A stretch of 60,000 nucleotides of DNA from Vicugna vicugna (taxonomy: Eukaryota): NCBI GenBank assembly GCA_013265495.1, contig MU057809.1, positions 498,001 through 558,000 on the forward strand, read 5' to 3'. The translations under genes were made by a program, and so were the position numbers. Below the pieces are notes generated by a model that saw only the letters and a program-made list of their open reading frames with translations, was not told where the DNA came from and did not search any database. Positions 1 to 60,000 of the stretch are shown piece after piece (the stretch's first letter is position 1; the number at the start of each line of letters is the position of its first letter).

Positions 1-734
1 TGCCAGCACCTGGCCGACTCCCACCTGTCTGAGTGCCTGAGGCAGATGCTAACAGCATCCCTGTTTCACAGTCTGAAACTGAGGCTGGTCCTGGCAAGGC
101 TGGAGCAAGGGCACCCAGCCAGTTGACCCCAGCCCGGGGGGAGAACTGGCCACAGGCTGCTCCCCCTGCCCGCTCCCCCCACCCTGGCACGAGCGCACAT
201 TTCTGGCCATTTAACGATGTCCTGCCTGCCTGGGGAGCAGGGTGGGTTCCAGAGAGGGGCGCCAGAGGGAATAAAACCAAGCTAGGTGAGAAATCCAGGC
301 AGAGGGAATTGGGGCGAGGTGGCAGGTGGAATTGTACCCTCCCCCTGGGAGCCCCAGGAGAGAGGAGGCAGGGTGAGATGGAGTGGGGAGGGGAGGTGAG
401 AGGCCCTGTCCTGGGCCCACCCCTGGTGCCTTCTAGCCCACCATAAGGTGGGACCCCTGCGCTCCCTTCCCCGCAGACCTCCACCCTCCTGCAGACCCTG
501 TCTCTGAAGACCCCTCCCCAAGGATTCCAGCTCCCCACGACCCCTCCCCACGGCCCCAGCCCCACGCAGACCCCCAGGCCCAGCCCCAGGTGCGCAGTGC
601 CGCCATGCGGCTCCAGCTGTCAGTTGGGCGATGAATTACACGCTGTAAGAAGGTGTTGACAGGAGCAGCTGGACGCAGGCGGGTGATGAAACAAATTCAC
701 AGCGATCCCGGCGCGGGGCCTCCAGAGCGGTTTG

Positions 735-753
735 GGGCGCCCCCTGCCGGCGG
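735..753 (-). promoter_or_regulatory. Candidate CTCF site
   Basis: Minus strand CGCCGGCAGGGGGCGCC fits the CTCF core CC(A/G)(C/G)(C/T)AG(A/G)(G/T)GGCG. Confidence 0.55.
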
Positions 754-2289
754 CGCGAGGTACTGCCCCACCCCACTGGCACCTCAGTCCCATTTCACAG
801 GTGGGGACACTGAGGCTGAGGCTGCCCAGTGCAGAGCATCAGGGAAGGGGCCCGCGGGAGGGGCCACAGGGCAGGGGGGACCACTCGCTTCCCCTCTGAG
901 CTGCTGTCTGGTCACTTGTCCACCAGCAGGAGACGCCCAGTTTGCAGGGCTGGATGGGGTCACCAGGGAGCAGGGTGGACAGCACAGCAAGGACCGTTGG
1001 ACGTGGGTGCGGCGGAGAGGGGCTGGGGAAGAGGAATGGAGACCCCCCCCAGGCGCGTCATGAGCCCCAGGCCAGGTGAAGACGCTGGCTGCCTTGCTGG
1101 ACCCTCCCCATCGCACCTGCTCTCTAGTGTGGGAAGAGGGGGACCCGGGGCTCTGGGGACAGGTAGGAAGACCCCATCGGCCTCACAGCTGAGATCCCCC
1201 ACCCGCTGCATAGACACGGCTTCAAAGACGGGAAATAGAGAGAAGGCAGAGCACCATCTCAGCTGCAAGCTCACTGCCCCCACTGCCCTGCCCTGCCCCC
1301 TCCTCCCAGGGACAGAGACAGATGGAGACGTAGAGAGACAGACAGACACACAGGCAGGGTCTCAGAAACAGAGGGACAGAAACCCAGAGACAGAGGAAGG
1401 GGGCAGACTCAGAGAAATTTACATGGACGGGACAGAGAGAGGGGTTTCAGGGAAGATGGGCAAAGAGTTTCTCCCTGGGGTATTTGCACAAAGGATTTTC
1501 AAACAGTCTTTGTCTAGGACTGCCTGTGGCCCCGCCCACTGCAGCCAGCAGTGACCACCGTGTGACCCAGGCAGGGCGCGCGGCCCCGCCTCCCCTCTCA
1601 GCCCCGGCGTGGATGTCTGAGCACAGATACAGATGTTCCTGTGGCACGCGGGCCTGGGCACTGGGGAGGGCTGAGGTCCAGCACAGGCACGCTAGCCAGC
1701 TACACTGGCCTGGGCTGGAGCTCCCAGCACCCACCCTGCACAGCCGCGGAGGTGCAGAGACGCAGAACCATGGGCAGGGCCTGGGAGGGGATATTGGCCT
1801 GTGCTTGAATGCTCCCACTGATGAGGGGGTCACTATCCCCAGAGGTGGCCAAAAGAGTCAGACAGTCCATTCTTATTTGGAGACAATTCTTCCTTTCCGT
1901 CAGCCCCCTGCCTCCCAACCCTGATTTCCAACGCTGAGGTCTGGAACAATGCACACCACAGACATCGATTTGACAAACATTTATCAAGCACCTGCTATGT
2001 GCTGGGGGAGGCTGTTGGTGCTAGAGCCATTCCTTAGGAACTAGGAGGCATCGAGGGAGAAAGCACACCCTAGGCCTGAGCCAGCCCCACAAGGCCAGAG
2101 CAGAGGCAGCAGGAAGTGAGCCTTGAATCTGTATCTCTGTGTGCCAGTCCTCAGATACCCTCATGAGAATGTGGGGAGGGTATCACCCCGACTTTTCAGG
2201 TGAGGAAACCGAGGTTCAGAGGAGTTAGGGCCCTATGCTGGGCACCAGGCAGGCTGGGACAAGCCAGACCTTGCTTTGGCCACATGATA

Positions 2290-3050
2290 GGTTTAGGGAT
2301 GAGCATGGAACACGGTTCTGGCATAGAGCCACAGCAGCCATCAAAGTGGGGCTGCGAAAGATGCTGACATAGAAAACGTCAGAACTGAGAGATGGAAAGA
2401 GACTGGGTCTTGATGGCATCATGTGAACTCCTGGATCAAGCCATGCCTGAAGCCAGACCTTGAATTTTCACTTAAGTGAAATAACATATTTCCTTCTTTC
2501 GCTTAAGCCAGCATGAATTGAGTTTTCTGCAGCCTGAATAACTCTAAGTTCAGAGACTTTATGTGTGTAAAATGCATTCCTAAATATAAATGTGTGAATG
2601 CTGTGGGGGGAAGTGAGGGAAGGCCACCCACTATTATAATAAGAGCTAACACGTATGCAGTGCTTAGGATCAGCTCACTGAACCCCGACAGCAGTCCCAT
2701 GAAATAGACTCCACCCCTAGCCTGCGTGTTAGTTAGGGTAAGCAACGCCAACTGCTCTGACCGATAACCCCCAGTGTCACTGACTTACAAATACAAGCTC
2801 ATCATTTGCTCATGGAAAGTCCAAGTAGGTGTTTGGCAGCCAGTGTACAGGTGGTGATTCAGGGACCTGGCTCCCGCCCACCATCCCCCAAGGCCTTGTA
2901 ATCCGCTGGACCTGCCCGGCTGGCGACAAGCACTGAGGGAGGACCGCTTGGAAGAGCCTTAAGGGCCAGGCCCGGGGGCGGCTTACATCTCCTCCGCCAC
3001 ATTTCGGGGCCACCACTCAGTCACGTGGCCGCTCTAACCGCAAGGTGGCC
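2290..3050. mobile_element. Old MaLR LTR fragments (MLT1J/K/L-like), with MIR and L2 pieces nearby
   Basis: ggatcaagccatgcctgaagcc...gcttaagccag...gagttttct (MLT1 3' end) and a second piece beginning tgttagttagggtaag at ~2728. Confidence 0.5.
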
Positions 3051-3224
3051 TAGGAAGTGTGGTCTCACCGGGTGCCCAGCGAGAGAAGGAAAGGGTCCAG
3101 CCTTGCTCTGCGAGGTGGACTAGACGCCCCAAGCCACACAAGTGGGCGGGGACACACTGGGGAGCAGGCTTAAGCCAGGCTGTCTTACTCAAGGCTGCAC
3201 CAGGCCACCTCGCCCCCCTTAGGA

Positions 3225-3900
3225 TGGGGAAACACAGAAAACACAAGCGCTGGTGAGGGTGTGGAGACATCGGAACCCTTTACGTGCACTGTTGGTGATA
3301 ACGTCAAACAGCCGTTGCTGTGGAAGACAGTTTGGCTATTTCTCAAAAAATTGAAATTATTTTATAATCCAGCAACTCCACTCCTGGGTACAGACTCAGA
3401 AGGGTTGAAAACAGGGTCTCAGAGGAGGTACTTGTACGCCCAAGTTCAGAGCAGCATTATTCACACTAGCCAAGCGTGGAGGCAACACAAGTGGCCACAA
3501 GTGGATGAAGAGTTAAGCCAGATATGTACGGTCCGTCCACACAGTGGAACATTATTCAGCCTTAAACAGGAATGAAACCGACACCGGCTACAGCGTGGTG
3601 TGACCTTGACACACGGTGCTCAGTGACGTAAGTCAGACGCAGAGGACAGACGCTGTGTGACCTCACTTCTGTGAGGGCCCCGGAGGAGTCGGAGCCACAG
3701 AAACAAAGCAGAGGGTGGGGGCCGGCGGCTGGGGCTGGCGGCTGGGGGGCTAGCGTTTAGAGGGGACAGAGCTTCATTTTGGGAAGATGAGAGTTCTGGA
3801 TACAGATGGTGGTGATGGTTGCACAACAGTGTGGATGTGCTCAGCACCCCTGAACTGAGCATTTAAAAACGGAAAAGGTGGTAAGTTCTACGTAACGAGA
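3225..3900 (+). mobile_element. Ancient LINE-1 (L1M-type) 3' fragment
   Basis: Typical L1 ORF2-end and 3'UTR motifs: gctggtgagggtgtggag, tgtggaagacagtttggc, ccagcaactccactcctggg, gatgagagttctgga...ggtgatggttgcacaac. Boundaries approximate. Confidence 0.8.
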
Positions 3901-4879
3901 ATCTCCTCATGAGGGAATAAGTCGGGGGAGGGAGAACTTGCGTACCTTGCATCTCCCGGTGGAGCGTCCCTGGGGAGCGAGGCGGCTCTGGGAGGCCGGC
4001 CCCACCAACCTGCCATGGGGCCCTGCCGTGTGACAGTCTGATTCTCCCCCTGGCGCTGTCACTTGTAAGCGACCTCACCTACCCCCAGTTAGCGGTTTTC
4101 GTCTGGGGCGGGCGTGGTGGCTTCTAAGAGTCACTGCAGTTGGAAGATGGTGATCTTTTTCCTTCTCTAGGACGAACACCAGGTGAAGACGACACCGTTT
4201 CCCTGGTGGGAGCACCCGGCTCTGCGGTCTCCTGCTCACACAGCCCGCCGCTTCGGAGGGCTGTTTATGGCTCTTCTCCTGACGGGACCGCGAGCTCCTC
4301 CAGGGCAGGTCCCGGCGCAGGGCAGGAAGTCAGGGAACGTGTAGTAAGTGGGTGGACGAGGAAAAGGGCTGAAGGACAGAAGGTGGGCAAGTCAGGGAAG
4401 GCAGGCGTGTCTAGCTCTGCCCCGCAGCCCCTCCGGGGGCAGCCCCGCGTTCCCGCCCGTGGCTCAGCTCACACCAGCCAGCTCCCCTCCGCCGCCCCGC
4501 CCCTCGGGAGCTGCAGAGCCTTCAGGAGGCCCTGGTCCCCAGGGGAGGCGAGGCTGGGGTCTCCAACCTGCCATGCCAGGGGGCCGGGGTGCTGGGCCCT
4601 GCTCCGCCTCAGTCCCCCGTCTCAGGCAGAAGTGGCCGGGACACTCCCTGGATCTGTCTTCCTGATTTTCTGCCCCAGGCCTTTAGACGCGATGCTTGAA
4701 ATGACCAGAAAAGTGGACACGGAAGCAGTTAGCAATGTCTTAAATGACTGATTGAATGTCGGGGAAAGGGCCACACTGTTCGCATGGTCGACGGGACGTA
4801 AGCAGGCGCCATCTTTCTGGAGGGCGCTGGGAGAACTTGCCCGACCGCAGGCAAGCCTGCGGTGTCCATCCTACGAGTA

Positions 4880-5030
4880 ATCACGGCCGGGATGGAGAGC
4901 TGGGGTTAGTGTTTATGGGACAGAGTTCTAGTTTGGAAAGATGAGAAGGTTCTGGAGACGGACGGTGGTGATGGTTGCACAAGGGTGTGAAAGCCCTTAA
5001 TGCCGCCGGAACATACACTTTAAAGAAAAC
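4880..5030 (+). mobile_element. L1M 3'UTR fragment
   Basis: gtttatgggacagagtt...gatgagaaggttctggagacgg...ggtgatggttgcac motif. Confidence 0.65.
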
Positions 5031-5132
5031 CTCTGGCCGGACGACAGTGACGCACAGACAGCCCGCGCCGCCCATCCCGCAGCCGGCGCAGAGACCGCGC
5101 ACCGACCCCGCACCCTTTCTGGCCGAGCCTCG

Positions 5133-5571
5133 TGCATCAGGTCCCCGTTGCTGCTGTAACAAATTACCCCAAACTCAGAAACTCAAAACAACACAATAAA
5201 AATAAACGTATCTTTTTTCTTACCGTTCTGGAGGCCAGACGTCTAAGGTGTCTGCAGGGCTGGCTCCTCCTGGAGGCTCAGGGGGACCTGTCTCCTTGCC
5301 TTTTGCAGCGTCCACAGCCTGCCCTCACGCCTCACTCACGGACCCATCCTCCGTCCATCCCAAAGCCAGCAGCAGACCGTCCCCCCCACCCCCGACTGCT
5401 TGGCTCCCCTAGGAGGGCCCTTGTGCCGCCCCGCGCCCACCTGGACTGGCCGGAGCCGCGCCTCTGCTCCGCGCCCTCCCAGCCATGCTCCTTTCGGCGT
5501 AAGGCAGTCTCATCTCAGGTTCTGGGGACTAGGTCGTGCACATCTGTGGGGGCCATTGTTTAGTCTCCACA
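5133..5571 (-). mobile_element. MaLR solo LTR (MLT1A-C-like)
   Basis: gctgctgtaacaaattacc...aaaacaacac...ttctggaggccaga...ggggccatt..., the reverse orientation of the MLT1 consensus. Confidence 0.75.
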
Positions 5572-6149
5572 CCTGGGTTAGACCTCAGACTCTTACCTCG
5601 GTGGGCCACAGAGTCACAAGCCGTCGGAGTTGGGCCTTGTGCTGACACAGCGTCATAGCACGCACGTTCCTTGGCGTCCAGCTAGTCGGCACCAGGAACA
5701 CGGGTCTGCAGGCGAGAGCTTTTCCCCTTGTGTACTTGGGAGCTGCCCGGTTTTAGCAATGAACCTGTGCTCTTACAGTCGGATAGATGACTGGCAGATA
5801 AACGCAGATGTAATGGACTGGTGAGTGAGTGACAGATGATTGATGCGTACACGGCGGCTGCAGATGAGGGGCAAGTGGAGAGAGGAGAGTGGACGGGAAG
5901 ACGGCACAGACGGATGGGATGTGCTGAAACCTGGCGCTACAGGGACGGCCCTTAGCTCTCACAAGACAGGGTGGTCTGGGGGGACAGGTCACTCCCAAGA
6001 GGTGGCACAGGATGGGGGCGGAAACTGAAGACCCGGAGGTTTGTGTGGGGCAGCCCCACGGGGCGGAGGGGAGCTGCACCTCCCTCCTGGTGGAGCCCCC
6101 AGCCCGGGACCGGCCCCTGAACCCCAGCATCACCAAGCTGGCATCAGGT

Positions 6150-6560
6150 CCACCATTTGTCAGGAATTCAATTAGATGGGAGAGCCATTATTAATTTTAC
6201 AGGCTTTGCTGGTCTGGAGGCTGCACAGGGGGCGAAATCCGGGGCCGCCCCTCCCCTGGGGGCCCGGGGTCAGCCTGCAGAGGCAGCGCGAAGGCACTAG
6301 TCGAGGTATTAATGAGATGCCTCTAGGTGCAAATAATAGTTTAATAGGTGTGACTTAACGGGGGCGCCAGCCGCACCTTCCCCGCACACCCACACCGCCC
6401 GCTGCGCCGGCCTCCCGTCTTGTTAGAATAAGTAATTAGACTGTATGGACACTCACTTTGACACTTTAATAAAGTGTCAGCCGTCACCCATGTGGTACTT
6501 AATAAAATAAAATTAAATATTTATTACATTTTTGTATGCATTGTATTTAAAACCCACCCA
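6150..6560. promoter_or_regulatory. Candidate conserved non-coding enhancer
   Basis: caattag, cattattaatt, gtattaatga, gtaattag and tgaca motifs in a unique AT-rich island. Confidence 0.5.
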
Positions 6561-6671
6561 TCCCCCCACTCACCACCCACTCCCGGCCCCCGAGGTTCTT
6601 ATCCCAAGGACACCCCCTTCCTAACCCTCAGGAACCACCCGGTGGTGGAGAGGAGGCTGAAAGTGGGTGGG

Positions 6672-6782
6672 NNNNNNNNNNNNNNNNNNNNNNNNNNNNN
6701 NNNNNNNNNNNNNNNNNNNNNNNNNNNNNNNNNNNNNNNNNNNNNNNNNNNNNNNNNNNNNNNNNNNNNNNNNNNNNNNNNN
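6672..6782. other. Assembly gap (111 N)
   Basis: Run of N. Confidence 1.
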
Positions 6783-9700
6783 GTTGGACAAGGAGGGGGC
6801 GGTGAGGAGGGAGGGGCCGCCGCACAGGTGAGCGAAAAGCAGGGGGGCAGCTCCAAGGATGAGGCCGAGGTCTGAGGCCAGGTCTGTTTTTTCTCCTCTC
6901 CTGTCACCCGGGCCAGGACTGGCCTCTGCCCCACCTCCCGCCTTTGAATTTGCCATCTGCAGAGGGCGCTGAGACCCCCGCCACACCAGCCCCGTGCCTG
7001 AGCTGTGTCAGGATGGCAGGGCTCCCCTCCAGGAGCGAACGGGCAGGTGTGATGGGGGCTGCATAGACCTCAGGCTCAGAGCATCCCAGAGACCCCAAAC
7101 AGCATCACCCCTGCCCAGTGACCAACAGTGGGCACGTCCTGAGGACTTGTGGGGTCTGAGGACTTGGGGTCACTCCTACCACCACACGTGGGAACTCCCC
7201 CCACCCTGCCGCCCCAGCCTCCCTCCCCAGCTGAAGCCCCATTTCTCCCTCTCTCAACCCCCGTGCCCCCACCCCCCGCAGCTGCCAGAAAAACTGTTTT
7301 CTGACGACAAAAGTAAGGACCAGGGAGGCTGAAAGGAAGAGGGGGGAGAGGAAGGGCAGACCCCAGGACCATTACGTGGAGGGTCACGTGGTCACCGGAC
7401 TTGCCCCCTGCCCCGCCCCAGGACCTGCCCTGGAGAGCCAGGGGTCTGTGCACCCAACGGGGGCTTCGGACCATAGAGGACCCCGCGCCTTAGCCCCCAC
7501 ATACCCTCTGAGGAGCTGGACCAGCTCTCTCTCTGGGAGCATCGTTCGCGGGATGACGAACCTCTAGGAGCCTGGGCCCCTGACGCGGGGCCAGGAGAGG
7601 GCTGACCTGCCCCAGCCATGTGGCCGGAAACCGGAAACGGCCCCATGCCGAGCACGGGGAGGGGAGGGCCAGGCAGTGAGGAAAGTCACAGCCCCCGGGC
7701 CTCGTTAGCGTTGAGAGGAGCCGGCTGCCACCACGGGGGCCGCTTGTGGGAGGTCCTGGGGCAGGCGGGCCCCCGGGCTGTGAGGAAGGTGGCTGTGTTC
7801 CCTGCCAGACTTCTCTGATGTGCTGACCACAAAGGCTTGGCTTGAAGGCCGTCTTCAGAAGCATCTTGCAGGCGCCGCACCCACCCCCTCCCGGTGGCGT
7901 CGGACACAGCAGCCTCCCCTGGGCAGGGGGAGCCTGAGGACCCTGGCAGAAAAGGAGCCCCCGCTTGGCCCATCCCCTTCTGTCCCTCACCCGCCCCAGG
8001 ACGGACAAGCCCCTCCCCAGTGCCCATCAGTCCCTCTCCCAGCCATAAGCCTGCTGCTGCCCAGGCGCCCGCCTGGGGCCTCTGCCTCCCGGCGGCAGAG
8101 CTGGGGCTGGGGGCTCCGATGACGGACCAAAGCCCCCGCAGGGTTGGAGGCCAATCCGGTGCCGGGCCCCCAGGAGCCTGAGGCTGAAAGGAAGCTGGAA
8201 ATTCAGCTCCTTGCAATGCTGCTCCTTGTGGACCTCGTGTATTAACTCTGAGCATTTTAAATACTGGACTAAACTCACTGACCCGGACGCTGGGTGAGGG
8301 CCTGCCCACCTCGGCCTGGCCCTGCTAACAGGCAGCCACAGCACCGTGCCCCATGGAGGCCCCGCAGGAGCCCAGAGCACCGCCTGGGAGCCAGTCAGCG
8401 GCCCTCCCTCCAGCATCCCGCCAGGCCTAGGCCTCGAGCCGCGGGACGCAGCTGGGCGTGTCAAGGCTGGTTTGTGACAAATACACAGGGTTTTGAGGGA
8501 CAGCTGAGCCGAGACAAGGGCTACCCGGCAGGACAGTGGGCGACCACCGGCTCTGTCTCTGTCCCTCTCTCTGTCTGTCTCTTCCTCTCCTCCACCCCCA
8601 TGTTTGTAGCTGAATCCCTATGAATTAAATTTATACCCAGAAGATGGGGTTCTCCTGAACTCGCTGACTCCATGACCGGTGTCGCCAGCTCGCTAGACAC
8701 CCGCCTGCACCCTCGGGCGCTCCACGCACACCTCCCCTCTGCCAGCAGCTCAGCCAGGCCGGGTCATCACTGCGTCTGCAGGCAGGAAACCGAGGCTCCC
8801 CTGGGCGGTGTGACGGGCCCGCACCCCCCTGGGAGCAGCGGAAGGCAGGTGATCCCCACCCAGACCCATCTTTGGGTCCTCAGCACCCCGTTCTTACTGT
8901 TCCCACCCCATGAGCTGGCTCGTGGGTGCTCCGGATGCCGGCGGGCCCAGGAAACCTGGCGGTGGGCACCCCGGGGACATCAGGACATCAGGACTTGGGG
9001 AGAATGAGGTCGCACACAGCCAGGCTGAGCAGAGGGGGTCCCGCCACAGAGCCAGAGCACTGTTAGGACACTGAGGGTGAGGGAGGAGTGGTCCCTGGGC
9101 CCTCAGCCTGCCCCAGGCCGGAAGCCTCCTGGACCTGTTTCTACGGCCACAGGGCCTGGCTGCCCACGGACCGGGAAGCCGGCAGGCTGGGCAAACGGCT
9201 CCAGCCCCGGATCCCAGCTGTACCCCCACCCTCTGGGAACCAGGTCGGCCGCATGGGCACCTTCCTGTTCCCCTCTCCCTCGACCCCCAGACTCTGCTCC
9301 ACGGCTGGGCCACTTGGCTGACCTGTGTGATCGGGTGCTGAGGGTCCCCGCCTCCCAGACTCCTGGCAGACATTCTGTTGACAGTCAGTGATGCGGCCTG
9401 TTTGTCGGTTTATATGCAGGGGTGTGTGGGCACTCTCCCGGCCTGACGTGGGAGGGGTCTGGCTGAGAGGGCACAGCACTGGGGCCTGCACAGACCCCTC
9501 CTCACAGGAGATGTGGACTCAGGATGTAAACCCGGCCAGAGATCTTCCCACAATGCCCTGGGCTGGAGCCATCCCTGTGCAGAGCCCCCGCCCCAGGGTT
9601 GTGCCCACTACACCCCTCCTCTTGTCCCCCTGGCCTGGTGCAGGACTGCGTGGATGAAGGGTGATGCTGTCAGGGCCCTCTGAGACCACCAGCCCGGCCC

Positions 9701-12199
9701 CCCATGCCAGGGGAGGGACCGACCGTCAGCCTGGCCTCAATGGCCTGAAAACCCCAGAACTGTATTTTCCACCCTCAGCCTTCAGCCGGGGGCTCCTCAG
9801 ACCCTCCCTCGGGAAGCCCCTCTCACACCACCTCCCCGGGCACTGGTGGGCGGGGGCACAGTGACAGTGTGACAGCCCTTCCTCCAGGCGGAGTGGAAGG
9901 CGTGTGCCACCCTGCCCAGAACTGGGCCTCCACCCTCTGGGAGGCGGGGCCTTCAGGGGTCCTGTGACCACCCCAGTAACATCACGTGTCACAGCCCCGC
10001 TTTCTTCGCTCTGCAGAAGCTCCTCTCTCGGCCTCCAAAGTCTTTGCCAGACGGCACTTTCCACACGTGGGGAGCTGGCCCCCAGGGCCGCCCCCTTGCC
10101 ACCAGGACACCCCGAGGCGTGTTGCCCAGCAACGGCTTGGCGCAACCAGGGCGACCGCCAGCCTCATCTCACCAAAGCCCTGGTGTTTACTGCGTCAGTG
10201 CCTCCTGGCCCCGGGAGCCCGGGCAACCGGCCTCCTGTGCCATCCCCGGGGGCCGGCGCGGACCCTCGGCCTCTCCCGGGCTCACAGGTCAAGTGCCTGC
10301 GCTGGAGTCCAGGGGAGGCTGGTTGGTGGGTGCCCTCGCCACGGGGCATGTGTGACCCCAGCAGGCCTGCAGCATCCAGCCTGGCACTCAAGGCCTTTCC
10401 TTCGTCCCCATCGGCTGAGGGCAAGACGAGATTTCTGTGTGGCCCTCGGCCCCCTCACCTGCGAGGTAGCTGGGGTTGTCTGTCATCACCAGCCTGGGAT
10501 GGGGTGACAGGGCTTTGCAAACTGTAAAGTGCTTCTGTGTCCCCATCCTGTCTCATCTGGTGGCCCAGGTCCCAGGCACTGGGAAGCCCATGGCTTTGGT
10601 AATTCCCAACCTGCAAAATTGTACCAACAGCCCCAGCTGCGTTTGCATCAAAATTGGTTGCAAAGAGCAATTAGCACTTCATTAATAATCAATGAGGTGC
10701 CACTTTCCACATGGCCCAAGAACAAATTGCTGATTCGGGCTGGCCTGTGACAGGGAGGGCTATGGTGCCAGACTGGGCAGAGAGAGTTCCAAAAGTGACG
10801 GGGTGGGGGGCAGCTGGGTCCTTCCCACTCGCGTCTGCTCCCATGGAGGTGGGAAGGCGGCGGGGGAGGGGAGCGGTGAATGAATGAGTTCTCACCTGTG
10901 CGGGCCAGGTGACAGAGGCCCACCTGGGGATGGAATGGGGCGACCTTGGCTGCAGCAGGACCCGGGGAGCCCCTGCCCGTCCACCCTCCAGTTCCTCAGG
11001 AGGGTCCCTCTCAGGGACCATAGCTCTGGCCGGAGGGAAACCCCAGGATGCAGCGGGCACCTGGCAGGTGGGAACCGCTCCCTCTGTGGGTGTGTGCAGG
11101 GCCTGACCCAGGTGGGTGCACTGAGGACGCAGGACCCATTGCTTCCCCCGAGGCTGTCATGGGGTGGGCGGGACCTTTCCTCAGCACCCACGGCATACAT
11201 GCCACGCTTCCCTCTTCACACGGGGTATCCTTCTGTCCCACTGCATAGGTGAGGATGCCAGACCCAGGGAGCGTGGCGGGGCCTGAGCGCCGCACACTGC
11301 AATCCCACAGGCACCGCAATGGCCTTCACTTTCTGTTCCCACCGCTTTGTGGGCACCTCTGTTTAAGAAACCCTTTCCCAGCAACTGACAGAGGGAGGCT
11401 TGACCTTACAAGTCAGGTGAGGCCCTTGTGGCCTGGGTCAGTCAAGGAGGGCTCCCTGGAGGAGGAGAAGGGGGCCAAGTCAGACAGCTGCTTTTGCCAC
11501 CCCTCCCCACAGACCAGGCATTTGCACCTGCTGCCCCCCACTCTGTCCGGGTGCCCCCCCAGCCCCCTCTGCTTTAAGGCTTAGCTCAGGTTACCCGGAA
11601 GCCTCCTGGCTGGGGGCACTTCAGGGAAGGCTTCAGAGCTGGCATACAATGGGGCAGAAGCCAAGAAGAGACACACAGTGGACACACAACGTGACCTCTG
11701 AGCTGGGATGGGCTCGCACGGCCAGTGAGGTCACCGGAGTGGAGGGCGCTGGAGAGGAACCAGGCCTGGGACACCTGGAGGGAGAGCTTCTCGGCAGAGG
11801 GAACAGCTGTGCAAAGGCCCTGAGGTGGGTGGGAGCAGGCACTCGGATCAGAGATGGCTGGCAAATTTGGGCAGAGTTCGGAGCGGAGAGAGGAGGGGGA
11901 GGAAGTTGGCTGAGACAGGGGTCTTCAGCAAGGGATGACGGATGTGGCCTGGGGTCTGCTGGCTGCCATGGGAGGCTGCTTGGGAGGGACACGGCAGGAC
12001 CATAGAGGGGGTCTTGGTGTCATGGGCGGTGGGGGCGGGGAGACTGAGGGCAGCTCAGCCGCAGGTGGGGGTGGCGGAGCTATCGGGTTTGCTTGTCACC
12101 GGCGGGTGTAAGGGGACCCCCAGCTGGGGCCACGCAGGACTTCTCCAGTTCCACCAGGGCCCAGCCTCCCAGCCACCTCCTGCCTGCACCCACCACCCT

Positions 12200-12540
12200 C
12201 ACCACGAGATTGAATTTACAGCAGACTCCAACACATTTAAATCCATTTATTGCAAAATTACTTTTCAATAATTATATCACCGTGCCGACTGTGTTGCCTA
12301 ATGAAATTAGCATGAGAGATATTAGAGAGAATATAAAATTATAAGAAATATTGAAATACCTCTTTCCCGTCTGTCTTCATGAGGCCTCGTAGCTTAACTG
12401 GGAAGCGGGCACACCTCGTGGATGGGATTGGAATGCACAGAGTGTCATTTTATAATGTCTTTTGTATAAATTAATTATAACGGTTATTGCAGCTTCCTAT
12501 TATTGCATTGAAATTTGCCTCCACTCAAGCCAATTAGGGG
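12200..12540. promoter_or_regulatory. Candidate conserved non-coding enhancer
   Basis: AT-rich unique island; TAATGAAATTA at 12299-12309, taaattaatta, gccaattag. Confidence 0.6.
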
Positions 12541-12779
12541 AGAATAGGACCCTGGCTAGAGGCTGCAAGTCTCCCGGGGCCACAGAGTAGTGAGGGAGGG
12601 ACAGGAGGAAAGGCCTGGGCTTTGCGATCAGGAGATCAGGGTTCCAGTTTTGGCCCTGCTGGGCGTCTCCAGTAAAGCCACGTAACTTCTCTGATCTTAG
12701 GTTTCCCTCAACTATTAAAAAAAATCCCTAAGACTAAGTCAGCCATGTCGCTGGAGGCGCTGATGAGCGCTACTAGGGG

Positions 12780-13020
12780 CCCAGCAGAAGTCACCGCAGT
12801 GCCAGCGGCTCTCAGGCTCAGCAGCTTAAGGCAACAGTAAACATTGGTTTTCGCAGCAAGCATCTGGGATCAGGATTTGGGAGCGGCTGGGTTAGGGGTC
12901 TGGCTCAGGGGCTCCCGCGGCTGCCGGAGGGAGTCAGCTGGAGCTGACTGGGGCCCGAGGAGCCCCATCCAGCTGGTGCAGGGGTCAGTCCCAGCTGTTG
13001 GCCGGGGGACTCAGCTCCTC
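12780..13020 (-). mobile_element. MaLR LTR fragment (MLT1F-H-like)
   Basis: cagcagcttaaggcaacagtaaac...tctgggatcaggatttggg...ggctgggt pattern. Confidence 0.45.
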
Positions 13021-15059
13021 CCATGTGGCCCCTGATTCAACCTGGGAGGGGGCTACACAGGGACGGCAAGACCAGGCATCGAGCACCCCTGCGAGCCATC
13101 TCAGAGGCTGGCTGCCGTACCTGCTTCCCACCCCTGGGGTTTGGCAGGTGCGGGTCCCCACAGCCGGCCAGGGTGTGCAGTCCCGAAGGGGACCTGCGTT
13201 CTTGTCCCGCCTGGCAAGCCTGGGGCAACGTCTCCAGCCCCCACCATCCTGTCTGCAGAACCCGGAGTTAGTGAGCCTGTGGCTGGAAGGTGCGGCCACA
13301 GAAGCCAGAGCCCTGCTTCCTGTCTGCCGCTGCCAAGGTGCTTCTGACCGCAGCCACTGTGACCAGGCTCGCCACACTCCGTGGTGCCAGCACCCCCGGG
13401 AGACTGCTGTGCCTCCCGTGTGCCGGTGGCGCCGGGCTGCCCTGCCGCAAGCCAGGGCCCAGGGGGCGCAGCGGGCTGGTGCCGGGGACAGGCAGCCGGG
13501 CTGGCCGAGGTCCGGGCCCCACAAATGTGCCGCCTGCCAGCTGCCCGCCCACTCTGGCCACCCTAGGAATGTGAGTAGCGTAGCTCCCCTAGGACAGCAG
13601 GGTAGGGGGTGCCCAGCCGATCCTGGGTCCAGGTTATTCCTCTCCTGGGGTCTCTGACTTCCAAAAACCATGCATTGACAGGGACACAGAGAACAATTAA
13701 GGCAGAAACGTCCATCCCTGACGTGTCCCCGCGGCTGGACCCCTCCTGAGTCCCTGCCAGTGGGACCCTGCGATGCTCTTGGCCAAGGGGTTTGAGGGTG
13801 TCCAGTGAGAGCTGGAAGTGGGGCCTGAGAGTGAGACTTCACTCTGGGGGGAGGCGGGTGTGCCCTGCTCCGTCTCCTGGTACAGGTGCGGGTGACTGGT
13901 TCTCAGAAGCCCGAGAGGGCAGAGCAGGGATGGCGGGGCTCTGCAGCTGAGAGGGCCTCGCCATCTTCACTGCGTGTTAATGCCACCAGCTCCCCTGTCA
14001 CCCCACCACAGCCCCCGCCTTGCTGACATGCACTGCTCTGCCGCCTAGAGGAAAACCTGCCACCTCAGCAGGCTGCTGCTTGTGCACAGGAAGGCCTGAT
14101 GGGCCTGCAGTGAGGAAGGAGATGACCTGTCCAGGGCCATCAAACCACTCCTCTGAGCCGTGGGCAGCGGCTGGACCGCGGCAGTGGGAGGGACAAACCC
14201 AGTCGCCCTCTCATTGTGTCTTTAGGGTCAGGCCTGGATGCAGAGTCGGGGTACGGTCTGGCCACTGGTGGCAGGGTGGCTCCCACAATCCGGGAGCAGT
14301 GGATGGGGCTCGGGGCAGGTGCCTGAGGTGGGCAGCGGGGCGGGCCGGCCCCACCGTGAGCTGGGAGCTGGGAGCCTGTGTGACTTCTCCACGTGGTCAT
14401 TCTCTGCTGGGCTTCCAGGGCCAACACAAGGCCAGCCTGGGTTAGGGGTCTTCCAGGAGGGGCTGGCTTCTGTCACAAGGCAGTCTGGTGGGTCACTGAT
14501 CAGAGGACAGAGGGACAGATGAGGGGCCCCACACACAAGAGGGGGCAGAGGACAGCAGCCAGGACAGACTCGGGCCACCCCGTATTCTCTGTGACCCCCA
14601 GGAACACCCGGGGCACGGAGTCTGTGCCAGGTGTGGACTCACTGCAGGAGGGGAGGGATCCCCCCTGGGGTGGTCCCAAGGCTGGGGGCAGGGCAGGCCC
14701 TGCACGGAGCTGCACTCTGAGAGAACTCTGCTCGCCTGTGCTGGGTTCGCCAGCTGAGACCTGGGACTTCAGGGAAGGCCCTTCAGCCCCAAGGCCTGTA
14801 AGCCCCTCCCTGTTGCCTCCCAGCATTCATTCCCCAGCCTGATCCCATGCTGCACCCCAGAGACACAGGGACGGTCAGGCCTGGCCCTGCCCTCAAGGAA
14901 CCCTAACTCTCCTGAAGGGCGGGGGCAATCCAGGAAGACTTCCTCCAGGAGGTGGCGTCCGAGCTGGGTCTAGGGAGAGGGGACTCAACAGTACAGCATT
15001 GCATATTCCAGTCATCTGACAGGGGAGAGGGGAAAGGGGACCTGTAGACACGTTAGGAG

Positions 15060-15520
15060 TGTGTGAGTTCCCTGCGGCTGCCTAAACGTGGCCACAACTC
15101 AGGACTGAAAGGACGCCCAGTTATGGTCTCCCAGCACCTGCTGGCTCGGCACTGCTGGGGGCTCAGTAGGGCCTCAGGGCTGTGTTCTCATCTGCTGCTC
15201 GGCTGGGGAAGACTGTCAGGGTGTGGGCAGCTCTGGTCCCCCGGCAGGTGCAGGCAGGGGCCCGGCTTCCTGGCTGGGCTTGCTCTCAGGCCCCGGCGGC
15301 TCCCACAGTTCTGGGCCACGTGGACCGTCCTTGCACCACAGCCTGCTTCTCCAGAGCCAGCCAGTCTGCCAGCGAGACCAAGTGTCCCATATGATGTAAG
15401 CTAACCTGGGGAGGACACCATATTCTCCGGTCTGGGATCAACTCACAGGTCCCACCCACACTTAAGGGAGGGGTCATGGGGGCCCTTTGCCCAGGGCGCC
15501 CACCCAAGGTCTCATACTGA
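15060..15520 (-). mobile_element. MaLR solo LTR (MLT1D/E-like), degraded
   Basis: tgtgagttccctgcggctgc...ccacaactcag... and tcacaggtcccacccacact-aagggagggg end motif. Confidence 0.5.
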
Positions 15521-17149
15521 AGGTAGGCTGGACTAGAATCCAGCCCCATCTCTCTGCCCCAGGCCCTCCTTCCTCTCCAGCTGGGGGTCTGGCTGTGGGT
15601 GGGTGTGGAGAAGGCCCCGCAGGTGCAGGAACAGTCTGGAAGGTGAGGAGCAAGGGGTGAAGAAGACAGGGACCCAGGCCCCAAAGAGCCTTGGAGGCCA
15701 TGCCCAGGCCCAGGAGGGCAGGATGGGCCAGGGCCACCAGCTGTCCCCCACCGTGGAAGACCAGGGACAGACGCGGAGTCGGGAGGGCACCGCTCCAGCC
15801 CCAGCACCCAGGGGATAGGCCCCTCAGTGGCCTCACTCTCCATGCCTCGTTGCAGAGACCAGGTCTAAGCGTGTTCTAACTTATTAATGAGGACGGGGAG
15901 GCTGTCTATGGCCGCCGGTCCCAATTGATGGGGCACCGAGAGCAGGTCGACCAACCCCCTGTGCTTGGAGTCTAATTGCAGGATGTGCACTTTCCGAGGG
16001 ACCCCCTCCTAAGTGCGCCCCAGAGAGAGTGGGGCTAATTGACGCTGCCATTTGCTCCCCCCACCGCGGCCCCAAGTAGGAATCCCCTGAGGTTGTGATT
16101 AAACTAAAGTGTTTAATGAAGTGCTAAACAGCCCGGTTCCACGAGCCCCAAGAATCTGATTCCTGGAAGATGAGGTTTCCTAGCTGTGGGACACCCCCAA
16201 ACCCCTGGAAGAAGGCACAGGAGCCCAGAGCTCTGGTTGGCTGCCCGTGCAGACAAGCACCAGCCTGCAGGCCCACCAGGAGCCATGCGGCTGGTGAGGC
16301 TGAGGCCAGCGCCACACCAGGGCCCTCAGCCTCCAGGTCCAGATCCCAGCCGTGGTTCTGCTCTGCAGGGTGGGCTGCCAGGGGGCCCGAGACCCCACCT
16401 GAGGGGGGTGGGAGAGGCCTCCCACTGGGACAGGCCCCCAGGGCTGGCTTCCCGGCCTCCCTGACCTCCATGGAAGCCCGTCCCAGGGCCCAATTCCAGC
16501 CCAGGGTCTCGCTCCACACTGACAGTTTCCGGTTCATTCACTTATTGAATAGCTAATGCAATCACAAGGTTTAAGATTTTAAAAGGAGAAAATGGTCTAG
16601 GTATGCAAGCAAAAGAAGCCAACAGCTGCTATGATAATACCCGGAAGCCAGTACGCAGGAGGATGGGTGAGTAAGCTACAGGGTATCCAGGTGGTGGAAT
16701 ACTACACAGCAGTGAAAAGGGGCTGTCCGCGCCGACAGACCCGTCTCATGGGCACAAGACTGAGTGAAGCGGCCTCACCAGAGAGGAAACCCCATGTGAT
16801 TCCACAAAGGATGTCCGGGCATCAGCCACATTCGTGGATCCACGGAGCTGTTCTCCTGGGAAGCAGGCCCTTTCTGGAACGTGCACTATACTCCCATAAT
16901 ATGTTTGCTTGGCTTTTTAAAGCATTTCCAGAGAAAAGATTTCCTCTCACTGTCCCCAGGCCCCAGCTCCTCTCTCTCAGACAGCCAGCATCGATGCAGC
17001 CCTGGAAGTCCTTCCAGAAATATGCTACACATAAAAGCACATATAACGCTGCCGGTGTAACAGGTGCCCTGCATTGTGATGGAGGCTTTGGGCAATGCTG
17101 AGTCCCAGGTCAACCAAGACCCCCACAGCTGCCCTCGGTTAAAGGACCT

Positions 17150-18010
17150 GGGACATGGAAATCACAACCGCAGTGAGATGTCACCTCGGCCATCACTAAG
17201 GCGGCCAAAACAGAAAAGAGGGTAACAAGTGCTGGTGAGGACGAGGCGGAAGTGAGACACTTGTTGCGGGGAGGGTGTAGCTCAGGCACAGGGCGCGTGC
17301 TCAGCCCGCACGAGGTTCTGGGTTCAATCCCCAGTGCCTCCATCAAATAAATAAATAAACCTAGTTACCCGCCCCCGCAAAAGCCCCAAAATTTAAAAAA
17401 TTAAACGAATTTTTTTTTAAAAAGAAGAAAGTAAAGCCCTCACACATTGCTGGCAGGGATGTAAAAGGACACAGCTGCGCTGAAAGCTGGCTTGGTCATC
17501 CCTCAGGCTGTGAAACGGGGCGCGGCCACCTGACCCAGCAAATCCACCCGTAGGCGAACCCACACACCCACATAAAGACTCGTGTGCGACTGTCCAAAAC
17601 GGCATCATTCACAACGGCCCAGACGTGGAAACAACCCACATGTCCATCAGCTGACGAGTGGGTGAGCGTGTGACCATACAGCAGAGTATTAGTCAGCCGT
17701 GAAGATGAATCCGGCCCCCATGCCCGGAAAACATGACGCTGGGTGGAAGGAGCGGATACAAAAGGCGCTTACATGAAACGTCCAGAACAGACAAAGCCAC
17801 GGAGACAGGAGGGCAGTGGGTGTGGCCAGGGCCTGGGCTGGGGGTGGGCAAGTGGGGCGTGCCTGCGGCTCGGCATGGGCTTTCTTTTAGGGGAGACACC
17901 TGTGTTCTGAAGTCAGCTAGTGGCGTAGCTGCACACGTCTGTGGATGTTCTAGAAACTGTGGAATTGTGCACTTCAGAGTGAATGGCACGACACGCGACT
18001 TACAGCTCGG
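17150..18010 (+). mobile_element. L1M 3' fragment interrupted by the SINE
   Basis: aacaagtgctggtgagga [SINE] ccctcacacattgctgg...tggaaacaacccacatgtccatcagctga...gttctgaagtcag...ttgtgcactt. Confidence 0.75.
17268..17420 (+). mobile_element. tRNA-derived SINE, camelid vic-1 type
   Basis: GGGGAGGGTGTAGCTCAG head (A box), B box GGTTCAATCC, then (AAAT)n AACCTAGTTACC and an A/T-rich tail; resembles the camelid SINE consensus as I recall it. Confidence 0.8.
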
Positions 18011-18409
18011 GAGCTGTGCAGAGGTGGAGAAGGACCCGGGTCCCCGGCGGGCGCTGGCGACCACCCTGTCCCCAGCTGCGGGCTTAGCCCTGCGTCCCTG
18101 CCACCAGCCTCCCGGGGGAGAGTCCTCCTCGGAGACCCCCCTTCACAGTGAGGGCTGAGGTCACGAGGCCAGTCCGGAAGCACCCCTGAAAGTCCCACTG
18201 TGGGTCGCACGGACAAGCTGTCCCCAGAAGCGTCTCCCAGGACCAAGGGCCGCCTATGTGACTGGCGGGGCCAGGCGGCAATAAAGGGGCTTGGCTCCTG
18301 TTTAAAAGCAGGAAAAGGTGACGCCGGAGCTCCCAGCAGCCAAGGCCGTGCCCGGTCCCCTGCGGTCCCTCTCTTAGTTGGCAGAAACTCTCACTGCAAT
18401 GTGAAGAGA

Positions 18410-18750
18410 TTTTAAAACATTTCTATTGTGGTAAAATACACGTCACATAAAGTCACCATTTGAACCATTTCTCAGCTCAGAGGCATGAATCACGGTCAGG
18501 ACTGTTGTGCGACCATCACCGCCGTCTGTCTCCAGTACTTCCTCATCCTCCCAAACTGAACCTCTGTCCCCGTTACACACTGACTCCCCCTCCCCCAGCC
18601 CCTGGCCCCCACCCTCTACTTTCTGTCCCCATGCATTTGCCCCCTCTAGGTCCTCATGTAAGTGGAATCACACAGTATCTGTCCTGCCTGGCTTATTTCT
18701 CCGAGCACCGTGTCCGCAGGTGCGTCCACGTTGTGGCAGGGGTCAGTTTC
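18410..18750 (-). mobile_element. L1MB-type 3' end, antisense
   Basis: tttctattgtggtaaaatacac...accatt...ctcatgtaagtggaatcacacagtat. Confidence 0.75.
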
Positions 18751-18834
18751 CTTCCTCAGGGCCAAGCACTGAACTCCATCCTCACCCTCCACTGCCGCAT
18801 CTAGTTTATGAACCATCCAAGGGGAGGCCACAAA

Positions 18835-19095
18835 AATGCGGGGGGACGGGAGTGGGGAGGGGCAAGCTGGGACTTGGGGATTTGCAGACACACACTACTG
18901 TACACAAAACAGGGTAAACAGCATGGCCCACTGTGCAGCACAGGGCAGGGTATTCAGTGTCTTGTGACCCATAACGAAAAAGAAGAGAGAAAGGAGTCTG
19001 CACTCGTATGTGTGTGTAACTGAACCACCATGCTGTGCACCAGAGACGACACATTGTAAGTCAACAATTAAAAAGTTAATTAATTAAAAATTTTA
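18835..19095 (+). mobile_element. Artiodactyl-type L1 3' end
   Basis: ggatttgcagacacacactact...gcacaggg..tattcagtgtcttgt...taactgaaccaccatgctgtgcaccagaga..acacattgtaagtcaac plus A/T tail. Confidence 0.7.
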
Positions 19096-19119
19096 AATGC
19101 CAGATACTGCCACCTTGTT

Positions 19120-19368
19120 CTCTTAAAAGCCAGCTGCCTTGCCATGGAGAAGCCCCGACAGCCGTGGTGAGGTCTAGTGGAGAAGAACCAAGAGCCTGCC
19201 CACCATCCAGCTGGGCGCCATGTGGACAAGGTGGCCTGCTGGCCCCCTGTGGAGCTGCTCACAGAGCCCCACCCAAACCCCCATTGGAGGGCAAAGTAAA
19301 TATCTGCTGTTGTCTGAAGCCACTAAGTTTGGGGGTGGCTTGTTACACAGCCATGGGTGACTGATACA
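19120..19368 (+). mobile_element. MaLR LTR 3' part (MLT1F-like)
   Basis: gttgtctgaagccactaagtttggggg...ttgttacacagc...gactgataca terminus. Confidence 0.65.
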
Positions 19369-19698
19369 CTGAGGGCTGGGCCCTGAGACACTCCAGCCTT
19401 TCAGCCACCGTTGCCCAAACGGAGCAGCGGACCAGGAAGAAGTTGGTGGATTCAGGACCAGCTTAGGATTCAGGTCACCAGAATGGGTGGGGTTGAACAC
19501 AGAGAAGGGGGCTAGGGGCAGTCCTGGAGGGCTCTGTACTGGGGGGGGGCGGCAGGACTATTGGCTGAGCTCGGAGAGGACAGGCTGGGACGGACCGTCT
19601 GGGATGCTCTGTGGGACACGCCAGGGAGGAGCCCATCGGCCGCTGGGGTCCAGGGTTTGTTGTCTGTGGGGTAAAGCAAGTCAGGGTAACTGAAGCTT

Positions 19699-20125
19699 GT
19701 GTGCAGCCAAGAACCCGTCCGTCCCAGGCAGTCAGGGCCTGAAATCCGTATGTTGACATCCTAAACCCCCAGAACCAGAGAATGTGACCTTATTTGGAAA
19801 CAGGGTCCCTGCAGACGTAATTAATTAAGATGAGGTCATCCTGGAGTTGGGTAGCCCCTAATTCAACGACCAGTGCCCTTATGAAAAGGGGACATTTGCA
19901 CACGGACACACACAGGGAGAGGCTACATCAAGAGGAAAATGGAGATCTGGGGATCGGTGTCCACCAGCCAAGGAACATCAGAGACGGCTGGAGCCGCCAG
20001 CTGCCGCCTCCCAGGGCCTCCGGAGGAAGCAGCCCCGCCAACACCTCGATCTCAGACTTCAGCCTCCAGAACTGAGACATGAGACGTTTCTGTCCTTCTA
20101 AGCTGCTGGGTTTGTTACGGCAGGA
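19699..20125 (+). mobile_element. MaLR solo LTR (MLT1B/C-like)
   Basis: aatgtgaccttatttggaaacagggtc...ttaagatgaggtcatc...gacttcagcctccagaactg...ttgttacggcag. Confidence 0.8.
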
Positions 20126-20887
20126 CCGATCCTGGCCTCACTCCCATCTGTCACCTGGGGGCAGGGGGAAAGAGCTGCCCATTTCTGCCCCCAGGGGAGG
20201 CAGGTGGGGCAGCGAGGCCCTCGGAGGCTGCTAGGCCCGTCTTGGCACCTTGGACCTGGAACACAGCCGTGTGTCCCAGCAACATCCTCACCCTCCACCC
20301 AGGCAGCACGTCACCCCGCTGACTGCCAACAATCTCCAGGGACAGACCAACAATGATTGAGCACCTGCTGTGTGCCTCACGTACATGCCCAGCATGACAG
20401 ACAAACTTCTATTCATCTTCGAAGCCCAGCTCAGGAGTTGCCTCCTCCACGAAGGCTTCCCTGCAGCAACTTCCAAAGAGGGGGGAAAACCCTCACCCTG
20501 TGTGGCCGACCCCTTACTTTTCACCATAGACCCCTAACAAAAGGGACAGAGCAATGGGAGGTCTTCTCTAGAAGCTGTGATCCCCTGAAAATCTTATCCA
20601 TCTTTGAAACAAGGGCTTACACACTGTAGGTGCTTAATAAATGTTTGTTGCATGAATGAATGGACAGATGTTTGGTCCAGTGGAATTGAGCTGCCTCTGA
20701 GTTTGCTCCTAAGGAGATGGACAAGTCCTCATGTTGCTAAGTACAAGGAGAATGTGGCCGGTTGATGCCCTGCCATGGGTACCTGCTGTCCACCAGAGTC
20801 TAAGGGGAAATCCAGGAGGTCTTCCTGGAGGAAGGGACATCTGTGAATACTATTTAAAGCACAGATAGGCTTACCCTGCCCAAATGA

Positions 20888-20955
20888 GGAAAGGGAGTGA
20901 GGCGGTGGGGAACAAGACTGGAAAGGGAGTGAGGCGGTGGGGAACAAGACTGGAA
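20888..20955. repeat. Perfect 32-bp tandem duplication
   Basis: ggaaagggagtgaggcggtggggaacaagact occurs twice head to tail. Confidence 0.9.
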
Positions 20956-21469
20956 GGGGAGGAGGGGGCTTCCCAGGGCCCCCACATTGGCAGCTGCCAA
21001 GCTCAGAATCTGCCCTCCCACAGGCTCCATCCTCAAAACCCTGGAGGGTCACCCTTGTGTCCATCAAACAGGGGCCTCCAGGAGACAGAGGGGCATGAGT
21101 GTGGGCAGACGGGGGCCTGGACTGCATGCCAGTCAGCATAGACGTGGCTGCTCCGCCACGTGGCTGTTCCCAAACTCCCGTGACCCCAGGGACCCACTCC
21201 CGGCTCTGGGCCTCAGCTCCCCATCTGTTTGACGAGTCACACTGCCCTGGCGACTCCCCCCAGCTCAGCAGTCCCAGTCCATGGCAGGCTTGCCCTCACT
21301 GCCCTCCTCACAGCAGACGCTGCAGTCTCTGTTCACCTGACCCTGACAATGTCCTGGTCAGCGTCGTCCAGGGTCCTTCCCGGCCGAGGACCGCGGCATC
21401 AGGCAGAGCAGGGAGGCAGGCGGGAGGCAGCCCTGCCCCGCGTTCATTTCAGCTCCTCGGTGGAGTCTG

Positions 21470-21930
21470 TTTGTTTTCATAACCAATTCAATATTTAAGA
21501 CCCGGCGAGCCGCTGCCTGAGCTCTCGGGCTCCCCCTTCCTTTGTCTCTGCTCCCCTCCGCCCCTCGCGCCTCCTGACAAACCCTGCGACTCTGATGGAA
21601 AATTCATTAGTGGTCTGGCCGCTCCCTCCCCTTCCCGCGTTCCCAGGCAGCTCTGCGGCTCATGTGTCAGCCTCTCCATCCTGATTATCTGGAGACGCCA
21701 ATTTCAAAGAGACATCTTAATAGTGATGTCAACGAATTAATTAGATGTGTTAATGAGCTAAAAGCAACCCAAATTAAATTAATGCAGTAATAAGCGCAGA
21801 CAGCAAAATTAGCTCCAATTTCTCTAAATGATTCTGAACTGTACACAACACCTCATCTCGCTAGAACATTACCATCCCCCAAAGCTAATCAGGAACCCGG
21901 CGCAATTAACTGCTTAATTACAAACAGGCG
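21470..21930. promoter_or_regulatory. Candidate conserved non-coding enhancer (homeodomain-motif cluster)
   Basis: Non-repetitive AT-rich island in GC-rich DNA with many TAAT/ATTA cores (gaattaattag, aaattaaattaatg, cttaattac). Confidence 0.6.
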
Positions 21931-24900
21931 CGTGCACGGGCGGGCGCACACACGCGCACACACGTGTGTGAGAAATCCGGCGGGGGGAGGATTTCGCCTG
22001 GGCCAGCCTGGGGGGCCTAGGGGCCGCGCAGCCCCCCAGGAGCACAGGCCACCGTCACCCTGCCACCCCTCACGGTCTGGGAGGCTTGGCCATTCCAGTG
22101 CAGGAGCTGCGTGCTGTGGCCAGTGTCAGGCGGCTGGACCAGGCCGGGCAGGGAGAAGGGACAGCTGGAGCGGTCCCCCAGTGCCCTGGGCATCTGCCTG
22201 GGTGGGGGGTTGGCCGAGGTGGAGGAGGGGCTGTGATGGAGGAGGAGGAGGAGCGGCCATGGAGGCAGCAGCCCAGAGCGCTGAGTTGTTTATTGCTTGC
22301 ATCAGAATCTGAGTTGCAACTAAGAAGCTAATTGTCCAGCCCGGCTGATTTCCCACTGGGCGGGAGGGCTGCTAATAGCTTCACAAGGGCTCAGGTATCT
22401 GATTAGCTGTAATTGCAGCTGGAGATGGGAGAAGGGTGAGGACAGAAGTGGAGCCTTGGGGATGGGGGTGGGGGTGGGAGACAGGGCCACAGTGAGGCCA
22501 GATGGAGGGTGAGGCCGGGCGGGGAGGGTGCCAGGCAGGTGCAGGGGAGGAGGGGCGTGACCAGAGCCGGTGCGGGAGGGAGTGGTGGAAGGGCCACCCC
22601 CAGCAGCCTCTCTGAGGACACCCCGCACCCTGTGTGTGTAGACCCGGATCCCACGGCCCAGGCCACACTGTCTCTGGGAGAGCTGTGACCCCCCAGGCCC
22701 ACCTGTGAAATGGGGACACCATCAGCCTAGAGGGCCCAGGACGCAGGGCCAGGTGATGGGAGCAGGCCCGGAGCTGGACACAGCCGGGGCCAGCAGACAG
22801 GGGCTGGAGCACCTGCCCCCGTGGGCACAGGCCCCCTGCCCGCCTCCCCTCCTCCTGCCTTTTGGGGGATGCTTCAGTCTCCTCAGCCAGGGATGCTTTC
22901 TGTTCATTTCTGATCTAGGCAGTCGATTCAGGGGGGAAGGAAGGAGCTGATTGATTGGCCCCCAGGCCAGTGCAGCCCCTCCCCCAGGTGGAGAATGGCT
23001 CTTCCCAGAGCAGGGCAGGGCCGGGGCCCCAGGAGGCCCCCAGCTGGGGGCCGGGGACAGGCAGCGCTGACAACCCAAACAGGCTACAAGCCACGCTCTC
23101 CCGCTGCAGCAGCCCCGCCTCCTCTCTCTCCAGCCCCGTCCTTCCCGTCCCTCTTCAGCTCCTGCGTGTTTTCCACTCATGCCTACATTCACGGTCCACT
23201 TGTTTTTCAACTTACTGAGTCATTTTAAATGTATCCATTTCCATCCTCACCCCAAACTGGAAGCAAAGGGATGCCGTCCCATTAACCCACCGGCCACAAG
23301 CTGTGCTCCTCATGGTGGCAAAGGGACTGTGCCCCTCCCTGCCCTTGCTGAGCTCCTGTGCTGCGCCCCTGACCTGCGTGCTCCTGGGGGATCACAGGGC
23401 CTTGGGGACCCTGCGTGCCGCAGGCAGAGTCCCCGGGAGGTGGCTTTGGAGGGGACAGGGTGTGGATTAGTTGGGAGGACTGAGGCCCTGGACTTCAAGT
23501 GGCAGGAAAGCAAGGGGCTGCCTGAGAGCCATGGGGGGCTGCCGAGGCCCTAAGACGTGTGGCCCCTGGCGTGTCCAGAGCCGCCCTGGCCATGGAACCA
23601 GCAGGGAGGTGGCCAGTGGCTGTCAGCTCCCAGCCCCACCCCCAGTGCCAGAGCCAGCCTTTACCCCGTTGGCCTCCACTTTCAAAACTACAAAATGGGG
23701 GGATCCCAGCCGTGCTGTCAAGGAACAGAAAGGCTCAGGGTCTTCGGGACCAGAAGAGACCTGTAGCCACCCAGGCCACAGGTCCCCTGCTGGGACATCA
23801 CACCGCACTGACGAGGGTGGGAGGGGCCGTGCCCACCTGGGGTCAGTGTGTGGCCCCCAAAGGTCCCAGTTCCCAGGCTGGGGACTCTCTGTTTTACAGG
23901 TGGGGAGAGTGAGGCTGGGGGCCAGGGGTGGCTGTTGGATCACAGGGGCCCACTGCATGTCTCGCCCCGTCCCCGGCGGTCACCCTGGCTGTGGTTACAG
24001 GACTGGATTTCACACAGGAAGAAAGGATTGTTTTGCTGGCACAAGTGTTCCGATGAGCCTTCCTCTCCCTGAGCAGGAGTGAGTCCCAGAGCCCCCAGGG
24101 GTGGGGACAGCAGGGTGGGAGGAGCTGCGGGCCAGCGCGGATGGAGAAGGGGCAGCCAGCCCTGGACACGGTGGCCAGTCCGGTGGCTGGAAGGCACGGC
24201 CACACAGCGACCCCTTGGTCTCCATCCTCCGACCCAGGCGAATCGGCCACGGGCTTCTGTGGATGGGGAGAACCCGGTGCATCGCCCAGGTGCTGGCGGG
24301 CACAGGCCGCGCACGCGCAGACAGGTGCGCACGGGAGGGCCACGGGCCTCTGGGAGCCCGGCCCGCCGTGTCAGACACGCACCTGGAGGCCGCCCGGGCT
24401 CCCGCAGCCCGTGCCGATTAGAAACTCACTTTGCCGTTATTTTAATTCGTCTCTGGGGCCCTGGCAGGAAAGTCATGTGATTATTATTTTTTTTTTTGGC
24501 TGGAAACTCCAGCCGCCATTATATAAATTACGTATAACTGAATCCATCAGAGGCAATTTCTTTGAAACAGTCATGGTCTCCCTTCCCCAACAACAAACCA
24601 GCCAACACCCTCTCCTTAAAACTTACCTCTGTGTCCCCAGGGGAGAACTTTCTGGCCCTGGGGGGGAGGGAGGCCTGCAGACCACCCAGAGCACCTCACC
24701 CACTGGGGACAGGGGGCTCTGAAACCCGACCACCGTGTGGTCCAACCCTGCGGCACCAGGGCTCGCTGTGTGACCTTGAGCTAGTTGCCTGCCCTCTCTG
24801 AGCCTCTATTTTCTGGTCTGTTACAGCCTCCGCCTCAAAGGGCTGGCGTGAGGTTTAAAAGAGCTGATGCCCTCAGTGTGATGCCTGTGGGGAGCATCCA

Positions 24901-26129
24901 GCTTGGAGGACTCGGTCTCCAGCCGCCCAACCCGCAGCACGGGTGCCTGGTCCTGCACTCTGTTTTAATCAGGGGTGGGGATGCACCGATGTGGAGCTGT
25001 CATGAAGGAGGAAGATTCTGTGTGTTCACAGTGCCCCAGAAACAGGACCACACGAGGGAGCTCCAGGGTCGGGCAGGAGGCCGTCCCCGCTCATCTGGAA
25101 CCTGCCCAGAGATGAGGGTGGTGGACAGTGGCCTGGGGTGTGGGAGCCCCTGGAGGAGGGGGGTGGGGTGGGCTCTGCACTGGCTACGTGCTTGCTTTCC
25201 TGTCTCTAGGACTTGGCTAGCCCTGGGGAGGCTGTGACCCCAGGCTCAGCAGGCCCCAGACATCAGAGCATCAAACATACAGAAAATAAGAAAACAGCAA
25301 ACACAATGGAATCAAAGGGATGCCGGCTACCGACTCCTCCAACAGGCCAGGTGGGGAGGCTTCCCCAGGCGCAGACACGGAGGCCCTAGGACAAAGCCAC
25401 TTGCTCGAGGTCACGCAGGGAACTGGGCAGGGCCAGGTGAAGACCAGCGTAGGGTGACCTCAGCCTCCTGGGGCTGGGGCTGGGGCTGGGGCTTTGGGCT
25501 GTGGGGAGAGAGGAGGGTGCTGGCCAGTGGGTGGGATGTGGGTGGACGCAGGCCGTGCTGGTCCGTGTCAGGGCTCCACGAGGCTGCATCTGTGGCACAG
25601 AAGTGCAAAGCCAGTGTTCTCTGGGTGGACTTGGACAAGGCCCCGCCCCTCAGGCCTGTCTCCCTATCTGGACTGCGACGGGTGCCGTGGTAGGTCACTA
25701 AGACGGTGATGCTTCGTTACACAGGGGCCGAGATGTGCCCTAGCTGATCCCCGCATGTCCTGTTTGGTGATCAAAGCCTAAAACCGACAAACAGGGGGGC
25801 TGGTGGGTAGCATGCAGACAGAATCCTGTGTGGAATATTACTCAGCTGGTAAAAGGGATGGGGTGCTCAGCTCCCCTACGGTGGGACGGCCTGGGCAGGA
25901 GGGTCAAGCCAGCAGGACACAGGACGCTGTCACTAAGGAGAAAGGGGGAGGTGGACTCGTCCTCGCACAGGACAGGGTGCCTCCGGGTGCACAAGAGACA
26001 GCCAGCAGCTACACCCCGGACCTCGCAGCCCGGGACCTGCGGGGGGAAGCCAACTGACTTTTCAGCCCATCCTCTTGTGCTGCCTGAGATTGTTTTTTCA
26101 CCATGTACCTGTGTTATTTTCTTTTTAAA

Positions 26130-27053
26130 GAAGTTTCCAGCACTTGTAGGTACATCCCCAAGAAAAGCGAAAACATTGGCCCACGCAAAAATCTGTCCAG
26201 GGGTGTTCACAGCAGTGTGACTCAGGATAGCCAGAAAGTGGAAACAACCCAAACGCCCATCACAGGGTGAGCGGATGAACAGATGTAGTCCCTTCACACT
26301 ATGGGATACAACGCAGCCGTAGACAGGGAGGACGCACTGAGACCCACACGATGCAGGTGAACCTCGAGAAGCCAGACACAGAAGGACACGCATCTCTCTT
26401 GTAAGAAATGTCCAGAATAGGCAAGTCTACAGACCCAGAGAGCGCCGGGGGCTGGGAGGGTGTGGGGAGTGACCGCTAACAGACACCGGGCTTGTTCTGG
26501 GGGGGATGACAGTGTTCTGGAGTTCGGAGGTGGTGATGGTGGCTCGGCTCTGCGAATGCACCGAAGACACTGACCTGCACCTTCAGAAGGAGAGCTGTCC
26601 CGTATGGTGTACGTGTTTCCCAGGCTGCTGTGACAAAGCCTCACAGACTAGGTGAAACGGCAGAAAAGCAGAGCCTCCTGGTCCTGGAGGCCGGAAGTCG
26701 GAGCTCAAGGTGTCAGCAGGGCCGGCCTCCCTCCAACACCCCAGGGGCGGATCCTGAGTTCCCAGGCCAGCTCCCGGGGCGCTGGCCATCCTTGGGGCCC
26801 CCCACCTGGTGGCCACAGGGCTTCGGACTCTGCCTCTGTTTCCCGTGGCTTCTCCTCCTCTTGTGAGGACACCAGCCACCTGGATCAGGGCCCATGGAAA
26901 GAGCTCACCTTGGGTGGGTTACCTCTGCAAAGAGCTCATGGCCAGGTCCGGTCAGTTCCAGGCACTGGAGGTTAGGGCTTCAGCACATCTTCAGGGGGCG
27001 GGGGGCCTAGTTCACCCCACAGCATATGTGGATTTTATCTCAATAAAGCTGTG
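26130..27053 (+). mobile_element. L1M 3' fragment split by a nested MLT1 LTR
   Basis: gtggaaacaacccaaacgcccatc...gtccagaataggcaagtctacagac...gttctggag; the L1 tail resumes as tatgtggattttatctcaataaagctgt after the LTR. Confidence 0.7.
26608..27024 (-). mobile_element. MaLR solo LTR (MLT1A/B-like) nested in L1
   Basis: TG...CA termini; gtttcccaggctgctgtgacaaag...ctggaggccggaagtc...gaggacaccagcca...ctctgcaaagagc. Confidence 0.75.
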
Positions 27054-27787
27054 ATGTCTTCTGGAAAGTTTTAAGCCATGAAATATAAAAAGGGAGAGAA
27101 GAAATCTATGCATGGCAGGGCCGCTGAGCCTGAATGGGTCTGGGGTCACCTCACAAGCAGACATGACACTCTCTGGGGGAGGCCCCGCCACCCCTGGCTC
27201 CGCAATCATCACTGGAATGACGTTCCCGAGAACACCAGCAGCGATCTCCACAGCCCTGGCGCCTGCGTCCCCATCCCTGTCCCCGTCCCTCCCTGAATCG
27301 CCAGGCCTCTCTCTGAGGCCGCCCTGCCCTGGCGCTGCGTGTGGGCCCCTCCCGGCCCCTCCCTCCCCTCCCCCACCCGGCAGGCCTGTCAGGCGCCCAC
27401 GTCCCCAACTTTCACAGTAACAGCCTGTCACACGCACCACCTCTTTGCACCCGAGACGCTCTCTCGTCTGTGTAAACTGCGACTGAAGCCGCGGCGTGCG
27501 GTATTAATATCTTTTGTTTGTGTGTCAGGGTTCTGCGGAATCTAATTACGGCGTGTTCTCTGCGTATCCGGGGTGTTCGAACAATCCCGCGGAGCAGACA
27601 ATGCAAACTGTTGACCTGCAAGGTAAACTGCTCGTGGGGGACTTGGGGGCGGCGGGCGGCGGGCGCGGCTGCTCTTTTCTGCGGGGGCGCCCGCCTCGCG
27701 GCCTGCGGGGGCCCCGGGTTGGGGGCGGCAGGGGCATCTTCACGGGGGGGGGTGTTTATCACAGCAGCGGTTCTCAGTGTGTACTTC

Positions 27788-27850
27788 TGTGTATACACAC
27801 ATGTGCACACACGTGTACATGTGCACACACGTGTACATGCGCACACGCAC
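27788..27850. repeat. Alternating purine-pyrimidine tract with an 18-bp tandem unit
   Basis: acatgtgcacacacgtgt x2 within 63 bp of uninterrupted RY alternation. Confidence 0.85.
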
Positions 27851-28649
27851 TCGGGAGCTAGGCCTCCCACTCCGAGCGACTCCTGTCTCCATGGGCCTCT
27901 CCCTGCTGGGTCTGCGTCTCCCTCAATAGCTCTGCACTCTGTCAGGTGGGCATAAGGTCCTGCATGCCAGATGGGGAAGTCCAGGCCTGTGAGGACACAT
28001 GTGGCCCAGCAGGAGCCCAGGCTGACTCTGGGCCGCCCCCAGTACCAGGTAAACCCACGTCTGGGAGGACTGGACCTGGGCTCGGCCCCCATCAGGTAGG
28101 GACACACAGTCCGTCCTCCAGGGTGGGCCCAGGTGAAAACCATCATCCCTCCTGGACAGACAGGGAGACTGAGGCCCAGAGAGATCAAGGGCTTGTGCAA
28201 GACACACAGCGGGCTGGTGGCAGGGCTGGGCTCCCCCTGGCCCTGCAGCCCCCGTCCTGGAGGCTAAAAATCAGCGTCCTTCAGGTTGAGGGCAGCTTTG
28301 GGATCCCCGGACTGGGGTCCTGGCCCAACAGACGGGTGAGCCTGGCAAGCACACGCCAACTCCGACTTCAGTCACTCCCCTGGGAGGCAGAGTTGATGTG
28401 TACCCGACAGCAGCGAGCCCTGCCCGTCAGCCCGGCCCGGAGCCAGCGCCCGGGGGGCTGCAGAGGTTCCTCCAGGTTGGGGGGACCTGCTCTGGGCTTC
28501 CGTCTCCCCCTCTGTGGGTTGGAGAGGGGACCCCGGACTTCGAGTGTCCCGAATAGAGAAAAACAGGCCAGGTCTGCAGCAGGCCAGGTGAGGAAAGGCT
28601 CCAGGATGCCGGGCTGCAGGTGGAGGAGGCCTGCGAGGCGGGGGTCACG

Positions 28650-29330
28650 GGAGGACAAGGGCCTGCAAACTGCCTGAACCGGGGATTCCACGTGGAGGAG
28701 GTGTTCCAGTAAGCGAACCAGTGGGACCGTGCGCTGCGCAGGTCTGCGCCCGTTGTGCGCATGTGTGTAATAAATGCGCAGGCAGGCGGCCCACGTGTGC
28801 ATGCAGTCGGGTGCACACGGAATCAGTGCACAGCGCGTCTGCCTGTGCGCGCCTTGGGAAACGCCGCAGCGCCATCTGCCGGCACGGACGGCGCGGGGCG
28901 GGGCGCGAGGCGGCGAGGCCCCGCCCATCGGGTGAGGCCCCGCCCACCTCCAGGCCCCGCTCGCCTCCCGAGGCCCTGCCCCTCCGTCTGGAACCCGGAC
29001 CCTCTGGTGCCTCCGCGAGGCCGGCATCCCGTCTGGGTTTTAGAGGTCCGGACTGAAGTGGGGACAACTGCAAGGATTAACTGCGCACCGGGAGCACAGT
29101 AAGCGAGCTGCCCTCCAGTGGCCCCATTTTACAGATGCGGAAAACCTCACCTGCCAAGGTCCCACGGAGACAACGAGGCCAAGCGGGCTTTAAGGCTGGC
29201 AGCCCGGGGGCAGAGTGCAGTCATCCAGGACCGGTGAACCGAGGTGTATTCGTTGGCTATTAATTAATAGTTCTTCGCGAGCATGAACCCATAGCCCCGA
29301 CGCCGCTTCGCGCGAGTCAGGTGCAGAGAC
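28650..29330. promoter_or_regulatory. Orphan CpG-island-like element with GC boxes
   Basis: Dense CpG and CGCG; GGGGCGGGGC at 28895-28904, GCCCCGCCCA twice just downstream, TGCGCA motifs. Confidence 0.5.
28866..28885 (-). promoter_or_regulatory. Candidate CTCF site
   Basis: Minus strand GTGCCGGCAGATGGCGCTGC fits the CTCF core. Confidence 0.6.
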
Positions 29331-31019
29331 CTGCCTGTATCTGCCAGTGACGGGGCCGAAGTCAGCGCCCCCTTTCTGACTGTCGCCAGTACCTGACGTG
29401 GGCGGGATTAGGGGTGGGGGCCGGGAGCGTCAGGGTTTCAGTAGGGCTGGACTCCCCTGGAGGCCTTGATTTCCCCAGCTGTGCCGTGTGGGGGAAGTGG
29501 GCTAGAATAGATGTTTTCTCAGGTTCTGCCCCTGCTGGCCCCCGCACCCCCACCCCCGGACTGTGCAGGATACAAGGAGTCCCTGAAGGACTGAGCTGGT
29601 GCAGACTGGGGATTCCGGGCCTATCGCCCTGCCCGGCCCCCTTGACTGTCTGAGCCCCTCTCTGCCACTGCCTGAGGCGCCCACCCCCACCATCCCGCTC
29701 TGGGGGGCACATCTTGGAGGGTAAGGGGCTGCCAGGGGCAGATGGTGTCCACCCCGGTGCCAGCCCAGCGGGAATCGTGGGGGTGCAGGGGGGAGCCTAT
29801 GCTGTGGAAAGCCTGTGCCAAGTGCACAGCAGGCTGCACCTGGGGGGGGGAGGGCACGCTGCGGGGACCCTGCAGTGGGGGTGGGGAGGGGCAGCAGCCG
29901 GCCTGGCTCAGCAGTGTCCCTGACAAGCCTCACCTTGGGCACGTCCCTCCGCCCAGCCCTCAGGCTCCTGCTGTCCCAACTCCTGCCTACCGGCTCCCGT
30001 GTCCATCTGGGGCCCAGTCACACACAGCTCCATTCACACCCCAGCTGTGCCACTGACTGGCTGTGTGGCACCGGGCAAGTTGCTTCACTTCTCCGAGCAT
30101 AATAGCCTCATCTGGAAAATGGGCTCACACCCTGGGCTGCCTCTGGTCCAGGCATGGAGCCAGAACCAGAGCCTGGAACAGAGGAGGGCAGACCTGCCCC
30201 AGGCCAGACCACAGCAGGTCTCGGCAGCCCCATTGTGTACTGGCGCAGTGTTGGACACGTGACACTGCTGTTTCACTCCGTCCTCCCAACCGGCCCGAGA
30301 GCCGGGCCAGAATGCCTTCTTCGGCCCCATTTTACAGACAGGAAAATGGAGGCTCAGGCAGTGTGACTTTCCCAAGGAAGCAGGGCTCGAAGTGGATCAC
30401 TGCACCCCATCCTCAGGCCCAGGGATGCCCCAGTCTCTTGTCTGGCCTGGCTCGGGCTGGGATCCCTGGAGGAAGGATGTCCACACGGTTCACAGATGCT
30501 GGGAATTTGGCCCCTCCTCTGAGAGAGTGGCACCACTGAGCCCTGCAACCCATTTTACGGATGGGCAGCCCAAGGCTGAGGCAGAGCTGGGGGCAGAGCC
30601 TGAAGCATGCGTGCCTCTGACTACCACAGCAGGCTGGGCACACGTGGGCGGGACAGCCACCTGGACCCACTACTACCCAGCACGGCACATGCGGCCCCTT
30701 TTACTCCACCACAGTCACAGGTCAGGGACCTGCTCTCCCCCATCCTTGGGTGGGGAGGGGGCGTCAGACCCCGCACAGTTCAACTTCAGCCTGCTCAGGG
30801 CCAGAGGGCCTGAGACCGAGGGGCTCGGAACTGACGTCCCTCCAGGCTGAGCCCCTACACCCACACGTGCACACACATACGCACACAGGTGCGCCCAGTC
30901 TCACACCTGCCCACCCGCCCACCACAGGTGTGTCTGCTAGGCTGAGCTAAGTCAGCTACCTGCTTCTGTGTGTTCAGATACTGGGCAGCCAAGATAGCTC
31001 TACAAATGTCTACTGCCGT

Positions 31020-31165
31020 TGTTGGATGGATGCAAGGATAGATGGGGAGGAGGGACAGACCGATGGACAGATGGTGGGTGGATGGTTATGGATGGTGGGT
31101 GGATAGGTGGATGGGGGATGGACAGGTGGTGGGTGGATGGTGGGTGGTGAGGGGATGGGTGGACG
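31020..31165. repeat. Degenerate (GGAT/GGGT)n simple repeat
   Basis: tggatggatg...ggtgggtggatgg runs. Confidence 0.85.
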
Positions 31166-33379
31166 AGTAGAGAAACTGAAACTAAGACCAAGTGCTCTGC
31201 TCACACCCATTGTTTCCTAGTGGAGACAGGTTACTCTAAGGCCTGCTGTGAGCCCATTTTACAGATGAGGAAACAGAGGCAGAAGGTAGGCAGTGACTGG
31301 TGCAGGGTCACACAGCGAGCTCAGTGAAGCCCAGGACCCAGTCCTCAAGGAGGACCCTGCCTGGTCTGGGTGGCCCGGGTGGTGTCAGCAGCACAGCCAC
31401 ATCTGGAAAATGGGCTCACACCCTGGAGACCCTCAGAGACCCAGATGGGGCACCCGCCCCTGCACCTCCTGCAGTCCTGTCCAGGGGGTCCGTCTCCTCC
31501 CTGAGGCCTGCACATTAGGCCTCAGTGGCCTGGGGACCGCCTGCCCCAGCCAGCTCTCTGGAGCCCCCTCACCACCCCAGCCTGACCCGAAGGGCTGAGA
31601 AGCGGGTGTGGTGGGATGAAGGCCAGGAATTCTGCCCGTCCAAGGGGCTGACAGCACATTGTTACATGAGTTTGTAATTAAACACTTGTGCATCATCAGA
31701 CACCCCAGCACGGTGTCTGATGAATTAATTACGAGGACACCAGACCCCCCACTTTTGGTCCTCCCACTGGGTGTGGAGTGGTGGCCCTGAGCCTGCATGT
31801 GGGAGACACATTCCAGGGAGCTGGGGTGTCCCCAGGCCCCTCTCCTGCCCCCGGCTCTTTCAGCAGCCCACACAAGCACCCAGGCCAGAAATGGGGTCCT
31901 CCTGGCCCCACTCCCCAACTGTTCCAGACTCAGTTGCATGAGTTCCAAACCTGACCTACCCACCTGCTCCTCCCCTCACTGTCCTCTGGCTGCCCCATCT
32001 CCCTCCCGTTCCCCTTCTGCACCCGAGTCCCATCCATCCCTGCCTGAAGTGCCCAGATGTGGCCACCACCCCCACCACTGGCCTCCTGCTGCCCCTCCCC
32101 CACCTCCCCGGGAAGCCAGACTTATAGTCTCAAAGCCTAGATCTGAATGGGGATCTTCCTCCCGGAACCCAGACGCCATCCAACCACGAGAAACCCTCTG
32201 ACCAACCCGCATGGAGAGGTGCTCTGCAAAATACCTGACCAGCGCTCCTCGACACCGCCCAGGTCACCAAAGCAAGGACATTCAGAAAGCAAAGGAGGCC
32301 AAGGAGACACGGGACGAAATGTCACGTGGGATCCTGGATGGGGGGAGGGGAAGTGAGGGCGTCTGAGTGACGTGCGGGATAACTGCCCGGCCGGAGCCGC
32401 GCTGGTGTCTCAGCGGGGACACCCAGTGAGAGGCGGAAGGTGTTGACCTAGGGGAACAGCGTGTGCAGGAGCCCTGCGCGCTGTCGCTGCTGCGTCTCCG
32501 TAAATCTAAACTACGGTAAAACAAAGACTGAGACGAGAGAGGGCGAGACGAGGGACCGATCCAAGCAGAGTGAAACGTCCCATCTAGTCATCTGACCCTG
32601 GTGGCAGCTCAGTGGGTGTCTGTTACGTTGTTTTCTGTGTGTTTGGAATGTCTCATAATTGAACGTTTCAGACAAAAACAAACCCAGGTCTAATATGTCA
32701 CCCCAGCCTGACACCCTCAAAGGCTCCCTGGGGCCCTTAGGATTAAGTCCAAAATTCTTAACCCCGCCCCTAAGATGGACTGGGACCCCCCTGCCCGCTG
32801 TTCTGCCCCTGACGTCATGGCAGAGCCCAGCCAATCCCTAGGGCTCTGCCCTCCGACATCACACAGGGCCTGGCCAATCCCAGCGTCCGGCCCCCTAACG
32901 TCACACGGGGCCTGGTGCCTTCCCTTCTGCCCCGTTTGGGCCCTGGACCAGGCTCCCAGTCTGCAACTCTGGCAGCTTCAGCCTCGGCAGGGCAGGGTCA
33001 CAGGTCCCAGCCCCCTCGTGGGGGTCACCTCGCTGGACGTCACTGGTTGTGGCTCAGGAAGGTCTCCCCACCCCCAGGCTGGAGGCTGGCGGCCACCTGG
33101 GGAGAATGGCAGGCAGGTGTCATTCTCCCATTTCACAGATGGGGAAGGCCAGGCTGCACAGTAAATAGATGGGCGGGCTAGAGTCCAGAGTCTGTCTCCT
33201 GGGCCAGCCTTCTCCATCTCGCTGCCCTCCCAGCCCGGTTTCCACCTGTGAAACAGCACAGGGGCCATGAGTCCAGACCGCTGCCCAGCCCGGGTGGGAG
33301 AAACTGTCAGGACCTTGGGAGCTGGGCCCTGGCAGCTCCCCATCCTCGGGTGAAGGACACCAGAGTGATCACTCAGTTC

Positions 33380-33700
33380 ATCGACTGATGAATTCAGCAA
33401 CATTGTGCCGACCGCCTCCTACATGCCAAGCCCTGGGGATACAGCAGTAACATGTGAGCTGGCAGGTCAAGCCCCCCCTCGTGGGGCTTCTCTTCCGTGC
33501 GGGAGGCTGATACTAAACACACAAGCATGGCGTGTTCTGGCTGGAGGAGGCTGTGTGTGGAGGATGGGAGGAGGGAGAGGCCCCCCTGAAAACCTAGACC
33601 TCAGGGAGGTGAGGGAGCCAAGCAACTATTCCAGGAAAGATTCCAGGCAAGCAATAGCAGGTGCAAAGGCCCTGCAGCAGGAGCTCTCCTGCCCTGTTTG
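33380..33700. mobile_element. L2 fragment
   Basis: attcagcaacatt...ctacatgccaag...tggggatacagcagt...ttccaggcaag..atagcaggtgcaaaggccctg; similar L2 pieces at ~1965, 11690, 20620 and 41090. Confidence 0.6.
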
Positions 33701-33973
33701 TCCTGGGCACCAGGTACGCCAAGTTGTCACCTTCAGTGGTTCTTCTGTTTTGGGCATTGTCCCCCCCCACCCCCCCACAGGACTGGCAGGGAAATGGGGG
33801 TCAGCGAGAGGGACAGGCCGACCAGCCAACAGTCTTCAGTCTAAGCAGCCCAACCCCCATTGCACCAAAGGGAAACTGAGGCGCCAGACCCGGCGCAGAC
33901 CCCTCAGGAGCTCTGAGCAAGCGCTCGGGTCCTGCCTCCCTGGCCAGGTGCGTGCAGGTAGGTAGGTAGGTGA

Positions 33974-34015
33974 GTGTGTGTGTGTGTGTGGTTGTGTGTG
34001 TATGCACGTGTGTGT
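33974..34015. repeat. Interrupted (GT)n microsatellite
   Basis: gtgtgtgtgtgtgtgtggttgtgtgtg. Confidence 0.85.
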
Positions 34016-34299
34016 GGCTTACCTGTGGGCGGCTGTCCCTGGGCACAGCAGCATGTCTCGGTGGAGGAACTTGGCCAGAGTACCAGTCAGGGCCTAACGC
34101 CCTGTGTGGCCAGCTGGGCCCACCAACCGGGCTTCAAGAAAGGGAACCGAGGCCCGGAGTGGCCTGCCCCTCCTAAGGTGCTCCAGCGCAGCTGGGTCAG
34201 ACAGTCCCCCATCTCCCTGCCCTGTCTCCCCAGCTTCGCGACAAACAGAAGCCTGGCCCGGGGGCTGCCTCCCACCCTGGGCTCGCCCTGCCACAGCCC

Positions 34300-34890
34300 C
34301 CAAGGAACAATTTACCTTTCAGAGCCGGTCCAAGATATTAATTAAGATAAATCTACCTCAATTTTGAGATTCTCTTATCATGTAATTTATCAAAATTATG
34401 TTAATTATTTCTGTAGGGCAGCAAAATTATTACCTCTTTTGTGTCTGATTTGTATTAATATTCATAATTTAATAATTCAGCGTCCTGGCCATCTGGTCTG
34501 GGAGCAGGCTCCCTTCCCTCCCTGGTCCCAGCCAAAGCATCCCCACCGCGACGTGGGTGCCCCTGGGGCCCGGCCCGTCCGACCCCCACGCCTGCCTGCA
34601 TCCAGCCCAGTGGCCGCTGCCCCCGCCCCTGCCCGCCCACTCCGGGGGCCCCAGGAGGCCTGAGGCCCCTGCAGGTCGGAGCCCAGGTACGTGCACACGC
34701 CGCCACCCCCGCTTGGCAGGTGAGCCAAGCTGAATTGACATTTTCCACACTTTGTGAGTTTTACACTGTAATTTGACATAATTAATGCCTACATTACTGC
34801 TGATAATTTAGCTAGTTAATTAAACTCGGAGGAGATAATTAAGGAAAGGCTACTGCTTGGATTGCTAATTGTTTTTGTCATTATTTCAGG
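34300..34890. promoter_or_regulatory. Candidate conserved non-coding enhancer (two AT-rich blocks)
   Basis: Blocks at ~34300-34480 and ~34730-34890 dense in TAATTA and TTAATT. Confidence 0.6.
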
Positions 34891-36763
34891 GGCCGACAGC
34901 TGCCGGCTGAGTCATCCTGTTTTGTCAGCTGACGGGTCATGTGACGGGGGTCCCCTGGGGGGCCCCCACTTCCAGGGGAGGGAGGCACACAGCCAGCCAG
35001 CCGGCTACCTGGCTGCTGCCTGGAGCCCCGCCAGGCGCTGCTGGCTGGTCCTCCCCTTCCTGCCCGAGGTAACAGCCACCGCCCACACCGACACGGAGCC
35101 CCTGCCTGAGAGCTGGGCCCGGGGTCACTCGGAGGCCAGTGGAGCAAACCAGAGGGGGGCCCCCTCTGAGCCCCGCATCGAAGCCCAAGCGGGGAAGCGG
35201 CCCTGGAGCTCCCCTCCTGCAGTGGGCAGATGGGAGGTAGGACTTCCTGGCCGGCGGGGGCGCAGCACGGGTCACCCCACATGGCAGAGAGCTACGGGAG
35301 ACTGCGGGCAGGAGCGGGAGAGGACGGGTGGGTCTGTGCTCGAGACCCTCGCCATCGAGGCGCGGATAGCTTGAGAAGGGCTCCGCCTAGCACCCCCGTT
35401 AGCCTGCCCTCCCGAGGCCCCTGCAGCCGGCCCCCTGGGGGCAGGCAGACCCGATGCCAGGGGGAAGGGGAGCAGGTGAGCCCCTCCCCCCACCGCCCGC
35501 CCCGCGGGCCACACCCCGTGGGACCAGCCGACTGACAGCACCTTCCTCTTACAGAGCCGCCTGCACAGAGCACAGCACGGGATGTGTCACTGTCACTGGT
35601 GTCCCCACTCTCCTGACGTGGAAGCCAGAGCCCTGCTCGAGGCCACACGGCAGACCCGATGCAGGCCTCACAGGAGGATGGGCGCCCAGCCCAGGGCCAC
35701 GCCGTCGCGGTTGGGACAGCAACTCTGCTCCCGCGCAGGCCCTGAGGGAGGGCGTGATTACCAGGTCAGGGCCAGGTCCTCACCGCCATGGGCTCGCAGT
35801 CTGGTCGGGCACACACAGGCAAAGGGAAGGGCCTGCACTGCGTCGCCGGGCACCCATTAGGGAGCTCTACTTGGCGATCAGAACACGCAAGTCAGGGGCT
35901 CCAACCATCCTGCCTTATTATCCCTCAGAATAAGAAGTCTACACGTAAGAAGGTTCTAGCTTGGCTAATTCAGGGCTCAGTGACAGCCACAGGACGTCAA
36001 CAAAGACCCGGGAGCCTTCCCTGTTTCTGCCCTGCCAGTCTCTGCTTGGTGGCCATACTTTGCCTCATGGTCCCAAGCTGGCTGCTGTGGCACCGTGAGT
36101 CCCAAGTCCCACCACGGCACCCCACATCCCAGGTGGCATCCAGGAAAGATGGGGGTGGGGTCTCACGGTCACACTGCTGTCTTAGTTGGAGGTCTGCAGG
36201 GAAACATGGGGAGCCGAGCTTTTCTCCTACTTCATTTCTGCCATTGGCGAGAGCCTCAGCTCAGACCATGAGAACTGGCTTTCTAGCCACAAGCTCCTTG
36301 GTGGAGCGCTTCGTCTGTTTAGGTCTGGCCTTAGGCAAAAGTGCTCTTTTAGCAAATGTGAAAGCTTCCCCCAGCTTTCAGGCTGGCTGCCTTCCACTCA
36401 TACTCACCCCTCTCGCTCATTAAGATTTACCAAAAGCCGCAAGAAGCAGTCGGTTAATACTGATATTCTGAATATCTCCCTACGATTTTCCCAGCCTTGA
36501 TGAATTTGTGGTCTGGGAGCCACGGCCCCATAGGTCACAGCAGTGTCTGATTTTATGTGAGTTCATCCTAATGACCACCAGCCTCCCGCCCGGGGCACAG
36601 GGCCTCACTGCCCAGTGCCCCGCCCTCCCTCGGGCAAGTCCGCACTGGAGGGCCTGTTAGTGGTCGTGCCCCTACTCCCGGACATAAATTCTATGTCGTC
36701 AACAATATGAGAAAACCTGAGTAAAAGTGTAAACTAATAGGGAATTATTGCCCCATATGTAAC

Positions 36764-37161
36764 GTGTTGGGTGTTGCCCTCCAAACCCTCACACCCACCC
36801 AGAACCTCAACGTGGGGCCTTATTTGGAAACGGGGTCATTAGGGTGGGTCCTAATCCAATGTGACAGGTGTCCTTCTCAAAAGGAAGCATCTGGACACAG
36901 ACACAGACCCGCAGCAGGGAGACGGCCGTGGGAGGAGGTGGCAGGGATGCAGCTGTGAGCCAAGGAACGCGAGGAGCGCGGGCGGCCACCGGAAGCCGGG
37001 AGAGGCCTGGACAGACTCTCCCCGCAGCCTTGGACGGAGCCAACCCCACCGACACCTTGACTTTACACTTCTAGCCTTCAGAACAGTGAGAAAGTTAATT
37101 TCTGTGTTTTTAAGCTACCAAGTTTGTGGCATGCTGTTCCAGCAACCCTAGGAAATACACA
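36764..37161 (+). mobile_element. MaLR solo LTR (MLT1A/B-like)
   Basis: ccagaacctca..gtg..cttatttggaaa...ctaatccaatgtgacaggtgtcctt...ttctagccttcagaacagtgag...ctaggaaatacac. Confidence 0.8.
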
Positions 37162-37708
37162 CGCCGTGAGACACGGAGTCCAGAGGTAAGGAGGTTCTAG
37201 GACTGGTTCAGTCAGTGGGCCAATGATGTCATGAAAGATCCAGGTGTCTTCAATCCTCAACATATCAGCAATATCTGCCCTCATGGTCACAAAACGGCTG
37301 CTACAGCGCCATGCATCCAGGCAGGTCTGTTATCATCCAGCAAAACAGAGGGTGTGCCCTCCCAGTGCCTCCTTTATAGAAGATGAGAATGGCCATGATT
37401 GGCTTGTGGGGGCCATCTTCCCTGAGACCACAGGAGGGCGTAGAGGGGGACATCCAAGCAAAATAGGGAAAGCCAGCAGTGCCTACCTTGAAGGCACCCA
37501 GGGCCCCGCCAGCGAGTGGCAGCAGGGATTGCAACAACCAGGCAGGAGGGGACTCTGTTGTGGAGACTGTGGGGGGGCAGAGGGTAGAAGCAGGTCCCCC
37601 GTGGGTGGCTGGGCAGCAGACCCTCAGCCCTGCACGCAGCGCCTCTTCTGAGCCGGCCTTGGGTTCTGGTCACCCTCGCCGCCTGAACGTGTGGCCTCTG
37701 GGCTCCCA

Positions 37709-37781
37709 GCGCCGTCACCCACACCTGCCCGAGGGAACCGCGCCGTCACCCACACCTGCCCGAGGGAACCGCGCCGTCACC
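37709..37781. repeat. Perfect 31-bp tandem repeat, ~2.3 copies
   Basis: gcgccgtcacccacacctgcccgagggaacc x2 plus gcgccgtcacc. Confidence 0.9.
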
Positions 37782-37884
37782 AGGGCGTCTCGGGCTCACG
37801 TCAGGACCCAGGTGGGCCCACGACCTCCTGAAGGTGCCGGAGCCGGCAGGGCGGGGCGATCTGGCCGCAAGCCTGCTGACTGCC

Positions 37885-38280
37885 CGCCGTGGGCTAAGTT
37901 GTGTCCCCCAGACAGACACCCTGAAGTCCTAACCCCAAGCCTGTGCGCGTGGACGTGCCTGGAATCAGGGACTTAGCGGGTGGGGGTGGCTGTGAGCTCG
38001 CCCCGGTGAGTGTGGGCTGCCGCCCAGCGCCCCATGCCCTTCTGAGCAGAGGGGGGCTTGGACCCAGACGCACAGGGAGGAGGCGGCCATGTGAGGACAG
38101 AGGGGCACGTGGAGCCGGGGAGGCAGGAAGGACTCCCCGCCCCGAAGCCCTTGGAGGGAGGCGGCCCTGCCGGCACCTTGACTCTGGCCTTCGGGCCCCC
38201 GGACCCAGGAGAGGAGAAAACTGTTGTTTCCTCGCCCAGTCTGGGATGCTTTGTTACGGCGGCCCCCGGACCCGCAGCGT
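37885..38280 (+). mobile_element. MaLR solo LTR (MLT1A/B-like), GC-shifted
   Basis: ttgtgtccccca...gaagtcctaacccc...ggccatgtgaggacagag...caccttgact...tttgttacggcggccc. Confidence 0.65.
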
Positions 38281-39299
38281 CCCCAATATCCGTTCCTGCA
38301 GGACCCGGGCTGCAGCGGCCTCTGCAGAGGCCCGGTGTGGACGCCTCGCCCCAGAGCCGTGGCAGCTCGGCGTGGCTGCCCCACGCGAATCTGAGTAGCG
38401 AGCAGGCCACATCGAGGGGCCCTGTGTGGGCTGGGGGTGATCAGAGCCTCCTCCACGCACGCGCTTCCCCCTCCCAGTTCACACCACGGCCAGAGCGGCC
38501 TCATCGCAGGGCTCCCCCAAGCCTCTCTCTGCTGCAGCCAGAAGCTCCCTCCAGCCCCAGGGCCTCTGCACAGCTGCTGCCCCCGCCCGCCCCGCCCACC
38601 CCGCCCCGCAGCGTCTGGCTGACCCACTCACCCTGCTGGCCCCTCCGGGCCGTCGCCTCCCACGGAGCCCCTGCCCGGGACTGCAGCTCCCAGTACTTGC
38701 CGCCCGCAGCCCCCCAGGCAGGAGCTGGGCTCTGGTTTGTGGAGGTGCCCTGACCCCTTGCTGGACGGACGGACAAGACGTAACAGGACCAACCTCACAC
38801 AGAACCTCCCCAATGAGAAGGTTCCCCCACGGAGCTGGGGGGTCCTGCAGGGTCGTGGGGAGACACCTGGGTGGGGGAGACGCCCAGGTGGCCTGGATCG
38901 GGGGCAGGGCTGCGGGATGGAGGGAAACTCAGATTCAGACACATTCTGAGAGACAGTGGACGACAGCAGTGTGGTCCCCCCAGTGGCGGTCCGGGGCAGA
39001 AGGACAGCAGAGCCGGCACAGCTGGACTCCCCAAGACTGGCAAGCAGGACGGCGATGAAGCACTTGAACGGTCAGCAGCCCCGGCTGACGGGGAGACGAC
39101 AAGTCGCAGCTGCAAGGGCTGTGTGCATGATTCTGAGCTTTCCAGCAGTCGCGCTGAGGAGAAGGGGCACCGGGGAGGGGGCCGAAGCCTGGCTGGCAGA
39201 GCGCAGGCTTAGCGCGCACGGGTCCTGGGTGCGGCCCCGGCGCGTCCTCCAAGGCAAGTGAGTAAACAAGCCTGACTGCCCCCCTCAAAGGCGCAAAAA

Positions 39300-39540
39300 C
39301 AAAAACGGTGACACCTACGCGGTTAGCTTTATTAGCATCGTACTGAGTCCAGTGCACACGCGATCTCTCCATTTCAAGGTGATCAGCACGAAATCCAGCC
39401 GCCGTTCCCTTTCCGTGGGCTCAGGTTTGGAAATCCCACATGTCTCGGTCTCTGTGGGTGCATCTTACTCGGGACTGGCCACGCCGCAGGCGGCTGAGAG
39501 CCACCTGTGTTGTGCACGCTGTCCCCCGTCCATCAGGGCA
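39300..39540. mobile_element. hAT-Charlie DNA transposon remnant (MER33-like)
   Basis: catttcaagg...tggaaatcc...gcatcttactcgggactggccac...agccacctgtg resembles MER33 as I recall it. Confidence 0.5.
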
Positions 39541-42500
39541 CCTGAACGGCCCCCTTCGGCGGACTGACAGGGAGGGGCTTGGTCGTAACTCAAAAGCTGC
39601 AGCAGAAAATGCTTTGTGCCCAGGAAGCCCAGCGGACCAGGTGTGGGTCCTCCAGGTCACACCTGCTGGATGCCCAGTGGGCCGGCCCTCTGACGGCCAG
39701 CTCCGCCTGCCTCCCTGTGCCCCGCTGGCCTTTAGGCTTGTCGATCCTGGTGCCACCAATTCCTGCATTTTCCCCTCTGCCCAAAATACAGCATTTGACA
39801 GCAAAAGCACCTCCATCCCACAAGGAGCCTCAGGTCCTGACCCCAGAGCTCCGTGCACACGGAGGGGGTGGGCCCAGCGCCGGGCACCCTGCCCCAGGGC
39901 CTGAGGCCTCTTCTCACCCATCCACTCACCTCTTTCCAGAAAGTTCTCCTCATAAATAAATGAGTCCAGATGACCCATATGGAAATACAATGATTAAGTT
40001 TTACACAACCGTGTGAGAGCCAGCGGAAAGGTTTCAGCTTTTTAATTCAAGGAAAGAGGACTATGACGTCATCTCCACTTAAGGTGAGGCGTCCTCGAGA
40101 CGGCGTTGCAGCGGGGTCACAGCCTCGCGCGCTCTGGGACGTGTCGGCGGCTGCCGGGGAAGGTGCGCGCACCGTGTTCTTTATTAACAATGTGATGGGC
40201 CGGTGCCCACGCCGTCCGTCTTCATCAGCATCTCCGGCCCACCTGGGAGACCTGCTTAGTGCAGAACCAGCCTGGGACGGCAGGGCCGGGGGGGACATCT
40301 AGGTGGCCAGCAGCCCGGCTCTCGGGACCAGACACAGCCACCTGGACACGGGCCTCTGCTGAGGGGGCGGCCCAGGGTGCGAGGGCCCCAGGAGCCAGAG
40401 CTCCAGACTCGGAGGTGCGTGGGGGCCACAGCAGCCTCGGAGGAAGGTGGGGTCTGCAGCTCACACTTGGTAGGAGTGGAGGAGGCAGGTGGGGCCTCAC
40501 CCCTGTGGCCTCACAATTATTTACAGCTGCTGGGGCCCTCACTCACACACTAATCCCCCACCCCTGCTCAGGGGCTGTCGGACAGGGGTGGCCAGAGGAG
40601 CCCACCTCTGACACTCGCAGGCCTCCCCATCCCTGGTGCACGGCCGGGACCCCGAACACCTTGCAGAGGTGCAGGCGTGAAGGCAGGTGGGAGCCGAGGC
40701 TGGGGACAGGGTCCCAGTGTCCCACAGACTTTGCTCCCTCTGGGCCTGGGAGGCAGGGCCACCAGCTCTGTGATGCACCCAAACCCCCTGAGGCCTCGAA
40801 CCCCCGGCTGCAGCCCTCCTAGTCTCTCCCCTGCTCAGCTCAGGTACCAGGCTGGTGGCAGGGGCCGTCTGTGTGGCCCCCACGGGTGCTCTGCCCGTTG
40901 GAGCTCAGGAGCTCCAGGGCCTGACCCGCTGCAGGTCAGTGCCAGCTCGGGCTCAGGTTGCTCCTTCTCCGTAGGCCGGCGGACACCAAGCAACTCGCTC
41001 TCCCACTTCCCAGACAAAAAAACTGAGGCTCTGAAAGGCCGACCAAGAGGTCCAAAGTCCCAGCTTGAGATGCTGGCTTTGATCACGCACCCAACAAACC
41101 ACGTGCTGGGTGCTGTTCTGGGTGCTGGGGACACAGTGGTGCAAGAGACAGACCAGCTCCTTGACCCAGGGACCTAGATTCCAAAGGTGACTTCCAGGTG
41201 TTGAAAATGAGCCAGGGTGACGGGCAGAGTCAGGGGTTCATGGGAGCCTCCCCAGGAGGGCTCGGTTCAGTCAGCAGAGACCTGTTGGAGGAGCCAGCCT
41301 TGTGGAGGACAGGGCTCCGTGTGAAGGGGCTGCAAGTGCAAAGGCCCTGCGGTGTGTTGGCCCAGAGGCCAGGACATGCAGCAGAGGCAGCAATGGAAGG
41401 AGGCCAGCTTCCCTGGGAGTGGAAGGGCAGACGGAAGCCCCTGCTCCCCCGGGCCCAGCCAGGTCAATCCCCCCTCCCTCCTGCTGCAGCCACACCAGCC
41501 CACTCCCCACCTTGGGTTCCCCTCAAAACTCCAGACCCTCTCTGTGGCCAGGCCTCAGTCTGAGGGCTGCTTCTGCCCTGAATGTGCTTCAGTTCAGGCT
41601 GCAGGCCCCGGACCCTCGTGGGCCAAGTGAGGGTGAGGGCGTGAGGGGTGCCATCCAGGGACTGGCCCTCCCATAATGTGTGCCCCCCACGTCCGCTGAT
41701 GGGGACACTGGTTCTTCTAGACCACATCTGGGGAAAGAAACGCCCTGACACATATCAAGCACCTCCTGTATGCACAGCCGGGATCTTGAAGCCCCGGGAG
41801 CCATCGAGCGGAGGTGGGCTGGTGTCCGGCTGGGTCTCTCCCTTAGTGCTGTGCCCAGCTCCCATCTAGGGTGTGGGCCCCCTTCAGGGCTGTTGGGGGT
41901 CCCCTGGGGTGGGTGAGAACCAGGCTGATTCTCCTCCAAGTTGGGGGGCAGCAGTGAAGCCAGGCCCCACCTGTACCAAGGGGCCACCCCGGGTTCCCAC
42001 GGCCCTCCTGCTCTGCCCGCTGGCTGAAGGGACGTTGCACCACCTGGAAGCTCCCGTGCCCCCGAGGACACCTTGCGAGTCCTGCCATGACGGGGGCGTA
42101 CAGGGCCTGCAGGCGCTGGGCCCCCGGCAGACAGCAAGGACACGCCGCCAGCGGCTCAGGGCCCAGGGGCTTGACCACTAGGTCTGTTACCCTGTGCCCC
42201 CCGGCACCCCCAGGGAGCAGCCGTGGAGGGGGCTCCCTCGCCCAGTGGGGACGCCTCTGAGGTGCGGGTCCCCAGCAGGAGCAGTCTGTTGCCCACGGCT
42301 GTAACCAGCTGGACAGTGCACCCACTCTGGAATCTTCCCTGCCGCGTCTCAAAGACCCCACATACACCCCAAACACCACGGGCTCCCAGGTCACGTGGCG
42401 GGCGCAGCCCTGGGAGTGCTGGAGGCAGGCCCCGGGGTGCAGTCTCAGGCCACATCTAACTTGCTGTGTGACTTCAGGGGATCACCTCCCCTCTCTGAGC

Positions 42501-42548
42501 CTCAGTTTTATTATCAGTACAACAGAGCTACCTCGCTGAATGGCCCTC

Positions 42549-42567
42549 CGCCGCCCCCTGGTGGTGA
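42549..42567 (-). promoter_or_regulatory. Candidate CTCF site
   Basis: Minus strand CACCACCAGGGGGCGGCG fits the CTCF core. Confidence 0.6.
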
Positions 42568-43867
42568 AGAGGCCACACTGCGGTAGGTCCCCAGCACATA
42601 AGCCTGGGAGGATGGCCTGGGTTGGGGGGTTCTCGGCCAGAGAGTCGGCAAACCAGTCCAGGCCGCCCTCCATGGCCCTCCTCCTAACACGCAGGTCCCA
42701 CCTGGGGCCTCTGCTCAGACCGCCCATGGCGCCCAGCGCCCGAAGAACTGGCCAAGCTGTTCCACCTGGCCAACGCCCTGCACAGCCAGGCCCCACTGAC
42801 AGCTCAGAGCTGCCCATCCCTCTCTGTCCGTGACCCCGCCCTCCAGCCCTGCCAGTGGGGGTCTCGCTGTGAGGGGAGGGCAAGCAGGAGGCCTCTGAGC
42901 TCCTCCACCATCGTTGCTGGGCCAGACACAACCACGTGACCCTATCGAGCCTCAAGGCAACCTGCAACCCATCAGCCACTAAAGGCTCAGAGAGGGCAGG
43001 GCCCTGGCCCAAGGCCACACAGCTGAGCAGCAGAGCCTCGACTGTGAACCCACCTCTGCACCAGGCAGCCGCCCTTTCTGTCCCAGGAATCTCCAGCTGA
43101 GACCCTCCAACACCCCGTGAAGGCAGCGGGACACAGCGAGAGCTCAACGCACTCAGCCAGGGTCTCCCGGCTCCGTCCCTAACCCAGGGGGTCTTGGCTC
43201 CCCCGGACACCAGGTGGGGGAGTGTTGGTGCTTTGCCGTCGCCAGGGGTCCCTCGGGATCAACCTGATGGGCCCCACAGTGGCTGAGACAGCACTAGGAG
43301 TTACAGCTATGGTATCCCCCTCACGCAGTGGGGCTGGGGCCCAGAGGGGAGGTGGGGCTGGGTCTCCTGGCAGCGGGGCGGGGAGCGCTGCACCAGGACT
43401 CGAGTCTGGGCTGCGAGGAGGCTCTGCTCGCCTTGGTCCTTCCCTGCACGACCGCGTCCCTCTCGTCAGAAGTTGGGAAGTGCGGCCAGCCCTGCTTCCT
43501 TGCTGGACACCAGGGGCTGAGCACATAAGGACCAAGAGCCCAGCTGGCCTCCGTCCAAGAGGTCAAGGTCACAGATCTTGACAGAGATCCCCATGTGAGG
43601 CCAACACCACGTGCAGTTTGCAAGACCCACCCCTGGCCCCTGGGTGGGTCCTGGCTCCTGTAAGGTTCACGTCCAGCCTGTCCACGCAGCCAGGCCAGGC
43701 CTAGAATGCATGTCTCAGAGGCCCTGGCCAGGCCCAGAGGGTCGGTACCAGCTCAAGGCCACAGGCACGTGCACGACGGTGCGCAAGCGAGACACGGCTG
43801 AGATGTCTAGGCTGCCCAGCGGCACGTGGGCACAGGGAGAGGGAGCCCAGGCCACGTGGTCAGTTTC

Positions 43868-43873
43868 TTTATT
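43868..43873 (-). terminator. MICALL2: MICALL2 polyadenylation signal AATAAA
   Basis: Plus-strand tttatt lies 80 nt past the stop codon. Confidence 0.8.
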
Positions 43874-43953
43874 GAGGCCACCCAGACCCACCAGAGGAGA
43901 CCCGCACTCCCACCCCCACCTGCAGGCCAGGGTCCTGCACCCCCGCCAGGCAG

Positions 43954-44048
43954 CTACTCGGGGGTCCTGCTCCTGCTCTTCGGGGACCAGATGCTGGACA
44001 AGCGGAACCTGGGCTTCTTCCTCTGGTCGCTGCCCCTCCGCTGCAGGT
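43954..44048 (-). CDS. MICALL2: MICALL2 last exon 17, coding part (DLQRRGSDQRKKPRFRLSSIWSPKSRSRTPE*)
   Basis: Acceptor ccctag|AC after a pyrimidine tract; in frame with exon 16; TAG at 43954-43956; FRLSxIWSPKS C-terminus typical of MICALL2. Confidence 0.9.
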
Positions 44049-44353
44049 CTAGGGGGACAGATGCCGAGGCCACGCTCACCCACGTCTTGGCCAGTGCCCC
44101 ACGCCCTTCCCCCAAGCCTCCGCCCTCCCAGGGGGGTCCACCATGCCTGCCTCGAGAGCATCAACCAGACTGGGTGCCCCTCCCTGACCATGTGGTCACC
44201 AGGTGCTTCTTGGATCCCCAGAGCGACAGGGAACTCAGTCCCTTACAGTGAGCCTGCCTGTCCTTGCACTGCTGCTGCCACACCGTGGGTCCCGGCACCC
44301 GCTCCCACCCCGAGCCCGCCGGCCCCGACCCCACGCCGGCACTGCCATGTTAC

Positions 44354-44400
44354 CCAGTTTCTGGATCATGTTGTGCAGCACTTCGTCCTCCTCCTGCTCC
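44354..44400 (-). CDS. MICALL2: MICALL2 exon 16 (47 bp: EQEEDEVLHNMIQKL)
   Basis: Acceptor tcccag|G, donor TGG|gtaaca. Confidence 0.94.
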
Positions 44401-45080
44401 CTGGGACAGAGCAGGGCTGTGAGGGCCGCACCCCGAGCCCAGGGCCACCTGGCACCAGAGTCACCTGCCCTCTCACCTGCCCACAAGCCACACCCTGGCA
44501 CCGCCCTCCCCCTCCCTGGGCAGGTCTCTGCCATCTCAGCAGTGACTGGGGACCAGAGGGCCTGGGAGGACCTGGGCCCAGGCCCCCTCAAGCTGATAGA
44601 GTGACATGCTTGAGTCTTGACCTGGGCCACTGACCCCGGGAGGCCTGGACAGGTCCCTCGTCTAGACACAGGGACAGGAAAGCTCTGTGGGGACAGTTGC
44701 AAAGCTGGCGGCCCAGTGCAGCACCAGGAGACACACATGCTATGTGTGTCTAAGATGAAAATAAAGGTCAAATCCTGGACCTCGGTTGCACTGGCCGTGG
44801 TGCAAGTACCTAATAGCCATGCATGACCCGTGGCTGCCGTGTGGCACCACCATCACAGGACACCTCCGTCACTGCAGAGGGCCACCAGCCCGTGCTGACC
44901 CTGAGGGTCAGGGAACGTGGTGCACAGGGGGCCTCCTTGGTGGGGGACCTGGAAGGCAGGCTGCATGGCAGGGCCCGCCCTCCACCCCGGCTCCACCCGC
45001 AAAGTACACACAGTGGGCCTTCTCCTGCAAGGGGAAGGTTCTGATCTGAGCCAACCTGGGCCCCCTGCCCTGGGCTCCAC

Positions 45081-45270
45081 CCTCACCTGGCACCCCTCAC
45101 CTGGCGTCCCTCACCTAGGCCCCTCACCTGGCGCCCCCTCACCTGGGCTCCTCACCTGGGCGTCCCTCACCTGGGCCCCTCACCTGGGCCCCTCACCTGG
45201 CACCCCCTCACCTGGCGTCCCTCACCTGGGCCCGCCACTTGGTGCCCCCTCACCTGAGCCCCTCACCTGA
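45081..45270 (-). repeat. Intronic minisatellite, 13-15 bp unit containing CAGGTGAG (13 copies including the real exon-15 donor, plus one degenerate unit)
   Basis: Counted by eye: plus-strand ctcacct at 45082, 45096, 45110, 45123, 45138, 45151, 45166, 45179, 45192, 45207, 45221, 45249 and 45262. Confidence 0.95.
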
Positions 45271-45381
45271 GCCGGTCCTCGTCCAGGAAGTCGACGATGT
45301 TGCTGCGGTCATTGACTGTGTTCACATACTGGTTCAGCAGATCCTGCTCCCGCTGCCGGTCCTGGGGGGACTTCAGACACT
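45267..45381 (-). CDS. MICALL2: MICALL2 exon 15 (115 bp: [39 protein letters not shown])
   Basis: Acceptor ctgcag|AG, donor CAG|gtgagg. Confidence 0.96.
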
Positions 45382-45764
45382 CTGCAGGGACAGCTGCCAT
45401 CAGCTGGGGCTCCGCTGTCCCCACCCTCCTCAGGACACGGTGTCCCCACCCCTCAAGGGTCAGGCTCCTTCACTGAAGGAGAAGGGTAGTGCCTTGGGCA
45501 TCTGGGGCCTCTGGGCACCACTGGCTGAATGAATGAATAAGTGAGTGAATGAACAACGTATCAGAGACTGGGTGTGGCCAGCCCTTCCCCGGGTCATCTC
45601 AGCCACCCTCACAAAACCTGCCCAACGTGGAGATGTGGAAACAGGCTCAGGGCACGGCTGCCCGACTCCCACAGCAGGAGAGGGCGGGGGGGGCTGCCAG
45701 GGCACTCGACCATGGGAACCCACAGCCCCAACAGTCACACCCACACCTCTACCCTGCATACATT

Positions 45765-45900
45765 AACTCACTTAATCCTCACAACAATGGAAGGAGGTGG
45801 GTGCTAGAATTGTCCCCACTTTGCAAGGATGAAACCCGGGCACGGAGAGGTTGAGTGACGTGGCCAAGGACACACAGCCAAGAAACGGAGGAGCTGAGAT
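45765..45900. mobile_element. MIR in MICALL2 intron 14
   Basis: actcacttaatcctcacaacaa...ccccactttgcaaggatgaaacc...gaggttgagtgac.tggccaagg; other MIR cores at ~60, 790, 2190, 30060, 30330, 31255, 42470, 58560 and 59235. Confidence 0.65.
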
Positions 45901-45986
45901 GCCACCCCAGCTCCAGAAAGGGAGAGCCATGACCACCCACCCCAGGCAGGCAGCCTTGAGAGGCCTTGGAAAGCAGGCACCCATGC

Positions 45987-46066
45987 CCACCCCCGGGGCT
46001 GAGCCCCGCCCCCACAGCCTCCACCCCCTGGGGCTGAGCCCCGCCCCCACAGCCTCTACCCCCTGG
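45987..46066. repeat. 34/35-bp tandem duplication in MICALL2 intron 14
   Basis: ccaccccc(t)ggggctgagccccgcccccacagcct x2 plus a partial third copy. Confidence 0.88.
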
Positions 46067-46102
46067 CCAGCCTGGGATCCATGGTGGGCGGGTCGGACCA
46101 AC

Positions 46103-46176
46103 CGGGCTTGGCCATCAGCTGGCGGAGCTCCCCCTCGATGTCCAGCTGCTGCTCCTCCAGGCGCTGGTCCCTGGCC
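46103..46176 (-). CDS. MICALL2: MICALL2 exon 14 (74 bp: ARDQRLEEQQLDIEGELRQLMAKP)
   Basis: Acceptor cggcag|G, weak donor CCG|gttggt; phase 1 exit fits exon 15. Confidence 0.94.
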
Positions 46177-46285
46177 CTGCCGGGGTGACACGGGCGTGAG
46201 GTCCGGCCCATGCACTGGACTCCCCAGCCCCAGCCCAGCGTGCAGGGAAGAGGGGCTCCTGGGGGCCCGCAGGCTGGACCTCTCA

Positions 46286-46393
<108 letters not shown>

Positions 46394-46486
46394 TCAGGGC
46401 ACTGAGCGTGGCGAGGGCCCAACCCAGGGGTGGCCTGCGGTCGGGTGGGCAGGTGGTGTGGGGGAGCCGGTGGTTGGGGGGCAGCC

Positions 46487-46518
46487 NNNNNNNNNNNNNN
46501 NNNNNNNNNNNNNNNNNN
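46487..46518. other. Assembly gap (32 N) in MICALL2 intron 12
   Basis: Run of N within G-rich intronic sequence; does not touch exons. Confidence 1.
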
Positions 46519-46605
46519 TGGTGTGGGCGGGGGAGCCATGGGTGGGGGACATGGGGCGGGGGGTGGCCCGTTGGGAGCAGCCCGTGGGCGGGGGGCACGG
46601 CTCAC

Positions 46606-46729
46606 CCCCCTCGGCCGCTCGCAGGCGCTTCTCCAGCTCCACGCCCCTGAGCTCCAGGGCGTCCAGCTGCCTCTCGATGTCCTGCACCTGCCTCTGGATC
46701 TCCTCCTGGGGCATGTAGTCGGGGTGCAG
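46606..46729 (-). CDS. MICALL2: MICALL2 exon 12 (124 bp, start of b[45 protein letters not shown])
   Basis: Acceptor ccccag|CTG, donor G|gtgagc. Confidence 0.97.
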
Positions 46730-46817
46730 CTGGGGAGGAAGGAGTGGTGAGGGTTGACGGGAGGCACTGGCCCCAGGGGTCTGAGCCCCTCATCCACCTG
46801 TACCCCGGCCTACTCAC

Positions 46818-46882
46818 CCTGACGGGGGAGGTTACTGACGTTCCAGGTGAAGTGGGGGCACCAGCCGGGCCCAAGGGCCTCC
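46818..46882 (-). CDS. MICALL2: MICALL2 exon 11 (65 bp: GRPLGPAGAPTSPGTSVTSPVR)
   Basis: Acceptor ctccag|GG, donor AGG|gtgagt. Confidence 0.93.
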
Positions 46883-47459
46883 CTGGAGAAGGGGCAGGAC
46901 ATGTCTCTTCAGGTACCAGGCCCACCGTGACCCAGACGTGGTCACACGCACAGCTGGGCCCACCCAGCCCTGCCTCCCCAGCATGCCCCCTGCACCCCCG
47001 GCTCCCCTGCCCCGCCCAGCAGACAGATCCAGGCCGCACCCCCACGGGGTCCCCACATCCACGCTGGCCCCTGCCCTCCTCCAGGTCGGCAGCACTGCAC
47101 ACCCCGCCAGCACCCTGGCCCCCATCCCACGAGCTGCCAGGAGCAAACGCTTATCATCGCCAGGTGTGTGACTCAGGCACTGGGAGGCAGGTAGGGCCCT
47201 CTGTCCAGCTCTCCATCCCTACACATTGGAAAGGCCGGGCGCGGACCCAGATCCTCCAGGCCTCCCGTCCCTCCTCAGACACGGGGAGCTGGGTCACCTC
47301 CAGGTGTGCGAGAAACTGTCCACTCACCGCATCCTGCCTTCCCTCCAGTCTAGGCTCCATGAGCTCCTATTCACCCTCCAAACCCCACCTGGGCATGCCC
47401 TCCTCGAGGAGCCCCTTCACCTGCACCCAAGCAGAAGTGCAGCAGCATCCCGGGCTGAC

Positions 47460-47609
47460 CTGGTCTGCCCTGGGGAGGGGCTCTCTCCTCCTTCCAGCTC
47501 TGAGCAGGGCCTTCCTGCTCCACGGGCTCAGGCCGAAGCCAGTTGCCAGAAACGTCCAGGCTGGCAGGGACTGTCAGCTTCCTGCGGCGGGAGGCGGAGG
47601 GGGACGTGG
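47460..47609 (-). CDS. MICALL2: MICALL2 exon 10 (150 bp: [29 protein letters not shown]...PQGRP)
   Basis: Acceptor gggcag|CC, donor CAG|gtcagc; phase 1 in and out. Confidence 0.92.
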
Positions 47610-48067
47610 CTGCCCGCGGGTGGGAGACAGAGCTGCGTGTCAGGCCAGCAGGCCCGGTGCCCTCTCCTCACTGCCTCCCTGAGCCTGGCCCACCCGAGGG
47701 ACCTCATCATGGGGATCGGCCCACACAGCCTGTACCCACATTCTGCCCACTCGGGTTGGGGGGGTACAGGGGCAGAATCCTGACTCTCGATGGCCCAGGC
47801 AACGAGCCCACTGGGTTGGTGACCTGCTCAAGGTCACAAGGAAGGAACATGGGGGCAGGACATCCAGGGGCGACTGAGAGTGCTGGGGACAGACACGCAC
47901 ACTGACACGTGCCCATGTACAGGTGCACATACGCACACATTACACACAGACACCCACCTGGGACCACCAGCTCCTCTGGCTGAGCAGGGCCACTGCCCCC
48001 AGGAGAGGACCCCCAGATGCAGGCTGCCCGGCTAGGGAGGGCCAGATGGGCTTCTGTCCAGCCTTAC

Positions 48068-48225
48068 CTGAGAGGCTGGCCCCGGTGCCAGCCCGGCCCG
48101 GTGTCCTGTCCACCTGCACTGGGGTCAGGGTGATGCAGACAGCCCCCTCGGAGCTCCGGGAGACCTGGGTCGTGTCACTCGCCCGGGGCTCTCCCAGGAC
48201 CTGTGGCTCCTTCTGCTCCAGGGCC
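48068..48225 (-). CDS. MICALL2: MICALL2 exon 9 (158 bp: ALEQKEPQVLGEPRA...VCITLTPVQVDRTPG...SLS)
   Basis: Acceptor gtccag|G, donor CAG|gtaagg; phases 2 in, 1 out. Confidence 0.92.
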
Positions 48226-49142
48226 CTGGACGGAAGGTGGGAGGTCAGTGGAGGGCGGACAGGCCTCCCTGCACCCCGGCACAGACAAGCCGGAGGGACG
48301 TGTGCCAGCCCGGAGGAAGGAGCTAGACGCCCGTGGGCTCATGTCCCTGAGCGGCTCACTCTGCAGCACAGGGGCGTGCCGACGTGGGTGTGAGCTCGGG
48401 CTCAGGTGCCCACAGCTGATGCCCACACGGCCACAGACCCCTCCCCACCGCCAGGCCCCCGAGTGTGCAGCCCCGCAACCCGCAACCCGCCCACATGTGC
48501 CGGACTGCGGCGGGAACCCAGGGTGGCCGCCCACACAGGTGGCCCCAGACCAACACACCCAGCCTGCAGGGTGGGCTCGAGCGCCCGCCTGACCCTGGCC
48601 GGGGCAGCCTCGTCCACGGAAGGCTGCAGGGGCCCTCCCCCTCCTTGTCCTGACTGAGCTTTCTGTGGGGGCTGCCCCTGCCCCACCGCCAGGCCCACCA
48701 GCAGGCGGGGGTCCCAGCGGGCTCCAGGATCAGGCGGGGTGGGCGCCCGCCAGCAGGTGTGCTCACTCCTGGGCCTCCAGACTGGGTCAGAGGGAGGATC
48801 CCGGGGGGCCTGCTGGACCCTCCCTGCACTACCTGGCCTCCCCAGTGCAGTTACGGGGAAACACGGCCCCGCGTCTCGCAGGCCGGCGTGAGCTGTCCTG
48901 TCGCTTAGACCAGCATGAGCTAGCTCTTGCTTCTACAGCTGACACGTACGGGAGACACGCACACATCCCTGCTGGGGGCGCCAGCGGGTCAGTGCGGGCA
49001 CTGTTATTCACCTGCAAGCATTTGTTAAACGCCTACTGTGTGCCGGGCCCTGTGCTTGCCCTGGACGCAGGCTCCTGCGAGCCCAAACCCACAGCCCAGG
49101 CGTAGGGCCAGCGCCCCCAGGAGCCCCCGCCCCGCCCCTCAC

Positions 49143-49236
49143 CTCTCAGTGGGGCTCTTTTTCTCCACAGGCTTCAGGCGGGCCCTCCATCCTGCCGGCC
49201 CGTCCTCCTGGCCACCCTGGGAGCTGGTGCTCGAGC
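49143..49236 (-). CDS. MICALL2: MICALL2 exon 8 (94 bp: GSSTSSQGGQEDGPAGWRARLKPVEKKSPTER)
   Basis: Acceptor acccag|GC, donor AG|gtgagg; translated by hand. Confidence 0.93.
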
Positions 49237-50140
49237 CTGGGTGGGGGTGAGGTGGGAGAAGCTGGGGAAGGCAGCACCTCGCCCATCCCTGGGTCCTGTC
49301 ACCATCCCCCCTCACGTAGCCCCACAGCCAGTCGGGCCCCCGGGAAGCAGCACTGGTTGAGTCAGGGACGGGAGCTCCAGCCAGCCCCTGTGCTGTGTGT
49401 GCCTGGGGGATTCACTGCCCCTCTCTGGGCCTCAACTGCCCCTGCCGCCAAACAGGCGAGGGTGTGACAGGCTGAGCCCTAGGGGCACTGACTGTCTTGT
49501 GTGTGCGGGTTGACCGGGGGCCACCTGCAGGCCTCCTGGGCTCAGGGCAGAGTGGCCTTCAGGGTGGGGGCTCAGCTGAGGGAATGAGGGTGGGAAGAAT
49601 GCTTTGCGAGGTGTCTCTGAGCCAGCTCGGGGATGTCGCGGGTGCCCCTGAGAGGCAGCCCGGCGCCCAGAAAAAGCCGGCTGCGTGGTTCTGCAGAAAA
49701 GTGTGCAGAACAGTCCTGGAAGCTCGAGGCCAGTGCAGCCGGGGACTCCGGGGTGGGGCAGGGAGGCACCGGGGCCTCTGGAGCTCAGGCCACCGTCGTC
49801 AGGACAGGGCAGTCGTGACAGACCCGCAGGGACAGTGGCCGCAAACCCCACGGGAGGTGGGGAGAACCTGCAGAGCGGGGCAAAGAGGGCTCGCCTGCCT
49901 GGTGCTGTCAGCGGAGAGCAGCGGCGTGGCGGGGGCTGGCGGGTGGGACGATGGTGACACAGGAGGACAGATTCCCAGAGTGGGACCCCGGGAGCCAGAC
50001 TGTGGGACAGCAAATCACAGAACTGCAGGCCAAAAGCAGAGTGGCCACGACACCCAGCAAGAGCCTAGGTGCAGCAACATCACAGAGCAGCAGCCCCTGG
50101 CACTGCCCCCCACCACTGCTACCATTTTAGGGGCTCTTAC

Positions 50141-50409
50141 CTTTAGCCGGCGGGGCCTCCGGCTTCGGCCTGGAGCCAGCACCTGCCCTGACAGCCCCTG
50201 AGGACACAGCCAGGCTCTTCTTGCCCACCTGGGGTGGCGGGGATGCCCGGGAGGGGCTACTGACACCCAGTGGGGCTGGTGGCTCAGTCCTCGCAGCGGG
50301 GCTGAGGGCCTGGGGGGATACTGACTGTGCCAGCTTGGCGGCTGGACTCACTCCTTGCCCTTCAGTTCTGGGGAGGGAGTTCGGAGCAGGAGAGGTGGCC
50401 AGGGAGGGC
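50141..50409 (-). CDS. MICALL2: MICALL2 exon 7 (269 bp: RPSLATSPAPNS...GAGSRPKPEAPPAK)
   Basis: Acceptor gcacag|G, strong donor AAG|gtaaga; reading through the donor hits TAA at 50127-50129; phase 1 exit fits exon 8. Confidence 0.9.
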
Positions 50410-51173
50410 CTGTGCAGGAGAAAGCAAGCATCAGGAGTGGGTGGATCCAGGAGCCCCCTTTCACCTTGACCCCCGGGTAGAAGCCCATCAGTGCCCCCCA
50501 GCAGCTGGTTCCCAATGCCCACCCTCCTGAGGGAGGGAGATCACCCCTCTGCTCACACGGGCACACCAGCACCTGCTCTTACCCTCCTGTTTAACTCCAG
50601 GGTCAGCTGACATTAAAACGCCCCCAAAACCCACCAGGCGTGGGGTGTGCGGGTGCGGGCCACAGCCCTAGTCACCCCCTCCTGCGCCCACCCACCTGGA
50701 AGCAGCGGGGACTTCACAGTGGAGATTGCACTCCACCCTGAGACACGCGCAAGGCCGGCACACGGGCCAGCCTACACCCCCTCAGGCGCGGGCCCAGCGG
50801 GGCCCAGGGCACCGCCCCAAACCAGGCCAGGTCCTCTGTGTGCCCCCGCCCCTCCTGTAGCCAAGTTCTCCACCCCCTGCTCGTCCCCTACTCCAGGCTG
50901 GCTCCCCAGAGGAGCTGGTCCCCACCCCCGCCAGACGCGTCCTCAGGGAGTGCTCCCCTGAGAGTCCTCATCCGGTCTCGCCCCCAAGAACCTTGGACAC
51001 CCCCTAGTGCTGGAGTGGCCAGGTGGGTCGGCTCTCCCCAGCCCTGAGCCCACCCTGGGAGCCCCGGGTGATGGGGCAGGGGTCAGGCAGCTGTCAGCTG
51101 GGGACACCCCCAAGCAAGTGGGTGCAGCCTTGGTGGCCAGACTGGTGTGGAACCTCCCTGCTGGCTGGGCAGC

Positions 51174-51570
51174 TGTTGGGGAGTGAATGGTGTCCCCCCC
51201 AAATCCACACCCACCCAGAAGCTCAGAGCGGGACATTTGGAAGCAGGCTCTTTGCAGGTATAATCAAGTTAGGATGAGGTGGTCCTGGATGAGGGAGGCC
51301 CTCAGTCCAGTGACAAGAGTCCTTGTAAGAGAGAAAAGTAGAGGACAGACACAGGGCGGAGGCCGTGAAGACAGAGCAGAGACGGAGCCAAGGACACAGG
51401 AGCCCCAGGAGCTGGAGGAGGCAGGAGGCAGCCCCCTGAGCGCCTTCGAGGGGACGGCCCTGCCCACACCCGGAGCTCAGCCTTCTGGCCTCCACAACTG
51501 CAAAGGGACAGAGGTCTCGTTTTAGCCACCTGGCCCGCGGTACTTGTCCAGCAGCCCCGGGACACTAACA
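51174..51570 (+). mobile_element. MaLR solo LTR (MLT1B/C-like) in MICALL2 intron 6
   Basis: tgttggggagtgaatggtgtccccc...ctttgcaggtataatcaagttaggatgagg...ttctggcctcca...gacactaaca. Confidence 0.8.
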
Positions 51571-52020
51571 CGGTGACCCTCCTCCATCCTGGCACACTGT
51601 CCGCTCCCTGTCCAGCGGGCAGAAGGCACATCAGTGGGCAGGGAAGGCTCAGACCCCGTTCGAGTCAGACAAGCCAACACTCCTCCACTCACAGCCTCCG
51701 TTTCCCCATCTGGGAGGAGGGTGTCCACGTGTAGGACTCAGCGTGTGACACACGGCGCCCCTGGGCAACAGCGTCAGTGATACAGTGACAGCCTCGTCCC
51801 CTCCCGCTGGCCCCTGGGCACTCCAGACCCCCAGGCTCATTCTCCGTATTTCCCAGACAAGGAAACTGAGGCAGGGAGCGTGCAGCCCAGCCGTCACACA
51901 GCCAGGCAGGGGCAGAGGCCAGAACCCCTCCCCAGCCACCCCAACCCCTCTGGCCTCCTGGGGCCCTGGAAGCTGCTGGGCGGGTGGGGGCCGCACCCAA
52001 GTCCCACCTCTTCCACCCAC

Positions 52021-52791
52021 CTGCCAGGTGCGTGAGTGCCAGCCTCCCTGCACTCTGGAAGGGCTTTCCGGAGGATGCTCAGTGCCTGCTCCCTACTGCC
52101 GTCCCTGGAAGGTGTATTTGCTGCAGCTGGGACCCTGCCGGCCGGGCCAGGGCCGGGGGCGGCTCCAGGCTTCTGGAAGAACCTCTCCCGGGCCTGCTGC
52201 GTCCTGGAGGACGACGGGGTCCAGGCCGGGGCATTCGCAGGGACTGGAGACGCTGGTCTTGAACCGACCTTGGTCTGGGGGGCTGCCACTTGAGGGGCTA
52301 CCCGGCCTGGAGGTGTGGCCGGGCGAGGGTCCAGGACACTCGGGGTTGTGGCAGGACGGGGGCTGCCTGCCAGTGACGACCACCCTGTCAGGGAACTCTT
52401 GGTCACAGGAGTGCTGGCTTTGCCACCCACAGGGGCCGCCGAGAAGCTGGGCCCAGCTGGGCTCCCTGTGTGGGCTTGGGGAGAGGTGGCCAGAGGGTCA
52501 GCTGCAGCCGGAAGGAACCCTTTGGCAGTGGAGTTGCCCACCTTGGGCTCCCACGCAGCCGGCCTGGCCTTTGGCCCTGCATCTCTCTGCCTGCTCGCCT
52601 CCTGGGTCTTCCTTGGGGTGCCAGGGGGCTTGGAGTCCGTGGGGACGGCCCTGGGCTGCCCAGGGGACAGTCCCGGCAATGCAGGGCTGGCAGAGGCGGC
52701 TTCAGGGTGGTGGCTGGTGCAGATGAAGACGCCGGGCTCCCCCGTGGCCCTGTAGGCCCCTGAGTGCAGCGTGTTGGAGCACTGCTTACAC
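52021..52791 (-). CDS. MICALL2: MICALL2 exon 6 (771 bp, LIM second half CKQCSNTLHSGAYRATGEPGVFICTSH plus Pro-rich linker)
   Basis: Acceptor ccccag|G, donor AG|gtgggt; contains WTPSSSRTQQARERFFQ; open frame, phase 2 in and out. Confidence 0.94.
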
Positions 52792-53046
52792 CTGGGGGCG
52801 GGCAGGGAGACCAGAGGCGCTCCAGCCGCGTGCTAGCTCATTCTGGCTTCCCCAGAGCACACACCCTGGATCCTGCAGCCCCTCAGGTGGTTGGTGATTC
52901 ACTCAACAAACACTTCCTCTCCCAGTTGTTAATCCTTCAGTCGCAGCTTCCCCCATGGCCCTCGTTAGGGGTGCGGACACCCGGGAAGTGCTCGTACCGG
53001 TCAGCAGGCACACGTGCGCACGCACACACTCGCACACGGGACCCAC

Positions 53047-53162
53047 CTGAAGCAGCCCCGGTGGTAGAGCCGCCCGTCTGCCAGGTGCCGCTGCACCAGG
53101 TGCACGTGCCGGCCGCAGACCCCGCAGGCGCTGTTCACGGAGCTGACCGCTGAGGCCTGGCC
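53047..53162 (-). CDS. MICALL2: MICALL2 exon 5 (116 bp, LIM domain first half: [27 protein letters not shown])
   Basis: Acceptor cccaag|GGC, donor AG|gtgggt; CxxC...HxxC zinc ligands intact. Confidence 0.96.
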
Positions 53163-53786
53163 CTTGGGAGGGGGTGCCGGTGACGTGTCTGAGCTGCGCT
53201 GCGTCACGTCCGCCCCGGCTTCCCTCCTGACAGCAGCCGTCAGCGGGCGGGAAGAGCCCACCTTACAGACCGGAGGCCAGAGGCTCCCAGAGGAGGCTTA
53301 CGCCCAGGAGGGCTGGACTCCGAGTTCAGGGTCTCTAGCCTGGCCCAAAGGGAGGGAACTGGGGGCTGACCTGAGGGTCTCGGGGGGCCAGGAGACACAT
53401 TGTGGCATCTCCCGTTCCTGTCCAAAGGTACAGAAATCCAACCAAATTCCCAGCACCCCTGGAAGGCCTGGGGGACATCATCACCCCATCCTCAGCCTCC
53501 ACCTCTGAAAAGTGGGGCAACCCTCCCTCCCTGTGCACAGCTGGCCGGGGGGTAAAGGACATGCACACGCTGTCCCTTGGCCCCACCTGGGAGGGAGGGG
53601 CCAGAGGCAAGAGACTTGCTTGGAACCCAGAAAGGTCTGGGCTCGGCCAGTGTGGCCTCCCTGGCCTCAGTTTAGCCGTCTGTATGCCTGCAGGATTGAA
53701 GGAGCTCGGGGAGCCAGTTCAGGGGACAGCTGCGGCCATGCCCGGAACTCAGGGGGACCCTGTCCCACCCTGGGCACTGTGGTTTA

Positions 53787-55157
<1,371 letters not shown>

Positions 55158-56035
55158 TCAAGAGACCCACTTGAGGTTCATGCTCCGCTTGGCCTCCTGG
55201 CCTCAGCTTTCCTGTCTGTCCAGTGGGGATCACACCCGACCACAGGACTGAAGGAGGCGGGGAGCCAGTCCCGGTGCAGCAGCTGAGGCTGTGCCCAGGG
55301 CCAGAGGGGCCCCAGCCCATCTCAGGCTACTCGTCCCAGAGACTTCAGCCCCACGTCACTGCTGAGACCCCTTCAACCACCCCTACACTCTTGAATCTGC
55401 ACATCCCTGCTTGACACCAACCTTATACGCATGGTCGGGGGCAGCTTTCTCCAGCCAACAGGGGACACCTATGTCCTAGGAGCCGAAGCCCGGGGGAAGG
55501 GGAGTGGACTTGGGGGCTGAGACAGCGACACAGGCTGGGCTGGGCCCCCCGGGCCCTGACATGTGTGCTCCCTGCCCAGGACGGCGGCCTCTGGTTCTGC
55601 CCCCACTGCTCTGCGCGTGGGCGTGGGGCTCCACCCTCCTCTCCCCGCACCAACCCTGGCTGGCCCAGCCAGGCCTTTAAACTCCATCCCTCCCCTGACT
55701 TTGCCCAAATCTCCATCTCGAGCTGCCCCCTAGACTACCACGACCCCGACATGGAGGAGCGACAAGAACACCTCCACTGTCGTGTGTTCCAGATGAGGCT
55801 CCTGGGCCCCAGGCCCGCAGTCCTCCCGGCAGCAAGCACTCCTCTATGCCTAGAACAAAGCCTCGCATCACCTTCGTCTCCTTCACAACGCATCCGCAGC
55901 CTGACTCCTTCCACTGCGCCCACACACCCTGCTTCCTGCACGGACCCCGTGGAACCGGCAGCAGCTCCCAGCAGAGCACCCTTCAGAGATGAAGCCAAGT
56001 CCTTCCCACAGCCTGGCCTCTCCTCACACCCCGCT

Positions 56036-56085
56036 CCAGCCTCCCCTCCCTCTGTGCCAGCCTCCCCTCCCCCTGTGCCAGCCTC
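56036..56085. repeat. 21-bp tandem repeat, ~2.4 copies
   Basis: ccagcctcccctccc(t/c)ctgtg x2 plus ccagcctc. Confidence 0.85.
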
Positions 56086-56269
56086 ACCCTGCTGTGTTCC
56101 GCTATGTCCCCTGGTGCTGTTTCTCCTACAAGCTCTGTGCCCTGCAGCCCCCTCACCCTGAGACTTTACCTCCCCCGTCCCCTCATGAAAACTGCTCACC
56201 ACGCCCAACACCCCCACCCCCGTTCCCATCCACATGCTGCTACGTGGTCAGCGTGGTGGGACAACTCTG

Positions 56270-56420
56270 TCTTGGGGACGCTGTCCTCCTGTGAGCTGTC
56301 CATGTGCAGCTGGCTAGTTGAGTGCTGGAAATGTGGCTGGTGCGGCTGAGGAAACGAACGTGTTCATTTTATTTCATCTCTGATATGCTGAATTCAAATC
56401 GCCCGCGCCGAGTGGGGCGG
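56270..56420. mobile_element. MER3-like hAT remnant in MICALL2 intron 2
   Basis: ggctagttgagtgctggaaatgtggctggtgcggctgaggaa...ttttattt. Confidence 0.6.
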
Positions 56421-56699
56421 CCCCGGACACGCAGATGTGACCCAGCCCTGCGAAGTGTCAGCTCCTGCGGGCCAGGCGTGCGTCCCGCTCGCAATGTACC
56501 CTGTCCGGAACCGCACCCAGCACACGGCAGGAGTGTGGTGAATATCAGCCGGCCCGGGGTGGAGTCTGCCTTTCTGTGCCTCAGCCCCATGGGATTGAAA
56601 GGGAGCTGGACCCTGGGGGCTCCCCAACCCCTGCCTCTTGTTTCTAGCAGAGCTGCCGTCCCCCAGGCTCCCTGAGTCACAGGAGAGCAGGTCCAGCAG

Positions 56700-57410
56700 T
56701 GGAGGAGGACAAGCTGTAGGCCTGGGAGAGGGTGAGGACTCTGGCCGCCTGTCTCAACGATGAATTTCCCTCTAAGACTTTCATGGCTGAACAGAATCTT
56801 TGAAGATGGTTTTTGGGGAGACGCTGGGTCCACCAGATTGCAGGCATTCTGGTTAAAAGCAACTCTGGCTTTTTGTTACCAAGGCTGTTGCCCCCAGGGT
56901 CATACCCCTGCCCCTCCCTCGACTAGAAACCAGTTACTCTTCTCAAGCCCAGGAGGCAGCTGCAGAGAACAAACAAAAACTAGCTAGAACCCGCCACGTC
57001 GAGCCGGCGGAGGGTCTGACTTCCAGGGACCCAGAGCCTCATCACAGCTCACTGTAAGGTATCATCTAAGTGACACCCCCCAGCGCCGTGCCAGTTGACA
57101 ACTGCCATGACAACCACCAGAAAAGCCCGTACAGGGACCGACAAACTCGAACAAGGACTGACTGGCTCCCTCACACCGGAAGGAGGACACGATGGCAGAA
57201 GCCTCCCACCGAAGCCCAGGTGGCCCGGCCCGGGCGGAGCCCTCCCTGCTGCCCATCCCGGCTGGCGGCTGCCCCCTGGGGCGGCTCTTCCTCCCTCGGG
57301 CACCTTCCTTCCTCTTCCCCTTCTGAGCCGCAGAGCGGCTGTTCACCTTGTCCCTCTGCCTCTGCTGTGCGAATTCTTCCACAGCCACGGCGAGGACCCA
57401 CACTTGGTGG
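56700..57410 (+). mobile_element. Possible ERV1-class LTR remnant
   Basis: gccagttgacaactgccatgacaac and a gaattcttc...cggcgagg 3' segment are reminiscent of MER4-group LTRs; family not identified. Confidence 0.3.
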
Positions 57411-57906
57411 GCATCCTAACTTAGGAGCCCCTCCATCTGCTAACAGAATCATGGAGTCATTTTGCAGCAGGGAAACTGAGGCGGGCACAGGGAGCGGTCC
57501 TGCCACGGGACAGCCAGGGGACAGGACTGGAACCCAAGCCAGCCTGAGCACAGGTCCAACCCAGGACCCACCCACGGGCCCTGCTGTCCCAGAGCTCCCC
57601 TGAACCCTGATCAGCCTTGGGCAGGAAGGAGGGTCCGGTCCTCCCCACCCCATCCCCTGCCCGCCAAGAAAACGCGGGGACCAGGCAGGCCTCGCTACAA
57701 GACCCTTGGGCTGTTCTGGGGACCTGGGGTCACACGGCTTGGGACAGGGTGTGGAGCCCAGTGGCAAGTGCCCGGCCTCCACGTGCCCACCTGCAGACGG
57801 CAGTGATGCCGCGGCCGCCCCCGGGGAGATCGTGCCCACTCAGGTGCCTGGTGAGCAGCCCCTGGGACGTGGGCTGGGGGACGGGGCTGGGAAGGGACAA
57901 ACTCAC

Positions 57907-57955
57907 CAGCTGGTTGTTCTCGAATATGTTTTCCTTCCTGAGAGCATCGAAATTT
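57907..57955 (-). CDS. MICALL2: MICALL2 exon 2 (49 bp, CH domain: NFDALRKENIFENNQL)
   Basis: Acceptor tccag|A, donor CTG|gtgagt; translated by hand; entry phase 2, exit phase 0. Confidence 0.93.
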
Positions 57956-60000
57956 CTGGAAAGTCAAAACACACGTGTCAGAAGCGGCTCAGAGGCCGAG
58001 AAGGGAGGGGTCGGAGGGCCCAGAGCTCATCTTGCCAGATGGGAAAATGGAGGCCAGTTGGGGGCGGGAAGGAAAGAGGTCTCATGGCGACCGAGGGCTG
58101 GCAGGGCCGGGCACTGCGCCACAGGCTCTGGCCCTGCCCCAGGCCCGGGGATGTGGCCCAGCGCCTGCAGTGCCCGGGCACCCACGGCCCACGCAGGCCC
58201 TTGCAGCTGCAGCGTGCAGCCCTCGCCCTGCGGGGGCCTGACCCCACCACCCATTAGGTGCGGCCAGAACAGGCCCAGGGCGGCAATGCAGGCGGCCCGG
58301 CCAGCGCACTGGGGGGCTGCCTCCTCCGGGCAGCTCACGGACCTGGTGGGTCACGGGAGGCCGTGGGAGGTCCTGGGGGTTGGAGGTTCCCATGGACGGA
58401 GCCCCACGCTGCAGGGCCCTCGCTCCACCCCCGGGTCCCGTCACTCTATTTACCCGGCACCGCCCGAGAGCCCTGCTGCTCTCAGCTCTGTGCAAGTATC
58501 AACCTGCACCTGCAGACGCTGTCAACGCCCACCCCTCATGGATGACATGAAGCACAGAGAGGCGGTGACTTGCCTGAGGTCACACAGCAGGAAGACAGGA
58601 GTCAGAGCCAGGCAATGGCCCCAGTGTCTGGGCATCTGAGGTTCAAACATGCCCACCAGGTGCCCAGCCTCTTCCCAAGGGGGCAGACTCTCAAAGCTGA
58701 GAATATGAGAGCCCCCCGCTGCCCCACCCCTGGGGGCAGAGGCCCCAGGTCCGGCCGGGACAGCAGGCCTTCCCGGAAAGGACAGGAGCGAAGCGATTGT
58801 TCGGAAAGGAGGAGAGGCTGGCGCCAGCCCCAGGCGGGTCCCGGGACCCTGCGCACGCACCCAGCACAGCACAGCCGGACCCCGCGGGCGTCCAGGACCC
58901 ATGTCTCCAGGAGGGCTGGTTAAATATCCATCTGCCTGCCTGTCCACATGCTGGATGGGAGCCATGCCCCTTCAGGGTGAGCCAGACTGTTCCAGAAGCC
59001 TCGTGGGACCCAGGAGAGCGCAGGCAAGAGCGACCCAACTCATTCAGGTGGCACCGTCTGACCCCGGGCGAGCCCCCTCTCCTCCTGGGGCCTCGGGTCC
59101 CTGTCTAATGGGTGAGCACTGCTCCCCGTGGTGACTTTGAGGGTGCTGTCTCAAGAGCAGGCAGGTCTCAGAGTGGGGAGCTGAGACCCTTCGGCCACCC
59201 AGCACTGACCCCTAACACCCCTGGGAGGCCTATTACACAGATGAGGAAACTGAGGCCCGAGGCAGCAGCCAGCCCCTGGCCACACTCTGGGGCTGCAGTC
59301 GCCCACCTCCCTCCTCGGGGGCCTCGCGGGCCTCAAGAGCTGCTCCGCAGCCTGCCTGGCTCTTCGGGAAACGGTTTCCGCCTGGACCACCTCCCAGGTA
59401 ACGTGTTCCAGATGCTGGGATCGCCCCAGGGGGACAGAGGGTGCTTTGTGCCCAGGCCAGGAGGGGGCAGACCTGTCTGCGGGGAACAAATGACCAGAGG
59501 AGCAGGAGGGGGCATGGCCACCCAACACCCACCAGGGTCCACGGGCCCGTGGAGTGGCTGGTCTCCGTCCATCACCCAGGGGCTGTCAGGCACGCTGGTC
59601 CCCCTGTCCTCAGCGTCCACGGGCTCAGGAGCCCCTCCCCCAACCACCCCTTTGAAAGCTCAATCTCTTTTCCAGACCTGCCCGGGGTCACTGACCGAAA
59701 CGGCCGAGTCCTCAGGAGGATGCCCGGTGCGGGAGGGCCGGATAACAAGTTCTGTTTTGTCTCCAAACAAGCAAGAGAAGGAAGCCCCCTGCCCCCTGCG
59801 TTGGCCTCGGTCCACCCCTGGGGCTACAGAGACCCCATCCTGTGATTCAGGGCAGCCAGCTGCCCGTAGGGCCCTCTCTCCCTGCAAAGCTGGAGTGAGG
59901 GCCTCAGAGCTCAGGGTAGATCAGGCACCCATGAAAGCAGTGCCAGCCCCCTGAGCAGGGTCAGAGGTATGCAGGCCAGAAGTTGCAGAACTGCCCTCCA

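Follow-up and report, generated by a model that had tools for sequence, protein, structure and literature searches.

The 3' end of exon 15 of the camelid gene MICALL2 lies in a GC-rich tandem array in which the authentic 5' splice site is followed by twelve decoy copies of itself. The array belongs, as an additional case, to the known donor-reiterating junction minisatellites. We consider it reasonably probable that it is a near-neutral by-product of repeat instability, with the first site in use and the decoys mostly silent, and not a device. All positions given below refer to the window, i.e., the whole 60-kb stretch of vicuña DNA that was analysed, in which MICALL2 is read from the minus strand.

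Sequence comparison confirmed the gene as the camelid MICALL2. A Pfam scan of the 133 minus-strand ORFs between 41.6 and 60 kb gave matches in three of them, namely a bMERB domain on the ORF that holds exon 15 (45266-45469(-); bMERB_dom, E 4.1e-10), a second and weaker bMERB match at 46059-46373 and, at about 54.9-55.1 kb, a CH domain. Among the matches listed (best 120 of 143 at E <=0.001), the 37-aa peptide of the exon shows 100% identity to at least 8 MICAL-like protein 2 entries, and 7/8 of the identical entries stem from Camelus dromedarius, C. ferus, C. bactrianus and Vicugna pacos. Mapping of camelid models by tblastn, with boundaries read from the sequence, places the last exons at 46378-46286, 46178-46104, 45381-45267, 44400-44354 and 44048-43957, which is consistent with the exon number 15; the first coding exon(s) of MICALL2 were not located in the window by this exon map. 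The best fit is obtained for the alpaca model (875 of 940 aligned residues identical), and Camelus models reach 87-90%, which points to a camelid and probably to the South American branch.

Based on the Pfam match, the peptide identity, the tblastn map and the sequence, exon 15 covers 45267..45381 (minus strand, 115 nt) and ends in phase 2 (CTC AG). It is followed by intron 15 (44401..45266, 866 nt, 3' end ...ctctgtcccag) and the 47-nt exon 16 (44354..44400; sequence and tblastn). The last exon (43850..44048) consists of the coding part 44048-43957, the stop TAG at 43956-43954 and a short 3' UTR with an AATAAA at 43873-43868; its 3' end is estimated to lie near 43850. An additional donor-like CAG|GTGAGA is found at 44476 on the minus strand, i.e., 790 nt into intron 15 and 76 nt ahead of the exon 16 acceptor. 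A small tandem repeat (45987-46066; 35-nt unit, 2.3 copies, 95% matches) is located in the intron that separates the exon ending at 46104 from the one starting at 45381. N-runs of the window (assembly gaps) are located at 46487-46518, inside MICALL2 and 1.2 kb upstream of the array, and at 6672-6782.

On the minus strand, the end of exon 15 reads CTC AG|GTGAGG, with 45267 as last exon base and 45266 as first intron base; in its wider context, the junction is ...GAC GAG GAC CGG CTC AG|GTGAGGGGCTCAG|GTGAGG.... The authentic 5' splice site CAG|GTGAGG thereby spans 45261..45269, and its cleavage between 45267/45266 is given by both our script and the 27 protein models discussed below. A script-based search for [C/T]AGGTGAGG identified 13 sites with GT offsets of 0, 13, 41, 55, 70, 83, 96, 111, 124, 139, 152, 166 and 180 nt, where 12/13 are CAGGTGAGG and the one at +152 is TAGGTGAGG. 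That is, when the authentic donor is set aside, 11/12 decoys are an identical 9-mer and 1/12 is the variant. An earlier note on this DNA, made from the letters alone, had listed 12 extra donors (11 CAG, 1 TAG) at the same offsets, and every position was reproduced by the script. The respective sites lie within 45081..45256 (minus strand) and have their GT starts at 45253, 45225, 45211, 45196, 45183, 45170, 45155, 45142, 45127, 45114 (TAG variant), 45100 and 45086.

Tandem Repeats Finder (TRF) reports a single array at 45080-45273 with period 13, 14.1 copies and 80% matches, or alternatively with period 28 or 41. Its scores of 212-235 make it the top-scoring tandem repeat among 6 distinct arrays with a score of at least 80 in the 60-kb window. 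Read on the minus strand, the TRF result and the unit list describe a GC-rich minisatellite (45080..45273) of 14 units with the sense unit CAGGTGAGGG(G)(N2-5)C and a higher-order period of 41-42 nt. Each unit of 13-15 nt is composed of the core CAGGTGAGG, a G-run and a short variable C-rich spacer. One unit of 14 nt, CCAAGTGGCGGGCC (45229..45242, minus strand), has decayed to the core CAA|GTGGCG with its GT at about +28; it deviates from CAG|GTGAGG at 3/9 positions and is the sole unit without a good donor. Since the TRF array overlaps the exon end (45267), it extends 6-7 nt into the exon. The exon-final hexamer GCTCAG reappears ahead of the +13 site, and later units carry GCCCAG or similar. 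The proposal that the exon/intron junction itself had been expanded in tandem is borne out by this overlap and by the recurrence of GCTCAG. Two hallmarks of junction minisatellites are therefore found, i.e., the first monomer straddles the exon-intron boundary and the donor sequence is near-identically reiterated downstream in the intron.

We also compared the frequency of the core with a shuffled background. The 9-mer CAGGTGAGG is observed 17 times in the window compared to 2.69 expected (sd 1.58, largest 8), and 12/17 occurrences fall within 45081-45269. The excess is not due to chance, since 0/100 shuffles reach 17. Over the 13 units, the 9-nt core shows 1 change in 117 positions, and the spacers are variable in both sequence and length. 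Such a near-invariant core with variable spacers could indicate constraint on the core, but it is equally expected from recent 41-42 nt multi-unit duplications combined with CpG decay (GCGC, GTGC and GCAC variants) and G-run slippage. Scoring models that are confined to positions -3 to +6 necessarily assign alike scores to 12/13 donors.

With regard to composition, the array has 52.9% G and 12 G-runs of at least 3 nt within 189 nt. Its CpG observed/expected ratio of 0.25 resembles that of the flanks (0.27-0.46), such that it is not a CpG island. No excess of RNA structure was observed in the array (z -0.35; 69/200 shuffles reach the same or better folding), the authentic donor is not conspicuous in its unpaired probability, and no Rfam match was found in the array. 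RNA structure was therefore rejected as a cause of site choice, given the z of -0.35 and an unremarkable donor accessibility. That is, with no excess structure, no accessibility difference, no Rfam match and a flank-like CpG ratio, the array shows no sign of being a regulatory element.

Donor use was surveyed in 27 protein models taken from the clusters that hold camelid MICALL2, where 25/27 are named camelid models. In 27/27 models, the splice out of exon 15 starts from the first donor, noting that protein annotation is blind to NMD-degraded isoforms. Most models (24/27) continue with DEDRLR|EQEEDEVL, which corresponds to the first donor combined with the acceptor at 44400, while 3/27 (alpaca X2, C. 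ferus X3 and C. dromedarius X3; P0007, P0128, P0130) are spliced to an acceptor located 7 nt into exon 16. None of the 27 protein models, in which NMD isoforms are invisible, ends at DEDRLR. This shows that productive first-site splicing exists and is the annotated norm. Furthermore, the alpaca model is matched by exon 16 at 16/16 residues and by exon 17 at 32/32 residues (the latter by tblastn), such that productive splicing is maintained.

The acceptor used by the three deviating models reads GGAGCAG|GAGGAGG (44393-44400, minus strand; exon start 44393) and leads to DEDRLRRRT[K/R]CCTT followed by a stop; it is annotated in three camelid species. As this stop is located 12 nt before the last junction, the respective truncated isoform, missing the very 46 aa discussed next for the decoys, should escape NMD.

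Next, we consider the coding consequence of decoy use. When the reading frame of the exon is continued into the intron, ...DFLDEDRLR is followed by the in-frame TGA at 45265-45263 (45263..45265 on the minus strand, intron +2 to +4), which is reached by read-through as well as by any decoy. In full-length camelid models, 46 residues follow DEDRLR. Translation and camelid models thus agree with the earlier reading that any decoy yields AGG TGA, stops the protein at DEDRLR and removes 46 aa. A loss of the bMERB end had been claimed too, and its extent can be specified: the Pfam match comprises residues 746-876 of the 916-aa model, so that a stop after residue 870 costs about 6 domain residues plus a 40-aa tail. 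For a decoy at offset +d, the distance from the TGA to the last junction is (d-4)+47 nt, i.e., by arithmetic 56 nt at +13, as put forward before, and 84-223 nt for the other 11. The hallmark of NMD-coupled poison splicing, a stop located more than 50-55 nt ahead of the final junction, is therefore present as a potential only. We expect decoy products to be unproductive, namely NMD targets at +41 and beyond and borderline at +13.

Among the 120 matches listed, at least 3 non-camelid MICALL2 read-through models/ORFs (P0042, P0043, P0064) end exactly at DEDRLR. Given these, a GTGA donor with in-frame stop is common to other mammals and not a camelid novelty.

Arrays of this type are known from human genes. 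Junction-spanning, donor-reiterating minisatellites are described for F7, IFI6 (6-16), CBS, LMNB2 and PDGFA (PMC1557585) as well as for ABCA7 (PMC5954066). In the intron 7 VNTR of F7 (37-bp unit, 5-9 copies), only the most upstream of the identical sites is used in normal mRNA (Borensztajn et al. 2006, PMC1557585). The F7 pseudo-sites are functional but silent, each being activated only once all upstream ones are destroyed, and site choice was reported unchanged at 8-12 units and by mutation of G triplets (PMC1557585). LMNB2 (100-bp repeat) and PDGFA (81-bp repeat) likewise use the authentic site only, while for the 31-bp VNTR of CBS IVS13 and for IFI6 the two nearest pseudo-sites are used in addition (PMC1557585). 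In IFI6 intron 2, 25 pseudo-sites follow the authentic donor (Turri et al. 1995 via PMC1557585, PMC4526556). The 25-bp VNTR in ABCA7 intron 18 includes the donor of exon 18, and when one unit is retained, the frame is shifted and a PTC arises that leads to NMD (De Roeck et al. 2018, PMC5954066). The alleles of ABCA7 differ in length, from about 12 units up to several kb, and a link has been made to disease risk and to skipping of exon 19 (PMC5954066).

The MICALL2 array shares with F7 that the first monomer spans the exon-intron boundary and that identical pseudo-donors follow the authentic donor (PMC1557585). Both differ, however, in that F7 combines a weak site TGG|gtgggt (consensus value 74) with a 37-bp unit, while MICALL2 shows the strong CAG|GTGAGG in 14 units of 13-15 bp. 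Furthermore, F7 splicing is known from 50 constructs, whereas the MICALL2 array is known here from sequence and protein models. Unlike in F7, the MICALL2 donors are likely spaced closer than the U1 footprint allows. The repeat unit of IFI6 is 12 nt. IFI6 is closest in density and copy number, forming a dense array at the exon-intron border, but its pseudo-site use yields protein isoforms, whereas the MICALL2 decoys all bring the TGA, such that no extended isoform is possible. ABCA7 resembles MICALL2 in that the VNTR directly flanks the exon, includes its splice donor and gives a PTC upon use of a downstream donor; the difference is that length variation and a splicing effect are on record for ABCA7, and none are known for the camelid MICALL2 array. 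CBS, LMNB2 and PDGFA also reiterate the exon-intron junction in the intron but have longer units (31, 100 and 81 bp, respectively; PMC1557585). We found no paper that combines MICALL2 and VNTR, and MICALL2 is unmentioned in the main text of the tandem-repeat splicing catalogue PMC10078293.

Following the reading as a near-neutral junction minisatellite, the exon-15/intron-15 junction would have been duplicated in tandem, by replication slippage or unequal exchange, in a camelid lineage. In consequence, 13 strong and near-identical 5' splice sites are lined up, with the authentic donor at their head. The spliceosome would then take the most upstream donor, as in human genes with such arrays; this donor would be met first in transcription and, together with exon definition, would close the normal 115-nt exon. 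U1 snRNP on the first donor probably occludes the +13 site sterically, judging from the general size of the particle. The unit after +13 is decayed, which leaves +41 as the next intact decoy, and any decoy leak would be expected mainly at the nearest units. While anatomy, distances and annotated donor use are shown directly, we infer that the array is neutral, why the first site is chosen, that +13 is occluded and how large a leak would be. The earlier note had offered as a fallback that interspersed G-runs may enforce the proximal site. Its first half is in line with F7, LMNB2 and PDGFA, which behave so (PMC1557585). As to its second half, G-triplet mutation in F7 was without effect (PMC1557585), such that G-runs are not a demonstrated cause of site choice.

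Some findings count against silent decoys. When all sites are occupied in vitro, the intron-proximal 5' splice site is preferred (PMC3413131), and since all 13 donors are strong, this rule predicts use of distal decoys here. The ABCA7 VNTR shows that such arrays can alter splicing in a length-dependent manner (PMC5954066). Both bear on the reading of the array as a poison-splicing or dosage element, in which decoy use leads via the TGA to NMD or to a DEDRLR-truncated protein and the array length tunes MICALL2 output. We regard this as rather unlikely, although several lines of evidence are compatible with it: 12/12 decoys share the strong core (11 as identical 9-mer), every decoy includes the TGA and 11/12 of them place the stop 84-223 nt before the last junction. 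Published cases point the same way, i.e., one-unit retention in ABCA7 gives a PTC and VNTR length is linked to splicing changes (PMC5954066), IFI6 and CBS constitutively use their two nearest pseudo-sites (PMC1557585), and when strong sites are duplicated, splicing in vitro prefers the downstream copy (PMC3413131). On the other hand, 0/27 protein models show decoy use, though NMD isoforms are not annotated as proteins, and site choice in F7 was unaltered by copy number with silent pseudo-sites (PMC1557585). A more specific version is a length-dependent rheostat, in which 13 packed strong donors would draw U1 and lead a fraction of the transcripts, set by the copy number, to decoys; these transcripts would be destroyed by NMD and hence be absent from annotation. 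We judge this version unlikely. The poison-splicing or U1-decoy function raised by the earlier note gains no support from our data, and copy-number-tunable poison splicing is not a new idea, since it is in print for ABCA7 (PMC5954066).

The decoys might also act without being cleaved. As an intronic splicing enhancer, U1 sites and G-runs would recruit U1 snRNP and/or hnRNP H/F, thereby strengthening exon 15 definition or suppressing premature 3'-end processing. The array provides 12 G-runs of at least 3 nt in 189 nt and 13 U1-complementary sites for this, and G triplets as well as a U1-binding intronic enhancer have been described to modulate 5' splice-site choice (McCullough & Berget 1997, 2000, cited in PMC1557585). 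We nevertheless consider an enhancer quite improbable, because F7 splicing was reported as unchanged by G-triplet mutation (PMC1557585) and the authentic donor is already strong with no evident need for help. An assembly artefact, i.e., a mis-assembled array or array length, is highly improbable: while the assembly is fragmented (12,405 contigs) and an N-run is found 1.2 kb away inside MICALL2, the array consists of unique 31-mers and 30-mers throughout, which renders it assemblable, the assembly has a single copy of the region and the units follow an orderly higher-order pattern. Finally, the thirteen CAGGTG motifs, which we take to be E2-boxes for ZEB, SNAI or class-I bHLH factors with a presumable link to EMT factors, might form a DNA-level element, i.e., an intronic silencer or enhancer of an epithelial-junction gene. 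The motif count speaks for such a cluster, but CAGGTG simply belongs to the duplicated 5' splice-site consensus and CpG depletion is like that of the surrounding gene body, so that we give this idea hardly any credence.

If the decoys are silent, as in the near-neutral reading that we favour, the array represents one more natural example of its class and provides a compact test substrate, with 13 near-identical strong donors at 13-15-nt spacing. Here, two published rules oppose each other, namely the most upstream site first (F7 minigenes; PMC1557585) versus the intron-proximal site when all are occupied (in vitro; PMC3413131). If a length-dependent leak were true, MICALL2 would be the second junction VNTR that sets gene dose after ABCA7, in a non-model mammal, and a rheostat would make it the counterpart of the ABCA7 VNTR in an epithelial junction recycling gene. 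Either way, no new kind of mechanism is opened.

We also screened the 2.03-Gb assembly for tandem CAGGTRAG arrays, which gave 90 matches at about 25 loci on 23 contigs compared to 2 matches for the reversed control. GC-rich minisatellites of the tandem CAGGTRAG type thus recur across this genome. When the pattern is made stricter by including the G-run, only the MICALL2 array and one other locus in the assembly are left. The about 24 other loci show at least 3 tandem CAGGTRAG copies at 3-10-nt spacing; examples are G000:C2870:384679-385413, C8097:692141-692425, C74:42591-42706 and 99702-99781, and C719:1028867-1028973. One tandem CAGGTRAG locus consists of about 45 units of the 16-nt repeat CAGGTGAGCTGTCCCT. 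We inspected 9 of the about 24 loci as candidate exon-junction arrays and accepted none of them as such, given that the first unit is either embedded in a more extended degenerate minisatellite or unjudgeable without annotation.

A dispersed degenerate 16-nt minisatellite (sense approximately CCCAGGTGAGGGCAGG or CCAGGAGAGGGCAGG) is present at several loci, i.e., L001/L014 (G000:C182:79138-82178) and L021-L023, and it accounts for the partial matches of 68-78% to the MICALL2 array. An origin of the array from a dispersed repeat or transposon was rejected, since the region is single-copy and resembles other minisatellites only by these partial matches of 68-78%. A search of metagenome contigs for orthologous introns, with the C-terminal 90 aa of a camelid model as query, matched 341 pattern stretches, none of which was confirmed. 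The plus-strand ORF across the array (44908-45270), used as query for length variants, gave 348 word-sharing candidates, none of which reached a score.

Beyond camelids, a read-through model from Pteropus vampyrus (P0044) extends into the intron by 52 aa (DEDRLRWALRAG...YWQVRGQVTPCQGLRAQV). Towards its end, it shows QV motifs that would be compatible with CAGGTG repeats at about 130-170 nt into the bat intron, which may be taken as an indirect hint that donor-like repeats of this intron are not confined to camelids.
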